Positions 1 through 64,000 of a DNA stretch of 64,000 nt are shown piece by piece (position 1 is the first letter of the stretch; the number at the start of each line of letters is the position of its first letter). The translations under genes were made by a program, and so were the position numbers. The stretch spans positions 7,564,001 to 7,628,000 of the forward strand of contig OU015569.1 in assembly GCA_907165135.1 (NCBI GenBank), given 5' to 3'. The stretch is from Oikopleura dioica. Its lineage: Eukaryota > Animalia > Chordata. The notes below the pieces were generated by a model, which did not search any database, was not told the origin of the DNA, and saw nothing but the letters and a program-made list of their open reading frames with translations.

Positions 1-1073
1 AAACGAGCGGATATGGGCGGCCATATAGAATTGACCTTGACAAAATTCTCCCATGTAGAATTCACTCCCTCAAATCAGCTTTCGTTTCAGCGAAAACATC
101 GGCTTATTGCTTCACAAAATATATTTTGGTTTTGTGAAAGCATTTCTGGCGGAAGTAGACAACCTTTTGAGAAAGTTTTTATTGGCGTCAGGCCAGGGTT
201 TTCGGCGCCCTATGAGATTTATACTGAAGTCACAAATAGGATTAAAGTTTATTGGATCTCTAGAATACGTTCTCACTTTTCGCGCTTACCGATATCGACT
301 TACAGCACTTGTTGACTGTCAATTATTGCGTCTGCATTTCGAAAGTGTCCAAGTTCAAAGTAGAAGCTTCTTCATCAACTAGCGATTTAAACAATATGAT
401 CTGTTAAATATTCCGGAATTCATGCTTCACTGGTCACTAATAAATCCTGAAGGAATATAAAAGTTATTGTAATTCGAATTTTATATTTCGGAATCTTCAA
501 GTTCTTTTCAGCTCAGCGACGTCAAGACACCTTCCTCCACACTTTAAAACGGTGCTTCAAAAAAGGAGGATGCGTGGGATAAAATTAATAAAAAATGAAA
601 TGTAGCTAGATGGCCTGGAAAGCCTCATTGTGGTGAGGTGGCTGGCTCATCTGTGGCTGGCTACGTAATTAGCTCCGACTGAGGTGATGCTCCGGTGTTG
701 ACATAAATCTAACCGTCAATTCTGCGGCGCACTTCTTTGTATTTGCGGTGCTGAATACAGCGAGCGCGGACGCATACAGTGACGTTCGTGTTTGAGCAGC
801 TGAACGCCAAAATTTCAGCAATTCTCTCTTCGCGCCTCTTCCTCACCTGTTCCTGGCAATATGATACTGTGTCTTCCTCTTGAACTAATACACTCTTTAG
901 AACTTTAAACATAATACTATTCGCTGACAAAACATGAATTTTATTTGAAGAAATTTAAAGTTATTTCATTTCCCCGTGCAATGCTCAATTTTCGCAAAAT
1001 GGGTCAAAAATCACAAGCAATTATTTTTAATATTTTCCATTGGAAACGTTCCGATAATCGGTCAATTCTTAAG

Positions 1074-4000
1074 GAAGGTATTCTACACGACCTTCGAGCA
1101 AGTGACTGTGGATGAGGAAGTAACTGTCTATTCCTGTTGCGCCGGATGGGCAGAAGGAAGCGATCCTGGATGTACTGTACAAGTTTGCGGAGCGGGAGCT
1201 TGTTTTCACGGCGGCTATTGCTCCAAGGATGGCAAAAGGTAACGTCCTGAGCTTACGTTATGTTCTCTTTTTATTCTAGGAAATAGTTGTTAACTTATTT
1301 GCTTAGCTGTATTTGTAAAAATGGATGGACAGGAGACCGCTGTGAGCGAGATATTAATGAGTGCGAAGTCGGCAACGGACAGTGCTCGCACCAATGCTGC
1401 AACCTTGTAGGCAGTTACAAATGTAGCTGTCCACAAGGGTGGATTTTACTCGATGATGAGCGCACATGCTCTGACATCGACGAATGCCAGGAGCGGAACG
1501 GAGGCTGTGCCCATCAGTGTCACAACGTCGACGGAGGCTATCAATGCTCTTGCGACGTCGGATACAAGCTCCACAACGATCAACGTTCGTGTCTTCCGGT
1601 CAACCGATGCGCGCGAGGAAAGGCTTGTCTAATTATTGATGAGGATCTCCTCTCGACTTATTTTTCCGATATGATTTTGAAATGCCAGCGAAAGATAATG
1701 GCAATTGCGCTCAAAAGTGTATTGTGTTGAACGAACACAGCTTCAAGTGCGACTGTGAAGACGGCTTTGTACTTTCAGAAAATGGACGTAATTGCGAATT
1801 GGAAGATCCTTGCCTGAGAAACAATGCCGGCTGCCAACACAACTGCCAGTCTGTCGGGCAACAAGCAGTCTGTTCCTGCGATGCTGGTTTTCAACTCGGC
1901 CGAGATGGCAAGAAGTGTGTCGACATCGATGAGTGTGCCACTGACAATGGAGGTTGTTCGTTTATGTGCACAAATACAGAGGGCAGCTTCTTCTGTAGCT
2001 GTCAAGATGGTTATGAAGTGGGTGAGGACGGTTTCACCTGCTACAAGGTTGTGATCGAGCTCATTAGCAGAAAAAAGGTAATTTATTTACCATTGACATA
2101 TAACAACGTCAAAGCTCGTTTACAGTCATCGCGAATGCGATAATTTCCGAATTAATACATCGTGAGCGATTTTACGGAACATTACAGTTTTAATGCAATG
2201 TTTGGGAAGCAAAAAAGAGCAGCGCTATCAACACTAGCCTTAGCGATGATTTAAGCCTAAGCCAAAAAGTCAATGTTTATATAAGAATATTTAGAGATGT
2301 CAACCAGGACGCGACGGATGTCAACATTCATGCTCAGAAGACAGTGGCGAGGCGATTTGCAAGTGCCGTGATGGCTTTCAGCTTGAGGTCGACGGTAAAA
2401 GGAAAATGATTCAAATGCTATCATTTTTACAATGATCTGACTTCATAATTATAAGTTTGATTAATACTGGTTGTTACATCCGACATAAAAGTGATTGAAC
2501 CTTAAAAAAGTTGTCGAGACATTGATGAGTGCGCAACTGGGCGACACAAATGCCAGCATCAGTGTCGAAATATTATCGGCAGTTACGAATGCTCCTGCCG
2601 TCCTGGATTTGCGGTAGGATTTACTTAGGAAGCAGATTTTATCCAAATACAAACTTTTAGAAATAAGATTATTGTAAGCATTGAAGCCGAATCTTTTTAG
2701 TCATTATTGATGAATAAAAATAGAAATAATGATTTTTACAGATATCGGCCGACGGGGTTACTTGTGAAGACGTGAACGAATGTTACGATCAAAACGGTGG
2801 TTGTGATCACATTTGTAATAATGCTCAAGGTAAATTTGAAAGCCTGAAAGGCCAAAAACAAGATGATTATTCCCTTATGCTATACTTATCTCATTTAAAC
2901 CGTCATATAAGCTTAGCAAATGGACGTAAAATCCACACAAAGCTGGAGGGAGTGGAGCAGCTAGCACCAGCTGAGCTTACTACCGGGTGATCCCTCCCTA
3001 AACATCATTCAGATTGACATCAACTTGATCAGTGGATCATTTTTAAGATCCCATGCCAGCATTTTCTCATGCTCCTTCGAATAATTCTGTATGCGGTATA
3101 ATGGCTTTTTTACAAACTAAGATTTCCGAAAACGCATAAGTCAAAACTCATGACTTATGAAATTAATAATTATTAGGTACCTACACATGCGCCTGTGGAG
3201 GAGGTTTCGTGCTTGGTCGGGATGGACGCAGTTGCTCCAGAATCGATAATGACGAATTCTCCTATCACACCTCATCCTCCTCCCTCTCGTTTTTATCGTC
3301 ATACGACTACCGCTCTAGGCCAGACAAGAACAGCACAATTGTCCGTCGATATTTGAAGACACCTCCTGACCTGCTCACCGGAATAATTATCGAAAGATGT
3401 GCTCCAGGCAATTTCGGTGAAGACTGCAAACTTACTTGTGACGAGTGTAAAAATGGCACCTGTTCGGAAATAGCGGATGGTTGTATTTGTAATCCCGGGT
3501 GGGAAGGAGATCTTTGCGACAAAAAATGTAACGAGGGATTTTTCGGACAAGATTGCGCCAACGAATGCGAATGCAAAAATGGAGGCAGCTGCGACCACGT
3601 TACAGGAGAATGCAAATGTCCAACGGGCGTTTTCGGCGAATTCTGCGAAGATGGGTGCCAGTCAGGTAGGGTTGCATCTTTTATCGAAATTTACAAATAT
3701 GTGGATCACAATGATAACTTTCAAAAGGTCGCTGGGGCGAGGACTGCCAAAAGCGGTGCAAGTGTGGCCCAGGTGGAGGCCGCTGCAATCGAAAGTTCGG
3801 TGCTTGCTTCTGCGCACCTGGGCGCTATGGGAAAAATTGTCATCTTAGGTGTCCCAAGTTTACGTTTGGCAGCGGGTGCACCGAGAAGTGCTCGTGTAAT
3901 AAGCGTCGCTCGTTTGGATGTAATCCTGTCAGGCACTGGCTTTGATCTAAAGCAACATAATGCCTAAAACTTTTTGGCTAGGAGCAGGGCTGCCGAATTC

Positions 4001-7000
4001 GGAGCATTTGCGTTTACCCGGGATTTTTTTGGCGGATCATCCGCTGATTTTCTCCGTTTCTCCGCGCTGTTCTCCGATCCTCCGATCGTCCGATTTTCTC
4101 GGCCGCGCGGATTTCCCGCGATTACCCGCTACCCTTTTTTCTAGCCAATCAAAAGAGTGGAACACCCTTTAATTTCGTCTTTTGAGCAGAAATTTCGGCG
4201 GATCATCCGCGATTCTCCGTTCCCTTTTCTCCGCTGAAAACCGGCGGATCTTACGTGAAAAAAACTGCGGATTTTCCGTGAAAAACCTACGGAAATTCCG
4301 CCGAAAAAATCGCGGGTAAACTCAAACGCTCCGAATTCAGCAGCCCTGGCTAGGAGTAAAAACAACTCTAACAAAAATGCTTTCAAATTCATTTATTCGT
4401 TGTATTTCTTCCTTTGTAAGCTTAATCGGAGGTTCTTTTTGAAAGTCGTAAAATAATTGATAGTAAATTGTTTCGTGTTTGAGTTTGTCGTGACGTGTTC
4501 GATTGTAAAAGCCCTTGGAAGTGGAAAATGCCGCTGTTTGAGCGGATTCACCGGAAACAAATGCGAAGATACTTGCGCTATCGGGACATATGGCAGATCG
4601 TGTGCCCAAAAATGCAAATGCGCTGAAGGCGTGCCCTGTCATCCTCGCTCTGGTCGCTGCGTACGTAAATGTCCACCGGGCCGCCAAGGACTCAGATGCC
4701 AGAAAACATGCAATCCTGGTTATTTCGGACATAACTGCCGACAAAAGTGCTCATGTTCGAAGAAAAATGCCTCTGGGTGCGACGCCCGCACTGGTAAATG
4801 CATATGTAAGGCGGGCTTCCTTGGCAACGATTGCAGCAGCTCTTGCCCAGCTGGTTTTTACGGAATGAATTGCAAAAGCAAGTGCACTTGCTTAAATGGC
4901 ACGTGTGACAGCGAAGACGGTTCGTGCATTTGTTCCGCTGGCTTTATTGGACCGAATTGTGGACAGGTAATTGTGGCACTTCGAAATAACATTATCGAAA
5001 AGTCAAAAAATATAGAGCACTTCATTTTTGTTTAGCCCTGCGCTGACGATAGGTGGGGAATCAGTTGTGTGGCGCTCTGTCAGTGTGGCAATGGGAAGTG
5101 TAATCCGATTGACGGGACGTGCACCTGTCCTCCTGGATTTAGCGGCAAGAATTGCGAGCGAACATGTCAAATGGGCACTTATGGACAAGGGTGCACCAAA
5201 ACCTGCCACTGTCAGGGATCGGAGCCATGTGATCCAGTGACCGGTGCTTGTGTTTGCGATGCTGGTAGAACCGGCGCAAGGTGCGATCGTCAATGCCCAG
5301 AAGGTTCTTATGGGGTTGGTTGTGCCCAAAAGTGCTCGTGTCAGAATGGCGCTAAATGTGATCCTATTTCTGGTGCGTGTTCATGTTCGCCAGGCTACCA
5401 CGGCGTAATTTGTGAACGACCTTGCCCGGATGGCTTCTGGGGATTATCTTGCCGGAATAATTGCAACTGTGGAAACAGTGGCAGTCACTGTAATCATGTC
5501 ACTGGTTTATGCACCTGTTCATCTGGTTTCTACGGCGATGACTGCCTCCAAGTTTGCCCCTCTGGTAGCTTTGGCGAGAATTGTCAGCAAATCTGTAGCT
5601 GTGGCGAAGGCGCTTCAAGCTGCGATCCATTCACCGGCGAATGCCAGTGTAAGCCTGGTTACACGGGCCTCAGATGTGACAAATGTAACTAACAGAGCGA
5701 AATATGCTGAATTAACAGGAGTTTAGTTTGTGAAAGCGGGATGTGGGGATTACGTTGTGAAAACCGATGCAATTGTCGAAATGGCGGTCAGTGTGACGCG
5801 CAGACAGGTGTTTGCCAATGCGCTGATGGATGGATGGGCTCAAAATGTGAACTGCCATGTCAAGACGTGAGTTTTTAGATTAGCCCCTTTGAACTTGGCG
5901 ACGCCGGATCTAACGGACTCAATAGGGCTATTATGGTGCCGGATGTTCGACTACTTGCGGATGTCTCAATGGGGGTAAATGTGACGGTGATGGCCAATGC
6001 AGATGTCTAGACGGATACGTCGGCGACCAGGTAAATTTTTCTATTTTGTAGAGCTTCTCATCGTTTAGTGTCAATCGCCGTGCGAAGACGGGACTTGGGG
6101 TACTGACTGCAAGCAACAATGCAAATGCGAAAATGGTGCATCAAATTCGTGTGATAATGAAACTGGCAAGTGTAACTGTCTTCCTGGATGGCGTGGTAAA
6201 AATTGCGAGCTTCCGTGTTTGCCGGGATTTTTTGGTAAAGGATGTGAGCAAAAATGCTCTTGCAAAAACAGCGAACCATGTCATCATGTAACTGGTAGAT
6301 GTTCCTGTCCTCCAGGTCTAACAGGCTATGGATGTCATCGGGCCTGCCCCAACGGACGCTTCGGCATTGCTTGTGAGCAGATGTGCGCCTGTGAGAATGA
6401 AAACTCAGAATGCTCTCCAGTTGATGGAAGATGCACTTGTTCGTCAGGATGGACGGGGAAGAATTGTGATGAAGAATGCTCCGAAGGTCTTTGGGGTCCA
6501 AATTGCTCAGAAGTTTGCCTTTGTCCTGATGGACAGTGCGATCGAATTTCAGGGCAATGTCGAACATGTGCTCCTGGACATATTGGTCCTGATTGTGAGC
6601 AGCGGTGTACATCGTATTTTTGGGGAAGTGGCTGTGCACAGGTAGGCGTTCATCTTATGAGTCGGATAAAATATATTTAACAGATATGTACTGCTATGGC
6701 AGCAGATGCTGGAGCTTGCAAACGTCCTGATGCTACGATCAAAAGATCGAATAGTGATCTTTGTGCGAGAATCGATTGCGGAGAAGGTGGTTGGTGCGAT
6801 GACGGTAAATGCTATTGCCCTGCAGGAAGAACTGGAACAAGATGTAAAGATGTTTGTCCTCAAGGAACTTGGGGTGTTGCATGCTTGCAGCAATGTAATT
6901 GCGGGCTCGGTGGTAGCTGTGACCCCACCACCGGAAGCTGCTCATGCGGAGTCGGACTTACCGGACCAACTTGCAGCCGTGAATGCCCCGACGGTAGATA

Positions 7001-7532
7001 ATATAGAAAGTTCAAAAATACATACATCTCAGGTACGTGGGGACTGTCGTGCAAAAACATTTGTCAGTGCCAATGGAAAAATACTGAGAAATGCCATGGA
7101 GCAACAGGAAGATGCTTTTGCAAAGCAGGAATGACTGGCGATCATTGCACGCAAGGTAAATATTCTAGTATTTCTAAGAGAAAAAAGAAACTTAATCACA
7201 CACAAGAGTGCGATGATGGTCGCTGGGGTCGAGGATGCCAATCTAGATGTGACTGCGGTGGATACCTATGCGACAAAGAAAATGGAAAGTGCTTCTGTCC
7301 GCCTGGGTTTATGGGACCCAAGTGCGCCACAGGTTTCGCTATCAAATAATCTGCTGCCGTTTTAATTTGTGTTTTCTAAGAATGCACTGGAGGAAGCTAC
7401 GGGCCCAATTGCTCGTTACCTTGTCAATGTGAACATAGTGCGTACTGTGCAGGTGACACTGGGCGGTGCCACTGTCGACCGGGCTGGGGCGGCCCTCGAT
7501 GTCAAGTTCGAATTAGCTACATTGCTCGCTGA
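1074..7532 (+). CDS. MEGF6: MEGF6-like multi-EGF extracellular protein (EMI C-terminal half, Ca-binding EGF repeats, long array of laminin-type EGF repeats), multi-exon; 5' end unresolved
   Basis: Exon ORFs give [23 protein letters not shown] (EMI end), repeated DINEC/DIDEC cbEGF units (1308-2830), then more than 20 CxxGxYGxxC-C-CxNGxxCxxxTGxCxCxPGxxG units to [10 protein letters not shown] (TGA 7530-7532). No TM segment seen. The architecture matches MEGF6; orthology was not tested. Confidence 0.85.
3985..4348. mobile_element. hAT-type MITE (364 bp) in a MEGF6-like intron
   Basis: Starts CAGGGCTGCCGAATTCGGAGCATTTGCGTTTACCCG and ends CGGGTAAACTCAAACGCTCCGAATTCAGCAGCCCTG (about 50-bp imperfect TIR). 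Exact 8-bp TSD GCTAGGAG at 3977-3984 and 4349-4356. CAG termini with an 8-bp TSD are typical of hAT. No coding capacity. Confidence 0.9.
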
Positions 7533-7993
7533 CAAACTGAAGCCTGATAAAAACTCAAAAACTCATTCGACCCTTTCACGAACCTCACCGTGACCTTAGC
7601 TGGGCTACACACACAGTTCACGGGTCAATTTATTGGACTACAAATGGTCTTTCAATTAGCATCATTAGCGTGCGGTCATTCTTAGTCGTGTCCATTAAAT
7701 GGAATTTTTACTTTCTATCGAATCAAGACTGTTTATGAAGCCCAGTTCACTAGTTCACCAGCCGTACTATTCCAATCTGCCACTCAACTCACAACCTAAT
7801 TAGTTAGAAGATCTCTGACAAACCTGCTTACCCTTCTTGACGCAAGCTATTAAAAAGATATCTGTACATTGAACGAAAAACCCTCAATTCATCAACCAAG
7901 CCTGTAAAGTAATATTGATAAGTCGTATTTAACCTGTCCCATATAATATGTCAATAAAAATGAATATGACTTTATTTTCAACAGTTTAAAAAA

Positions 7994-8769
7994 TCAGTCT
8001 CTACAGGTCGTTCGGAACTCATCGTCGATAGTATATTTGTTTCTCTTCAGTTCCTTCAGAATACGGCAAATTTGACGTTTCATTTCTTTTAACTCGCTTC
8101 TAATTGAAACCGAAGTTTGGATCATTAAGAACTCTAGATTCCAAACCTTTTGAGGCCATCCCTTCCAGGTTCACCAACATCTCCTTACACCAGGATCAAC
8201 TAACGTATCAAATCAAGTCATTGTTTTATTCGTCTTTGATCCTTTTTGGGGCTCTTGCTCTGTCTGTCTATTGAGAATTGTCGATTTCAAACTTCCTCAA
8301 CACTGAAGAAATGACCCCTTCCTGAACTATTTTGCCTTCTACACCTGGCTTTCCGGGTTTACCGGACATTCCATAATTTCCACGGGTTCCTTGCGGTCCT
8401 GCCTGTCCCTTTTCGCCTTTTTCACCAGCAGGTCCATCTGCTCCAGGGGGTCCCTTTGCGCCGCGTGGACCTGTTGGACCCATTTCGCCAGTTAACCGAA
8501 GGCAGTTATTCATAGAAGCGAAAAAAAATTTCTTTGTTAAAATATAAATTTGAAAATGACATATTATAAGCGCTTCTGTGAATGACTGCTCAGAGCAGCT
8601 TCGCCCTTTTCCCCTTTGATCCCTGAATTTGTTTTCATTCCAACGTTCAAGCCATCATTTCCATCAAACCTCGTATAGGCTCGAGAATGAGATTTTCCTT
8701 TATTTCTTCATTTTCATTCTGAGTTGAAACAATGCTTATCAAAAAGAAAAGTGCAATAGACAATTTCAT
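7994..8769 (-). CDS. Short secreted collagen-like protein (signal peptide, about 25 Gly-X-Y triplets, C-terminal Cys-containing helical domain)
   Basis: ATG 8769 gives MKLSIALFFLISIVST (signal peptide) ... GIKGEKGEA; ORF 8268-8513 gives GEMGPTGPRGAKGPPGADGPAGEKGEKGQAGPQG...; then GDVGEPGRDGLK and last exon ELKEMKRQICRILKELKRNKYTIDDEFRTTCRD* (stop 7994-7996). One splice junction could not be resolved. Confidence 0.8.
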
Positions 8770-9001
8770 TATTGTTCTCTGCTGATCTACTGAGTCACTT
8801 TCAATTTTACTTCACTGCCAAAGGTCATTTCACACATTTGGCACTGAAACAACTGAAGGAAAACTTTTATTCTAGCTTCGGTAGTCAGGTAAATTCGGTA
8901 GGCAGTAAGTAGTCATGTAGCGTGGAATATTTGAATTTCAGGTAGCAAAAGATATCGGGAGATCTGGGATTTCTGTCTTTATAAAAAGGCTGTTTTCGTT
9001 G

Positions 9002-11299
9002 TTAAAAAGAATTGGAACATCTGAAATAGGTCATTTTTTCAAGAGCTCCATGATTAAAACCAATTAATCTTGTAAAAATGACCTTTCCTTCAAGACCTGG
9101 TGGATCAAGTGGGGGTTTATCGAAGGAATCTTCCATTGCCGTAACAGATGGGGATCGATCATCAATGTTTTCGACCTCGGGGTCTTCATCCATATTTTCT
9201 TGATTTGCCATAGAGTCGTTTTCATTTTCAGTTTCTGTTTCTGTAATTTGCGATTGCACCATTTCCCCATCATTAGCAAGTTGATCAACACCTGAATTCG
9301 GAAGCTCGTCGACCATATTATTCTTGGATTCTGGAACCGTGTCCCTTGAGTGAAAAGTCAGTCGCCTATATCTATCAGAAAAAATAGAATTCTTACCACT
9401 TAGAATGAAAATTTTTGAATGCGATTCTCGAGTAAGCTGCGTGCGCTTCCTGAGTAGTTCCTGCGTAGCTGACTTTTCCTTTAGCAGTGTTAATAGCTGT
9501 GCTATAGCCTATAGCGGAAATAACTGAAACTTTAAGCTTAAACACTGTCCTTTCAGCACATCGTGGCAGTGAGTTCTAAGAACTTTGAATGGCCGGTCAC
9601 AAATGAAACAGAAATTCTTGTTTTCGTCAACGTAGTATCTTTTGCAATGTTGGTCGTCCTCGATGTGAACAATCAGTTCCTCCCAGCTTTCAAAAACGGC
9701 TCGGCACGAGGCACATTCTCCAGTTAAGAGACATCTGCTTTCGTTAAGATTAGGAACATTGTTGTCGACTTTTGCTAGGCGGCTCTCCACGCTAGGAATG
9801 CTTCCAGAGCTTTTTCGTAGCAATCTCCTTCTAAATTTTCAGATAAATCATCAAAATGTAAAATAATCAATAAATTTAACAGAAAATTAATAAATTGGCA
9901 GAAGTGAATAATTGATTCACTTCATTAAAGTTGAACGCTTCAACTAGAAAGATTAAATACAATATTCTTACGAGGAGTTTTCTGTGCTAGTATCGGGTAA
10001 GGGAAGAGTTTCTGAATGTTCACTGGTTCTCGCCCGCTTAGCTGGTAATTCCGTCGATTTGTCAAGGTTCTCTTCGGTCTCCGCCTCTTTTTCTGTATCT
10101 TCTCTAGCGTGCTTATTGTTCGTTATTTCTTTGATAACGTTGGTGGAAGTACTAGGTTGTTGTTTCAAGACATCGAGCTCATTGCCAAGTTCCTGTTTAC
10201 ATTAATTTAAAATAGTATCTATAAATGAAAGTTACCTTGCAAACGTGGCTAGTGGTATTCCACTCGAGCACTTCATAAAAGGCCGGATTGTGAATTTCAG
10301 GGTGCTTATGTGCTAGCTTCCATATTCTTGCTCCGCCTCCATGATAGAGTCCCATGTCAGAATCTCGTACTTTTAGAGAATGAACCGTTTTGCAGGAAGG
10401 CTCGCAGCAATACACAAGGAAAGAACCGTCTTTTTTCAGGTTTTTATACTAAGATAGACTCATTCGTGCAAATTAAAATAAATCATAATGAAACTATCAG
10501 ATCCCCTTATGCCAGGGTCTCTGGCCCAAAATGCTGTCAAAAGTATCATTATCGAGCAATTAACCATTCACGATTTTTATATTCGAGATGAGCCCTTCCT
10601 TCATGCATCTGATGGATCCATTAACTTTTACATAGAATCGGATTCCGTTTGCGTTCGTCCGAGCTATGTAAATAAGGTTCGGCTTTTTTAATGTTCCATC
10701 ATCTTGATACACATCCCTGAACTCATCCTTCTTCTCAGCGATGCTTGAAATAGTTCGGAAATGCATGATATATTTATAGAAAGAAAAGACGAGTATTTTC
10801 CGGGGACGGTCCCCTTTTATTAAAATCAATTGAGAATTTTTGTATCATTTCTTAACCTTCCTTTCGAGCTCGTCTTCATTCTTCCGCTTTCGGCCTTGGG
10901 AAGTAGTCTTCTTAGCATTCGATTCCCCGGGAGTTTGAATCGCTGTTATGGTTCAAGAAGTCTTTTGATTGAAGCTTATAGGATCTATTGAATTAAAAAA
11001 AAAGTTTTCTGAACCATCCCTTTCTGTTCTGGTTTGCTGGTATTGCCCTCGGTAATGGCGCTCTTCGCATTCTCTTCGTTGTCTTCAATCGCCTCGGGAG
11101 CACCAGCAAGCTAAACAAAAAAGTTATTTTCCCACAAATGAGAAAGTTGCGGAATAACCTCTCTCGCATATTCCCAGTGTTCCTGGATGAGCCGGTCGTC
11201 TCCCAAACGTTGCAAGTAGCAACGCAGGTGGCCCAGTGGCCCCTTCGCGCCGTCGACATGTCTTTCACACAAGATTAAACAATATTTGTTTTTAGCCAT
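9002..11299 (-). CDS. Uncharacterised multi-exon nuclear-type protein with Zn-finger-like motifs and acidic low-complexity linkers
   Basis: Chain of minus-strand ORFs (11111-11299, 10993-11268, 10560-10829, 10197-10415, 9968-10168, 9509-9823, 9002-9316) separated by intron-sized AT-rich gaps. Motifs CCEPSC-x27-HKH, CASC-x12-H-x5-H and CFICDRPFKVLRTHCH. Confidence 0.6.
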
Positions 11300-13091
11300 T
11301 TAAAAACTAAAAAAGAGAACGTATACTATTCATTAGAAAATCTCTCCTGGTAAGCCCGGCTAAAGTATCCAACCATTGACAGGCGGTCTTTTTCGGCTTT
11401 ATTCTCGATTCAATTTGTCAGTTACAATTTCCAAGACTCAAATTTTTATTGTTTTGCACATTCTCAATATTAAAATTATTAAAGTTTATTTTTAAATTTT
11501 TAAATTATTTTTATTTTTCTAATTTTTTTAAAGCTTTCCTGCGCATCTTCACTTCGATGCTTGATAGTTCTCTGGAAAGACGCGTCGATCAAATTAAAGT
11601 CCGCCATTTATTTCCGGTCGTGGACAAATGCGGGAAAAATTTATTCAATTCGCGTCTCCAAAAAGCTTATAATCAGATCGAGCTGTCGTAATGTCGGTCG
11701 ACGGGCCTAGATATGCTTCTATTGGCTGGAATACAGTGGTCTTTCATTATTGGCTAATTCGCGGAAATCCGTTGAGTTAGGTTCTGGAAATTCAGATTCC
11801 AATTCAACCTGAATTGAGGAAATTTTCCCATGCCGATAAATTTAGACAAAAAAAGTCACATGTTGGGAAATCACGTGATCCCGGGGAAAATATTTCCACG
11901 GAATTTCAATTTTATTTGCGTTTCTGGCCGATTATCGGGCATAATTACCAAGGGAATTTAAAACTTTGCCTAATGTTATCGTAGTTGAGTGAGTAATTGT
12001 TTATACTAGTTGTTTGAGAATAGGAAATATTCTCGTGCTGAAGCTTGGGAGTATTTTTGAGTCAGCATATTGGATTCTACGTTTCTTTCATTTGATAGTG
12101 TTTCATCAGGGAGGGTATCGTTTTTCTTTCTCCGTTTCTTCCCAACACTGCCAAAACTAACACCTTCACAGAGCGCGTTTTTCGGTCTTGAAGTTGACTC
12201 AATTCTTTATTTCTCGATTTTGAAGTTGAGTGTTTGTGGACAGTCCTAGTCGACGGAAGTCGCTGTGATTGATCGCTTTTGACTCCTCAGCTCTTTATCA
12301 GAGAAGCTGGAGACGGTCTTCGGCCAATCCTTCACACAAAGAGAGAAAGAAATAAACTAACTCGAAAGGTACTTCTTCATAAAAGTACAATCTGGCAGCC
12401 GGGCAGTTTTTTTACAACTTATTTATGATGAGCTCCGATTTCGGATCAGCAGAGCGAAGCGAGCCACTTACTGAAATTAGCCTAAATTTAACAAAGTGTA
12501 ATTTTTTATTTGCTCTCCGTTTTGCATATTAGCTAAGCCGTTTTATCTTTGAAATACTCTCCAGATGAATGTTTGCACGAAAATGCGAGAAACGGCGAAA
12601 TTTTAGCAGAGGTATTCTTTGAAGGAAGCACAGAAGTTTGCAACATCTCTAAAATAATATAATTTGCGTGAATATTCAAGTTTAAATACTGGGCAAGTTC
12701 AACAACTCAGCAGATTTAAAATGAATTAACATCGCTGAGAGAACAAATGGAGAAACACAAGAGAATTATATTTGCACTTGACCATTTTTTCGACTATATG
12801 TGCCCAAACAAGCGATATTGATCTCGAGGCGTGATGAATTCGCTGCTCCCTTCAGGCTGGGTTAGCACGTGACTCATCCCTATTTTACTTGCGTGATAGA
12901 ATAAGAAGCCCAGAAGCTAAAGAAAGCATTTTTAGCTCGCGAAGAAAATCTTGGAAATCGAAAATAGGAAGACCAAAAGAGAGCTTTCAATGAAGAAAAT
13001 TTGGCATTAAAAGAGCTTTTATGCGATTTACATCAAGGAATCGGATCTGCTTAATTTATGTAATTATAATTTATTTAAACCAGGAGGGAGA

Positions 13092-15278
13092 ATGACGATA
13101 ATATCCGAAGGTAAAGAGTTTGTGTACTTTTGTACGTATCAATCGTCCTTTATTTGCTCTTTCGATTTATATCATGGGCATTTTCATCAGTTTGCGAGGA
13201 AACAGACAGGTAAAAATAATGCCTTGGTAATTCATGAAGATAAATTCAAAGTCAAATTTTAATAAACAATTAATAGATGGGATCATTTCGCGTTTTCCTA
13301 TTCCATTTTAACATGGCAGACATGCATAATTAAAAAAGGGAAAGCAAATATACTCATCTTTGATTTCAAGTCAGAGCTCTTTTCGCTGCCCAAAGAATTC
13401 CTCCCTTGAAACGTGGAAATGATAAATTTTTCAGAGGCCTCGTAGACGAAGCGCATATTCTTCAGCTTTACGGTGGCTGGGGCCGCCATCTGTACTACCA
13501 TCGACTGTGCAATGAGACGTCGAAGCGTTACTACTACATCGAACCATATGCTTATCTGAATAGCCTTTTCAAATTTCGCCCAGGTAATTAATTTTCTATG
13601 TTTGTTCATAGATGGCGTCTTCATTTTCAATAATCGTTACGCACTTTTTAAAAGCTATTAGTAGTGGGTCATTTCGGATAATGAGATTGTCGGAAAATAA
13701 AACGAGTTGATGCATTATATTTCCTTATTCAGAAACCAACTACCCGATCCTCCAGCGCCCAAATGACTGTCCCTCTATTCCCGTGGGCGAGCTCTTAATT
13801 CTGGTTGGAATAAAAACGATGCCTTCCAAAGTTGCCCTGCGCAACGCCCTGCGCAACACGTGGCTCAACCCTGCCGACTGGGCCGACGCATACAGTTCAA
13901 CTAAAATCCACCTCTATCCAATCTTCCTGCTAGGCGATGACTCTCACGCCACTAATGTTCACGAAGAAGCAGACAAATACGGCGACATCCTGCAGTATCA
14001 ATTTTCAGAGTCTCATTATAACCTCACCGTCAAAGATAACATGTTCTTCGAGTTCTTCCAGACCAGGCACGGACTCAGAGTGAATTAGCGATGTTCTATT
14101 TTTTTTCAAAAATTTCCAATCTATCGTCTAATGCTGAGCTCGCTCTAAGCTGCCCAAACGCGGATTACATATTAAAAGGAGACGATGATATATTGCTCAT
14201 CCCCGAAAATCTCCTCGGACACCTAGACTTGATAAATTCAACTACGCAACTTATCGGCTGCATGCATCGGAACGAAGAGATAAATCGAAATATTAGAAGG
14301 TAGGCATATCCTTACTTTTGTAATTCGAGCATTTCCGCTTAGTAAATACTACATGCCATCGGAACTGGTGCCGATGGATCACTACCCAAATTACTTCTCC
14401 GGAGCTGCTTATTTAATCACGAAACAAGTGGCATCCGAGCTGGCGGCTGCGCGTTTCACTGTTCCCATGCTCCCCCTAGACGACACATGGGTCGGTGTGC
14501 TAATCAATTCCATCAATAGAACAGGAGACATGTACTCATCGGACTCCATCTGTACTGGCGTGCATGTCGTGCCTAAGGGCTCAGGCGGCTGGTCTATGGC
14601 AAACGACTACGATGATCCTTGCTTTCTGGCAGGCCTAACAATTTATCATCGATACCCATCACCAGGTAAATTTCACTTTTTGCTGAAACGATGTGACGAT
14701 TTTCATTAAAAATGAATGATGAATCGGACTCGTGTTTGATCAGTCTAGTCACTAGACTCAAGTGAAAGGCATTTTCTTAGATATTGACTTTTAACAGAAA
14801 TCAGAAATAAGAATAAGCAAGACATTACTTCTTTCATAAAGATTACCTAAAACATCCTAGAACGCTTGAGAAAGGCGTACCAGAACTTGCGCCAGAAAAA
14901 TGTCACTCAGTTGTGTCACGATCGAGCGCAAGAAACGATCGACAATGTAGCGAAAAAGTGGGGTGATGAAGCTCGTGAAATGATGCTTGTTGCTTGGCTC
15001 AAGAATTATGCTCGTTTTTTCGGAGACGACGAGCTCAATTATTTATTATCTAAAAAAAGAAAGTTACCCGTATTATCTCAAGGGAATGCTTTTAATTTAT
15101 GACTACTTTTAAAGCACACTTAGTCGAAAATAATTTACAAGCTCGAAAAGAAGGAAAGGTCAAAGAAGGCAATCCGCACCTAGTGGCACTTCCGCATAAA
15201 AACGACATTCCGCAAGATCCAACGAAAATAGAATCACTTGAAAGAGCGAGGAACCGAAAACCGTTTATTGAATGGTAA
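13092..15278 (+). CDS. GT31 family beta-1,3-glycosyltransferase (B3GNT-like), multi-exon; 5' end approximate
   Basis: LILVGIKT...RNALRNTW, GDILQYQFSESHYNLTVK, CPNADYILKGDDDILL, YPNYFSGAAYL and PLDDTWVG are GT31 motifs; DD rather than ED before xxG is the B3GNT pattern. Further exons at 14866-15061 and about 15115-15278 extend the C-terminus. Confidence 0.88.
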
Positions 15279-16605
15279 CTTTGCCCTGACTTGTATCTTC
15301 CCGCCAAAATGAGCATTCTAATACTCGTTGAAGAAATATCTTTTATACTTTGCAGTGGGCTTGGAAAATTTCGCAGTAGTTTCTTTTTTAATTGATAACG
15401 ATCAAAAACTGAGCTGACTACCATTTTCCTATCACTACTGAATTTATGCGCGCTTATTCCCGAGCAAAAAGCAACTGTACAGTTTGAATACACACTAAAG
15501 ATATCGAATACATCTAAAAACCTCGACAGTCGTTTATTTCAATGATGACAAGTTTACAATTGTTTCTTCCTTGAAAGTTTTCGAGCCATTTCAACTTTGG
15601 CTAGTAATAAAGTCTGATATAGTGATATGAATTTGTCCCTGCGGCCGTCGTGCGCTGTACGACGGCCAATGAGAGCACCCGCTTCATCTACGGTCTTGCA
15701 CCACCTCCACCAAAATACTCCTGACAAAAAACGTGAATCCACATTTGCATTCAAAGAGATTCTGAGAAACGGACTCCAAACGAGCTAGCTTGAGAAAGCC
15801 GGCTCCGGAAGAAATTAGAGAAACTGGCGCAGGGCGACTCTCTTATCCCAGATGCGGATCCAAACGATCAGCTCCTAACGCAGGTGACCCAAGTTTGAGT
15901 TAATTATTGAGCTGCATTTAATACTAATTGTGGGCAGAGAGACTTCCATTTATTGGCATTTTTGCTAATCTATTATCGACCCAGAAGTCTTGTCTGCAAC
16001 GTTAGCTTCTTCTTGAATACTGCTTTGTAAAGGGTATATAAACTCAAAGAGTTCAAAGGTGATTTTCTCGGAAAATCGATAAATCACCCCTTAGAAGGGC
16101 GGTGAAAGTAGGCGCGTGGTTCTGATTCCTTTGGAATGTGACACGTTCATACCTCAGTGACAAAAGGCGAAACCGGAAGATGTGCGCCCGTCATAAACCC
16201 TTTTTTGAAGCGATCCATTTGTAATTAAACTTTTTCGCGCATAGGAGCGCCTGGGACGCCAGCGTTCTAGACACAATCCAACGAGTGCTCAATTTGACAG
16301 ACGAACAGAGAACGGCACATCACAATCGAGATCGTCAAGAAGCAAATCAAGAGGCAGAACTTTGAGAGGGATATAGATATCGGCGAAAATCTCGGAAGAA
16401 GCCAGCGCGACAACTTTCGCAGGGAAACATTTTCTTTCTCTTTGTAGCCTGCCTAAAGCCTCTCCGCGTATTGAATAATTAGTTCTTTTGTTTTGAGGCA
16501 TCCGGTGACTAAGAAAGAGAGTGTTTCGTCGAGCTAGAGATGTATTTTTTCTGAAAGCCAGATCTTTATCCCAGAGAGCAAACCGTTGCTAATCTGAAAC
16601 AAACG

Positions 16606-18868
16606 ATGGAGGTGAAAGCCAAGGCAAAGAGGTCCTTCACTCGGCAAGTGTTCAAAGGTATAAATAACAAGGATAGTAAATTTTTAATATTCTGCATTTC
16701 TGACAAATTAGACCTTTTGAAAAGCTTTTAAAAGAATAAATTTAGTTATTTGTAGCAAAACAGGCAGTGAAAAATGTGGTGACACGAGAAACTCAGCACC
16801 AGAGCCAGCGGGATTTTACAATCGAAGATTGGGGTCGAAAAATTCATCACCAACAAGAAGAAAGCAAAGGAATGATAAATTTATAGTTATTTCAATGGAA
16901 ATCAAATTTTTAGAGTTTCAAAAACAGCTACAGAAATATATTGCTTCGTTGCGGCAACTCGCAAATGAAAGAACAAAATTGATTGACCTTCTTGTTTTGG
17001 GGTATCCGGCAGCATGGGGCAGTAAAGAGAAGATTATTGACTGTCAACGAGCGCAGGAAGATGTCTTTGATGATTGCATTTCCAGTCTCAATATGGACAC
17101 GATGAATAAATTGACTACTTACTCAGGAACGTCTTTACTTGTTTAAAAAAAATAAAGAGTCTTCTTTGGCTCGAGAAGCAAACGATTAAGTAACGATGAT
17201 GAAGCCATGTTTCCAGAGTTAAAAAATCAAATAGCTCGACTTGAACGACGTCGGATTGACCTTGACTCGGCAAAGGACAGCTTCGAAAAAGTGAAGCAGG
17301 CGAAGGCTGTCAATTCAGGAAAGGTGCAGCGTGTCAAGAGCACCATGGACAACGCGCAAGAAAAGTTCGACTCTATGTCTCGCCAACTGCGGGAAGATCT
17401 TCCGCAAGTCTACTCTAGCCGGGCAGGGTTAATAGGATACATCTTTGGGTCTTGGATAAAGCAAGAAATGGAGATGCACTCGCAACTCGACCAGGAAAAC
17501 ATTGTTATTGAAAAACTAATGATACAGCTTCAAAGGAAGGCTTCATAATTGTTGATAAAAAATAATGAAAATTCCAAAAAATTTAAGCCAAAATAGGGAT
17601 CACACAAGTGGAAAACTGCGATCAACTACAGCTGAGTCAAGCCGCCAGTCTAACCGAGGGAATAGTTCTCGAGAAAGTGAGTCCTCTTATGGCTCTGGGT
17701 CAGTGCAATTTCCTCGACACGATAGTACGAAAGATAAAAAATCGCCGCGAAAAAGCTCAATATCAAATTTACCAATTCACATTCCACTACGCGTTCCTGC
17801 ACGGCCGCCATCACCTGATCCTCAAATTGCACAATTATCGGACGTGTGAGTGTAGATAATAATAATTCTATTTAATCGATTGTCTAAGATCATCTGAGTA
17901 TCCAGACCCAACGCCAGCAAATGAAGTTATCCCAAAGACAAAGGAATTATCACACGACTACGTTGACATCGATCAACCGTTAGAAAAGAATGCGAATGAT
18001 CCAGTTGCACCAGAAGACATCAAGAAATTCTCAAAAAGAGAAGCTCCTTCTCCACCACAGCAGAAAGAAAACTGTTTGAGTACAAGCGAAAATAAAGCAA
18101 TAGCAAGGACGGTCTCGGACTCTGTTGTCAGTGAGAGAGCATCATTGGATTTGCTTGTAAAAACTAAATCGTTGGAGATTGCGGGCCCGCCAGTACAAAG
18201 TAATCCACGATTCAAAGAAGCTCCGAACCATGTGAAAATGGCTAGAACTAGCTCTAGGGCAGATGATGAGCAAGGTGGATTACTTGTTTGCCTGAAGTTA
18301 TAATAAGAATTATTAAGGAGGCGGCAGTCAAAACATTCATCCACATTCAAAGCTCCAGAATTTCGACTTTATTGAGGAAGAACCACAAGAACTAATTCTC
18401 AAGACAGAACCAGAACCAAACAAAGCCGTAATTGAAGCGAGAAGTCCAAGTCCTGTAAAGATTGTCAACGCTGCTCAGTCTGGCAGTCCTTCTCACCCAC
18501 CACCAGTTCCCCCTCCGCCGTACAGTAATAGCCAGTCGAGCGTACAGATGCCAGATGTAAGCTGCGATGCTTAGTATCTCCGCTAACTTTTTATTTAGGG
18601 ATATGAACGAACAGTTGTCGCAGTTTACAATTACTCAGCTGCCGATGAAGACGAGTTATGTTTCAATAAAGGCGATTTGATTCTTGTTATCAAACATCCT
18701 CAGCCGGATGAACAGGTATCTTAAAGAAAGCCCTTAAACTCATCCCAACCCAACTTTGAGGACGAAGGCTGGCTCTTAGGTATCCGTAAAAGTGTTTGGG
18801 AGTCGAACTCAGATCTAAAAGCCAGCTGGGGCTTATTTCCAGAAAACTTCACGAAAGCTTTGGACTAA
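16606..18868 (+). CDS. Amphiphysin/BIN1-family N-BAR + SH3 protein
   Basis: BAR exons FLEFQKQLQKYIASLR... and FPELKNQIARLERRRIDLDSAKDSFE...QLREDLPQVYSSRAG. C-terminal amphiphysin-type SH3 YNYSAADEDELCFNKGDLILVIKHPQPDEQ/DEGWLLGIRKSVWE...GLFPENFTKALD* (TAA 18866-18868). AMPH versus BIN1 not distinguished. Confidence 0.92.
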
Positions 18869-19075
18869 GATAATCCACTACACACGATTAAACCTTTCCG
18901 ACTCTCTTACTGATAATTTTAGACAATGAAATAAAAGAAATAATGAAAGCAATGTTTGCAGCGTATACAATTTATTTAAATTATATTTATATTGCCAGTG
19001 GGTAGTAGTAAATAGATATATTTGTATAATATTCAAAATAGCAAATTTACATTATTTATGTACAGAATCAGTGAT

Positions 19076-21265
19076 TTAAAGTAAATCTTTTCCGTGTGAA
19101 AAAGCCTGAATTAATTCTCGCTTCTCCTCGATACTCCATTTTCGTTCTTCTTTTTGCTCTTGAAATTTTAAAAGAAGTTTTTTAAGCTCTTCGATGTATT
19201 GCAGGCGTTTTGTGACAGAATCAGCCGTCCTAAATGTAATTATATGTCGAGATTTGTTAAGAATATTTCTCTTACCCAGTGTCGACGTGAAACTGGAAAC
19301 TCCACTCAAACCAGGTTTGATCGAATCTATCTGAAATCTTCGCTTGAACAGTGTACCAACCAGAGTAAGTTGGGAGAGAGAATTCCCCTGTTTGAAAAGA
19401 GAAGGAGATGGCTTCTTCAGTTTCTTCCGGACGTATTTCAATCGGATATTCGTGCGTTAGCCCGGTCGGATGCCCTTCGAATAAAACAATATCTCGGTAG
19501 ATAAGCGACGTCGTCAGCGGAAGCAGAAACTTGAGTCGTAGACGAGATTTATAAGCTGCATTTGTCACAGAGCTAAATTTTTGACTAACGTGATCTGTCT
19601 TCGTCTTACCTTTCTAGCGGATACACGTTCGACATTTGCCCTTGACATATCTTCATTTTTGTTTGCAAATTATCGGGCACCGTTAACGACCGAGCGCCTT
19701 TTCCGGCGAATCTATATTCGTCCGGAGTCAGGAGAATTGCTTTTTCACGGAGTATCCAGTCTCTTCCATCTTCGAAAATTTGAGCAGAATCGATAAAAGT
19801 TAACTTACCTGCAGCAAGGACACCTCGATCACGCACAATGCCAGCGCAGGACTGACCAGCGTCATTACAAAGAGCTTCCGCACTCGCTTCGTCAAAGTAT
19901 CCAGAACGTGCCTCACCAACTTTCATTTTAAAATTAGGATCAAGATAAGTGTCGTCGAAGGTCTTGTAGGAGCAGTCGCCCCTTGATTGCGTGATCTTCA
20001 GTTTTTTCTTTTTCGATTTCAAGATAAACTTAGAAAGAGCCTGGTTTTAAGATCTTTGAATCTATCCTGGTCGATAACAACTTGAAGTTCGTCGACTTCA
20101 AAACGCCGAATATCCACATATAGCTTCGTAAAAAGCTTGTCGTAGACAACGTGATCCAGCCTGTACTTAGCATTGTTTACTCCATCCCAAGAGGAACGCT
20201 CTCTTTTTGTCAGCATGAGCTTTTCTTTGGTGGTTATTTTGGCGGAAGATCCAAGATAGTACTTTTCGTTTTGGAATCTCCAAGGATGCTCATGGGGAAT
20301 CATCGAAAACCTGGCGTACTCTTCGTTTATGGGCCTTATAGCTTTGATGCCCTTTGCATTGAGACGGAACTCCATGTCGGAGTCCTCACGACCCCAGCCC
20401 CAGAACATGTTTGAGTAGCCGTTTGCTTTCGAGTACTGTTCAGGTCGAATCATTGTTACACCACCCCAATCGGTGCCATAGTGCGAGCGGTAATCGAATT
20501 TGTCGATGAAAGGTGATAGATGCGTTGGTAAATTTTGGCAGAGGTAAATGTTCCGGTCATCCTCTGGAACCATGTCCACGTCGTGAAAAATAAAACAGTC
20601 GAAATGACCGAAGCTGTTCAAGATCTCCAAAAAGCCGGAATTCATGACTAAACCTTTATTGAATCTGCCATCATCAAATTGCTCTACGACAAAGACACAG
20701 TAGTGAATTCCTTGTCGCTGCAGCTGTGGATGCAAGTACGACAGAAGAGTGAAGAGATGTGCTTCGCGATCTTTGTAAGGTATGAGAATCGCAACTTTCT
20801 GCTGCGACTTGCAATGATTGGGTTTGAAGCAACCTCCATGCGCTAGACAAGGCCCTCGCTTCTCTAACGCTTCTTCCCTGCTTGTACTATTTTGTAAGTT
20901 CATACCACTTTTTATTGATCCAATAAGTGACGGAGAGTTATAAACACATTCAGGCAAGTTCGAGGCACTCGGCAAGCTGTCTCAGGATTTTCGCATACTC
21001 AAATTATTTTATATATATTTTGCATTTAAAACCCTTGACAATGATGAGTTTTTGCCCTTTCACTGGCTTTTTCTGTTTTGAGCTCCTTGACGTGAGGAAA
21101 TTCTTCAAAAGATCTTCTTCGTGTCTCTTTAGTGTTATTTGCGCCGCCAAAAATTTGAAAAACAACAAGTAAAATTAGAAGTATCATGAGGATGGGATTC
21201 GCCCATCTTCCTTGAAGAAATCCACACTGTCGCCGTAAAAACCTGAAAATAATAATATTAGACAT
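19076..21265 (-). CDS. GT7 family beta-1,4-galactosyltransferase-like type II membrane protein with about 270-aa C-terminal extension; start approximate
   Basis: TM exon ILMILLILLVVFQIF (21026-21265). Catalytic exon 20019-20975 with KVAILIPYKDRE, FNKG, FHDVD, WGGV, NGYSNMFWGWGREDSD and MIPH. Downstream in-phase exons at 19606-20022, 19272-19568 and about 19076-19230. Confidence 0.9.
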
Positions 21266-22630
21266 ATTTATTTATAATACGTGGTAAAAGCTGGACGATA
21301 AAAATAATCAATCTTCGCAAGAAAAAAATGAATTGCTTTTAATCACATACATTTTATTTCTCTAAGATCGGCAGTAAGAAATGCCTTGTGTATTTCTCTG
21401 TTTAGTTTTGCTAAGACATAATTTGCCAAAAGGAGACACAAATGGCGAAGTTACTTGTTGTCCCTGTGGTCGGCGAAAAAGTCATGCTGAAAGCAGGTGC
21501 AAACCGAGAGAGTAGGTCACGTTTTTGAAACAGATTCTTTCGGTAATTGATTTAACCTGCTGAACGTTCTCTAACCTAAGTTGCTCATTTTTAAAGATAT
21601 TGCTCAAAAATGACTCTCAGTAAAAAAAAACTACCTAAAAATAGTACACCGCATTTTCTCTGTTGCTTTAGGATTGTTTTGTTTTCAGTGTTTTTGAAAA
21701 AAATGTCGGAGCCGGTGAATGTGGTAGCGGCAATTCGTTATGCTACTACTCCTTTTATGCAATTAATCTATGCAACGGACACACCAATAAATGCACCTTA
21801 GAGTTAATCTGTCTTTCAGAAAAAAACCTTAAACTTCTGATTAAAAAAATAAGCAGCCAACAAAGTGAATTTCTCTTACCCGGAAACTCTCATGATATAT
21901 TTTTCTATTTCAGAGACATAAAGTAAAACTCAAGAAAAAGTCTGTTTTTGTTTTTTGTTAGCTACTTTCTAGCCGGACTCCAACTGTCAACTTTGCATAA
22001 AAGTTTGTCAGGCGAAAGATTTCTTCGCCGCTGCGACACATTGCGTGGGAAAAGATAGAAAATTCTTGAGCCCAATTCAAAACTTTACGACCTTCACTGA
22101 GTCTTAATTTTTCATATATTTTTTTCACTCTTACCCGATAAGCATGACTTCCTTAGGTTTTTAGCTCTCTAACATGCACTGGGAAAAGAAAGCAAGGGAC
22201 ATCGATACATGTTACGAGCGGTAATCCTTGTTAAGTCGGTCTTTGTGTCAATCAGATTCGTATAATTTGAAAGATAAGGATGATAATCTAGTAGTGCGTA
22301 AATGGTAACAACGCTGGTAATTGCATCATTTCAATGATAATTTCAGTTGTTTCCAACATGAAAAAAGAAAGGTAGTCTTCAAAACCTGTTGCTCACAGAA
22401 ACAGTTCGACGTATGTTTTACTATGTTGAATCATTCTATTTGCTTCGCGAAATTCGATTGAATGGCCCAGTGCAAATACTATCCTGTTTGTACAGAGTGT
22501 AACGCCGTCGCTGGGCATCCTTCAAAAACGAATTTTTTTATTTCGTTTTTCCTGCCAAAAGTCGCTATCAGAGAAGTGGAAAAGAAAGAACTCGCGGAAG
22601 TGGCCGTCTTGTGAACAGAAAATATCGGCT

Positions 22631-25600
22631 ATGAGAAGGTTCGCCTTCCTGGCGCTCTTAACCGAGGCTGTCCAGATTCAAACAAAATTAGATTACACAG
22701 GCTATGAAAACGACGGAGAAAAGAGAATTTGGGAAGGAAACAATGAGTGGTACAGGTTCAAAGCTTCTATGTACACAGGTCTTCAATTTGTGGACCACAA
22801 GGACAACAACGGTCGCGGAATCGCCGATGGAACGTTTTGGCTCGAACATAAAACAGGGGAATGCGAAGGTCAAGCGTGCATGTTCTACTGGATCCACGCG
22901 AGAAAAAACCTTGACCGAGAAGAACAAGCTCAGTACAAGTTTTATATAAAACTCACCGGCCCGGATGGAACAGTCGAAGAAGCGGACGATATCTTTACGT
23001 ACACAGTCGCAGATGTAAACGATAACGCTCCTTCTATCTCGGAGAGCTCATTCAATCATATTATCCGCGAAGATACCGCGGTAAACCAAGATTTTCCAAC
23101 GGACAGCCCCTTTCCCCACAATGGAATTATTGAGATCATCGATGACGACGACAAGAAATCTGCTTCCAACAAGTTTAAAATTCAAATTGAAAACAAGTCT
23201 AGTCAAATACTTCACAAATGGGATGGCACTGAGCAACAATTTACCGATGGAGAAATTTTTCGGTTTGAAAACGTACGTGGCTCAGACTTTAGGAAGAAAA
23301 TGGTGCTCAATAAAAAGCCCAGCGATATCGAAAACATAAAGTCGATAAGTTTTGATGTGACGATCAGTGATTGCGATGATCTCTCTGGAACAGAGGCACA
23401 GACGGTCTGTAGTGCCAAAGGAAGAGTCATGAAGTCTGATCCTATAACAATCAACGTAAAAGTTAGCGACGTCAATACTGAGATCCCTAACATCTACGTG
23501 GCCGACGACGGTGTGCCGAAGTCGATGGAAGAGAACACACCCCCTGACAGAACAATTTTCAGTGTTTATGCTAAAGACGACGATAGAGATGTCATCAACA
23601 AAGTGACGAAGTTTTCTGTAGTTAGCTGTCTTTCTTCGTCATCGCCTCAAAGCGAATCCGGTTGCCCATACTTTGAAGCAAAGCAAATGGAGCTTTGTAA
23701 TAATGCAAAAGAGTGCGAAGAACAGGCCGACAAAATTGATGTATGTATTGTTTTTCGATGAATTCTGGATGTTCGAATATATATTTATCAAAAAGTAATA
23801 TAATCAATTTCTAGTTGTTCAACAGTGCAGACATTGTCACAACAGGCTTGGCTGTTGACTACGAGTCTCTCCATGAGCATGACGATCACCCCGGCCGAGG
23901 TCTAATGGTTGTCGTAGAAGCTGTTAACCACATTGCGCTGGATGCTCAGAGCTCAAAAAAAGAGATCTGGGTTACGGTCAGAGACATAAACGAGGCCCCA
24001 AAACTACTTTCAAGAAATCCTGGCGATCTGCATGTTCTCGAAAACCTTCAAAATGAGAAAATCAAAGGTCGCCGGAAAGATTTGAAACTTAATTTTATTT
24101 ACTCTTTCAGGCGGTTGCATTGAGAGTGAAGATCCTGAAGAGGACGAAGTTGGATACACAATTATCAAGGGCGACGAGTATTTTACGATTGACGATAAAG
24201 GCTGTTTGCGAACTACTGTAAATGACGAAACTTCCGACTGGATCGACCGAGAAGCACATGCCCTGCATGAAACAACATCTACGGGCGACAAATTTATCAA
24301 ACTTTCTATTCAAGCTTACGAAAAAAGGTGAGCCCAATTCAGCTAAAGAAAATCCACCCTTTGCACTTCAGAAATGATGGCAAAACTGCCCTGACATCTG
24401 AGGTCAAGGAGTACGATATTCTTATCGATGATGTAAACGACAATGGCCCCGAACTTCCAAGCGTTCTTCGGACATGCAGAACCCTGAAGAAAGAGAACAA
24501 TTATCACATGGTTGATCTTGGCGAAAGCGATCAAGGTATTTTAAGGATATAGCCGTTCTCAAGGCACTTTCGTAGCGCCGAAATGGGGCGATAAAATTTT
24601 TTCATTTCAAGACAGGTCCTACCTAAAATTATGTCTAGAATTCGATTCTGATGTTTTTGAAATTTTTTTTCAAAGAAAATTTCTCTCTGGAGCGATTTGA
24701 AATCTTACGATCACTTTTTCTCGAAATTTTTCAATTAAATCGCTAAAGCTAAACCGTGTTTTATTATAAATAACTGCTAATCTATCTTCCTAGGGCCTCA
24801 AAATTTCAAAACCCGAGGAAATTTTCATTCTAGCGTCTTCTTCTTTTTGGCTTTTCTTTTTCATCTATGCTGCGTTCAGGGCGCTCGACCAATCAGCGCG
24901 CTCTTTCACATGCGCGCCTCACCGCGCGATGGAGGAGGGCGCCCAGCGCAGCAAACCAGAGCGCTGTCTGACGCTTCGGCTTACTCAAGTAAGCCTCATA
25001 AAAATGGCTCTAGAACCATAAATAATTTGAATCTATTAAACTTTAAGCCCTAGGAATGTAGAGAAAGGTCCAAATTTTTAATTTATCAAAAAAACTCGAC
25101 CGATTTAATGGAAAATTCTCGAGAAAAAGTGATCGCAAGATTTAAAATTGCTCTAGAGAGAAATTTTTCCATTAAAAAATTAAAAAGAACACTAGAATCG
25201 GGTTTCTTAGGCAATTTTAGGTAGGGTTCCTTTTGAAATGAAAAAATTTTATCATCCCCTTTTGGCGCTACGAAAGTGCCTTGAGAACGGCTATATCCTT
25301 AAAGTAAGTGATTGGTAAATATTCATATATATGTAGACAACTGCCACGCGCCACACCTCAATTGCGGTCCGTATACTTTTCAAAAACAAGTTCTTGACCA
25401 ATCCGGAAACTCTCATCCAAAGTTGGAGCAACTAGAGATCGTGAACACCAATGGAAGATGGGCAATTCATTTTGTTGCGGAGTTTGCTGAAGGTGAAGAT
25501 ACTTACATTATTGAGGGTGACGGTGACACTGGACACAAAATCCAGATCATTGGATCTGATGGAGATAAAAAGACGACAGTCGTCAATAACGTTCAACTTA

Positions 25601-28600
25601 ATATTTGCGACTGCCCTGCTGATTCGAACGGGACTGCTTATTGTAACGTGAATGATGCAATTATCGGGCCAGCTAAAAGTGGTTTCCCATGGTGGGCAGG
25701 ACTTATCATCGGGCTCGTATGTCTGCTTCTTGTAATTGCGACTCTTGTAACAACTAGAAGTCGAGGAGTGAAATCAGACATTGAGGAAAAGCCTTTCCTG
25801 GATTACGAAGATGACATTACTGAAGGTACTCGCTAGAAGTTAGCAACTTTTGTAGGTCTTTTTAGGGCTTGGCTTTGACGAAAAAATTGGAATCAACCCA
25901 CTACCAAAGGACGACTATTATATTGAGCCAAGGAACGAGCAGCGTGGGGTTGCAGTCACAGTTATACCAGATCAACAAGTTTACGCTGCTAGACCCGGTA
26001 AGTCTTAAAAATCATTTGCTTCCCTACTTTATCATTTAAGGGACCTTGTCGAGCAAACTTTGGCGCTACTTCACGCGCCCCTCATTAATCTTTGAATCAA
26101 GATTTTTCAAAACTTTTTTTTGCAAATAATATCTACAAACACTCATCTTTCTCTTCCTATTTTCAATTTTTCTCTATCGTTTATATTTTTGCTACAATTT
26201 TGAAAAAAAGAAGTTCAACTTCAAAAGGATTCAGCACTCACATTTTTCAACGGATGAACCTAAAATTAGATTCATCTGAAAGCCCAGACAATTCTCTACA
26301 AAACTTCGCTCATGGGGTTTGCTCAAAATAATCAGCTTAGCTGTAACATCCAGTAATCCGGAGTACTTAGCGCGCACGCGGCGGGGCGCAGGGTCAAGCG
26401 CGGCGCAGCGGGAAATTTGTTTGCAGGTTTTTTTGTTTCTTTTGCCGAAGGAAACTAATAACTATCAGTATTTACAATCCAAGAGATGTCAAATACATCT
26501 CTTGCTCCCTCTTTTGGCTCAAGTTTATCATATAACTCTTTTTTTCTCATGAAAATGTTTCTTATGCCGAAACCAAGTAAAAGAAAATCGGCTAATAAAA
26601 ACAATGGAAAGAAAAAAGCCCGATTTACCGGTACTCAAGAATCAGAAGTCGTCCATCAAGCCTCTACAGTTTCTTTTATATGTCATCTTCAGCTGGCTTC
26701 GATAATCAACTGGTTTGCATGCAGCTCCTGTAAAGAAAATGCCGGCTTTCAACTCAGCATTTCGAAGACAAATCTCCTCAATTTCTACATCAATGTTTTC
26801 TGCAACAATTGCGACTGGTCAAAAGGAACATGGCTTCTTCAATCTGAATTCAACGTTCTCTTCCAAACAGGAAAAACCGTGGTAGGAGTCGTCGATACCC
26901 AAATAAACCGTCTGTTCGCCTTCATTGGAATGTGCTGTACTACGGAATCAGGCGAAGCACGGATGCCAGACTTTCAACATGGTGGATCTACTGCCAAAGA
27001 GCTTCAAGACACAGTCGACCAAACCATAATTGAACTTTCTCAAGAGTCGATGGTTCGCGCTAGAAACTCCCTCATCTCAGAGACAAAGAAGGCAAAAGGA
27101 ACAGCAATATCAGTCGCTGTGGACGGTTGTTACAATGACACCGGTAAGTTATTTTTTTCGAGAAAAGGCTAGTTTTAGACTCTCCCTTTTTGTAAAGGGC
27201 CAGTTTCAGACTCTCCCTTTTCAAAAAAGGCTAGTTTTAGACTCTCCCTTTTCGGAAAGGGCTAGTTTTAGACTCTCCCTTTTTGAAAGGGATAGTTTTA
27301 GACTCTCCCTTTTCGGAAAGGGCTAGTTTTAGACTCTCCCTTTTTGAAAGGGCGAGTTTTAGAATGTCCCTTTTCAATTGTACATGAAATATCAAATATT
27401 TTTCAGGACACAAGCGAAATTCCGCCCAGGGCTGCATTGTTTCTTGCGTCGCGAATGTACGAGGTGTTTTCAAAGTCATCGGAAATGCAATTGTGAAAAA
27501 GCCACAAGAAGTCAGCGATGAAGTCCTGAAATCAAGAGGCAAAGGAAGAATAGCGCCAAGAGGAACCGTTTCATCAAATTTGGAGAAGATTGGAACTCGT
27601 GATGTCTTCGAAGGCACACTGCTACCCATCCATGAAGAATTCCCCGGACACACAATCAGAATCGCTTGCGACAAAGATGCTGGCATCAGAAGTTCAAAGA
27701 ATACCAATGTGTTCATCGATGAAGCAAGAAAAGACAAGTTGATGATTCCTGAAAAGAACCTGCGCTATGTTGACGATAGGTCCCACATCAGCAAGAATAT
27801 CTTCGGCACAGTCAAAAGGAATTTCAAAACTGGCTCCTCTGCAACGAAATTTACGCCGTACATGATGCTCGAGCTCTACATAAGAATCCGGTTGGCCACC
27901 GAAGTCATAATGGACAAATGTGCCGCTGGTGAATGGACCTTCGAGGACGCGAAGGCGAAAATGAAGAAGACTGGACTTCACGCTTTCGGCGATCACAGCA
28001 TGTGCGATGGAAATTGTCCAGATATGCCTCCGATACTCCAACCTCATGGTCAACTCACCAAAGAAATGATTGAGGAGTACGTCACCAAGTTCATGGCAAC
28101 CTACTTTGGCGACGAATTCATCAAGTCGCTAGTCGATACTGGCTCCTCCTCACCTGTGGAGTATTTTCATGCACTGATGATCAGAAGAAGACTCTGGGTG
28201 AAAGGTACACATGCAAGTGTGCTTTCACTCCGATACGAAGTGGCAGCAGCTGTATCAACCCTGATTTACAATGAAGGTCAGGACAGAGCATTCAGGCTCA
28301 TCTTGAACAAGCTCAAACTTGCCGTTCCAGACATTGGGCTAGAAAGAATTCATAGCCAGGAAGAAGAAAGAAAGAAGCAAACTGAAGAAAAAATGAAGAA
28401 GAAGACAAAAGTTCAGGAGAAGCGACGAAGAAATCAGAAGCAATTCACGACTGGAGGCTATGCGACTCAAGTTCAACGAGACATTGAAGACTCCAGAAAA
28501 GTCGAAGTCAAAACGAAGGAGCAAGAAAATTTGGAGATTGAACCATCATTTGAAGAAGCTGAAGCCCTGCTGTCTATGGGCAACGAAGAAGACGACGCTG

Positions 28601-29507
28601 TCATTGTTGAGTGTTAATACCTATTTATATTTGTTATTTATTAATTAAAAACTTGACTATTAAAATAAAAAAAAAATGAGATAATCGTGTCTTGTCCTAT
28701 TTGAGTTTCGTCCAAATTTAGCCTCAGCGCATTTTTCACACCGTGAAGCGCCGCGCTCTACTTCGCGCTAAGCACCCAGATTACCGATTCTTATCGGTTA
28801 ATTATTGATTTTTATTCCACCCCATGAGCGAAGTTTTGTAGAGAATTGTCTGGGCTTTCCGGTGAATGTAATTTTAGGTTCATCCGATGAAAAATGCGAG
28901 TGCTGAATCTTTTTGAAGTTGAACTTCTTTTTTTGGAATTTGTAGCTAAACTATTAATGATAGAGAAAAATTGAAAACTGGAATAGAAAGATGAGTGTTT
29001 GTTGATAATGTTTGCAAAAAAAAGTTCTGAAAAATCACAATTCAAAGATTAATGAGGCGCGCGAGAAGTGGCGCCAAAGTTTGCTCGACAAGGTCCCTTA
29101 AGATGGAATCTTGCCCCGTGACAAGGGACTATTGGAAAAAGACTTTCTTCGTGATGCTAAAATTGGAGCTGATAATGACCCTACTGCGCCACCATACGAC
29201 TCACTTTTGTTACGGAATTTTAAATTTTGTTTACTTTATTTTAATTGACTCCCAGATTTATGGCGTAAATTTTGAATTGTAAAACCAATAAAAATTCCGA
29301 AAAAAGACATTCGATTATGAAGGGCAAAATTCCGACTGCGATTTAGACTCATTATATTCTGGATCGGATTATGGTGATCATAGACTCGATCAATTAGATA
29401 ATGAGTTTAGGTAAGCGCTTCAATTAATTTCCTTATTGATTTCCCTCTTTAGATCTATCGGCGCACTTTATAAAGGACAAGATACGGAGGACCCTTATAT
29501 TCTGTGA
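22631..29507 (+). CDS. Classical cadherin (signal peptide, 5 EC repeats, TM, catenin-binding tail), with two transposons in its introns
   Basis: LDREEQ, DVNDNAP, VRDINEAP and IDDVNDNGP cadherin motifs; TM GFPWWAGLIIGLVCLLLVIATLV. After the 3-kb element, exons encode DGILPRDKGLLEKDFLRDAKIGADNDPTAPPYDSLL and TFDYEGQNSDCDLDSL (beta-catenin-binding domain); stop TGA 29505-29507. The PPYDSLL/TFDYEG junction is not cleanly resolved. Confidence 0.92.
24545..25298. mobile_element. TTAA-targeting MITE (754 bp), Kolobok-like termini, in a cadherin intron
   Basis: Perfect 35-bp TIR GGATATAGCCGTTCTCAAGGCACTTTCGTAGCGCC / GGCGCTACGAAAGTGCCTTGAGAACGGCTATATCC, continuing as imperfect inverted repeats for about 200 bp. 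TTAA on both sides (24541-24544, 25299-25302). Removing it leaves a 43-nt GT-AG intron. Confidence 0.92.
26564..28617 (+). CDS. DDE transposase (Kolobok/Mutator-like domain), 2 exons (26564-27143, 27407-28617), about 596 aa, uninterrupted
   Basis: GT-AG intron 27144-27406 joins ISVAVDGCYNDT-G-HKRNS in frame. Motifs: N-terminal CxxC...CxxC, VAVDG, SSNLE, CDKD, DRSHISK, HAFGDHSMC, SSPVEYFH, IYNEG. The start Met could be 26549, 26555 or 26564. Confidence 0.85.
27163..27374. repeat. Minisatellite, 7 x 30-31 bp, filling the transposase intron
   Basis: Unit AAAGGGCTAGTTTTAGACTCTCCCTTTT(C/T)GG repeated 7 times with few substitutions; each unit has AAAGGG...CCCTTT inverted arms. Confidence 0.95.
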
Positions 29508-29625
29508 AAAAGTAATGTTGTGCCATTTGAGACCTATACGAAACGACTACCTTATCGTAAATTGAATAAAAATATTGAGATATGAAAAGCGTGTCAGTTT
29601 ATTTATTGCAGGTGGCAAATACGAA

Positions 29626-31303
29626 TTATTCAAGGTCCCAAAGTTCGCGAAGGAGCGGATTCATCAAATGAGAGTTTGATTCGTGTTTTAAAAGATTACT
29701 GAATGCGTGATTCTGAAAGATTATTACGCAAATATCCAAAGAAACGTATCACTTACTAAATATCTCAAGTCCGTCAACTTTAGTACGAGCTTGGGAAAGA
29801 GCTTTGGTTGATCTTCTCGGATGCATACAAACTGTAGAGCCTTCACTAGATTAACTTGTGCCTCCTCAACTAACTGCGGCTCTGTTATTCCTTCTGCACG
29901 ATCGGCTGAGAATACTGCCATAGCAACTGGAAAAGAGCATTTAAAATTTTCGAGTGCGTTATTTTACCTAAAAGTCCAATCATCGTCATAGACGGCTTCA
30001 TCGCCGCGAAGCGATCGTAGAACCGTCTAACAGGAAGATCAATCGCCTCATTTTTCAATGACGCGATTATTTTGTTCGTTTGTTTCATTTGTTTCTAAAG
30101 TGATTGATAGCAAAAATTACGAGATAGAAAGATACTTCAGGATTCATGGCGAAGCTGAACGCGGATCTTAAGAAACTAGCGTCGACTGTACTAGCTTTTA
30201 TTAGGGCGACTTGGTCGGCTTGCGGCAAACTGTCGAATCCTTTGGATTTATTTATTTTGAGTTTTCATTTAAAGGTCAACCTGGAAGTTTCTTGCAAAAT
30301 GCAACAAGACTCTGAACATGTCTTGTACCGATGTCTGCGATAGATTCCAACTTTTCTAGTGTTTTAGCATTTGTTGCCTCGCACAAGACTAAAAGTGTCA
30401 ATAAAAGGTTTGAAAAATGTGTTATACCTCGGTATTCCTCCGTTACCAGTTCCGCTATCCGCGAAGCCTCATTCCGTTGTTCTTCTGATAACTTTCGGGG
30501 ATTTCAAATCTGACTTAGGCATAATCTACAAGCTGTTAAAATTTTTAGATTCGAAACCTGACAATTGCTTCTTCGGGAGAGGTTTCTTTACTTCAGTAGT
30601 TTTTCCTCGTGGCTTTTCGCGTTTCTTGGCCTCTCGATTCGATACATACTCCGGTCTCATTCCAACAAGTTGACACTTTTTCAAACGACAAGCACCGCAT
30701 TTTCTCCGCCAGTAAAGATCCATTTTGCATTTGCCACCAAACTTGCAAATCAAGATTTTGTTTTCTTCGGTGACAACTCTTCGGTAAAAACCTTCAAAAG
30801 TTCATCCGTGCTTTATTGCGTATCGAAATCTCGATCTCACCGGGGTCGACGCTAGCGGATTGGTACGACCCCGGTCGGCTGCGAACTCCCTCCCGGGGTC
30901 CGTGGTTCGATTCCTGAGATGCTACGATTACCTTGAAGTAACGATATTCTCGTCTCCGTTGCGCAAGCATCGGTTATCTGATCGGGATGTGTCCCCCGAT
31001 AGTTGCCACAAAAAATATGGCGCACAAAAAAACGGCTCGGTGAGCGGTTTCTCTATTACAACGTTCATATAGCGTTGGATAGAGTTTTTTACTAGGAACT
31101 TTTCCTTTGCATCCTTCACAACTGAGAACGTTATAATGATACCCACTTGCGCGATCCCCGCAGACAACACAGCTTTCACCCTCCCACATTGTTCGTCGTC
31201 GCTTTCTTCGAACAACCTTGCTGCTCGTTGCTTCAGAGTTCTTATTGTCTGCCTCGTAAACTGTATTGCTTTTCACAACAATCTCATTCATGTTGACATT
31301 CAC
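29626..31303 (-). CDS. Nuclear receptor, NR1H (LXR/FXR/EcR clade)-like
   Basis: [32 protein letters not shown]...[64 protein letters not shown], and AF-2 helix [11 protein letters not shown] (TAA 29626-29628) after a GTAAGT donor. DBD split by a 313-nt GA-AG intron (30792-31104). Confidence 0.9.
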
Positions 31304-32494
31304 TTAAAGTGATCGTAAAATATAGAAAATCTCGTATTCGGATTATCCTGGTGAATGACTGTTTGACTGTATTCATTGTTATTTCTATATTTTATGTGAT
31401 GACCGTTTCATAAATTACTGAGCCCGTCATATTTGTCAAACATCAAATTTGCATTTTGAGTTATTTATTCTCCTTACATGTACGTCCTTCTGCAGTCATT
31501 TGCCTCTCTTGGATATTCTCAGTGCTCTGTCCGTGAATCGTTTCGATTTTGATGATTCTTCTGACCAATGTGCGTATTAAGATAAAAATGAAAGCTCGAG
31601 CGCAGACTGAGGAACACTAAGACTCCGGCTTTTGTAAGAAATTATTTGGCCTCCTCAAATAAAGCCAGTTCAACAAACTTTTTATCATGGGACCAGTCAG
31701 TGTCTGACGGCAAACAAGAATTTTAACAGACATGCTGTATATCAATTTTATCCATATCAAAAAGGCGAAATAGACTTTTTTGCCTGGCAATCACCTGTTT
31801 ATTAATTCTTTAGTTTTCTACTTTGGTGTCAAAAGAAGACGGCCCAAAAAGATGCATATGATGCTGCATAAAATGAAAAAAATAATTCATAGGAAAAGTT
31901 TTAATTGTTGCATCACTTAAACTCTTAAGACAAAATTCGAGCAGTAGCACCACACTGCTCGATGGATAGTAAATTGCGTTGTGATAGTTTATTTAAAGGT
32001 TCAATTCTAGTTTTTTTTGGCTCAAGCCCGAAGTCAGACAGAAGATGGCAGCAGGAGGAAAGCAAGAGGTAAATTGATGAATCATCAGATGACCATATTC
32101 AATAATATCGAAGTTGGCTAGGAAGTATTTTTATCCTCCTTGATTTCTTACTTTGAGGGGCTTCCATGAATAAATTAGGCCAGTACTTTCGACTCAGTAA
32201 GTAAGGATTCCCTCGAATTGAACAGATGGTAGTTAAAATAGAATATTTCACGTAGTTCGAGAATTGTGTGAAAAATAATTCAGGATCTTGGATTGACAGG
32301 CAAAATAAACATACGCGAGATATGCTTGAATAAAAAAAAATGGTTATATACTATATAATATATAGTTACTGTTGTCTAGTTTGTTTCCGCGGAATCGCGA
32401 GAGAAAATATCGGTATTGCAAGTTGATAGTGGAACAGTAAATTTTGAACGTCAAGAAAATAAGCAAGAATGACCATAAAGTTTATGGCACAAAC

Positions 32495-33583
32495 TCATAC
32501 AATACAGCAGTCGGGTGGATCTTCGGGTTCGTACCCAAAATTTTCGCTGATGACTAATTTAACTTTCTCTATTCGTTTGAAAAAAGGTTGGTCGTTCCAA
32601 AAATAAGCGGTTCGGAAGAAGGTCTCCAAATGCCTGAAACGAAGTTTTGCGCATGAATTCATGATAAAGTATCTTACGATTTCCATATCCGGTAAATTTT
32701 TCGTGCCTGAATGATAAGGTAGTCGAGATACGCTGCTTTTGTGAAGACTTTTCCACGGATGACGATTTTTTTGACATTTTTCGATGGCCAAAGTGGAAAA
32801 CAAGCAGCTTCCAGCAAAAGACAGACCCACTAGAATCCATTCAAATAAGCGAGAGAAAATTACGAATTTTGTCTTACCCACTTGGAGTCATCTACTTTCG
32901 GCCGGTATTTCGGGAAATGGAGCGATACTAGAAGAAATATGAGGTAGAGCTGAAGTGGCTTTGAGCCGATGCAAATGCATTGAAGATTCGGTGGTGGTTC
33001 GTTGTTTTCCATGTGCTTAGATCTATAGAACTTCTTCAGTGCCTCGTTGAACTCATCACAGTCTTTGAAAGTCTTAAAAATATTTAAGAATTTATTCAAT
33101 CTTAATTGATAATAATGGCGGTTTAGATCGATATCGAACGCCTGACCATGCCAACTCGTGAAAAGCGGTTTCGCATGGACAGAACGAGCTTTGTGACGTG
33201 TTATCATGCAAGTGCGGTTGTTACCGAGACGAAAAACATGCTCAGAAAAAGCTGTGAACATCTTATAGTTTTTTGATAAATGATGATGGTAGCTATTTTC
33301 TCTTGAATTACTTTTCCGTAGCGAGTCGCTGGAAAATCTCAATCTCTAAGTAGAAAAATATTGATAAAAGAGTTGCATAACTGAGATAAATGATGTGAGT
33401 GAAAATTACGTGGAAGCTTTCAGTTCGAGCGGGGTCTTTAAAGTAGACAGTCCAGCCAGATTTTTCGTACTTGATTCTACATTTTAATTCGAGCTCTGCA
33501 AGCCGCTCATCTATTTGTGTTAATTCAACCAACTGTGAGAGATCTGACAAGCCCGCACGACTATGAGTACTGCTAGAAACCAC
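32495..33583 (-). CDS. Uncharacterised coding exons; either the C-terminal region of the RING-CW-PWWP gene or a separate co-oriented gene
   Basis: ORFs 33308-33583, 32860-33342 and 32495-32881 overlap in different frames across intron-like AT-rich gaps. Short exon-like pieces at 33640-33800 could link them to the upstream gene. No family recognised. Confidence 0.55.
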
Positions 33584-33815
33584 GAGTTAGTTAGAAAGAC
33601 TCATGGATCTAATGAGAATATTCATCACCTGTTTCCTGGCATGGAGGGCTCGAAGCTGTATAATTTTTTAAGCATCACCGCTAGAATAATTTAAATTTCC
33701 AGAAATTCACATATCTGGGTAAATTTTCAATCGCCGATTGAAAATCGTTACACCTGCGATCTTCTTTTCTTTTTAGAGAAAAGAAGAAAGCTTTTAATCA
33801 CCAAATAGCGCATTA

Positions 33816-35431
33816 TTAATTACATTGGGTGATTTTGGCTTGCGATTTTTTGTCTGCGTCACCTTGAATCTCTCCAGGCTGGTCATGGAAGCTGATCGAT
33901 TCGAGAATGTCATCTGTATCAGACTCTGATGTCACATAAGACGGGCGTTTTCGCTTTCGCTTTGCTTTCTTGGTCTGTTTTGCTTTTTGGTTGTGGAATC
34001 GCCGCGCCAGCCCGTTGCTGAGCACACACTGCTCGAGCCGTTCTTCGTTCGATAATCCACGGAGATCTTCTGCTTCGAAGTAAGCATCAATCAATGCCTG
34101 AGGCATCTTCTTCAGCTAAAGTCAACAAGTCCGGCACTTGAGTAGACTAGATTATACCTTTCCGTTCTTGCTAGGAGGTTCTTTAGGGATACCAGCGTAG
34201 TTAACGGTGCTCCGTGCTTCAACCCATGCCTGCGTGTGCCTTTTTCCTAAAATTTATGTATATTTCAGATCCAATAATTCTTAATACTTACCTAAGAATT
34301 CAACATGGTACTTGGTTGGGTTGCCATTATCGTTCGTGTCGAAGAAATTTCCTTCAATGGGGTCGTTGCATATAATCGCCGGCCAAGCAGTGAAGCCAGT
34401 TAATTTCGCTTGCACCAGGGTTCCCTCCAGCATATTGGAGTAGACGTAAGTAAGTCCAGCCTGCTCAGCCATCTTCTCGTACTGCAGATGGTTAACCTCC
34501 GGAATGCTGCAACTGAAGAACAAAAATATCGATGACGAACTTACTCATGCTCTAATACCTATTGAATGCCTCATCAGGATTGAACTCGCAATACCAAGGC
34601 TCGTCTTCGAATGTTTCAGCTACTTCTAGCGGTACGCGTCGCCATTTGAGACACTCTTCATGTTCGCATTGAATCCATGCATCATCTTCAAGCTCTTTCT
34701 GAATGCTCATGTTCGTATAGTTTGATTAAATGCATCTTACCGCGATCGCTTTAACGTTATCACTTTCTGTCGCTTCTTCTTCATCCTCTGTTGATGATTC
34801 GTGGGTGTTAACCATCTCCAGACCGGGTGTGTAGTTGTTCGATTTGAATGAGGGCACCTTGTAATCGATTTTGTTTTCATCGCAAAATTCGCGACGTCGT
34901 TTGCACTCCTTGTCGAATAGTTGAGGCACTGAATACGCAGATCTTAGTTACGCTTCTTCAATATTCTAGGAATTCTGATTCATAACTTCTGTGCGACGCC
35001 CTAATTAAAAACCACGAACTGAAGAGATCCTTACCAATTAGAAACGAAATGTCCTGTAGAGTTTGGTCGAAGCGGATATCTGAGAGGGGATCAGAGGGAT
35101 GAAGGCAAATATCGCACACTGGACATTTTATATCGTTCTTTGTCTTCAGTCCATCGTAGACGTATTTGAGGATGCACTAACAATATGGCTAGCAGTGAAC
35201 TTAGATGGTTGCATAAATAATCTTACCGATTTACAGAATGCGTGCATGCACTCGATAACCATCGAGGCATCAATTAAGTATCCTGTGCAAAGTGGACAAG
35301 TGAAGAATTGATTCAGTTCATGCGACTTTTGTCGGGGTTACTTCTGCTCACGAATAGTAGAAATAGATAAAGAAATATCCCCAAGCCTGAAATGTGACAA
35401 CGGTATCATCTGGCTGAGCCGCCAAGGACAT
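33816..35431 (-). CDS. Fusion protein: PCGF/BMI1-type C3HC4 RING + zf-CW + PWWP (ZCWPW1/2-like reader); 3' end may extend to 32495
   Basis: Spliced by eye: ELNQFFTCPLCTGYLIDASMVIECMHAFCKS/CILKYV...CPVCDICLHPSDPLSDIRFDQTLQDISFLI/VPQLFDKECKRRREFC (BMI1-like RING and helix). A phase-0 42-nt intron leads to AWIQCEHEECLKWRRVP...EPWYCEFNPDEAFN/SCSIPE (zf-CW), then VQAKLTGFTAWPAIICNDP...YHVEFLG/RHTQAWV (PWWP). First exon uncertain. Confidence 0.85.
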
Positions 35432-35867
35432 CTTCGTCTTCGGGGCCGCCCCTTCTTTTCTTCACTCCGCACTTTCTAAGAGGCAAGCGGCGCCTTCGTT
35501 GGCAGCGATGCCGTTCTGAACTTAATACCTAATGAGCTGGGTACGATGACGCCTTCCAAGAGATTTCCTCTGATTTCCTATCGACGTGAGAAAGGAGGAA
35601 ATGGAAAGTTTTGCAGCAGGACGAGCTCACTCCTCTGACTCGGGCGGCGGTTTTGTTTAACCTGCCCAGGGCCGTGGCGTAAATTGTGGCGTAAAGCATC
35701 GCCTAGCAGGCACTACGCACGATTTGATAAGCTTCTGCTGAGCCGTATTTTATCACCAAATAGCGAGGACCGTGATATTTTGAAAATTTAATCGATTTGC
35801 AACCGCGCACTTTCGTGTTAAGTTCGAATATTAGTTTATTTTAAGAAATAACGAAGGGAAAAGTAGA

Positions 35868-38800
35868 TTAATAGTTGATATGGGCGTTGAAAAACGTCGC
35901 TTGCGCCAGGAGGTCAATGAGAAAAGCGCCTTTCTTACCCCAGAAGTATAGTTTAGTAGAGCTTGTATGCCATTCGAATCCATCGATGCGCATACGCTCA
36001 GGTGAAGTAAAAAGCTCAATAGGTTGCAGATCTGCTGCTTTCAGGAAAATAATAAATACAGAAAAGTTATGGGAGAAAACGAAATAACGAACACATGGCG
36101 AGAATGAATACGCCGAAATAGGGGAACTTGAATCAGGAGCAGAGAAGGTCAATATATTTTCTGGAGAAAAAGAATCTTTATCTTCAAACATCCAAAGCCG
36201 AAGACTACAGTTTGATATTGATGCAAGGTAAATGATCTAGAAATGCTTTATGAGGATAAACTACTCAAACAAAACTAACCTTTGAAGAAGGAAAGGATTT
36301 CCAGAGGATACCCTGTTTCGGGCTTTTCGAGTTAGTGCAGCAGCTTTGAAATGGAGGTAGTGTAAGATGAATAATTGGTTCATTAGTTTGATCTGACAGA
36401 CTCCAAACGTGAATATTGCCATTCTGCGAGAGGGAAGCCAATAAACCACTAGAAATGTCAAGACTTGTCCTGTCAACTTTGTCTGAGAGATTCTGAAACT
36501 CGTCGACAACCGGGCATATAGAATGAGGTTCTGTCGAACGAAGGTCGACTTTCTGAAAGAGCTCAAAAGGAAAAATAGAATCGATTCAAACTACCTTAAA
36601 AGAGAAGAGATCGCTTGCTCCATCGCCGTTTGCATTCAAGAAAACAGAGATTTGTATAATCGTGAAACTTCCAACTGAAATAATGAATTGTCTCGAGGAG
36701 CACCAGTGGATATCTTTTGCGTAGCCTTCAACATTGATCTGAGTGGATTTTATAAAGCCGTATTTGCCATTTTTTCGATCCCAAACGCAAATGCGTCCAT
36801 CCTTTCCACCAGACGCCACTAAACAACCATCTGGAGACCATCTAATTGTGAGAACTTTTTCTGTGTGAGAAGATTCTCCGTTGGTTCCTAAATGATCTTT
36901 ATATATTTTCTTTCATAGTTTATCCGTACCTTTCAAATGGAGTATATAACTTCCGTCAAAATCATAAATGCAAGTGAGGCCACTCTCGTAGCCGAACGCG
37001 ATCTGACAGTTTTCAGCGCAACGAAAGTCAAATGCTGAGACTTTTTCTTTCTCTCGAACGATCTCTTTGGTGACATTGCTGGAACTCTTCAATTTTAGCT
37101 CGAATGATGTGCTTGATGAGCCGATCACGCATATTTTATTCTCAAGGAGATTCTGAACGACTGCACTGGTTTCTTTCTCAGAGATTCGTTGAATTCCTTG
37201 AGTTGAAAATGATTTGAAGCAAAACTTCTGGACGATTTCGAGATCTTCACGGGTTCCGTAAAGCTCTGTAAGAAAGTTTCTATTCCCCTTTTCGCTAGTT
37301 GGGAAGGATATTGACAGAAACGAGTACAAAATTGGAATTATTTGCGGAAACTTGTCGAGCCAATACTTGCAGAAGGATTCTTTAATAAGCGGACTCGATG
37401 AAAACACAGTCGGCGTTTCTGCATTGGCGATTTCTTTCTCGCAAAATTCGGTAAAATGTGCTGATTTGTTGCGGATAGCTTTCACCAAGTCGATAAAGGT
37501 GCGTTGATAGGCGTCAACGATCTTTCCTTTTTTTGCGTGGCCAAGGTGTTGTCTTCGAAGATGCTTGCAAATTTGGTCGCGCCAGTCTAGCTCGTCAAAC
37601 TGATAGTCCATGCATAGGATAGCATTTTCATCTGCATTCTTGAGTAAATCGTAGCACTTCTCAATATAATCGAGCTTCTCGATCTCGTTGAAGAAAGCGG
37701 GATGCTTGGTAATGGCTTCGACGCTTATTCGCTCGGTGAGATCGTTTTTTAACATAGTCTCGAGGAGTTGCTTGAAAATGGAATCCATGACGGCTTCTAG
37801 CGACGGCTCTTCCAGTGGAATTTTGTACCATTCATTTCCGAACGGATGGCCCCCGTCAGTCAGCACGAAGTAAATAACCAGACCCAAAGAATAGATATCC
37901 GACTTTTCGTTGGCTTTCTGAAACTTTCCGCCGCTATTCGAGAGGGTTTCAGGCGCGCTTTCGAGAGGTTCTTTGTGCTCTACTTATAACAAACAATGAT
38001 TTATGAATGAAAAATGAAGAACCTGTGCCTATAAGCGAGAGTACCACAGTAGGAGGTGTGAGAAGTTGCCTTCGCGATGGTGTCATCAGATTTTGTGATT
38101 TTACTCAAAGCAAAGTCTGATAGTGCGCAAGAATAGCCATTGTTTTCCCTCTGAATGAGGATATTTTCTGGCTTCAAATCGCGATGGATAATTTTTTCTT
38201 TTTTCGAGTGCGAGGAGTGAAGATACTGGATTCCGTCTACGATTTCTTTGAGTAATTTACGTTTTTCTTCTGCGGTTGGAGTCTCGTCACGGATCAACTT
38301 TGCTAAATCCAAATCGTACTTCTTCATGAAAATATCTAAGTGCCAATGGCCGTCTATCATCTCGTATTTACTGTATAAATAGCGGCAGATATTCTTGTGT
38401 TCATAATGGCTAAAGAAAATTTTCAAATATAGAATCTTTCGGATAGGAATTATCTTCTTATTAAAAATAATAATGAGTAAATTTTAAAAGTAAATGTAAA
38501 TTACCGAAGTACATCGATTTCGCGTTGGATTTTCGTTCTTGTATGTTCATCAATTTTCTGCCGCTTGACCGCGACAACACGTCCTTCGAGCTGTCCCTCG
38601 TAGACAGTGCCAAAGCCTCCAGTGCCAAGAATTTTTGGCTGACGGTAGCCTCGCCAGGGATTCCAATTTTAGGGAGTGCAAGGACATCATGAAAGGGCTG
38701 ACGCGTCTGGAGCTGTTGTCGGAGAGCCTGGTTTTCGGCCTCGAGAGAGCGCACGCGTTCCTCAAGAGTTTCAACAATATCCGTCAGTCTTTGCACCTCG

Positions 38801-38933
38801 TTACGCGAAGAGTAACATAAATGCTCAAACTCACTCCCTAGATCCCGGTACTAAATTAAGTTAAATATATCACCAAAGTGGCGTAAATTTGTACCTGTCT
38901 GAGAAGGGAGTCATATTCTTCGCTGTGGGTCAT
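35868..38933 (-). CDS. Cytosolic coiled-coil + IRE1/RNase L-like kinase + KEN ribonuclease + WD40 repeat protein
   Basis: MTHSEEYDSLLRQ/VQRLTDIVETLEERVRSLEAENQALRQQL (coiled coil). Kinase IIHRDLKPENILI, LSDFALSK, APE, SDIYSLGLVIYFVLTDGGHPF. KEN LDWR...YQRTFIDLVKAIRNKSAHF...YWLDKFPQII. WD40 SHTEKVLTIRWSPDGCLVASGGKDGRICVWD, LLASLSQNGNIHVWS, LASISNCSLRLW; stop at 35868. No signal peptide or TM. Confidence 0.85.
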
Positions 38934-39001
38934 CTCTCGCGGCTCGAAAACTCATTCTAACGTGATGCGTCTTTGTAAGGGTGATAATAAAAGGGAAAGC
39001 G

Positions 39002-40110
39002 TCAACGATTTTGAACTTGAAGGAGCGATGAGTCGAAGCCTAGGCTTGACAATGGTACAGTACAGTAGTCAATTACAGTTGACGGAACAGTGGGTTCTTC
39101 GGGGGATACAGCTAGTATTCACGGTTTAGTTGTCTTAGTGCACATTTTACTTACTAATAGAGGACAGGGCTTTCATGCAAACACAAGCACTTTCATCGCC
39201 TTTGCCACAGCGCTGATCAAGATCCCAAATGACGTCGATAGGAATTCCAGCCTTGACGGCGTCCGCATGTCGAATGATGAAAATAATGACCGAAAAAGGC
39301 ATGTAGCAGGCTATTGAATCAGTTTATTCTTTGACGCGTTCGAGAACATACCTAGAAAAATTGCAGTAATCAAAGAATACCAGGACCATTTTAGAGCATG
39401 CACCGTCAGTCCGTTTGCTTTCTTGTTTGAGTTCTTATGAAGCAATTCAATGAAAGAGAGCTCGACCTTAGAAAACTTTTCCTCCAAGCGATTAAGAACA
39501 AGAGCTTTTTTCGCCAGGCTGAGCAAATAGGACGCGTAGATGTACATGCCGATATTAAAGAGACCAAGAAATGGATTTATCGCGAAACTAGAAAAGGAAA
39601 ACTATCCGAGGACTCTCATCAAAGCAAATTACAAAAATATCAAGCTACATGCGTTCCGCGGCGCTCGGACCATTCTATTCATCATGTCTTCCCTTTCTTG
39701 TTCGGTGTCTTCGAAGTACTTCTCGGATCGTTTCTCTCGGATATCATGCACCTGATCTCAATTGACGAGCGAAACGGATAGGAACTACCTTTCTGGTGGG
39801 GAGGCTTTGGAAAAAAGAGTTGCCATTTGGTCGCTTCCACCTAAGCTCCTGTTGCTGGTCGATTCGCTTGTTCCGAGAGATGCGCTTCGACTCTCCAAAG
39901 CGTCGCATTATTCGCGCAGGGACACCCTCGATTGTTTCTCTTTTCGAAGCCAAACAGTTCTCCACATTGAGTGTTCTAGAAGTTGCTTCTACTCTTCGTC
40001 GAAAACATACTCAACAGAACAGTCTGCTCGATAGCTGAAAAATTAAATCCCCTTTGGCCAATCAGAAGTCTTCTGTCGCGCCACTGTCGCGCTTGTCTTC
40101 CTGTACTCAT
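39002..40110 (-). CDS. Uncharacterised small membrane protein (2-3 hydrophobic segments), multi-exon
   Basis: Exons join through 37-70 nt introns into ...FAINPFLGLFNIGMYIYASYLLSLAKK...ALKWSWYSLITAIFL/ACYMPFSVIIFII...; probable stop TGA 39002-39004. Start codon tentative. Confidence 0.55.
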
Positions 40111-40277
40111 AAAATCAAATTCAAAAGAGATCTTCGTCCGAAGCACCAACAACTGTGGTCGTCATTACCGTACCTTACGGTCAGTAAAAATTCCGGCGTA
40201 AGTAGGTGAATTAAAGTGGTCATATTGAATCAGATCAGAAGAAATTCTCCTCAAGACGATAATCATTATCAATTTAG

Positions 40278-41783
40278 ATGGAAGCGCTCCCAGACGAAAT
40301 TGTTCTGAAGATTTTTGGAATCTTGGAAAGAGAAGAAGAATCATTTCGGTGCAAAGAGTTGCGGAACGTCTCCCAAAGTAGTCTCAGAATGGAAGAAATT
40401 TTTTTCAGAATGAAGAAGCGCTATCTTACACTAGGCAGGGATCTTAATTTCTGCTGAAAATCAATGGCGGTCGCTATGCAGATAATTCCGAAAAATTTTT
40501 GCAATCGCAAAAATTTCGCAAATTGGGATTTTCGCGAAGAAACTTAGATCCCCGACACTAGGAGAGCTTTGCTAGTAAAATTGACTTAAAAATATTTGTG
40601 AGAAAGATGACATAAAGCCAGACAAAGACGAAACCGAAATATTGCGCATTCGTAAATCACACGATGAAAACGATCAGCACATTGCAGATATTCTCAAGAG
40701 CCCCAACATCGGTACTCTTTCGCATTTGACACTTCGTGGTTTCGATCGTTACTTCCGGAAGATTCTCGGCCTCGTCATTGAGAACGCCGAGTTCAATTCT
40801 CTGCGATCATTTTCAATCGAAGCCTCTTCGGGGGGATTCGTTTTTGAGGAGTTCAGGAATGAGTTTAAGAATGCTTTATGAAAATCAACGAGGAATCAGT
40901 AACTGTTATAAACTTGATGTTGAGAAAGAGCGCACAAATTAGTTCCAAGATTTTTTTCTTTAAATTAACTTGAACTCAACAAGGAAACGCTTGATAACTT
41001 CTTTCGAGTTTTAATAAATGAGCGCTGGCATATACAAGATTATTGGGTAAATCTCTTTCTGGACCGCACTTCGCCGCAATGATGGCTAGTCAACTAGGAA
41101 TAAACTAACAAGTCGGTCAAACGTTTCTCTCTTTCGAGCGCTTACAGGTCCTTCCTGGCAGATAAATGTGCTCAACTAGAATCTTTTACGGCTCGAAACT
41201 TCTTCCCGATGAAAGCAGGAGTTATCGGTTCACTGAGTTTCATTCCGACTCTTACGCATTTAGAACTGGTCGACTCAGAATACGGGATCTAATGTTATCT
41301 AATCACTGATTAGATTTATCCATCTAAAATGCAGCGTTCATCCCTTACCAAGGTCCAATAAACCCTGCTTTCAACTTTTCCTTTCCAAATCTGCGGTCTT
41401 TCAAATGCTGCCAACAAAGGAATCAAGAGGTTTGCAATAAACGAAAATCTCCGGAGAGATCCACGCCAAAATAAAAACATCGGAGATAACTCATCGTTGA
41501 TCCCTTAGACGCTGAAGTTATCTGTTCTTCCAGTTAGAAAGCGCTTTCAACTGCCATCCTTGGAATTCTTGCACATTGAAAATGTGCAATTTTCTTCACC
41601 AGTGAGCTTCTCCCCTTCCCCAAACTGAGACGATTTTATTTAGAAGACCAAAACACAGTTTATATTCAACTTGTTCTGTCTGCCTTCTTAAAGCTTTCAC
41701 CACTTGAAATCATCGCTCCAGTTTCTGAAACAGCGTTTGTGATCTGCGAAGAGACCGAAAGATTTGAATTCCTTTCGCAATAA
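40278..41783 (+). CDS. F-box plus leucine-rich-repeat-like protein (possibly degenerate)
   Basis: ATG directly after TTTAG gives MEALPDEIVLKIFGILE (F-box start LPxEIxxKIF). Later LRR-like segments LSHLTLRGF, LRSFSIE, LTHLELVD, LEFLHIENV. Several stops could not be bridged with canonical introns. Confidence 0.55.
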
Positions 41784-42252
41784 AGTTCGAAACAACCTTT
41801 CTTTATTTCTTCGCTGTTCGTTTTCAGTCTATAGAGACTATAGTCTATAGAGATTTTTGAATTTATCGACGCTGGAGGTCTCTCACATGATAATTATTTA
41901 TATTGTTGTCTTTTTAGACGCCTTTCAAAGGTCATAAAAAATCGTCTCGCTCTGACGAAAATCTAGGCCAAGTTGTCTTATAAATAAATATCGCTGCTAG
42001 ATATCTGCATCATGCCCTTTTGAAATAATGAAGATCCATGCCTTTATGAATATTATGCGGGACGGACGTCTTTCTCGTATTGATATTTATTATGATTCGG
42101 TTAAATGTCAGCAAAAGCAAGCCGCATATCAAATTTCATCGGGCTTTTGACGATGGGCTTAAGCCAGGGCGCCCTCTTCTTTTACGTATTATTAGAATCC
42201 GAAACATAGAGACCAGGCAATAAAGAGAAGTCAACTTGGAGTTATATTTCCG

Positions 42253-45200
42253 ATGAGAGTTCTGGCCTCTTTGCTTGCAGGGCAGGCCTTTGCAGCTAAC
42301 ACCTGTGAGGTTAACTCTGACAGGAACGGACATATTTGCCTATTTTGATTAAAACAGGTCTAAGAGAATCAGAAAATATATCCCGGATGAAGGTCCAAAA
42401 GCGCAATCTGCTCTGCACTTGTTGCTTTTTGCAATACTAACTCTGGTCTTTCTGGCTGTTCAGGTAAACTTAAAATATATTTTGCAATTATTTTATGCAT
42501 GCGCAAACAATAAATTTCTGAACCAAATTCGCAAATAAAAACTTTAGCCCAGAATTTCACAACAAGAAATTGCTGCGAAAATGATCTTACTAGCTGTTCA
42601 AAAGCGCAAGTGATAGAAGAAGGAAGTGCTGCGTACCAAGAAAAATTTGCTAGCGGGGGTCATTGTAATCACAAAACTACGATTCGGGTGGACCCTCCGA
42701 AAGAATGCATAGCAAAAGAAAGTATGAGCAGTGTTAATATCTGCTGGAAGCTTAAATGGTATTGTCACGATCCAACTGCCCAGGAGAGCAAAAAAATATT
42801 CTAGCTTGGATTAACTTTATTGGTATTTAAAAATTTCTCTTCGATTATCGAAGTTCGATATATCGAAATTTCAATGCTAAAAAGGGTATTTACGCAATGA
42901 TGGATGGAAACGGCCCTTGCGGAAACAATCAATGGGCTACGGTCGGCTGTTGCTACGCTGGCGATGCTGGAGCTAGCTGTAATCGTGCTCAACTCCTTCA
43001 AGATACTACCGAAATAGCAGACTACTTTTACCGAGGTAGTGGAAACTGTAATACTGCAGATTTCGTCTTGGCTGATCGTGATATTCCAACTACAACAACA
43101 ACAACGACGACGACAACTACTACGACAACGACGACCACCACATCGCCGCCGCCGCCACCCCGATGCGAATCAAGAAGGGATAAAGGAAAGAATGCAGTCT
43201 GCGCTAGATTGAATTCAATCTGTTCGGGCTCGACTCTCACTTCTTGCGCAGTCGAGAATTGGACAACAAAAGCATGCTGTGAGGGATCAGCATCTTGCAC
43301 TGCGGCAGAGGTATTTGCGGATGGTGATCTGATCTTTGAAGAAAACTATCGAAATGGCGGCAGCTGTAACGCTAAGGAAAACATTCACATTGAAGAAGAA
43401 ACTCCAAACCGCTGTTCCGTGCTTCGATCTAAGTCAACAGTGGATATTTGCTGGATGATGAAATGGTACTGCCATGATCCAAATGCTAAAGGAACAATTG
43501 ATATGACCCTCGGAAGTGGTCCATGCACAAACGCGGCTTGGGGAACCATCGGTTGTTGCTATGCGGGAGACAATGGTGCTGGATGCAACAGGGACAGTAT
43601 TCTTGCGGACGCTGACGATATGGCTGACTATAGATTCCGAACACTCGAAAACTGTCCAACTCAGGACTTCTTTCAGGAAGCTCGACCGGCTCCGACAACC
43701 ACAACGACGACGACAACCACCACAACAACAACAACTCAGCCACCAGGACCCTGGATTGTCGGAGAGACGGAAGTTTTCTTCGACGACTTTACTGACTACA
43801 ACACTTTCAGAGATCAATGGATAGTCGAAGTTACGCCAGACCCTCACAATAATGAGTATCAGTATTACACAGATCGAAAGGCAAATGCAGATGTTATTGA
43901 TGGAAAACTTGTCCTTACTGCAAAGAGAGAAAATTTTGGCCATCGACAATACACCTCCGGACGTGTCGTATCCAAGTACGCTTTCAAATATGGAAAGATT
44001 GAGGTTGTCGCTAAGACTCCGGCTGGCCGCGGTCTTTGGCCCGCCATCTGGCTCTTGCCCGAAGAAGATGTCTGTGGCGGTTGGCCACGATCTGGTGAGA
44101 TCGACATTTTTGAAGGACGAGGTCAAAATCCACAAGAAATGGTTTCTACGATTCATTTCGGGCCCCTCTGGCCAAATAACCAGTATCTTCATGGTCCAAA
44201 TATTCAATCTGACTGCGATTATACTGCTGGCTTCCATAAATGGACACTTGAATGGACTCCAAACGAATTGGTCTATTCGTTCGATGATGAAGTGATGTAT
44301 ATCCAGTCGCTTGATACAGTCATTGACTCATATTACGGAAACAACTGGCAGAGACCCTTCGATCAATATTTCCATATTATTCTCAATACTGCTGTTGGTG
44401 GTGATTTTGTTGATGGGCCCGACGCAAACGACGTGTGGGACTATCCAGAAGCAGAATTTCAAATCGAGTCAGTGAAAATTACACCTTTTACTGACATAAT
44501 TGATCCAGCTAAGACTACTTGCGAAACCTCTTCCCATTGCAATAATTGCAAAGCTGACACAGATTTCTGCAGCGGTCAAAATAGTTATGAAAAATATATC
44601 TTACTCAGCAATCCAGTTAATCCTGTTCAATGTACGGCCAATACAGGAAAAAGCAACACAGATCTTTGTTGGGGAATGAAGTGGTTCTGCCATGATCCAA
44701 ACGCACAGAGTCCATTCAATTGGGGAAGTATGGCTGTTTGTAATGGTCAATGGGAAACGATTGGCTGCTGCTATTCTGGAGACAACGGCGCTGGTTGCAA
44801 CCGCAATAGTCTTCTGGCTGACGTGAGTGATTTGGGAGCAAAAGTTTACGAGGTGACTGGAGAGTGTACAAACAGGCGAGGACAAGATACTAACGGCGCC
44901 ATCATCAAACTTGCAGGCGATTTGTCAGTTTCCTGTGCATCTGAGCCGACAACAACAACAACTACAACTACAACTACAACAACGACAACTACAACTACAA
45001 CGACGACGACAACTACTACGACAACGACGACCACCACATCGCCGCCGCCGCCACCCAGATGCGAATCAAGAAGGGATAAAGGAAAGAATGCAGTCTGCGC
45101 TAAATTGAATTCAATCTGTTCGGGCTCGACTCTCACTTCTTGCGCAGTCGAGAATTGGACAACAAAAGCATGCTGTGAGGGATCAGCATCTTGCACTGCA

Positions 45201-47048
45201 GCAGAAGTATTTGCGGATGGTGATCTGATCTTTGAAGAAAACTATCGAAATGGCGGCAGCTGTAACGCTAAGGAAAACATTCACATTGAAGAAGAAACTC
45301 CAAACCGCTGTTCCGTGCTTCGATCTAAGTCAACAGTGGATATTTGCTGGATGATGAAATGGTACTGCCATGATCCAAATGCTAAAGGAACAATTGATAT
45401 GACCCTCGGAAGTGGTCCATGCACAAACGCGGCTTGGGGAACCATCGGCTGTTGCTATGCGGGAGACAATGGTGCTGGATGCAACAGGGATAGTATTCTT
45501 GCGGACGCTGACGATATGGCTGACTATAGATTCCGAACACTCGAAAACTGTCCAACTCAGGACTTCTTTCAGGAAGCTCGACCGGCTCCGACAACCACAA
45601 CGACGACGACAACCACCACAACAACAACAACTCAGCCACCAGGACCCTGGATTGTCGGAGAGACGGAAGTTTTCTTCGACGACTTTACTGACTACAACAC
45701 TTTCAGAGATCAATGGATAGTCGAAGTCACGCCAGATCCTCACAATAATGAGTATCAGTATTACACAGATCGAAAGGCAAATGCAGATGTTATTGATGGA
45801 AAACTTGTCCTTACTGCAAAGAGAGAAAATTTTGGCCATCGACAATACACCTCCGGACGTGTCGTATCCAAGTACGCTTTCAAATATGGAAAGCTTGAGG
45901 TTGTCGCTAAGACTCCAGCTGGCCGCGGTCTTTGGCCCGCCATCTGGCTCTTGCCCGAAGAAGATGTCTATGGCGGTTGGCCACGATCTGGTGAGATCGA
46001 CATTTTTGAAGGACGAGGTCAAAATCCCCAAGAAATGGTTTCTACGATTCATTTCGGGCCCCTCTGGCCAAATAACCAATATCTTCATGGTCCAAATATT
46101 CAATCCAACTGCGACTATACTGCTGGTTTCCATAAATGGACACTTGAATGGACTCCAAACGAATTGGTCTATTCGTTCGATGATGAAGTGATGTATATCC
46201 AGTCGCTTGATACAGTCATTGACTCATATTACGGAAACAACTGGCAGAGACCCTTCGATCAATATTTCCATATTATTCTCAATACTGCTGTTGGTGGTGA
46301 TTTCGTTGATGGGCCTGACGCAAACGACGTGTGGGACTATCCAGAAGCAGAATTTCAAATCGAATCAGTGAAAATTACACCTTTTACTGACATAATTGAT
46401 CCAGCTCAGACTACTTGCGAAACCTCTTCTCATTGCAATAATTGCAAAGCTGACACAGATTTCTGCAGCGGTCAAAATAGTTATGAAAAATATATCTTAC
46501 TCAGCAATCCAGTTAATCCTGTTCAATGTACGGCCAATACAGGAAAAAGCAACACAGATCTTTGTTGGGGAATGAAGTGGTTCTGCCATGATCCAAACGC
46601 ACAGAGTCCATTCAATTGGGGAAGTATGGCTGTTTGTAATGGTCAATGGGAAACGATTGGCTGCTGCTATTCTGGAGACAACGGCGCTGGTTGCAACCGC
46701 AATAGTCTTCTGGCTGATGTGAGTGATTTGGGAGCAAAAGTTTACGAAGTGACTGGAGAGTGTACAAACAGGCGAGGACAAGATACTAACGGCGCCATCA
46801 TCAAACTTGCAGGCGATTTGTCAGTTTCCTGTGCATCTGAGCCGACAACAACAACAACTACGACTACAACAACTACAACTACAACAACGACGACTACATC
46901 TACAACTACAACTACAACTACAACAACGACGACGACAACTACAACTACAACAACTACAACGACGACTACAACTACGACAACTACAACTACAACTACAACT
47001 ACAACAACGACGACTACAACTACAACCACAACAGGTAATCAACTATGA
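42253..47048 (+). CDS. Large secreted beta-1,3-glucanase-type protein: signal peptide, Cys-rich modules, Thr-rich linkers and two GH16 domains
   Basis: MRVLASLLAGQAFA signal peptide and three small 5' exons, then a 4.15-kb exon (ORF 42897-47048). Each GH16 has YTSGRV, PAGRGLWPAIWLLP, WPRSGEIDIFEGRG (intact EIDxxE catalytic motif), FHKWTLEW and PFDQYFHIILNTAVGG. Confidence 0.93.
43100..46862 (+). repeat. Near-identical intragenic tandem duplication, period 1896 bp
   Basis: CATCGCCGCC occurs at 43141 and 45037 (offset 1896), and the ORF-track shadows repeat with the same offset (43434/45330). Only five amino-acid differences seen between the copies. Confidence 0.97.
46845..47034 (+). repeat. 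(ACN)n Thr-codon microsatellite (about 63 codons); shorter tracts at 43087-43140, 43693-43737, 44947-45040, 45589-45633 and 48014-48080
   Basis: ACA/ACT/ACG/ACC runs encoding poly-Thr mucin-like linkers. Confidence 0.95.
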
Positions 47049-47484
47049 GTAACTAAAATTTTGGAGAATAACAATTCCAGAACAAAATCTTTGCTAAGAT
47101 TCTTTGTCTTTCCTAATTCTTGAGAGACTAAATGTGATAACAGAACAAAATGGTTCAATATGAATGATATAAGATCATATATATTATATAGTATGAATCT
47201 CATTTCAACTTGTTGATCGAAATTATCTCAGGATGATTCATTCGATTATCTACTTAAATTATATAAGTTATATATATATACCTCAGATAGTATACTTTAT
47301 ATATATAAGTAGTTTTAAATTTTCTCACCACTTATTTTGCACGTTTTTGCTGCTAGTCGGACCCAATAGGCTCCCACAACCTGTACGTCCAGTTGCATCT
47401 GCGGTTTTCAACTGCTACATAAATAGCAGAATATGACTTTGGTTTATCATCGACAGCACTTCGGTAGAAAAATTTTCGCGAAAA

Positions 47485-48893
47485 ATGATTTTTACCGGAC
47501 TTTTCCTCGGTGCCGCTCATGCCCAAGGTATTTTTTATCAAGTATCTAGTAACACCAAGAGATTATAGATACTCCCAAGGAGTCCTACCTTAACTGCGTC
47601 AATCTGACTGGACTCAGTGGCGTCATTTCTAACCCTAGAGAACCCTGCAGTCTTTCTCCAGACGGATGCTACACTTCTGGCCAGGACTATTGCTGGAGAG
47701 TTCAGTCTAGTTGCAAAACCATCCGGGCCAAGTTCAACAAATTTATTGTGGAAGAATACATGTCTGGCAAGGACGACTGTCCATACGACAAAGTCCTGCT
47801 TTCCTGGTCAGGAAAATTTGTTGAGCTATGCGATCACTCAGCGGCTTCAAAATCAGGGCAAGGTAAGATCTTCAACCCTAACAAGGATCCTGAAAACTTG
47901 GGTTGGCTTGATTGGGTCTCTATGGATGCTGATGAGTTTTTCATCGAACTCAAAACTGATGCTTCAATCGACTTCTACGGCTTTGATCTGGAATGGGAGT
48001 GCGAAGAATTTACCACAACAACTTCAACAACAACCACCACCACCACCACCACCACCACCACCACGACTTCAACAACGACTACAGAGGAGGTCTTGACTAC
48101 AACTACGTCCGCAGCCAACGAGACAACTCTTATGGAGCGGAAGAAGAAGCGTCCAAATAGCGAGGAGTCGCGAGGATTCAATGGATACTGGGATGGATAT
48201 CATCTTTATGACATCGACGACTTCGCAAAGCTCTTCTTTGAGTGCACTCAGAATGCTCTTGACGAGATAGACCGTGAGTGAGGAGTTCATTATTACCCTA
48301 CTAAGTCATCTTTAGACTGCATTGGTGACAGCAACCGTGGCAGAAAGGTTCGACAGAACTGGGAGTACCGATTCAAGCACCTCATCTTTTCTCTTGGACA
48401 ACAGCTTCGAGATGAGAAACGAATGCGTAAATGTCAAGGCTCAGGTGTAGATGTAAGCAATGAGGCCGCGCGAGCTCTTTCAAAGCTCAAGCACGACGAA
48501 TATTACGGCTATCACGGAAGTCACGGCCACGCTCATGACAATAACGAGTACCTCGAGCACTTCCATAACTTAGAAAACGTCTATGAACTCGGTATTTAAA
48601 AGTGCATAATATTTGAATAACACCATTTTCAGCTTTGGAGAGTCAATTCTTTGGTTGTACTGGTCGTGCTCAACTCGCCACCAAAAAACGAAAAGTGGCA
48701 AAATTTCACTCACTTGTGGACCGTGTCATGGTAGGCTCTTAACGCTTTGAAAGTAATACTAAAATATTCGAAAAAGCGAGGGTTGAAATACTGCGACCAT
48801 GACCACGACGATCACGATTACCACCATGATGACCACTTCTACTATGACCACAAGAGTGTCTCTGTCGAGCAAGATAAAAAGACCCCATACTAA
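47485..48893 (+). CDS. Secreted CUB domain + poly-Thr + helical domain + His/Asp-rich tail protein
   Basis: MIFTGLFLGAAHAQ signal exon. Exon 2 gives LSGVISNP...YTSGQDYCWRV...AKFNKFIVEE...CPYDKV...FIELKTDASIDFYGFDLEWEC (CUB), then poly-Thr, then exons ending YCDHDHDDHDYHHDDHFYYDHKSVSVEQDKKTPY* (TAA 48891-48893). Confidence 0.8.
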
Positions 48894-49426
48894 GCAAGTG
48901 ACCCTGGACTGGAATTGACGACGCATGATCTAATTTTAATGTACTGTCTGGTGAACCTGTAGGGAAACAATATTTTCAATAAAGTAGGCACGTGGAAGTC
49001 CTCTGTTCTTTAAAAGCTCTATACCAAAAAGAAACTATTACAACTTACGTAAAATTTTGCTTTTCTTAGTCTGAAATATTGAAAACAAGGAGAAGAACAT
49101 ACGCACATATTTTTTATACAAAGCACGGATACGTAACTTAGCGAGCGATCATATAGTTGCTAATATTTGTAGATTGAAATAACGCGTGAATTTCTATTTT
49201 GTTTATTGGGTGTTGTTGAAAATAAATAAACTGGCCTGGTCGCTTTTCTATTTAGGTGGGCAGTGAACCGCGGCTTCTTCAGTTAAATTACAGTAATTGT
49301 CGAGTTACAGTTAGGGTCGCGAGGGTCATTGAACTATGAAACGTGTTCGGTGGTAGTACTGTTTGTGAGTACATTTGCTTCCTGAGATGGTTTCTGGCGC
49401 TTCGGTACGAAGTTTACACTTTGAGC

Positions 49427-55756
<6,330 letters not shown>

Positions 55757-58700
55757 GACCGCGAAATGTGGTCGATTTGGGCCTGACACGGCTCAATTTA
55801 ACGCGAAATTGGCCATTAACGACCGACCGGTTAGCACATCGTGGGAGACAGGTGAAGATTTCCTTTTTTATGGTCTTGAGGTTTCAGCCGACGTAGATAA
55901 TCCTACGTTAGCAGTGTACTTTCTAGTGAGAAGAGATCAGCAATTAAGCACTTGACTATTTGTCAAAAATGTTCGAGCGCTGGTGCATACGATGCAGCAC
56001 CGAAGTGTTCAAAACACCACTTGAAAGCTAGAGAGGCACCTTGGGCGTTACCTGAAGGCCTTCACGCTATGGCGCTTATCGCCAGAAGTCGCCGCGGCGC
56101 CGCCTCAAAGTTATCACCCGGATGGCTACGAACACTGATCCCCGCCACCGGATTTATAGTGACTGACGCGATAAGCAGCACGCCGAAGTTCTTAGTTAAG
56201 GGTGTAAGTGTACGCACCGATTGTTCCCGCAAGACTCTCTTGCAATTCGGATATGTAGACTTAGGCCACTTACTTTCTTAGAAGAGTCTGAAAGCTGGGA
56301 GTTCCACGGTGATTTTCGTGATTTTTCAGCGGTTGATTTGGACGCTTGAGATCTATTACAAAAAGTCTAGATTTCTGCTAACGAATTGAATTGATTTGTG
56401 AAGGTTACGAAACAAGAGTCTCAATTATAGCAAATACCGATAGAGGGGCATTCCTCGAGTCCAACTATTTCTTTTCTCCATAATACAAAAAAATAAAATA
56501 AAAGCTATTTTATAGAAATATCTGTGGGGTACGCTTTCCGCCAAGCGAATAAAATCGATAAAAATAGAGTGTGTATGGAAACGCGAAAGTAAAAACGAGA
56601 GAAACACAAGTGAGGAGACGAGCGGAAACGGAGGGTCCTCCGCGGCAAGCAATTTATTTTCCTTTATTTGTGGCTAATCTTGAAACGGAAGCTTTTACAA
56701 CTAGCCCTATAATAGGCGGCAACAATGCCGTGAGTGCGCGCAGAGCCCGTTTAGCCCCAATTTGCTCGATTAACAGCGTTGTGCTCCGGTGATATGTTCT
56801 CCTTCTTAGCAAGAATAAGGGGAATTAGGGCGTTAATTGTGCCAATGATGCTGTCGCCGCGTGCTCTCTCAGTCAGTCTGATTAATTCGGATTAGCTGCT
56901 CGCACGTTCCCTGCGCCCTTATCGCCTTATCTTTGTGAACTTTGGCAAGAAGACACTTGCGCGCTTACAGTGCGAATACAGACGCCGCACGTTGGCACCT
57001 TTGCTGCTCTGAGAGTAGAGCGCGCTTACTGTATCTCGTCATAGCCTTATAAGTTCGGAAAACACGGGCAGTGATGGATTAAAGCAATGAAAAGGTGCTA
57101 AACTTAGACAAGCACAGTGCTAGTCTTTGCGAGGCAATGCGCTAAGCCCAGTACTAGGGGACGTGTTGAGACTGCCCCAAGGCAGTTGTCACTTCAGGCG
57201 TTTTCCGCAAGCACTTCCCGCTGATTTGGTGGGTAATTCCCGAATCAGAAGGGCGATTACGAGCGCATCAATCAACCGCGACATAGCTACTCCGATAAAG
57301 CTTATTTGCCACCTTTCGCTGGCACATGCCGAATCTACCCCATCGCAATCAAAACACTTTGTCGCGGAGTAGTCGATAATGCTAGAGCCAATATTTGCGA
57401 CCTGTTCAAATTTAAACTGAGCGGCAGAAGCGATAAACATGCATCCTGGCCGCCATCATTTGAGAAGCGCACATCTGTAAAGACCCTTTAGTAAGACTTA
57501 TTAATTAATTTACACTAGCTTCTTCAAGGTGCTATTTTATTCACTTCTAGTGCGGAACATAGTTAGACACAGCTTGTTACTTATTCATGGCGTTTGAAAA
57601 ACACACATTTAGATTGTTCGATGGGACTCGTCGCTTGTCGCGGAAGACGATCCGTAATCGAGCGTGAAATATTCATGAATGCTTTCGCTGACAGATACCT
57701 AGGGAAGAGCAAAAGTGGATCATCAAAAATTTAGCGGCTCGCCATTACCGAGTTGGGCGGATGAATATTTGAACCGACTCGGCCACTCTAACCGAAACTT
57801 GTGTTCTAAGCGGTTAAGGGTAAACCAACAGCCCTTCTTCGCGCGAATCGATACTCCTCAAAACTCAAAATCGTGCGCTCAACATCAGTACTCGCTCAGC
57901 AAGACCCTGCTACAGTTAAAGTTGCTAATGAGGGTCAGCGAAAAACATTCGATCTTCGCCGGATAGAAATTTGTTCACCGAGCTAGACGAGTTCAATAAT
58001 AGAAATTGATATCTCGTGGAATCTTCCGGGCGTCACTTTCGTACTCCTCGTTGAATCACGGCCAAAACAACAAGTTTGGAGTGACAACAATTATAAGTCT
58101 GGACGGGGAAAATTCGATGAGCGAGGGCGCGTTTACGACGCCACCTTTTCGTAAAGAAAACGGATTAGGCAAATTCGAAACTGAGATCATCATAAAAATG
58201 AATTGTCGTTACTCTGCGCAGTACTGGCAATATTCTGATTGCTACAATCCTGATAGACTAAACAAATGCTTGCGCAAGTAAGCCACTGGACTAGGGCTAA
58301 AATATTCGAAAAGCAAAAGTCAACAGCTACGTGGACCCCGGAGTTGCTTCATCCCCAAAATCAATTAGTCTCAAATCTTCTAGCTCGAGAATAGTCCCGC
58401 GAATGCATTTCACGCTCCTTCATTCTTTTTTCGCCCAGAACTAAGCACATTATTCCCTCTAACCCTATTTTTCCCTGCTTTGAATATTAAAAAATAAAAC
58501 AAACAACTTTGAAAGGGGATGAGTGCGTGCCCAAATCGCCTGGCACGCTCAAAAGGTCACAATTTTAACGGTGTCCGGTGCTAATCGCCTCCAAAAACGG
58601 ACAGCTCACGTGTTTGCTAAGGACTTACCGGGCCGGGCGGACGGTTAGTGAACATTTTCGTTTGTGGAGTTTTCTATTCGTCTCGTCTCCGCTCTTCTCA

Positions 58701-60092
58701 GACGTTTTCTTGGTTACTCTCTCTGCCTTCCCATGCGGCGTGGTTCAAGCTTCGGGTTCGCCTTCTATCTCTCTGCTTTTCTCTCTTCTGCGACGGTTGT
58801 GGATCGGTTTCTGATCGAGTTGGAGCTGGCGCGCGCGTTATTCAGCTATCGGCCCGTGTGTGTGTCTCGCTCTCGCTCTATTTTCCTCTTTTTTTGCGTT
58901 TTGCCGCTCTCGGTTGCCCTGGGCCATGCGCGGTGCTGTGTTTGGCGCGGCTACTCCGCATGGAGTTGATCACCTGACCTGCGCGAGCCCCTCGCATCCG
59001 GCTTCCAAAGACACGAAACGACCAGCGCCTAGCGCCAAACGCAACCAAGACATAATTAGATCCCACCGGCCGTAACAAATCCTTCCCGACATGGCTCCTC
59101 CACCAACATTGCTCCCACACATTCAATAAACCACCGACACAACTCGTAACTCCCGTCGCTAATTGCGATATTGAGATATTATATTGCTGAACACAGCGGC
59201 TACTTTGAATCATGGATTGATGCTAATGAAATCTAACAAGAGCTTCCAACTTAAATCAAAGTTTTATGGGACTCATTGATTTCAACCTCTTTGATGACCA
59301 TAATTCAGAATTTCTGAATCCATATTTGTTAATTATAATTTAGATATTTACATCGAAATTGGGAATCAAGGCTCGAGTTGTGGCGGTAACAATGGAAATC
59401 TCATTAATCCTCTAATCACCGAGGGGGACTTCACTCGTCATTAGCATAATTTATGAGCGAGGCGACAATCTCCGCGGCCCTTTTGAGCGAATTTTATCGC
59501 GCCTAAGCTGGGCCCCTCGCCCATTTCGCTACATGTAGCTGAGGAAACAAGCTACTGTGAAGCAAAAGCTCCATTGTAAATTTCCAAACCGCAAATGCCC
59601 CTTCGACAAGCAGCCTCTTCATATAGCTCATTACAGTGCCCAAGTGTGTGACACGGAGTGAAATCAATCAACGAGCCCTTTGAAACCCAAGCTCTCGGAA
59701 CTCGCACTGGCACATGAATCATTGCTTTTGAGCATTTTCATGAGCGAAAACATTTTAAGCGGCTAAAATTTCATCGCGAGCGGAATAAGCTCGATAATTA
59801 AACAGTGTGTAGTGGAGGGTTACTAGCAGAAGATTTAAATTATCGCTAATTAAGCTTCTATTTACTAATCGAACGATTCAAGACTACGCTTCTGGAAACG
59901 CGCTTTATCGAAAATGCAAGTGACACACTTGTCATTTAGCAAGCTTAGTTGTTTATATGTTTGCTATTTATTTTTTCTGCAAATTACATTTGCGATTTTT
60001 GACAAGGGTTCGTTGTTTTCCAAGGGTAAACAAGGCTCGTTCTAAAGCAAGAACACCTCGATGGCCCTCAGACAAACACATCCATGAATAAA

Positions 60093-61389
60093 TCAGCCGA
60101 TCTTTTCATGCGAGGAACTATCCCCTTCGGAGAGGGCGCGCCGTGCTTCCAGCATCGGGACCGTGGCTTTCCCCAGAGTCGCATAAGAATCAGGTTCATG
60201 TCTAGAAGCCGCCCAGATGACAAGTGGCATTAATTTTTGATGGAAATAGATTCTGAGGGATGCGCTCAGCGATTCTCCGTCACAATTAATCAAAGAGCGC
60301 TTGATTTAGTAACTACAGGAAGTTCTTCCTTCATTTGTTTTACAGCAAGTCATCAGGCTCGTAAAACAACGCCAATGGTTTCTGGCAGGTGCGCTCAAAC
60401 ACTTCCGGCTTGACAGTTGTGAAAAGTCTCCTAATTGTCCGCTTCGAGAATCCTCTGGGTTCCAATTACTATAATGTACTATATAAGTATAGTAGTCCAA
60501 TTTCGACTCACAGATATTTCATCAGAACTTATCTTGGGAAGTGCTCTGTACGCCATGGAATGGACAGTATTTCACTTTCCAGCGCGGAAATTTGAAGGTA
60601 ATCCTCAGCCAGGAATAAGCAGAACTAGCGAGACGGAAGATCGTTCAAGACTTGCTGTGGAAACGGCGGACCGAGAACTTCGAAAGATTCTGCGCTGACG
60701 AAATCACTCACAAAGACGTCTCGTTGACAGTCGATCATCGGCGCCGTTATCTTGTTCAGCTCGAGAATATTGAAAAAAGAATGCTCCCACAGTCTATCAA
60801 CTGCCTTTGTATATCACTCACAAATGCTCATCGCATAATAATAACAAAAGCCTCTAATCATTTTCTTCCCTAGCTGAGCTTTTTTCTACAGAACTACATT
60901 TTTATAACAAGAAATTAAATCTTTGTGATAAACGAAAGGGCAGACGTAGGGTGGATTAATTTGAGCATTATTTATAGCTGAGCTACGTAAACAAGGACGT
61001 GCTCGCCTTTTAAACTAAATGATGTATGCGGTTTCATTAAACGGCCTCTTTACGGTGAACTAGTCTTTAACATTTTAAGCTGCGGCAATAAGGAAGGAGT
61101 GTCAGGCAAAACTACATGGCCACAAGAACATCAGAGAGTCTGTGATGAGCGTAAAAGGCACAAACATAGAAGAAAATCTGACGTTAATGAAAGTCGAGCA
61201 AACGGAACAAACCAGCGAATTATCGCCAGAATAAACAGCACACGCCTGGGGCAATGTTAGCTTAGGCGGACGAGCGAATTTATCGAAGTAAGAGCAAATT
61301 GTCGCCTCCGTATCGCCTTTGTAACGAGCCCGAAAGCGATTGAAAGCTTTGTTTGAGCTCTTGCGGTGCTCTAATTCCACTCTCTCCAA
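60093..61389 (-). other. Coding-like region, gene structure and strand unresolved (possible C2-like motif)
   Basis: Minus ORFs 60093-60293 (LVIWAASRHEPDSYATLGKATVPM, loosely like a C2 strand pair) and 61102-61389 (VCSVC). Plus-strand frames are also partly open. Confidence 0.3.
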
Positions 61390-62194
61390 TGGAGTTACAA
61401 TTTAAAACTACAGCTACAGATTATAAGAAAGTAAATTAGCAACTCTGCGCGAGCTCGAACATTTGATGCGGTTTCGAAGCGGACCCAGGGCAACTGTCTT
61501 ATTTTATCGCTGATAATTTCTGTTTTATATTCGTCTTAAAAGTGCTGCTCCCATAATGGCGATCTTTATTTAGAAATAATCCATCACGCCGTAATCCGCT
61601 ACATTTAGCGCACTCCTAACTTGAGAATTATTCTTGGAAGAGCGCGCATCGTCGAATACAACAAATTCGGAATATTTGACTAATCTTTGCTCAGATCCCA
61701 CGGTTCACTTCTGCTTCAAAGTCACCAACATTCTGCGTTTTTGCCATCTCCTGAATTTCAATGTTGCTTTGCAATTTATTTCTGGAAACCCGACAATAAT
61801 AAACTCAATCTATTCGCAATCTGCAACCGTTAGACAAAGCAATCACGCAAATATATGTAGAAAACCAAAGCTCCAATTTTTCTAAAATTCAAAGATTATA
61901 TTCACTTGGCATATATTCTGTTTCAATAGAGAGCATCTTTATCAAGACTTAGTGCTTCTAGAATTGTTGATTTAGGCGACTTTTTGGATAAACAGTTCAA
62001 ATCTTTCGGTAAACGAGAAATTTTCAACAGGAATGGGCCACTTAACTCTGCGAATGTGTATTTGACCGGTGCTTTAAAAAAAGCAACGTGTGATACTGAA
62101 AGCCTAAATATTTATTAGCCCTTGTTAAATAGCCCTTTATGAAAGGTTGAAAATATATAGGTAGCCATTAGGAAGACATATTCGAACCCTATTT

Positions 62195-63708
62195 ATGGGG
62201 ACACCATCTCCTCCACCAAACGAAGACGTGGAGAAGAAACCAGCGGCGGATAAAGCTGCTGAAGTGAAACAGAGCACCCGAAAAAACTCTCAAGCCAAGT
62301 TTAGTAAAGTACCAAAAATAGAGCACTTCTCAAGGTGACAAGTCCAGAACTAACCGTTTCTCCAAAAATTATGGTAGCGTAATTGATTTTCTAGAAATTG
62401 CATGTTTGTGAGTGGTGTTCCCTTCATCGAAACTAGATTTTTTTTTACTTCGATCGGGGCACAGTTGTCTTTCTAAACCTGGAGAAAGAACGAGAAGATG
62501 AGCGAAATGGGAAGGAAAATGTTCAAACGCAAAACGCAGAAAAAGTGCGAGATGGTCAACCAGGGAGTACCGGCAGTGATTTGGCTCAAAGAAGGAATCC
62601 GGAAAGTGGAGCTAGCTCTAAGAGAACTGAACCAAGAAGCTCAACATCTGGTAGAACTTCAAAAAGCCACAGAAGCTCAAGAAGCGAGGGACGCAGCTCG
62701 AAGGGCGAGAAAGAGGAAGGGAGACGCAGAGGATCAAAGAAAGTGCAAATCGACAACGCCAATGGAGGAACAAAGCGAGACTCCAAAGGACGTCCTCGAG
62801 AATCCACAAAATCTAAACGAAAATCCCGAGAGTCAGAAGAGCTGCGAGAACTAAAAGAAAAATATGAGCGAAAAAGACGAAGTAAGAAAGGAACAATTGA
62901 TATCGGGGACGATATCCAAGTCTGGGTTTAAATACTAATCATAATTCAACAAAAGTTTTTCTTCGACTGCCAATAAAAACCCCGTAAGAGAAGAAGTCGA
63001 GAAAGAACCATACGATCCCAATCGACCAAAAACACCTCAACAAAAAGTTTTTCTTTATATCGCCTTCGTCATTTACTTTATTATACCATGGTAAGATGAA
63101 TTACTTCTGAGAAAAATTCATCTGCTTAGGATGATCATTATAAGACAGTGCTGTAAATTATAACAGGTGCTTTATTCTCGACTAGCACGCCGCTATGAGC
63201 AACAGATAGAATGGTCCAATATGAATAATGAACTTGTGAAAAACCTGTCCAAGATCCTCTCCTGTCTGGAAAGATCAATTAGAATGCTCTCTAGTCATGT
63301 GTACTCCTTTTTACCTTGCTTTTTAGCAGCTTCTAAGGTAGTTGACATTTGGTTTTTAGTCTACTCGTAATCACCGCTATTGGATACACAGCTCTCAAAG
63401 ATCAACCTCGGCTACCAGACAACACGGATTCTTCAGGTAAATAAGCAAAGAAACTGTAGCTTTTGACCGACTCATTTAGTTTCCGAAGATATCTACCTCA
63501 AATGTTTTTTGTACTCGCGCAACGCAGAAATACCAGGCTTGGAACAGGTAATGAACTCAGTAGGACTTTTACGAAGCTGCTAAATTTAGGAGGATAAATT
63601 TATGTGCAGTATGTACCCGCTTTACAAGATCGTGAAATAACAAGTCTCCACTGCAAATACCAGAATAATTCAACCTTCGTCAAGCAAATCTCCGCCGCTG
63701 AAACGTAA
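62195..63708 (+). CDS. Uncharacterised multi-exon protein with Arg/Ser/Lys/Glu-rich low-complexity segment; 3' end uncertain
   Basis: MGTPSPPPNEDVEKK... exon with a GT donor, long charged exon (62545-62931 frame), then exons VLYSRLARRYEQQIEW... and SPLLDTQLSKINLGY..., separated by 40-60 nt introns. Confidence 0.55.
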
Positions 63709-64000
63709 GGCTCTAGGTTTATACGAAAAGCAACCTGAAAGAGACTGTAGTTTTACGTGTGGACGCTTGCTATGACATTCTTTTTCCTCCACTTGTTCAC
63801 GAATTATTCATCTTATTTATCTAATTAAATAATATATAATAATATATAAAAAATCGGCTGGAGTGAGTAGCTTTTAATATTTGATCAATATTTCAGCACT
63901 CAAATACTTCGAACTTACACCAGCATGAACAGAAACTATTCTTTATTTCAAACCCCTGGAGATTATTACTTATTCAGTGCAACAGCATCACTTATTCATC

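What the first reader, a model, noticed from the sequence alone, without database searches (positions are those of the whole stretch)
33816..35431. Polycomb PCGF RING fused to a ZCWPW-type zf-CW + PWWP dual histone reader
Seen: a BMI1/PCGF-like C3HC4 RING with its following IRFDQTLQD..VPQLFDKECKRRREF helix splices in frame, via short GT-AG introns, to a zf-CW with both cage Trp residues (WIQC...CLKWR) and a PWWP domain spaced as in ZCWPW1/2. No RAWUL domain was found. Established: PCGF RINGs heterodimerise with RING1 to ubiquitylate H2A and are normally recruited through RAWUL partners; ZCWPW1 CW+PWWP reads H3K4me3/H3K36me3 at meiotic hotspots. Inference: a self-targeting variant PRC1 subunit that could take H2Aub to active or meiotic chromatin marks. 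This would be notable if, as I recall for O. dioica (needs verification), canonical PRC1 subunits are missing.
Basis: partly seen in the sequence, partly recalled or inferred. Interest (0 to 1): 0.86.

Follow-up and report, generated by a model that had tools for sequence, protein, structure and literature searches.

The report
Polycomb RING fused to histone-mark reader
This Oikopleura dioica gene really does join a BMI1/PCGF-type Polycomb RING finger to a ZCWPW2-like CW+PWWP histone-methylation reader in one conserved protein, in an animal where PCGF was reported as not identified.

Summary
Confirmed. On the minus strand, 35431..33816, eight exons give a 407-aa ORF. It is identical to NCBI models OKI2018_I69 XSR g15498.t1 (residues 1-392) and t2 (1-405). 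Seven introns are 42-106 nt; six are GT-AG and the first is GC-AG.

- **RING:** unambiguously PCGF-type. BMI1 scores 3e-27, PCGF1 8e-24 and PCGF5 4e-21, while the best non-PCGF RING scores 6e-7. The fold matches BMI1 at TM 0.86.
- **Reader module:** CW plus PWWP matches vertebrate ZCWPW2 over more than 90% of its length (1e-23 to 1e-29).
- **RAWUL:** none found.
- **Single mRNA:** intronless RNA contigs from several other larvacean lineages (58-94% identity) carry RING, CW and PWWP in one ORF. No read of this lineage crosses the RING-to-CW junction.
- **Selection:** synonymous sites between lineages are saturated, yet the three domains stay 96-97% identical.
- **Annotation:** the Norwegian reference model (CBY09812.1) starts at an internal Met and lacks the RING. 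This probably explains the 2017 statement that PCGF was not identified.

The function is inferred, not shown: a PRC1-type RING subunit tethered to H3K4me3/H3K36me3. It depends on a RING1 partner that I could not search for. The 3' end is alternatively spliced, and the annotated long forms add an orphan 230-aa tail.

The parts
35387..35431 (-). Exon 1: ATG and 15 codons (MSLAAQPDDTVVTFQ)
   Evidence: An in-frame stop lies 11 codons upstream. The N-terminus MSLAA is conserved in all full-length homologs. The exon end at 35387 comes from reads of another lineage that continue into the exon-2 homolog, from cDNA HSP ends, and from identity to NCBI t1/t2.
35326..35386 (-). Intron 1, 61 nt, GC-AG
   Evidence: Sequence; boundaries as for exon 1.
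35227..35325 (-). Exon 2: N-terminal arm (ELNQFF) and first half of the RING (C-x2-C ... C-x-H-x2-C)
   Evidence: Pfam zf-C3HC4 / zf-C3HC4_2, 3e-6 on the exon alone; aligns to BMI1 residues 9-40.
35035..35176 (-). Exon 3: second half of the RING (CPVC) and the PCGF-specific helix IRFDQTLQDISFLIV
   Evidence: The junction 35035|34928 is confirmed by a 99+% identical metatranscriptome contig (X1 record 3). BMI1 alignment.
34741..34928 (-). Exon 4: end of the PCGF helix (PQLFDKECKRRREF), then an acidic Ser/Glu-rich linker
   Evidence: hhalign against a PCGF profile runs through residue 118. No Pfam family on the linker.
34699..34740 (-). Intron 4 (42 nt, GT-AG): the RING-to-CW junction
   Evidence: Removed in frame in cDNA contigs of other lineages: L001, L004, L005, L006. 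It is also removed in P0010 compared with the unspliced P0005 of the same species. Not covered by reads of this lineage.
34559..34698 (-). Exon 5: zf-CW with both cage Trp (WIQC, LKWRR)
   Evidence: Pfam zf-CW 5.7e-13; best PDB match is the ZCWPW2 CW domain, 1e-12.
34292..34512 (-). Exon 6: CW-PWWP linker and the first half of the PWWP (GFTAWP in place of PWWP; HVEFLG)
   Evidence: Pfam PWWP 3e-7; alignment to ZCWPW2 has only a 1-residue indel in the linker.
34158..34246 (-). Exon 7: PWWP strand/loop region
   Evidence: The junction 34158|34115 is confirmed by X1 record 2. Isoform t3 uses an acceptor 6 nt downstream and so lacks Leu-Lys.
33816..34115 (-). Exon 8: PWWP C-terminal helices, basic cluster KKAKRKRKRP (33954-33983, probable NLS), tail, and the stop of the unspliced 407-aa form
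   Evidence: Pfam PWWP extends to residue 323. Alternative donors after 33863 (GEIQ|) and after about 33824 (KITQ|) are seen in NCBI t1-t3 and in Atlantic cDNAs.
32495..33680 (-). Alternative 3' exons: 33680-33629, 33572-33410, 33072-32878, 32829-32678 and 32633-32495. In the NCBI isoforms they add about 230 aa ending in DCCIV. Coding status as part of this protein is uncertain.
   Evidence: tblastn of P0152 onto the window and sequence. The junction 33410|33072 is seen in X1 record 1. In other lineages the same exons are entered in a different frame and the ORF stops after about 45 aa. No Pfam family, no RAWUL by HMM, and AF2 pLDDT 42.
35625..35745 (-). Non-coding block of about 130 nt upstream of the ATG, nearly identical between lineages (contains TTTACGCCAC twice); candidate promoter or 5'-UTR element
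   Evidence: Alignment of window 35432-35880 with L005, between lineages whose synonymous sites are saturated. No Rfam match.

Best explanation
Shown: this is one conserved, transcribed gene (OKI2018_I69 XSR g15498). Its product has a PCGF/BMI1-type RING with flanking arm and helix (residues about 16-113), an acidic linker, a ZCWPW2-like zf-CW (166-210) and PWWP (235-325), and a basic NLS-like cluster. It has no RAWUL domain. Inferred: the RING keeps the PCGF job of pairing with a RING1-type RING to form an H2A-directed E3 core. The RAWUL-mediated recruitment by CBX/PHC/RYBP-type partners is replaced by a built-in dual reader that docks the complex on H3K4me3 and/or H3K36me3 nucleosomes. In O. 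dioica such marks are written, among others, by a testis-specific PRDM9 homolog. My estimate is about 0.95 for the architecture and about 0.35 for the mechanism.
For: Gene model: 8 exons, all in frame, identical to NCBI t1 over residues 1-392 and t2 over 1-405. Two introns are confirmed by 99+% identical metatranscriptome contigs. Fusion on one RNA: L001 (1285 nt) has a single ORF covering model residues 2-391 at 65% identity. L004 (83% identity) and L005/L006 (94%) are likewise intronless and continuous. P0207 is 100% identical to the Norwegian reference protein over 259 aa and carries the RING. RING family: BMI1 3e-27, PCGF1 8e-24, PCGF5 4e-21 and PCGF6 2.5e-14, against 6e-7 for the best non-PCGF RING and 3e-5 for RING2. 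hhalign to a PCGF profile gives probability 99.8. Foldseek to BMI1 gives TM 0.86 at 45% identity. Reader: ZCWPW2 at 1e-23 to 1e-29 over 91-95% of the 196-aa module. ZCWPW2 and ZCWPW1 are the top AFDB Swiss-Prot structural hits. Both CW Trp and the PWWP cage aromatics F/W/F align. Constraint: amino-acid identity of 96% (RING), 96% (CW) and 97% (PWWP) against a lineage with saturated synonymous sites. Context: PMC5240408 reports a testis-specific PRDM9 homolog and silent Y-chromosome regions carrying H3K36me3 with H3K4me3. PMC10638273 finds that RING1 and PCGF are mostly kept or lost together. Taken together with the strong constraint on this RING, I infer that a RING1 partner may have been missed.
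Against: RNF1/RING1 is reported as not identified in O. dioica (PMC5240408), and PCGF RINGs are not known to be active E3s alone. I could not search the genome for RING1. BMI1 K62 and R64, which I recall as nucleosome contacts, are Pro and Asp here; however PCGF6 and PCGF3 also lack basic residues at these positions. The third CW cage position is His or Leu instead of Phe or Trp. No binding, ubiquitylation or expression data exist. The RING-to-CW junction is not covered by reads of this lineage. The true C-terminus is unsettled.
Confidence: 0.5

Rival explanations
1. It is functionally the larvacean ZCWPW2/ZCWPW1 equivalent, a meiotic or germline reader of PRDM9-type marks. The PCGF-derived RING works without RING1: as a homodimerisation or protein-docking module, or as an E3 for other substrates at marked sites. 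It would have no Polycomb-type H2A ubiquitylation.
For: RING1 is reported missing. ZCWPW2 is the closest relative of more than half of the protein. A testis-specific PRDM9 homolog exists. No separate ZCWPW-like O. dioica protein appeared in the searches. BMI1 K62/R64 are not conserved.
Against: The RING, its N-terminal arm and the C-terminal helix keep about 45-50% identity to BMI1 and 96% identity across saturated lineages. That is what one expects if the PCGF-specific partner surface is still in use. RING1 and PCGF are usually retained together.
Confidence: 0.3
2. The main product is the annotated 623-638-aa form. Its extra C-terminal region, with a conserved hydrophobic helix and a Cys-rich end (DCCIV), anchors or re-localises the RING-reader module, or it is a diverged partner-binding domain replacing RAWUL.
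For: All three NCBI isoforms are long. The exon 10-11 junction is seen in a 99+% identical RNA contig. The TFKDC... frame is conserved at protein level between lineages (34% identity, E 1e-22), including the hydrophobic segment.
Against: In three other lineages the cDNAs enter these exons in another frame and stop after about 45 aa. L001 ends unspliced. There is no Pfam hit, scores against a RAWUL HMM are negative, AF2 pLDDT is 42 with mainly helices, and there are no homologs outside the species complex.
Confidence: 0.12
3. RING and CW-PWWP are two adjacent genes of an operon. An internal trans-splice site at 34699 makes the apparent fusion an annotation artefact.
For: Reading through the donor at 34740 gives a stop 5 codons later, and an in-frame ATG lies at 34710, just before the CW exon. 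O. dioica uses operons, and the Norwegian annotation has a CW-PWWP-only model.
Against: At least six independent RNA-derived ORFs from five or more lineages are spliced exactly there, in frame. The Norwegian model starts inside exon 4, not at that ATG. The linker is conserved and co-linear.
Confidence: 0.03

Closest known systems
BMI1/PCGF4 and the PCGF1-6 family (Psc)
   Same: N-terminal arm, C3HC4 RING and following helix align over about 100 residues at 45-50% identity (3e-27). The fold matches BMI1 in the RING1B-BMI1 structures at TM 0.86.
   Different: No RAWUL domain. There is a 6-residue insertion before the seventh Cys. ATT becomes ASM and VYKLVP becomes SFLIVP. BMI1 K62/R64 are Pro/Asp. 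A CW+PWWP reader follows instead.
ZCWPW2, and more distantly ZCWPW1
   Same: zf-CW followed after about 25 residues by a PWWP. Identity is 34-38% over more than 90% of the module. Both CW Trp and the PWWP cage aromatics are conserved. These are the top structural hits in AFDB Swiss-Prot.
   Different: It carries an N-terminal PCGF RING that no ZCWPW protein found here has. The third CW cage residue is His or Leu. Among the 150 nearest CW proteins of 1.84 billion representatives, only the larvacean ones contain a RING.
Reader-tethered non-canonical PRC1 (for example KDM2B-PCGF1), and single-chain reader plus RING ligases such as UHRF1 (from general knowledge)
   Same: The concept is the same: an E3 RING module brought to chromatin by a built-in or tightly bound reader.
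   Different: This is a resemblance only; it was not tested.

Membership tests
PCGF (Polycomb group RING finger) | N-terminal C3HC4 RING of PCGF type with flanking arm and helix | tested here: met
   BMI1 3e-27, PCGF1 8e-24 and PCGF5 4e-21, against 6e-7 or weaker for other RINGs. hhalign probability 99.8. Foldseek TM 0.86.
PCGF (Polycomb group RING finger) | C-terminal RAWUL (ubiquitin-like) domain | tested here: not met
   No PF16207 hit on P0152 or on its C-terminal 227 aa. hhalign aligns only the RING. A RAWUL HMM built from 21 PCGFs gives negative scores. The AF2 model of the extension is helical with pLDDT 42.
PCGF (Polycomb group RING finger) | Heterodimer with RING1A/B that stimulates H2AK119 ubiquitylation | not testable with these tools
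   No access to the rest of the genome and no multimer prediction. RING1 is reported as not identified (PMC5240408).
ZCWPW1/ZCWPW2 | zf-CW with the two cage tryptophans | tested here: met
   Pfam zf-CW 2e-15. WIQC and LKWRR align to the ZCWPW2 CW of 4O62/4Z0R.
ZCWPW1/ZCWPW2 | Third aromatic cage residue after the last Cys (recalled as F78 in ZCWPW2 and W303 in ZCWPW1) | tested here: inconclusive
   The aligned position is His or Leu (IPEVNHL), depending on a 1-residue gap. The residue numbers are from memory.
ZCWPW1/ZCWPW2 | PWWP immediately downstream with family-typical spacing and cage aromatics | tested here: met
   Pfam PWWP 1e-11. ZCWPW2 aligns over 91-95% of the CW+PWWP module. GFTAWP and HVEFLG align with W-P-R-W-P and HVEFLG.
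ZCWPW1/ZCWPW2 | Binds H3K4me3 and H3K36me3; co-occurs with PRDM9 | not testable with these tools
   Binding was not tested. A testis-specific PRDM9 homolog in O. dioica is reported in PMC5240408.

The most novel reading that the evidence does not exclude
Larvaceans have rewired PRC1. Their only PCGF-type subunit lost RAWUL and instead reads H3K4me3/H3K36me3 directly. H2A ubiquitylation, or another RING-dependent step, is therefore written on PRDM9-type dual-marked chromatin. The silent H3K4me3+H3K36me3 regions reported on the O. dioica Y chromosome, or meiotic hotspots, would be candidate targets. This would link the ZCWPW/PRDM9 pathway and Polycomb in one polypeptide.
Probability: 0.2. Interest if true: 0.85.

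Novelty: new variant of a known kind. Interest (0 to 1): 0.62.

Why it matters
The 2017 chromatin survey of O. dioica listed PCGF and RING1 as not identified and left open how Polycomb repression works in this compact chordate. This gene shows that a strongly constrained PCGF RING does exist. It was hidden by a truncated reference model, and it sits in an architecture I found nowhere else: fused to a reader of active or meiotic marks, without RAWUL. That gives a concrete protein to test for H2A ubiquitylation, RING1 pairing and PRDM9-mark reading. It also gives a reason to re-examine the reported absence of RING1.

Tried and rejected
**Hidden RAWUL in the annotated C-terminal extension.** A local resemblance (LKKFYRSKHM against the RAWUL helix) made me test it. 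There was no Pfam hit, the RAWUL HMM gave negative scores, hhalign aligned the RING only, and the AF2 model was helical with pLDDT 42. Rejected.

**Reads across the RING-to-CW junction.** The only raw-read RNA runs (X6-X8) belong to another lineage and laid only on 35387-35462. The X1 contigs stop 22 nt short of the junction.

**The window's own protein through the representative search.** It was not found at 100% identity; fragments and P0007 led to it indirectly.

**Homologs of the C-terminal extension.** Only an unspliced fragment of the same lineage turned up. The protein-atlas search gave nothing above chance.

**RING1 in O. dioica.** I decided against typing a RING2 fragment into a metagenome scan: the hits could not be assigned to a species, and the larvacean copy would probably not rank among the 80 returned.

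**Other dead ends.** The Rfam scan of 33000-36000 gave only a sub-threshold mir-974 hit (27 bits against a gathering score of 90), which I take as chance. Earlier findings of this scan gave no Polycomb, RING1 or PRDM9 leads. PCGF subfamily placement was not resolved, because no PCGF1 or PCGF5 sequences were available by id; by score BMI1 ranks above PCGF1, PCGF5 and PCGF6.

Full report
**Observation.**
The finding lies on the minus strand. From the ATG at 35431 I assembled eight exons:
- 35431-35387
- 35325-35227
- 35176-35035
- 34928-34741
- 34698-34559
- 34512-34292
- 34246-34158
- 34115-33816

They read in one frame to a TAA at 33818-33816 and give 407 aa. The seven introns are 42-106 nt. 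Six are GT-AG and the first is GC-AG.

Single-exon Pfam scans already find a C3HC4 RING (exon 2), zf-CW (exon 5, 5.7e-13) and PWWP (exon 6). The model is letter-for-letter identical to NCBI proteins CAG5098247.1 (t1) over residues 1-392 and CAG5098248.1 (t2) over 1-405. These are Oidioi.mRNA.OKI2018_I69.XSR.g15498 of Oikopleura dioica. So the window is that genome and the gene is annotated, although unnamed.

**Is it one mRNA?**
My single read-laying run gave limited help. The raw-read runs belong to a different O. dioica lineage and matched only 35387-35462. Their overhanging ends continue directly into the exon-2 homolog, which fixes the end of exon 1 at 35387.

A 99+% identical metatranscriptome (X1) confirmed introns 35034-34929 and 34157-34116, plus a downstream junction 33410|33072. 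Its contig stops 22 nt before the RING-to-CW junction.

The junction is instead supported by RNA-derived contigs of relatives.
- L001 (JGI, 1285 nt) has one open frame matching model residues 2-391 at 65% identity, with none of the seven introns.
- L004 (Logan, 83% identity) runs from its own ATG through RING, CW and PWWP.
- L005 and L006 (94% identity) do the same and map co-linearly onto the window, with breaks at my exon ends.
- In a further species, P0010 is spliced at exactly this junction, while P0005 is the unspliced read-through.

Pairwise identities of 58-94% indicate at least five lineages or species with the fusion.

**What the domains are.**
*RING.* For residues 1-125, the PDB sequence search gives:

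| Target | E-value |
|---|---|
| BMI1 | 3e-27 |
| PCGF1 | 8e-24 |
| PCGF5 | 4e-21 |
| PCGF6 (a short chain) | 2.5e-14 |
| TRIM5 (next family) | 6e-7 |
| RING2 | 3e-5 |

A profile of 21 PCGFs aligns to residues 15-118 with probability 99.8.

An AlphaFold model has pLDDT 84-93 over the RING and 72-89 over the PWWP, with a lower value for the CW. It superposes on BMI1 from the RING1B-BMI1 structures at TM 0.86.

*Reader module.* The CW-PWWP module matches vertebrate ZCWPW2 at 34-38% identity over 91-95% of its 196 residues, with E-values of 1e-23 to 1e-29. ZCWPW2 and then ZCWPW1 are the top structural matches in AFDB Swiss-Prot, followed by PCGF3, PCGF1 and BMI1 for the N-terminal half.

In the alignment, both CW tryptophans and the PWWP aromatics (GFTAWP, HVEFLG) are conserved. 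The third CW cage position is His or Leu.

*RAWUL.* None is detectable by Pfam, by hhalign or by a purpose-built HMM.

*Uniqueness.* Among the 150 best CW matches in 1.84 billion representative proteins, only the larvacean sequences contain a RING. No non-larvacean protein with RING+CW+PWWP appeared in the two architecture-annotated searches.

**Constraint.**
Against the 94%-identical lineage, synonymous sites are saturated (pS 0.73-0.93). Amino-acid identity is nevertheless 96% in the RING, 96% in the CW, 100% in the CW-PWWP linker and 97% in the PWWP. The acidic linker (86%) and the tail (83%) are looser. All three domains, including the RING, are therefore under strong purifying selection.

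**Literature.**
PMC5240408 (2017) states that homologs of RNF1, SUZ12, PCGF and SCMH1 were not identified in O. dioica. It asks how Polycomb repression works there. Its supplements describe a testis-specific PRDM9 homolog and silent Y-chromosome regions carrying H3K36me3 together with H3K4me3.

The Norwegian reference protein CBY09812.1 / E4XGL4 (277 aa, named a CW-type domain-containing protein) starts at an internal Met in exon 4 and lacks the RING. A metatranscriptome ORF that is 100% identical to it over 259 aa does carry the RING. This truncated model is a likely reason PCGF was missed.

No paper in the searchable library links Oikopleura with PCGF beyond that negative statement, or with ZCWPW1. 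A broad survey, PMC10638273, finds that RING1 and PCGF are mostly retained or lost together. Taken together with the constraint on this RING, I infer that RING1 may also have been overlooked. I could not test that.

**Mechanism.**
*Shown:* a nuclear-type protein, judged by the basic cluster KKAKRKRKRP, with a PCGF RING and a ZCWPW2-like dual reader, and without RAWUL.

*Inferred, about 0.35:* the RING pairs with a RING1-type partner, and the CW-PWWP places the resulting E3 core on H3K4me3/H3K36me3 nucleosomes. This would replace RAWUL-dependent targeting.

*Main rival, 0.3:* the protein is functionally a ZCWPW2-type germline reader whose RING acts without RING1.

*Other rivals:* the separate-mRNA idea is now unlikely (0.03). 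The annotated long isoforms form a further rival (0.12), described next.

**The 3' end.**
Donors after 33863 and after about 33824 splice to exon 33680-33629 and onward (33572-33410, 33072-32878, 32829-32678, 32633-32495). In the NCBI isoforms this gives 623-638 aa.

In three other lineages the cDNAs enter the homolog of exon 11 in a different frame and stop after about 45 aa. Yet the frame used by the NCBI models is conserved at protein level (34% identity, E 1e-22) and includes a hydrophobic helix.

This region has no Pfam family and no homologs elsewhere, and its model has low confidence. Whether it belongs to this protein remains open.

**Verdict.**
The protein is a new variant of known kinds, a PCGF RING fused to a ZCWPW-type reader. 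It is conserved in larvaceans and is of moderate to high interest.

Noticed in passing
window 35625-35745 (minus strand); L005 about 2960-3090: A non-coding block of about 130 nt upstream of the ATG is nearly identical between O. dioica lineages whose synonymous sites are saturated. It contains TTTACGCCAC twice. There is no Rfam match. It could be a promoter or a 5'-UTR element.
   Followed up: partly
window about 36200-38900 (minus strand); L005:26-2809, L006:75-2852: RNA contigs L005 and L006 carry the intronless ORF of the upstream kinase / Ribonuc_2-5A (KEN) / WD40 gene, the intergenic stretch and the RING-CW-PWWP ORF on one molecule. This suggests a shared transcription unit (operon) or overlapping UTRs.
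   Followed up: partly
P0200 (CBY09812.1 / E4XGL4_OIKDI): The Norwegian reference annotation of this gene is truncated. It has 277 aa, starts at an internal Met in exon 4, and has no RING.
   Followed up: yes
window 32495-33680 (minus strand): The downstream exons encode an orphan region of about 180 aa with a conserved hydrophobic helix (LQLYLIFLLVSLHF) and a Cys-rich end (DCCIV here, PQCV in L004). It is read in frame with the RING-reader ORF in the Okinawa annotation but out of frame in the cDNAs of other lineages.
   Followed up: partly
L002:2600-3300 and L003:1870-2370: In another larvacean, 5-7 kb contigs hold partly spliced RING-helix and CW exons but no detectable PWWP. A MIOS-like gene follows. 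These may be incompletely processed or chimeric transcripts.
   Followed up: no
window 34158-34246 / 34115: Tandem acceptors 6 nt apart give isoforms with or without Leu-Lys (KNGKLKKMPQ against KNGKKMPQ).
   Followed up: partly
window 33881-33975 (+): A sub-threshold Rfam hit to mir-974 (27 bits against a gathering score of 90, E 0.025) lies inside the last coding exon on the opposite strand. It is probably chance.
   Followed up: no

Follow-up and report, generated by a model that had tools for sequence, protein, structure and literature searches.

A larvacean IRE1-like kinase-RNase gene with an N-terminal leucine zipper and a C-terminal WD40 propeller

A single gene lies on the minus strand at positions 38933-35868 of the window (the whole 64-kb stretch of Oikopleura dioica DNA analyzed here), with seven exons encoding ~891 aa (Table 1); no paralogues of it were found within the 64-kb window. 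It joins a leucine zipper, a protein kinase, a KEN RNase domain and a WD40 propeller, and this layout is kept across roughly 30%-66% identity. The first-pass annotation had read the locus as one ORF with a coiled coil ahead of kinase, KEN and WD40 modules. This reading is borne out both by the exon that the KEN domain and the first blades have in common (36930-37957, with an unbroken ORF over 36913-37887) and by a relative, L006, in which a single intron-free ORF of 925 aa holds all four modules (Pkinase 3.8e-43, Ribonuc_2-5A 9.2e-9, WD40 3.8e-9) and is 66% identical to the window protein end to end. A syntenic orthologue, L002, has the same layout at about 30%-32% identity, and another relative, P0003, carries KEN and WD40 within one ORF. 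The KEN and WD40 exons had been expected to be joined within one gene at 36930/36890; they are so joined, at 36930/36887.

Table 1. Parts of the gene and associated features, in order of transcription (window coordinates)
Feature	Positions	Strand	Content or evidence
Exon 1	38895..38933	-	Start codon and MTHSEEYDSLLRQ; zipper helix begins
Exon 2	38505..38796	-	Remainder of zipper, linker, Gly loop GTGGFG, VAVK (K91), alphaC Glu (E106)
A5 homopolymer, 1 nt shorter than A6 of wild contigs	38632..38636	-	Shifts the frame between zipper and kinase
Exon 3	38029..38409	-	Kinase N-lobe/C-lobe core: HRDLKPEN (D188, N193), DFA (D209), activation segment to GTLAY
GC-AG intron, 71 nt	37958..38028	-	Metatranscriptome contig joins 38029 to 37957, restoring GTLAYSAPE
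Exon 4, first part	37693..37957	-	Kinase C-lobe (SAPE ... HPAFF); aligns to IRE1 C-lobe; AF2 pLDDT high
Exon 4, middle	37255..37692	-	KEN (kinase-extension nuclease, HEPN) domain; Ribonuc_2-5A 1.8e-9
RNase motif R400-N401-K-S-A-H405 (Rx4H)	37456..37473	-	Inside IRNKSAHF, 37476-37453
Exon 4, last part	36930..37254	-	Helical linker and first one or two propeller blades
Exon 5	36595..36887	-	Canonical WD40 repeat (WSPDGCLVASGGKDGRICVWD) and next blade
Exon 6	36280..36552	-	Degenerate WD blades (LASLSQNGNIHVWSL); collinear with relative's ORF
Exon 7	35868..36236	-	Last blades; stop codon 35868-35870

Two splice joints, 38029/37957 and 36595/36552, are seen directly in metatranscriptome contigs and set the 3' ends of exons 3 and 5; the others are backed by gap-free or nearly gap-free alignment to the intron-free ORF of L006. 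Exon 1 joins exon 2 in frame across a GT-AG intron of 98 nt, and the ORF of the relative, which opens with MTKSEENDSLVRQ, lends support to this first exon. Exon 2 corresponds to a single 98-aa ORF in the wild contigs L041-L044 and in protein P0192. Over the product of 36930-37254, the AlphaFold2 (AF2) model has a linker helix followed by strands. A transcript contig spans 35919-36139 in exon 7, and the product of that exon is identical in a Tara scaffold whose DNA differs by 1.5%; by exact-product look-up, an independent assembly was found for one of five window ORFs. The gene is transcribed and spliced, as the spliced metatranscriptome contigs mapping to it show. Three bulk RNA-seq runs from the organism itself placed 0-1 reads on the gene, a count that reflects weak expression or a difference in lineage or stage and is uninformative.

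Pfam profiles matched Pkinase (2.4e-18) and, directly after the kinase, Ribonuc_2-5A (PF06479) on the window ORFs. The HRDLKPEN, DFA and IRNKSAHF motifs are present as the first-pass annotation described them, and the KEN profile match, with its Rx4H motif intact, agrees with the domain assignment made there. The same annotation allowed for a pseudokinase, having missed the Gly loop and the VAVK lysine because both lie out of frame: they are present at 38630-38560 and displaced by 1 nt in the window. Upstream of them the window reads CCAAAAATT at the A5 homopolymer and four wild metagenome contigs, 98%-99% identical to the window, read CCAAAAAATT, with A6 and an open frame. Either the assembly is wrong at the A5 run or the allele is private, and therefore a pseudokinase is not indicated. 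A GT-AG intron of 47 nt (38685-38639) that would restore the kinase frame was considered and rejected: conserved residues (KIG..GEATVSQK) are encoded there, and the wild contigs with A6 read straight through it. With the frame open, the kinase has GTGGFG at residues 71-76, K91, E106, HRDLKPEN at 186-193 and D209; the catalytic motifs are complete, and the domain is not likely to be a pseudokinase.

In the KEN/HEPN superfamily, the core helix ends in an Rx4-6H motif (PMC3710099). The window protein has R400-NKSA-H405, with a helix leading up to it in the AF2 model. The R, N and H columns are nearly invariant among 42 IRE1-like sequences and invariant in an alignment of three family members. The candidate catalytic tyrosine is Tyr388 (37507-37509), which lies 12 residues upstream of the Arg and is conserved in all family members. 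The spacing is 13 in human IRE1, where we take the catalytic Tyr and Arg to be Y892 and R905. In a MAFFT alignment, the residue in the column of the IRE1 catalytic Tyr is Val for the window, and P0001 and P0003 have Tyr there; Tyr388 follows three residues later. By a hand alignment made by eye to the numbering of PMC4536996, the N-lobe salt-bridge residue D620 of human IRE1 looks unconserved.

Several comparisons point to IRE1, the ER stress sensor, as the closest known relative of the kinase and KEN module. The match of the relative P0001 to human IRE1 (7e-59; 3.5e-49 to yeast IRE1) spans both domains, and both the R-N-x3-H RNase motif and the EHxN(I/V)xRY alphaC-beta4 motif are common to the two proteins. 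RNase L is absent from the best 60 matches of P0001, and the full-length relative has no RNase L match with an E-value of 1e-20 or better. Sequence matches of the KEN domain in the PDB are to IRE1 chains only, and the best 50 Foldseek matches are all IRE1. The KEN domain of the relatives taken alone gives 1.4e-7 to IRE1 and an insignificant 0.48 to RNase L, which speaks against RNase L-like descent; the first-pass annotation had called the gene RNase L/IRE1-like. By sequence and fold, the gene is an IRE1 derivative. The likeness to RNase L is one of organization: both are soluble, cytosolic-type proteins with a kinase fold and a KEN RNase, that is, an IRE1-like core plus a repeat domain, and both are presumed to depend on dimerization. 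The larvacean gene nonetheless has no ankyrin repeats (Pfam scans that covered the window exons and the full-length relative gave no Ank family), its repeat domain is WD40 and is C-terminal rather than N-terminal, and its kinase looks catalytically complete, whereas RNase L is a pseudokinase.

From IRE1/ERN1 the gene differs at its N-terminus, where a leucine zipper stands in place of the signal peptide, PQQ-like lumenal domain and transmembrane (TM) segment. The zipper runs for five heptads, with L10, L17, L24, L31 and L38 in the d positions and V14, V21, V28, N35 and L42 in the a positions, so that an Asn occupies the fourth a. The L002 zipper has an Asn in the same heptad, and that of L006 has seven Leu heptads. 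bZIP profiles match the window only weakly (0.003), and the AF2 model has a helix across residues 2-61. The heptad pattern (Leu in d, hydrophobic a, buried Asn) is of the parallel dimeric type and predicts a dimer. No signal peptide was found at the polar zipper N-terminus, no hydrophobic 19-mer upstream of the kinase by TM scan, and no PQQ or beta-propeller N-terminal domain by Pfam, such as the IRE1 matches P0008, P0012 and P0017 have. Only one 19-mer, aa 632-650 in the initial gene model, exceeds 1.6 in hydrophobicity; it falls inside propeller strands, and its counterpart in the L002 orthologue is polar (TFFGSSGKK..). Hence the protein has no convincing TM segment and is predicted to be soluble and of cytosolic type, as had been proposed. 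Two further differences from IRE1 are a three-residue insert before the RNase helix of the larvacean protein and, in the window, DFA in place of DFG.

Another difference from IRE1 is the WD40 propeller of ~390 aa that follows the KEN domain. The several repeats previously noted are supported by a PF00400 match on the exon part 36595-36885 (1.1e-10; 42 bits, where the cut-off is 27) and by a WDHD1 propeller profile, which matches exon 6 (9.1e-5) and exon 7 (6.9e-6, positions 211-289 of 291) at successive positions. The later blades of the window are degenerate; pieces of the L002 orthologue score 72.6 and 53.2 bits with PF00400. About six four-stranded blades appear in the AF2 model of the relative, with low pLDDT in the C-terminal half, and an unmodeled stretch of 78 aa in that relative holds one more WD-like motif. 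A propeller of about seven to eight blades is proposed. Identity between the window and L006 is 67% in WD40, 67% in KEN and 74% in the kinase; the propeller is as conserved as the KEN domain.

When 1.84 billion cluster representatives were searched exhaustively, KEN followed by WD40 was confined to a small marine clade. Word-based searches for annotated full-length relatives gave metagenomic sequences only, with no NCBI or UniRef entry of this layout. Among 26 of 195 IRE1-like matches, picked mainly for their long C-terminal tails, none had WD40 after KEN, and the tails or domains found were PQQ lumenal domains, CCCH, or SF3a/zf-U1 only. The metagenome loci L009-L035 were considered as family members and rejected; they are canonical picoeukaryote IRE1 with a lumenal domain, TM segment and CCCH tail. 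The literature searched yielded no paper in which KEN or Ribonuc_2-5A is combined in this way with WD40, and the term WD40 is absent from a paper in PNAS 2023 that surveyed RNase L homologues (PMC10400998). A lineage-specific expansion of KEN has been reported in O. dioica and discussed as conflict-related (Anantharaman et al. 2013, PMC3710099). The published expansion consists of solo KEN domains without a kinase, and the KEN fusions listed there (kinase, ankyrin, CCCH, UBI, BRCT) include neither WD40 nor a zipper (PMC3710099). The gene shares the organism group and the KEN/HEPN domain with that expansion and belongs to what looks like a diversification of larvacean KEN proteins. The first-pass annotation knew of no described kinase-KEN-WD40 architecture; the layout is conserved, and it is absent from the annotated protein sets and papers searched.

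Two forms of kinase-KEN RNase are known: IRE1, which has an ER-lumenal sensor, and RNase L, which has an ankyrin/2-5A sensor. We think it probable that the gene described here encodes a soluble IRE1 paralogue restricted to larvaceans, in which a zipper replaces the lumenal sensor and membrane anchor, a helical linker and WD40 propeller follow the RNase, and the zipper holds a parallel dimer whose kinase/KEN RNase modules lie back to back. The zipper would keep a pair of protomers parallel, joined at the N-lobes, standing in for dimerization of the lumenal domain; nucleotide binding and trans-autophosphorylation would then favor an IRE1-type back-to-back dimer in which the KEN active site is completed. 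RNA would be cut without metal, leaving 2',3'-cyclic phosphate ends. The propeller would serve as a docking surface for a target or a regulator, either choosing an RNA or protein target or restraining an otherwise constitutive dimer. The same design has reportedly been engineered, with a leucine zipper in place of the lumenal domain of IRE1, N-terminal to the kinase-RNase, driving dimerization; the larvacean protein is natural, soluble and has an extra C-terminal propeller. The role of such a protein could lie in RNA surveillance, in defense or in a lineage-specific processing step.

On this reading the gene would be a third natural kinase-KEN solution, with dimerization apparently hard-wired by the zipper and a new repeat domain after the nuclease. 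Through it one could ask, in a natural setting, to what extent the kinase/RNase switch of IRE1 can be uncoupled from the ER, and it would give an entry point into the unexplained larvacean KEN expansion. The scope is one small animal clade, in which expression looks low and function is predicted.

The first-pass annotation went further and proposed that the propeller may be a ligand sensor in an antiviral or stress pathway. In this scheme the protein would be an innate-immune sensor-effector like RNase L, which larvaceans built on their own out of IRE1, and in which a pathogen- or stress-derived ligand binds the WD40 domain and releases the autoinhibition of an RNase already dimerized by the zipper. 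The proposal draws on analogy with RNase L, whose ankyrin repeats bind 2-5A, and with Apaf-1, whose WD40 domain binds cytochrome c, as well as on a rate of evolution above that of the neighboring gene and on the KEN expansion reported for Oikopleura with its suggested link to conflict; a constitutive zipper dimer would be expected to need a brake. The gene is 66% identical to its L006 counterpart where the neighboring gene is ~87% identical, and about 30% against ~67% for L002, but this comparison of rates spans unrelated protein families. Moreover, the propeller is C-terminal to KEN, a position that differs from that of the sensor in RNase L or IRE1, and it matches generic WD40 families only. 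We regard a true ligand or pathogen sensor as unlikely, well behind a soluble IRE1 paralogue. Were it correct, the effector would belong to a wider, fast-evolving repertoire of KEN-RNase defense, and an RNase L-type defense would have evolved convergently in animals that, to our knowledge, lack the interferon/OAS system.

Two further readings deny the gene an active product. In one, the kinase and/or the RNase is inactive and the protein serves only as a WD40/zipper adaptor, which would fit the DFA of the window, where a transcript contig covering the codon lists no difference, and the Val in its canonical Tyr column. This is most improbable, given that K91, E106, D188, N193, D209 and R400/N401/H405 are kept and conserved down to ~30% identity, that the relatives have DFG, and that the RNase activity of IRE1 and RNase L requires nucleotide binding, not phosphotransfer. 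In the other, equally hard to credit, the copy in the window would be a recently formed pseudogene, as the frameshift at 38636-38632, the 0-1 bulk reads and the weak WD40 scores of exons 6-7 might suggest; against this stand the A6 and open frame of the four wild contigs, which are independent and come from the same lineage, the remaining ~820 codons across six exons, all open, the spliced transcripts, the conservation of the propeller with L006, and a last exon whose product is unchanged in the scaffold whose DNA differs by 1.5%.

The kinase, KEN and WD40 modules described in the first-pass annotation were confirmed, with corrections, by ORF listing and Pfam searches of the ORF pieces, which place them in a single minus-strand gene (Pkinase, 2.4e-18; Ribonuc_2-5A, the KEN profile, 1.8e-9, above the cut-off; WD40 matches weak). 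The spliced model contains only short introns (98, 95, 71, 42, 42 and 43 nt), and the natural gene has seven exons and ~891 codons. Marine-plankton metatranscriptome contigs, 95–99+% identical, show that it is transcribed and confirm two joints (38029/37957 and 36595/36552); O. dioica bulk RNA-seq runs have 0–1 reads on the gene and are uninformative.

Features of the kinase-KEN-WD40 locus in window coordinates
Feature	Position	Strand	Detail
Kinase-KEN-WD40 gene	38933-35868	minus	filled by one gene
Homopolymer	38636-38632		A5 in window
Gly loop and lysine (GTGGFGTV ... VAVK)	38630-38560		1 nt out of frame with zipper exon
GC-AG intron, 71 nt	37958-38028	minus	metatranscriptome contig joint 38029/37957; removal restores GTLAYSAPE
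Continuous ORF	36913-37887		KEN and first propeller blades in one exon
WD40 exon	36595-36885		PF00400, 1.1e-10, 42 bits (cut-off 27), with proper exon limits
RING/zf-CW/PWWP neighbour	33819-35431		compared with L002 9480-11239 and L006 3266-4648
Region of upstream neighbour	39210-39300		covered by transcript contig

The transcript contigs differ from the window's coding sequence at three sites (36641, 36708 and 38205: F663S, H641Y and a synonymous change at S179). The first two represent standing variation in the propeller, and Tyr at 641 is also the state in L006, a relative's contig. Transcript coverage upstream indicates another expressed gene just 5' of this one.

KEN and the first propeller blades share an exon, and the metagenome scan also found a closer relative on two contigs free of introns, L006 and L007. 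In L006, positions 75–2852 form one 925-aa ORF (Pkinase, 3.8e-43; Ribonuc_2-5A, 9.2e-9; WD40, 3.8e-9) that aligns end to end with the window protein at 66% identity. The alignment crosses four window exon joints without a gap; at or adjoining the remaining two (36930/36887 and 36595/36552) there are 2-residue indels. The orthologue on a Tara metagenome scaffold, L002, is in synteny with the window gene: a RING/zf-CW/PWWP gene lies downstream there too, matching window 35385–33819 at 50%–87%. When reconstructed, the product of this orthologue is 865 aa long and carries all four modules, with 30% identity to the window protein (32% by an initial pairwise alignment). P0003, a protein-search match encoded at locus L001, is a single ORF carrying KEN and WD40. 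The layout is thus conserved in at least five distinguishable lineages. The intron-free L006 contig (1–5746) spans three collinear genes (this one, its RING/zf-CW/PWWP neighbour and the beginning of a third) and a ~450-nt intergenic spacer; it may represent polycistronic transcription of an operon, read-through, or separate transcripts that were merged. On protein collinearity alone, the L002 orthologue needs a 91-nt GA-AG intron (6976–7066) between its WGWNRNLQWQ and TDDTFFGSS exons.

Failure to reconstruct a Gly loop and VAIK lysine had suggested a possible pseudokinase; both elements are present, masked by a frameshift. A 47-nt GT-AG intron bridging the two frames was rejected, as the segment codes for residues conserved in a relative. 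An upstream-ORF search found two 98-aa proteins that read uninterrupted (...GEATVSQKILGTGGFGTVYEG...) across the zipper/Gly-loop boundary. Because the four contigs encoding them, 98%–99% identical to the window, have A6 in place of A5, the window carries a single-base homopolymer deletion that frameshifts the gene in the assembly; A5 is either an assembly error, much like the homopolymer errors of long reads, or a private allele. All catalytic kinase residues are present (K91, E106, HRDLKPEN with D188 and N193, and D209), the last within a DFA that is DFG in relatives. There is no indication of a pseudokinase.

The window's N-terminal zipper is of textbook form, with Leu at d positions 10, 17, 24, 31 and 38, and V, V, V, N, L at a. 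The zipper Asn recurs in the corresponding heptad of L002, the Leu heptads number seven in L006, and residues 2–61 of a relative are modelled by AF2 as a single helix. As first noted, the window protein has no signal peptide or TM segment; its sole hydrophobic stretch falls in propeller strands. The last two exons match the WDHD1 propeller profile at successive positions, reaching its C-terminus. The C-terminal ~390 aa form a beta-propeller, of which the AF2 model of the relative shows ~6 four-stranded blades, with one more WD-like stretch unmodelled and low confidence in the second half. Since propeller identity between window and L006 (67%) is like that of KEN (67%; kinase, 74%), the propeller is under constraint.

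Over kinase and KEN, the E-values of the orthologue P0001 are 7e-59 with human IRE1 and 3.5e-49 with yeast Ire1, and RNase L is absent from its top 60 matches; KEN alone gives 1.4e-7 against IRE1 versus 0.48 against RNase L. The Foldseek top 50 for an AF2 model of the window exon-4 product (pLDDT 77.7) are all IRE1 structures. By sequence and by modelled fold, the protein is an IRE1 derivative. R400, N401 and H405 occupy columns that hardly vary across 42 IRE1-like sequences. At the position aligned with the catalytic Tyr of IRE1 the window has Val; Y388, a candidate catalytic Tyr three residues on, is conserved in all family members.

No annotated case of this architecture was found in the protein sets and literature searched, in line with the first-pass annotation. 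When the C-lobe-KEN-blade exon was compared exhaustively by phmmer with 1.84 billion cluster representatives, 195 matches resulted, of which just three (P0001–P0003), all from marine metagenomes, extend past KEN. WD40 never occurs in 26 scanned IRE1-like matches, picked mainly for long C-terminal tails; these have PQQ lumenal domains, CCCH or other tails instead. Word-based searches of 5.8 billion proteins found no such NCBI or UniRef entry, and the literature searched held none. A HEPN survey reports a KEN expansion in O. dioica, without kinase, and KEN fusions to kinase, ankyrin, CCCH, UBI and BRCT only (PMC3710099); the term WD40 is absent from a 2023 survey of RNase L homologues (PMC10400998). 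Many near-identical long marine contigs (L009–L035; e.g., L021 2598–5966) encode an intronless IRE1 of canonical form (lumenal domain, TM segment, kinase and KEN, with a CCCH zinc finger at the end), probably from a picoeukaryote.

In IRE1, lumenal-domain association unites the cytosolic modules N-lobe to N-lobe, and a back-to-back dimer then completes the RNase. Contacts of the human back-to-back dimer have been described (PMC4536996). In place of the lumenal domain, a parallel zipper 10–35 residues before the Gly loop would bring the kinase-KEN modules together constitutively; because of this, control would fall to expression, nucleotide and phosphorylation state, or the propeller, which may serve as a docking site for targets or partners, or as a brake on the enzyme. 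The first-pass interpretation is supported in part; the gene is a further version of the kinase-KEN RNase type, with a predicted function. It diverges faster than its RING/zf-CW/PWWP neighbour, a pattern compatible with, if no proof of, a conflict-related role: against one and the same relative, identity is ~87% for the neighbour and 66% for the kinase-KEN-WD40 gene, and against L002 it is ~67% and ~30%, respectively.
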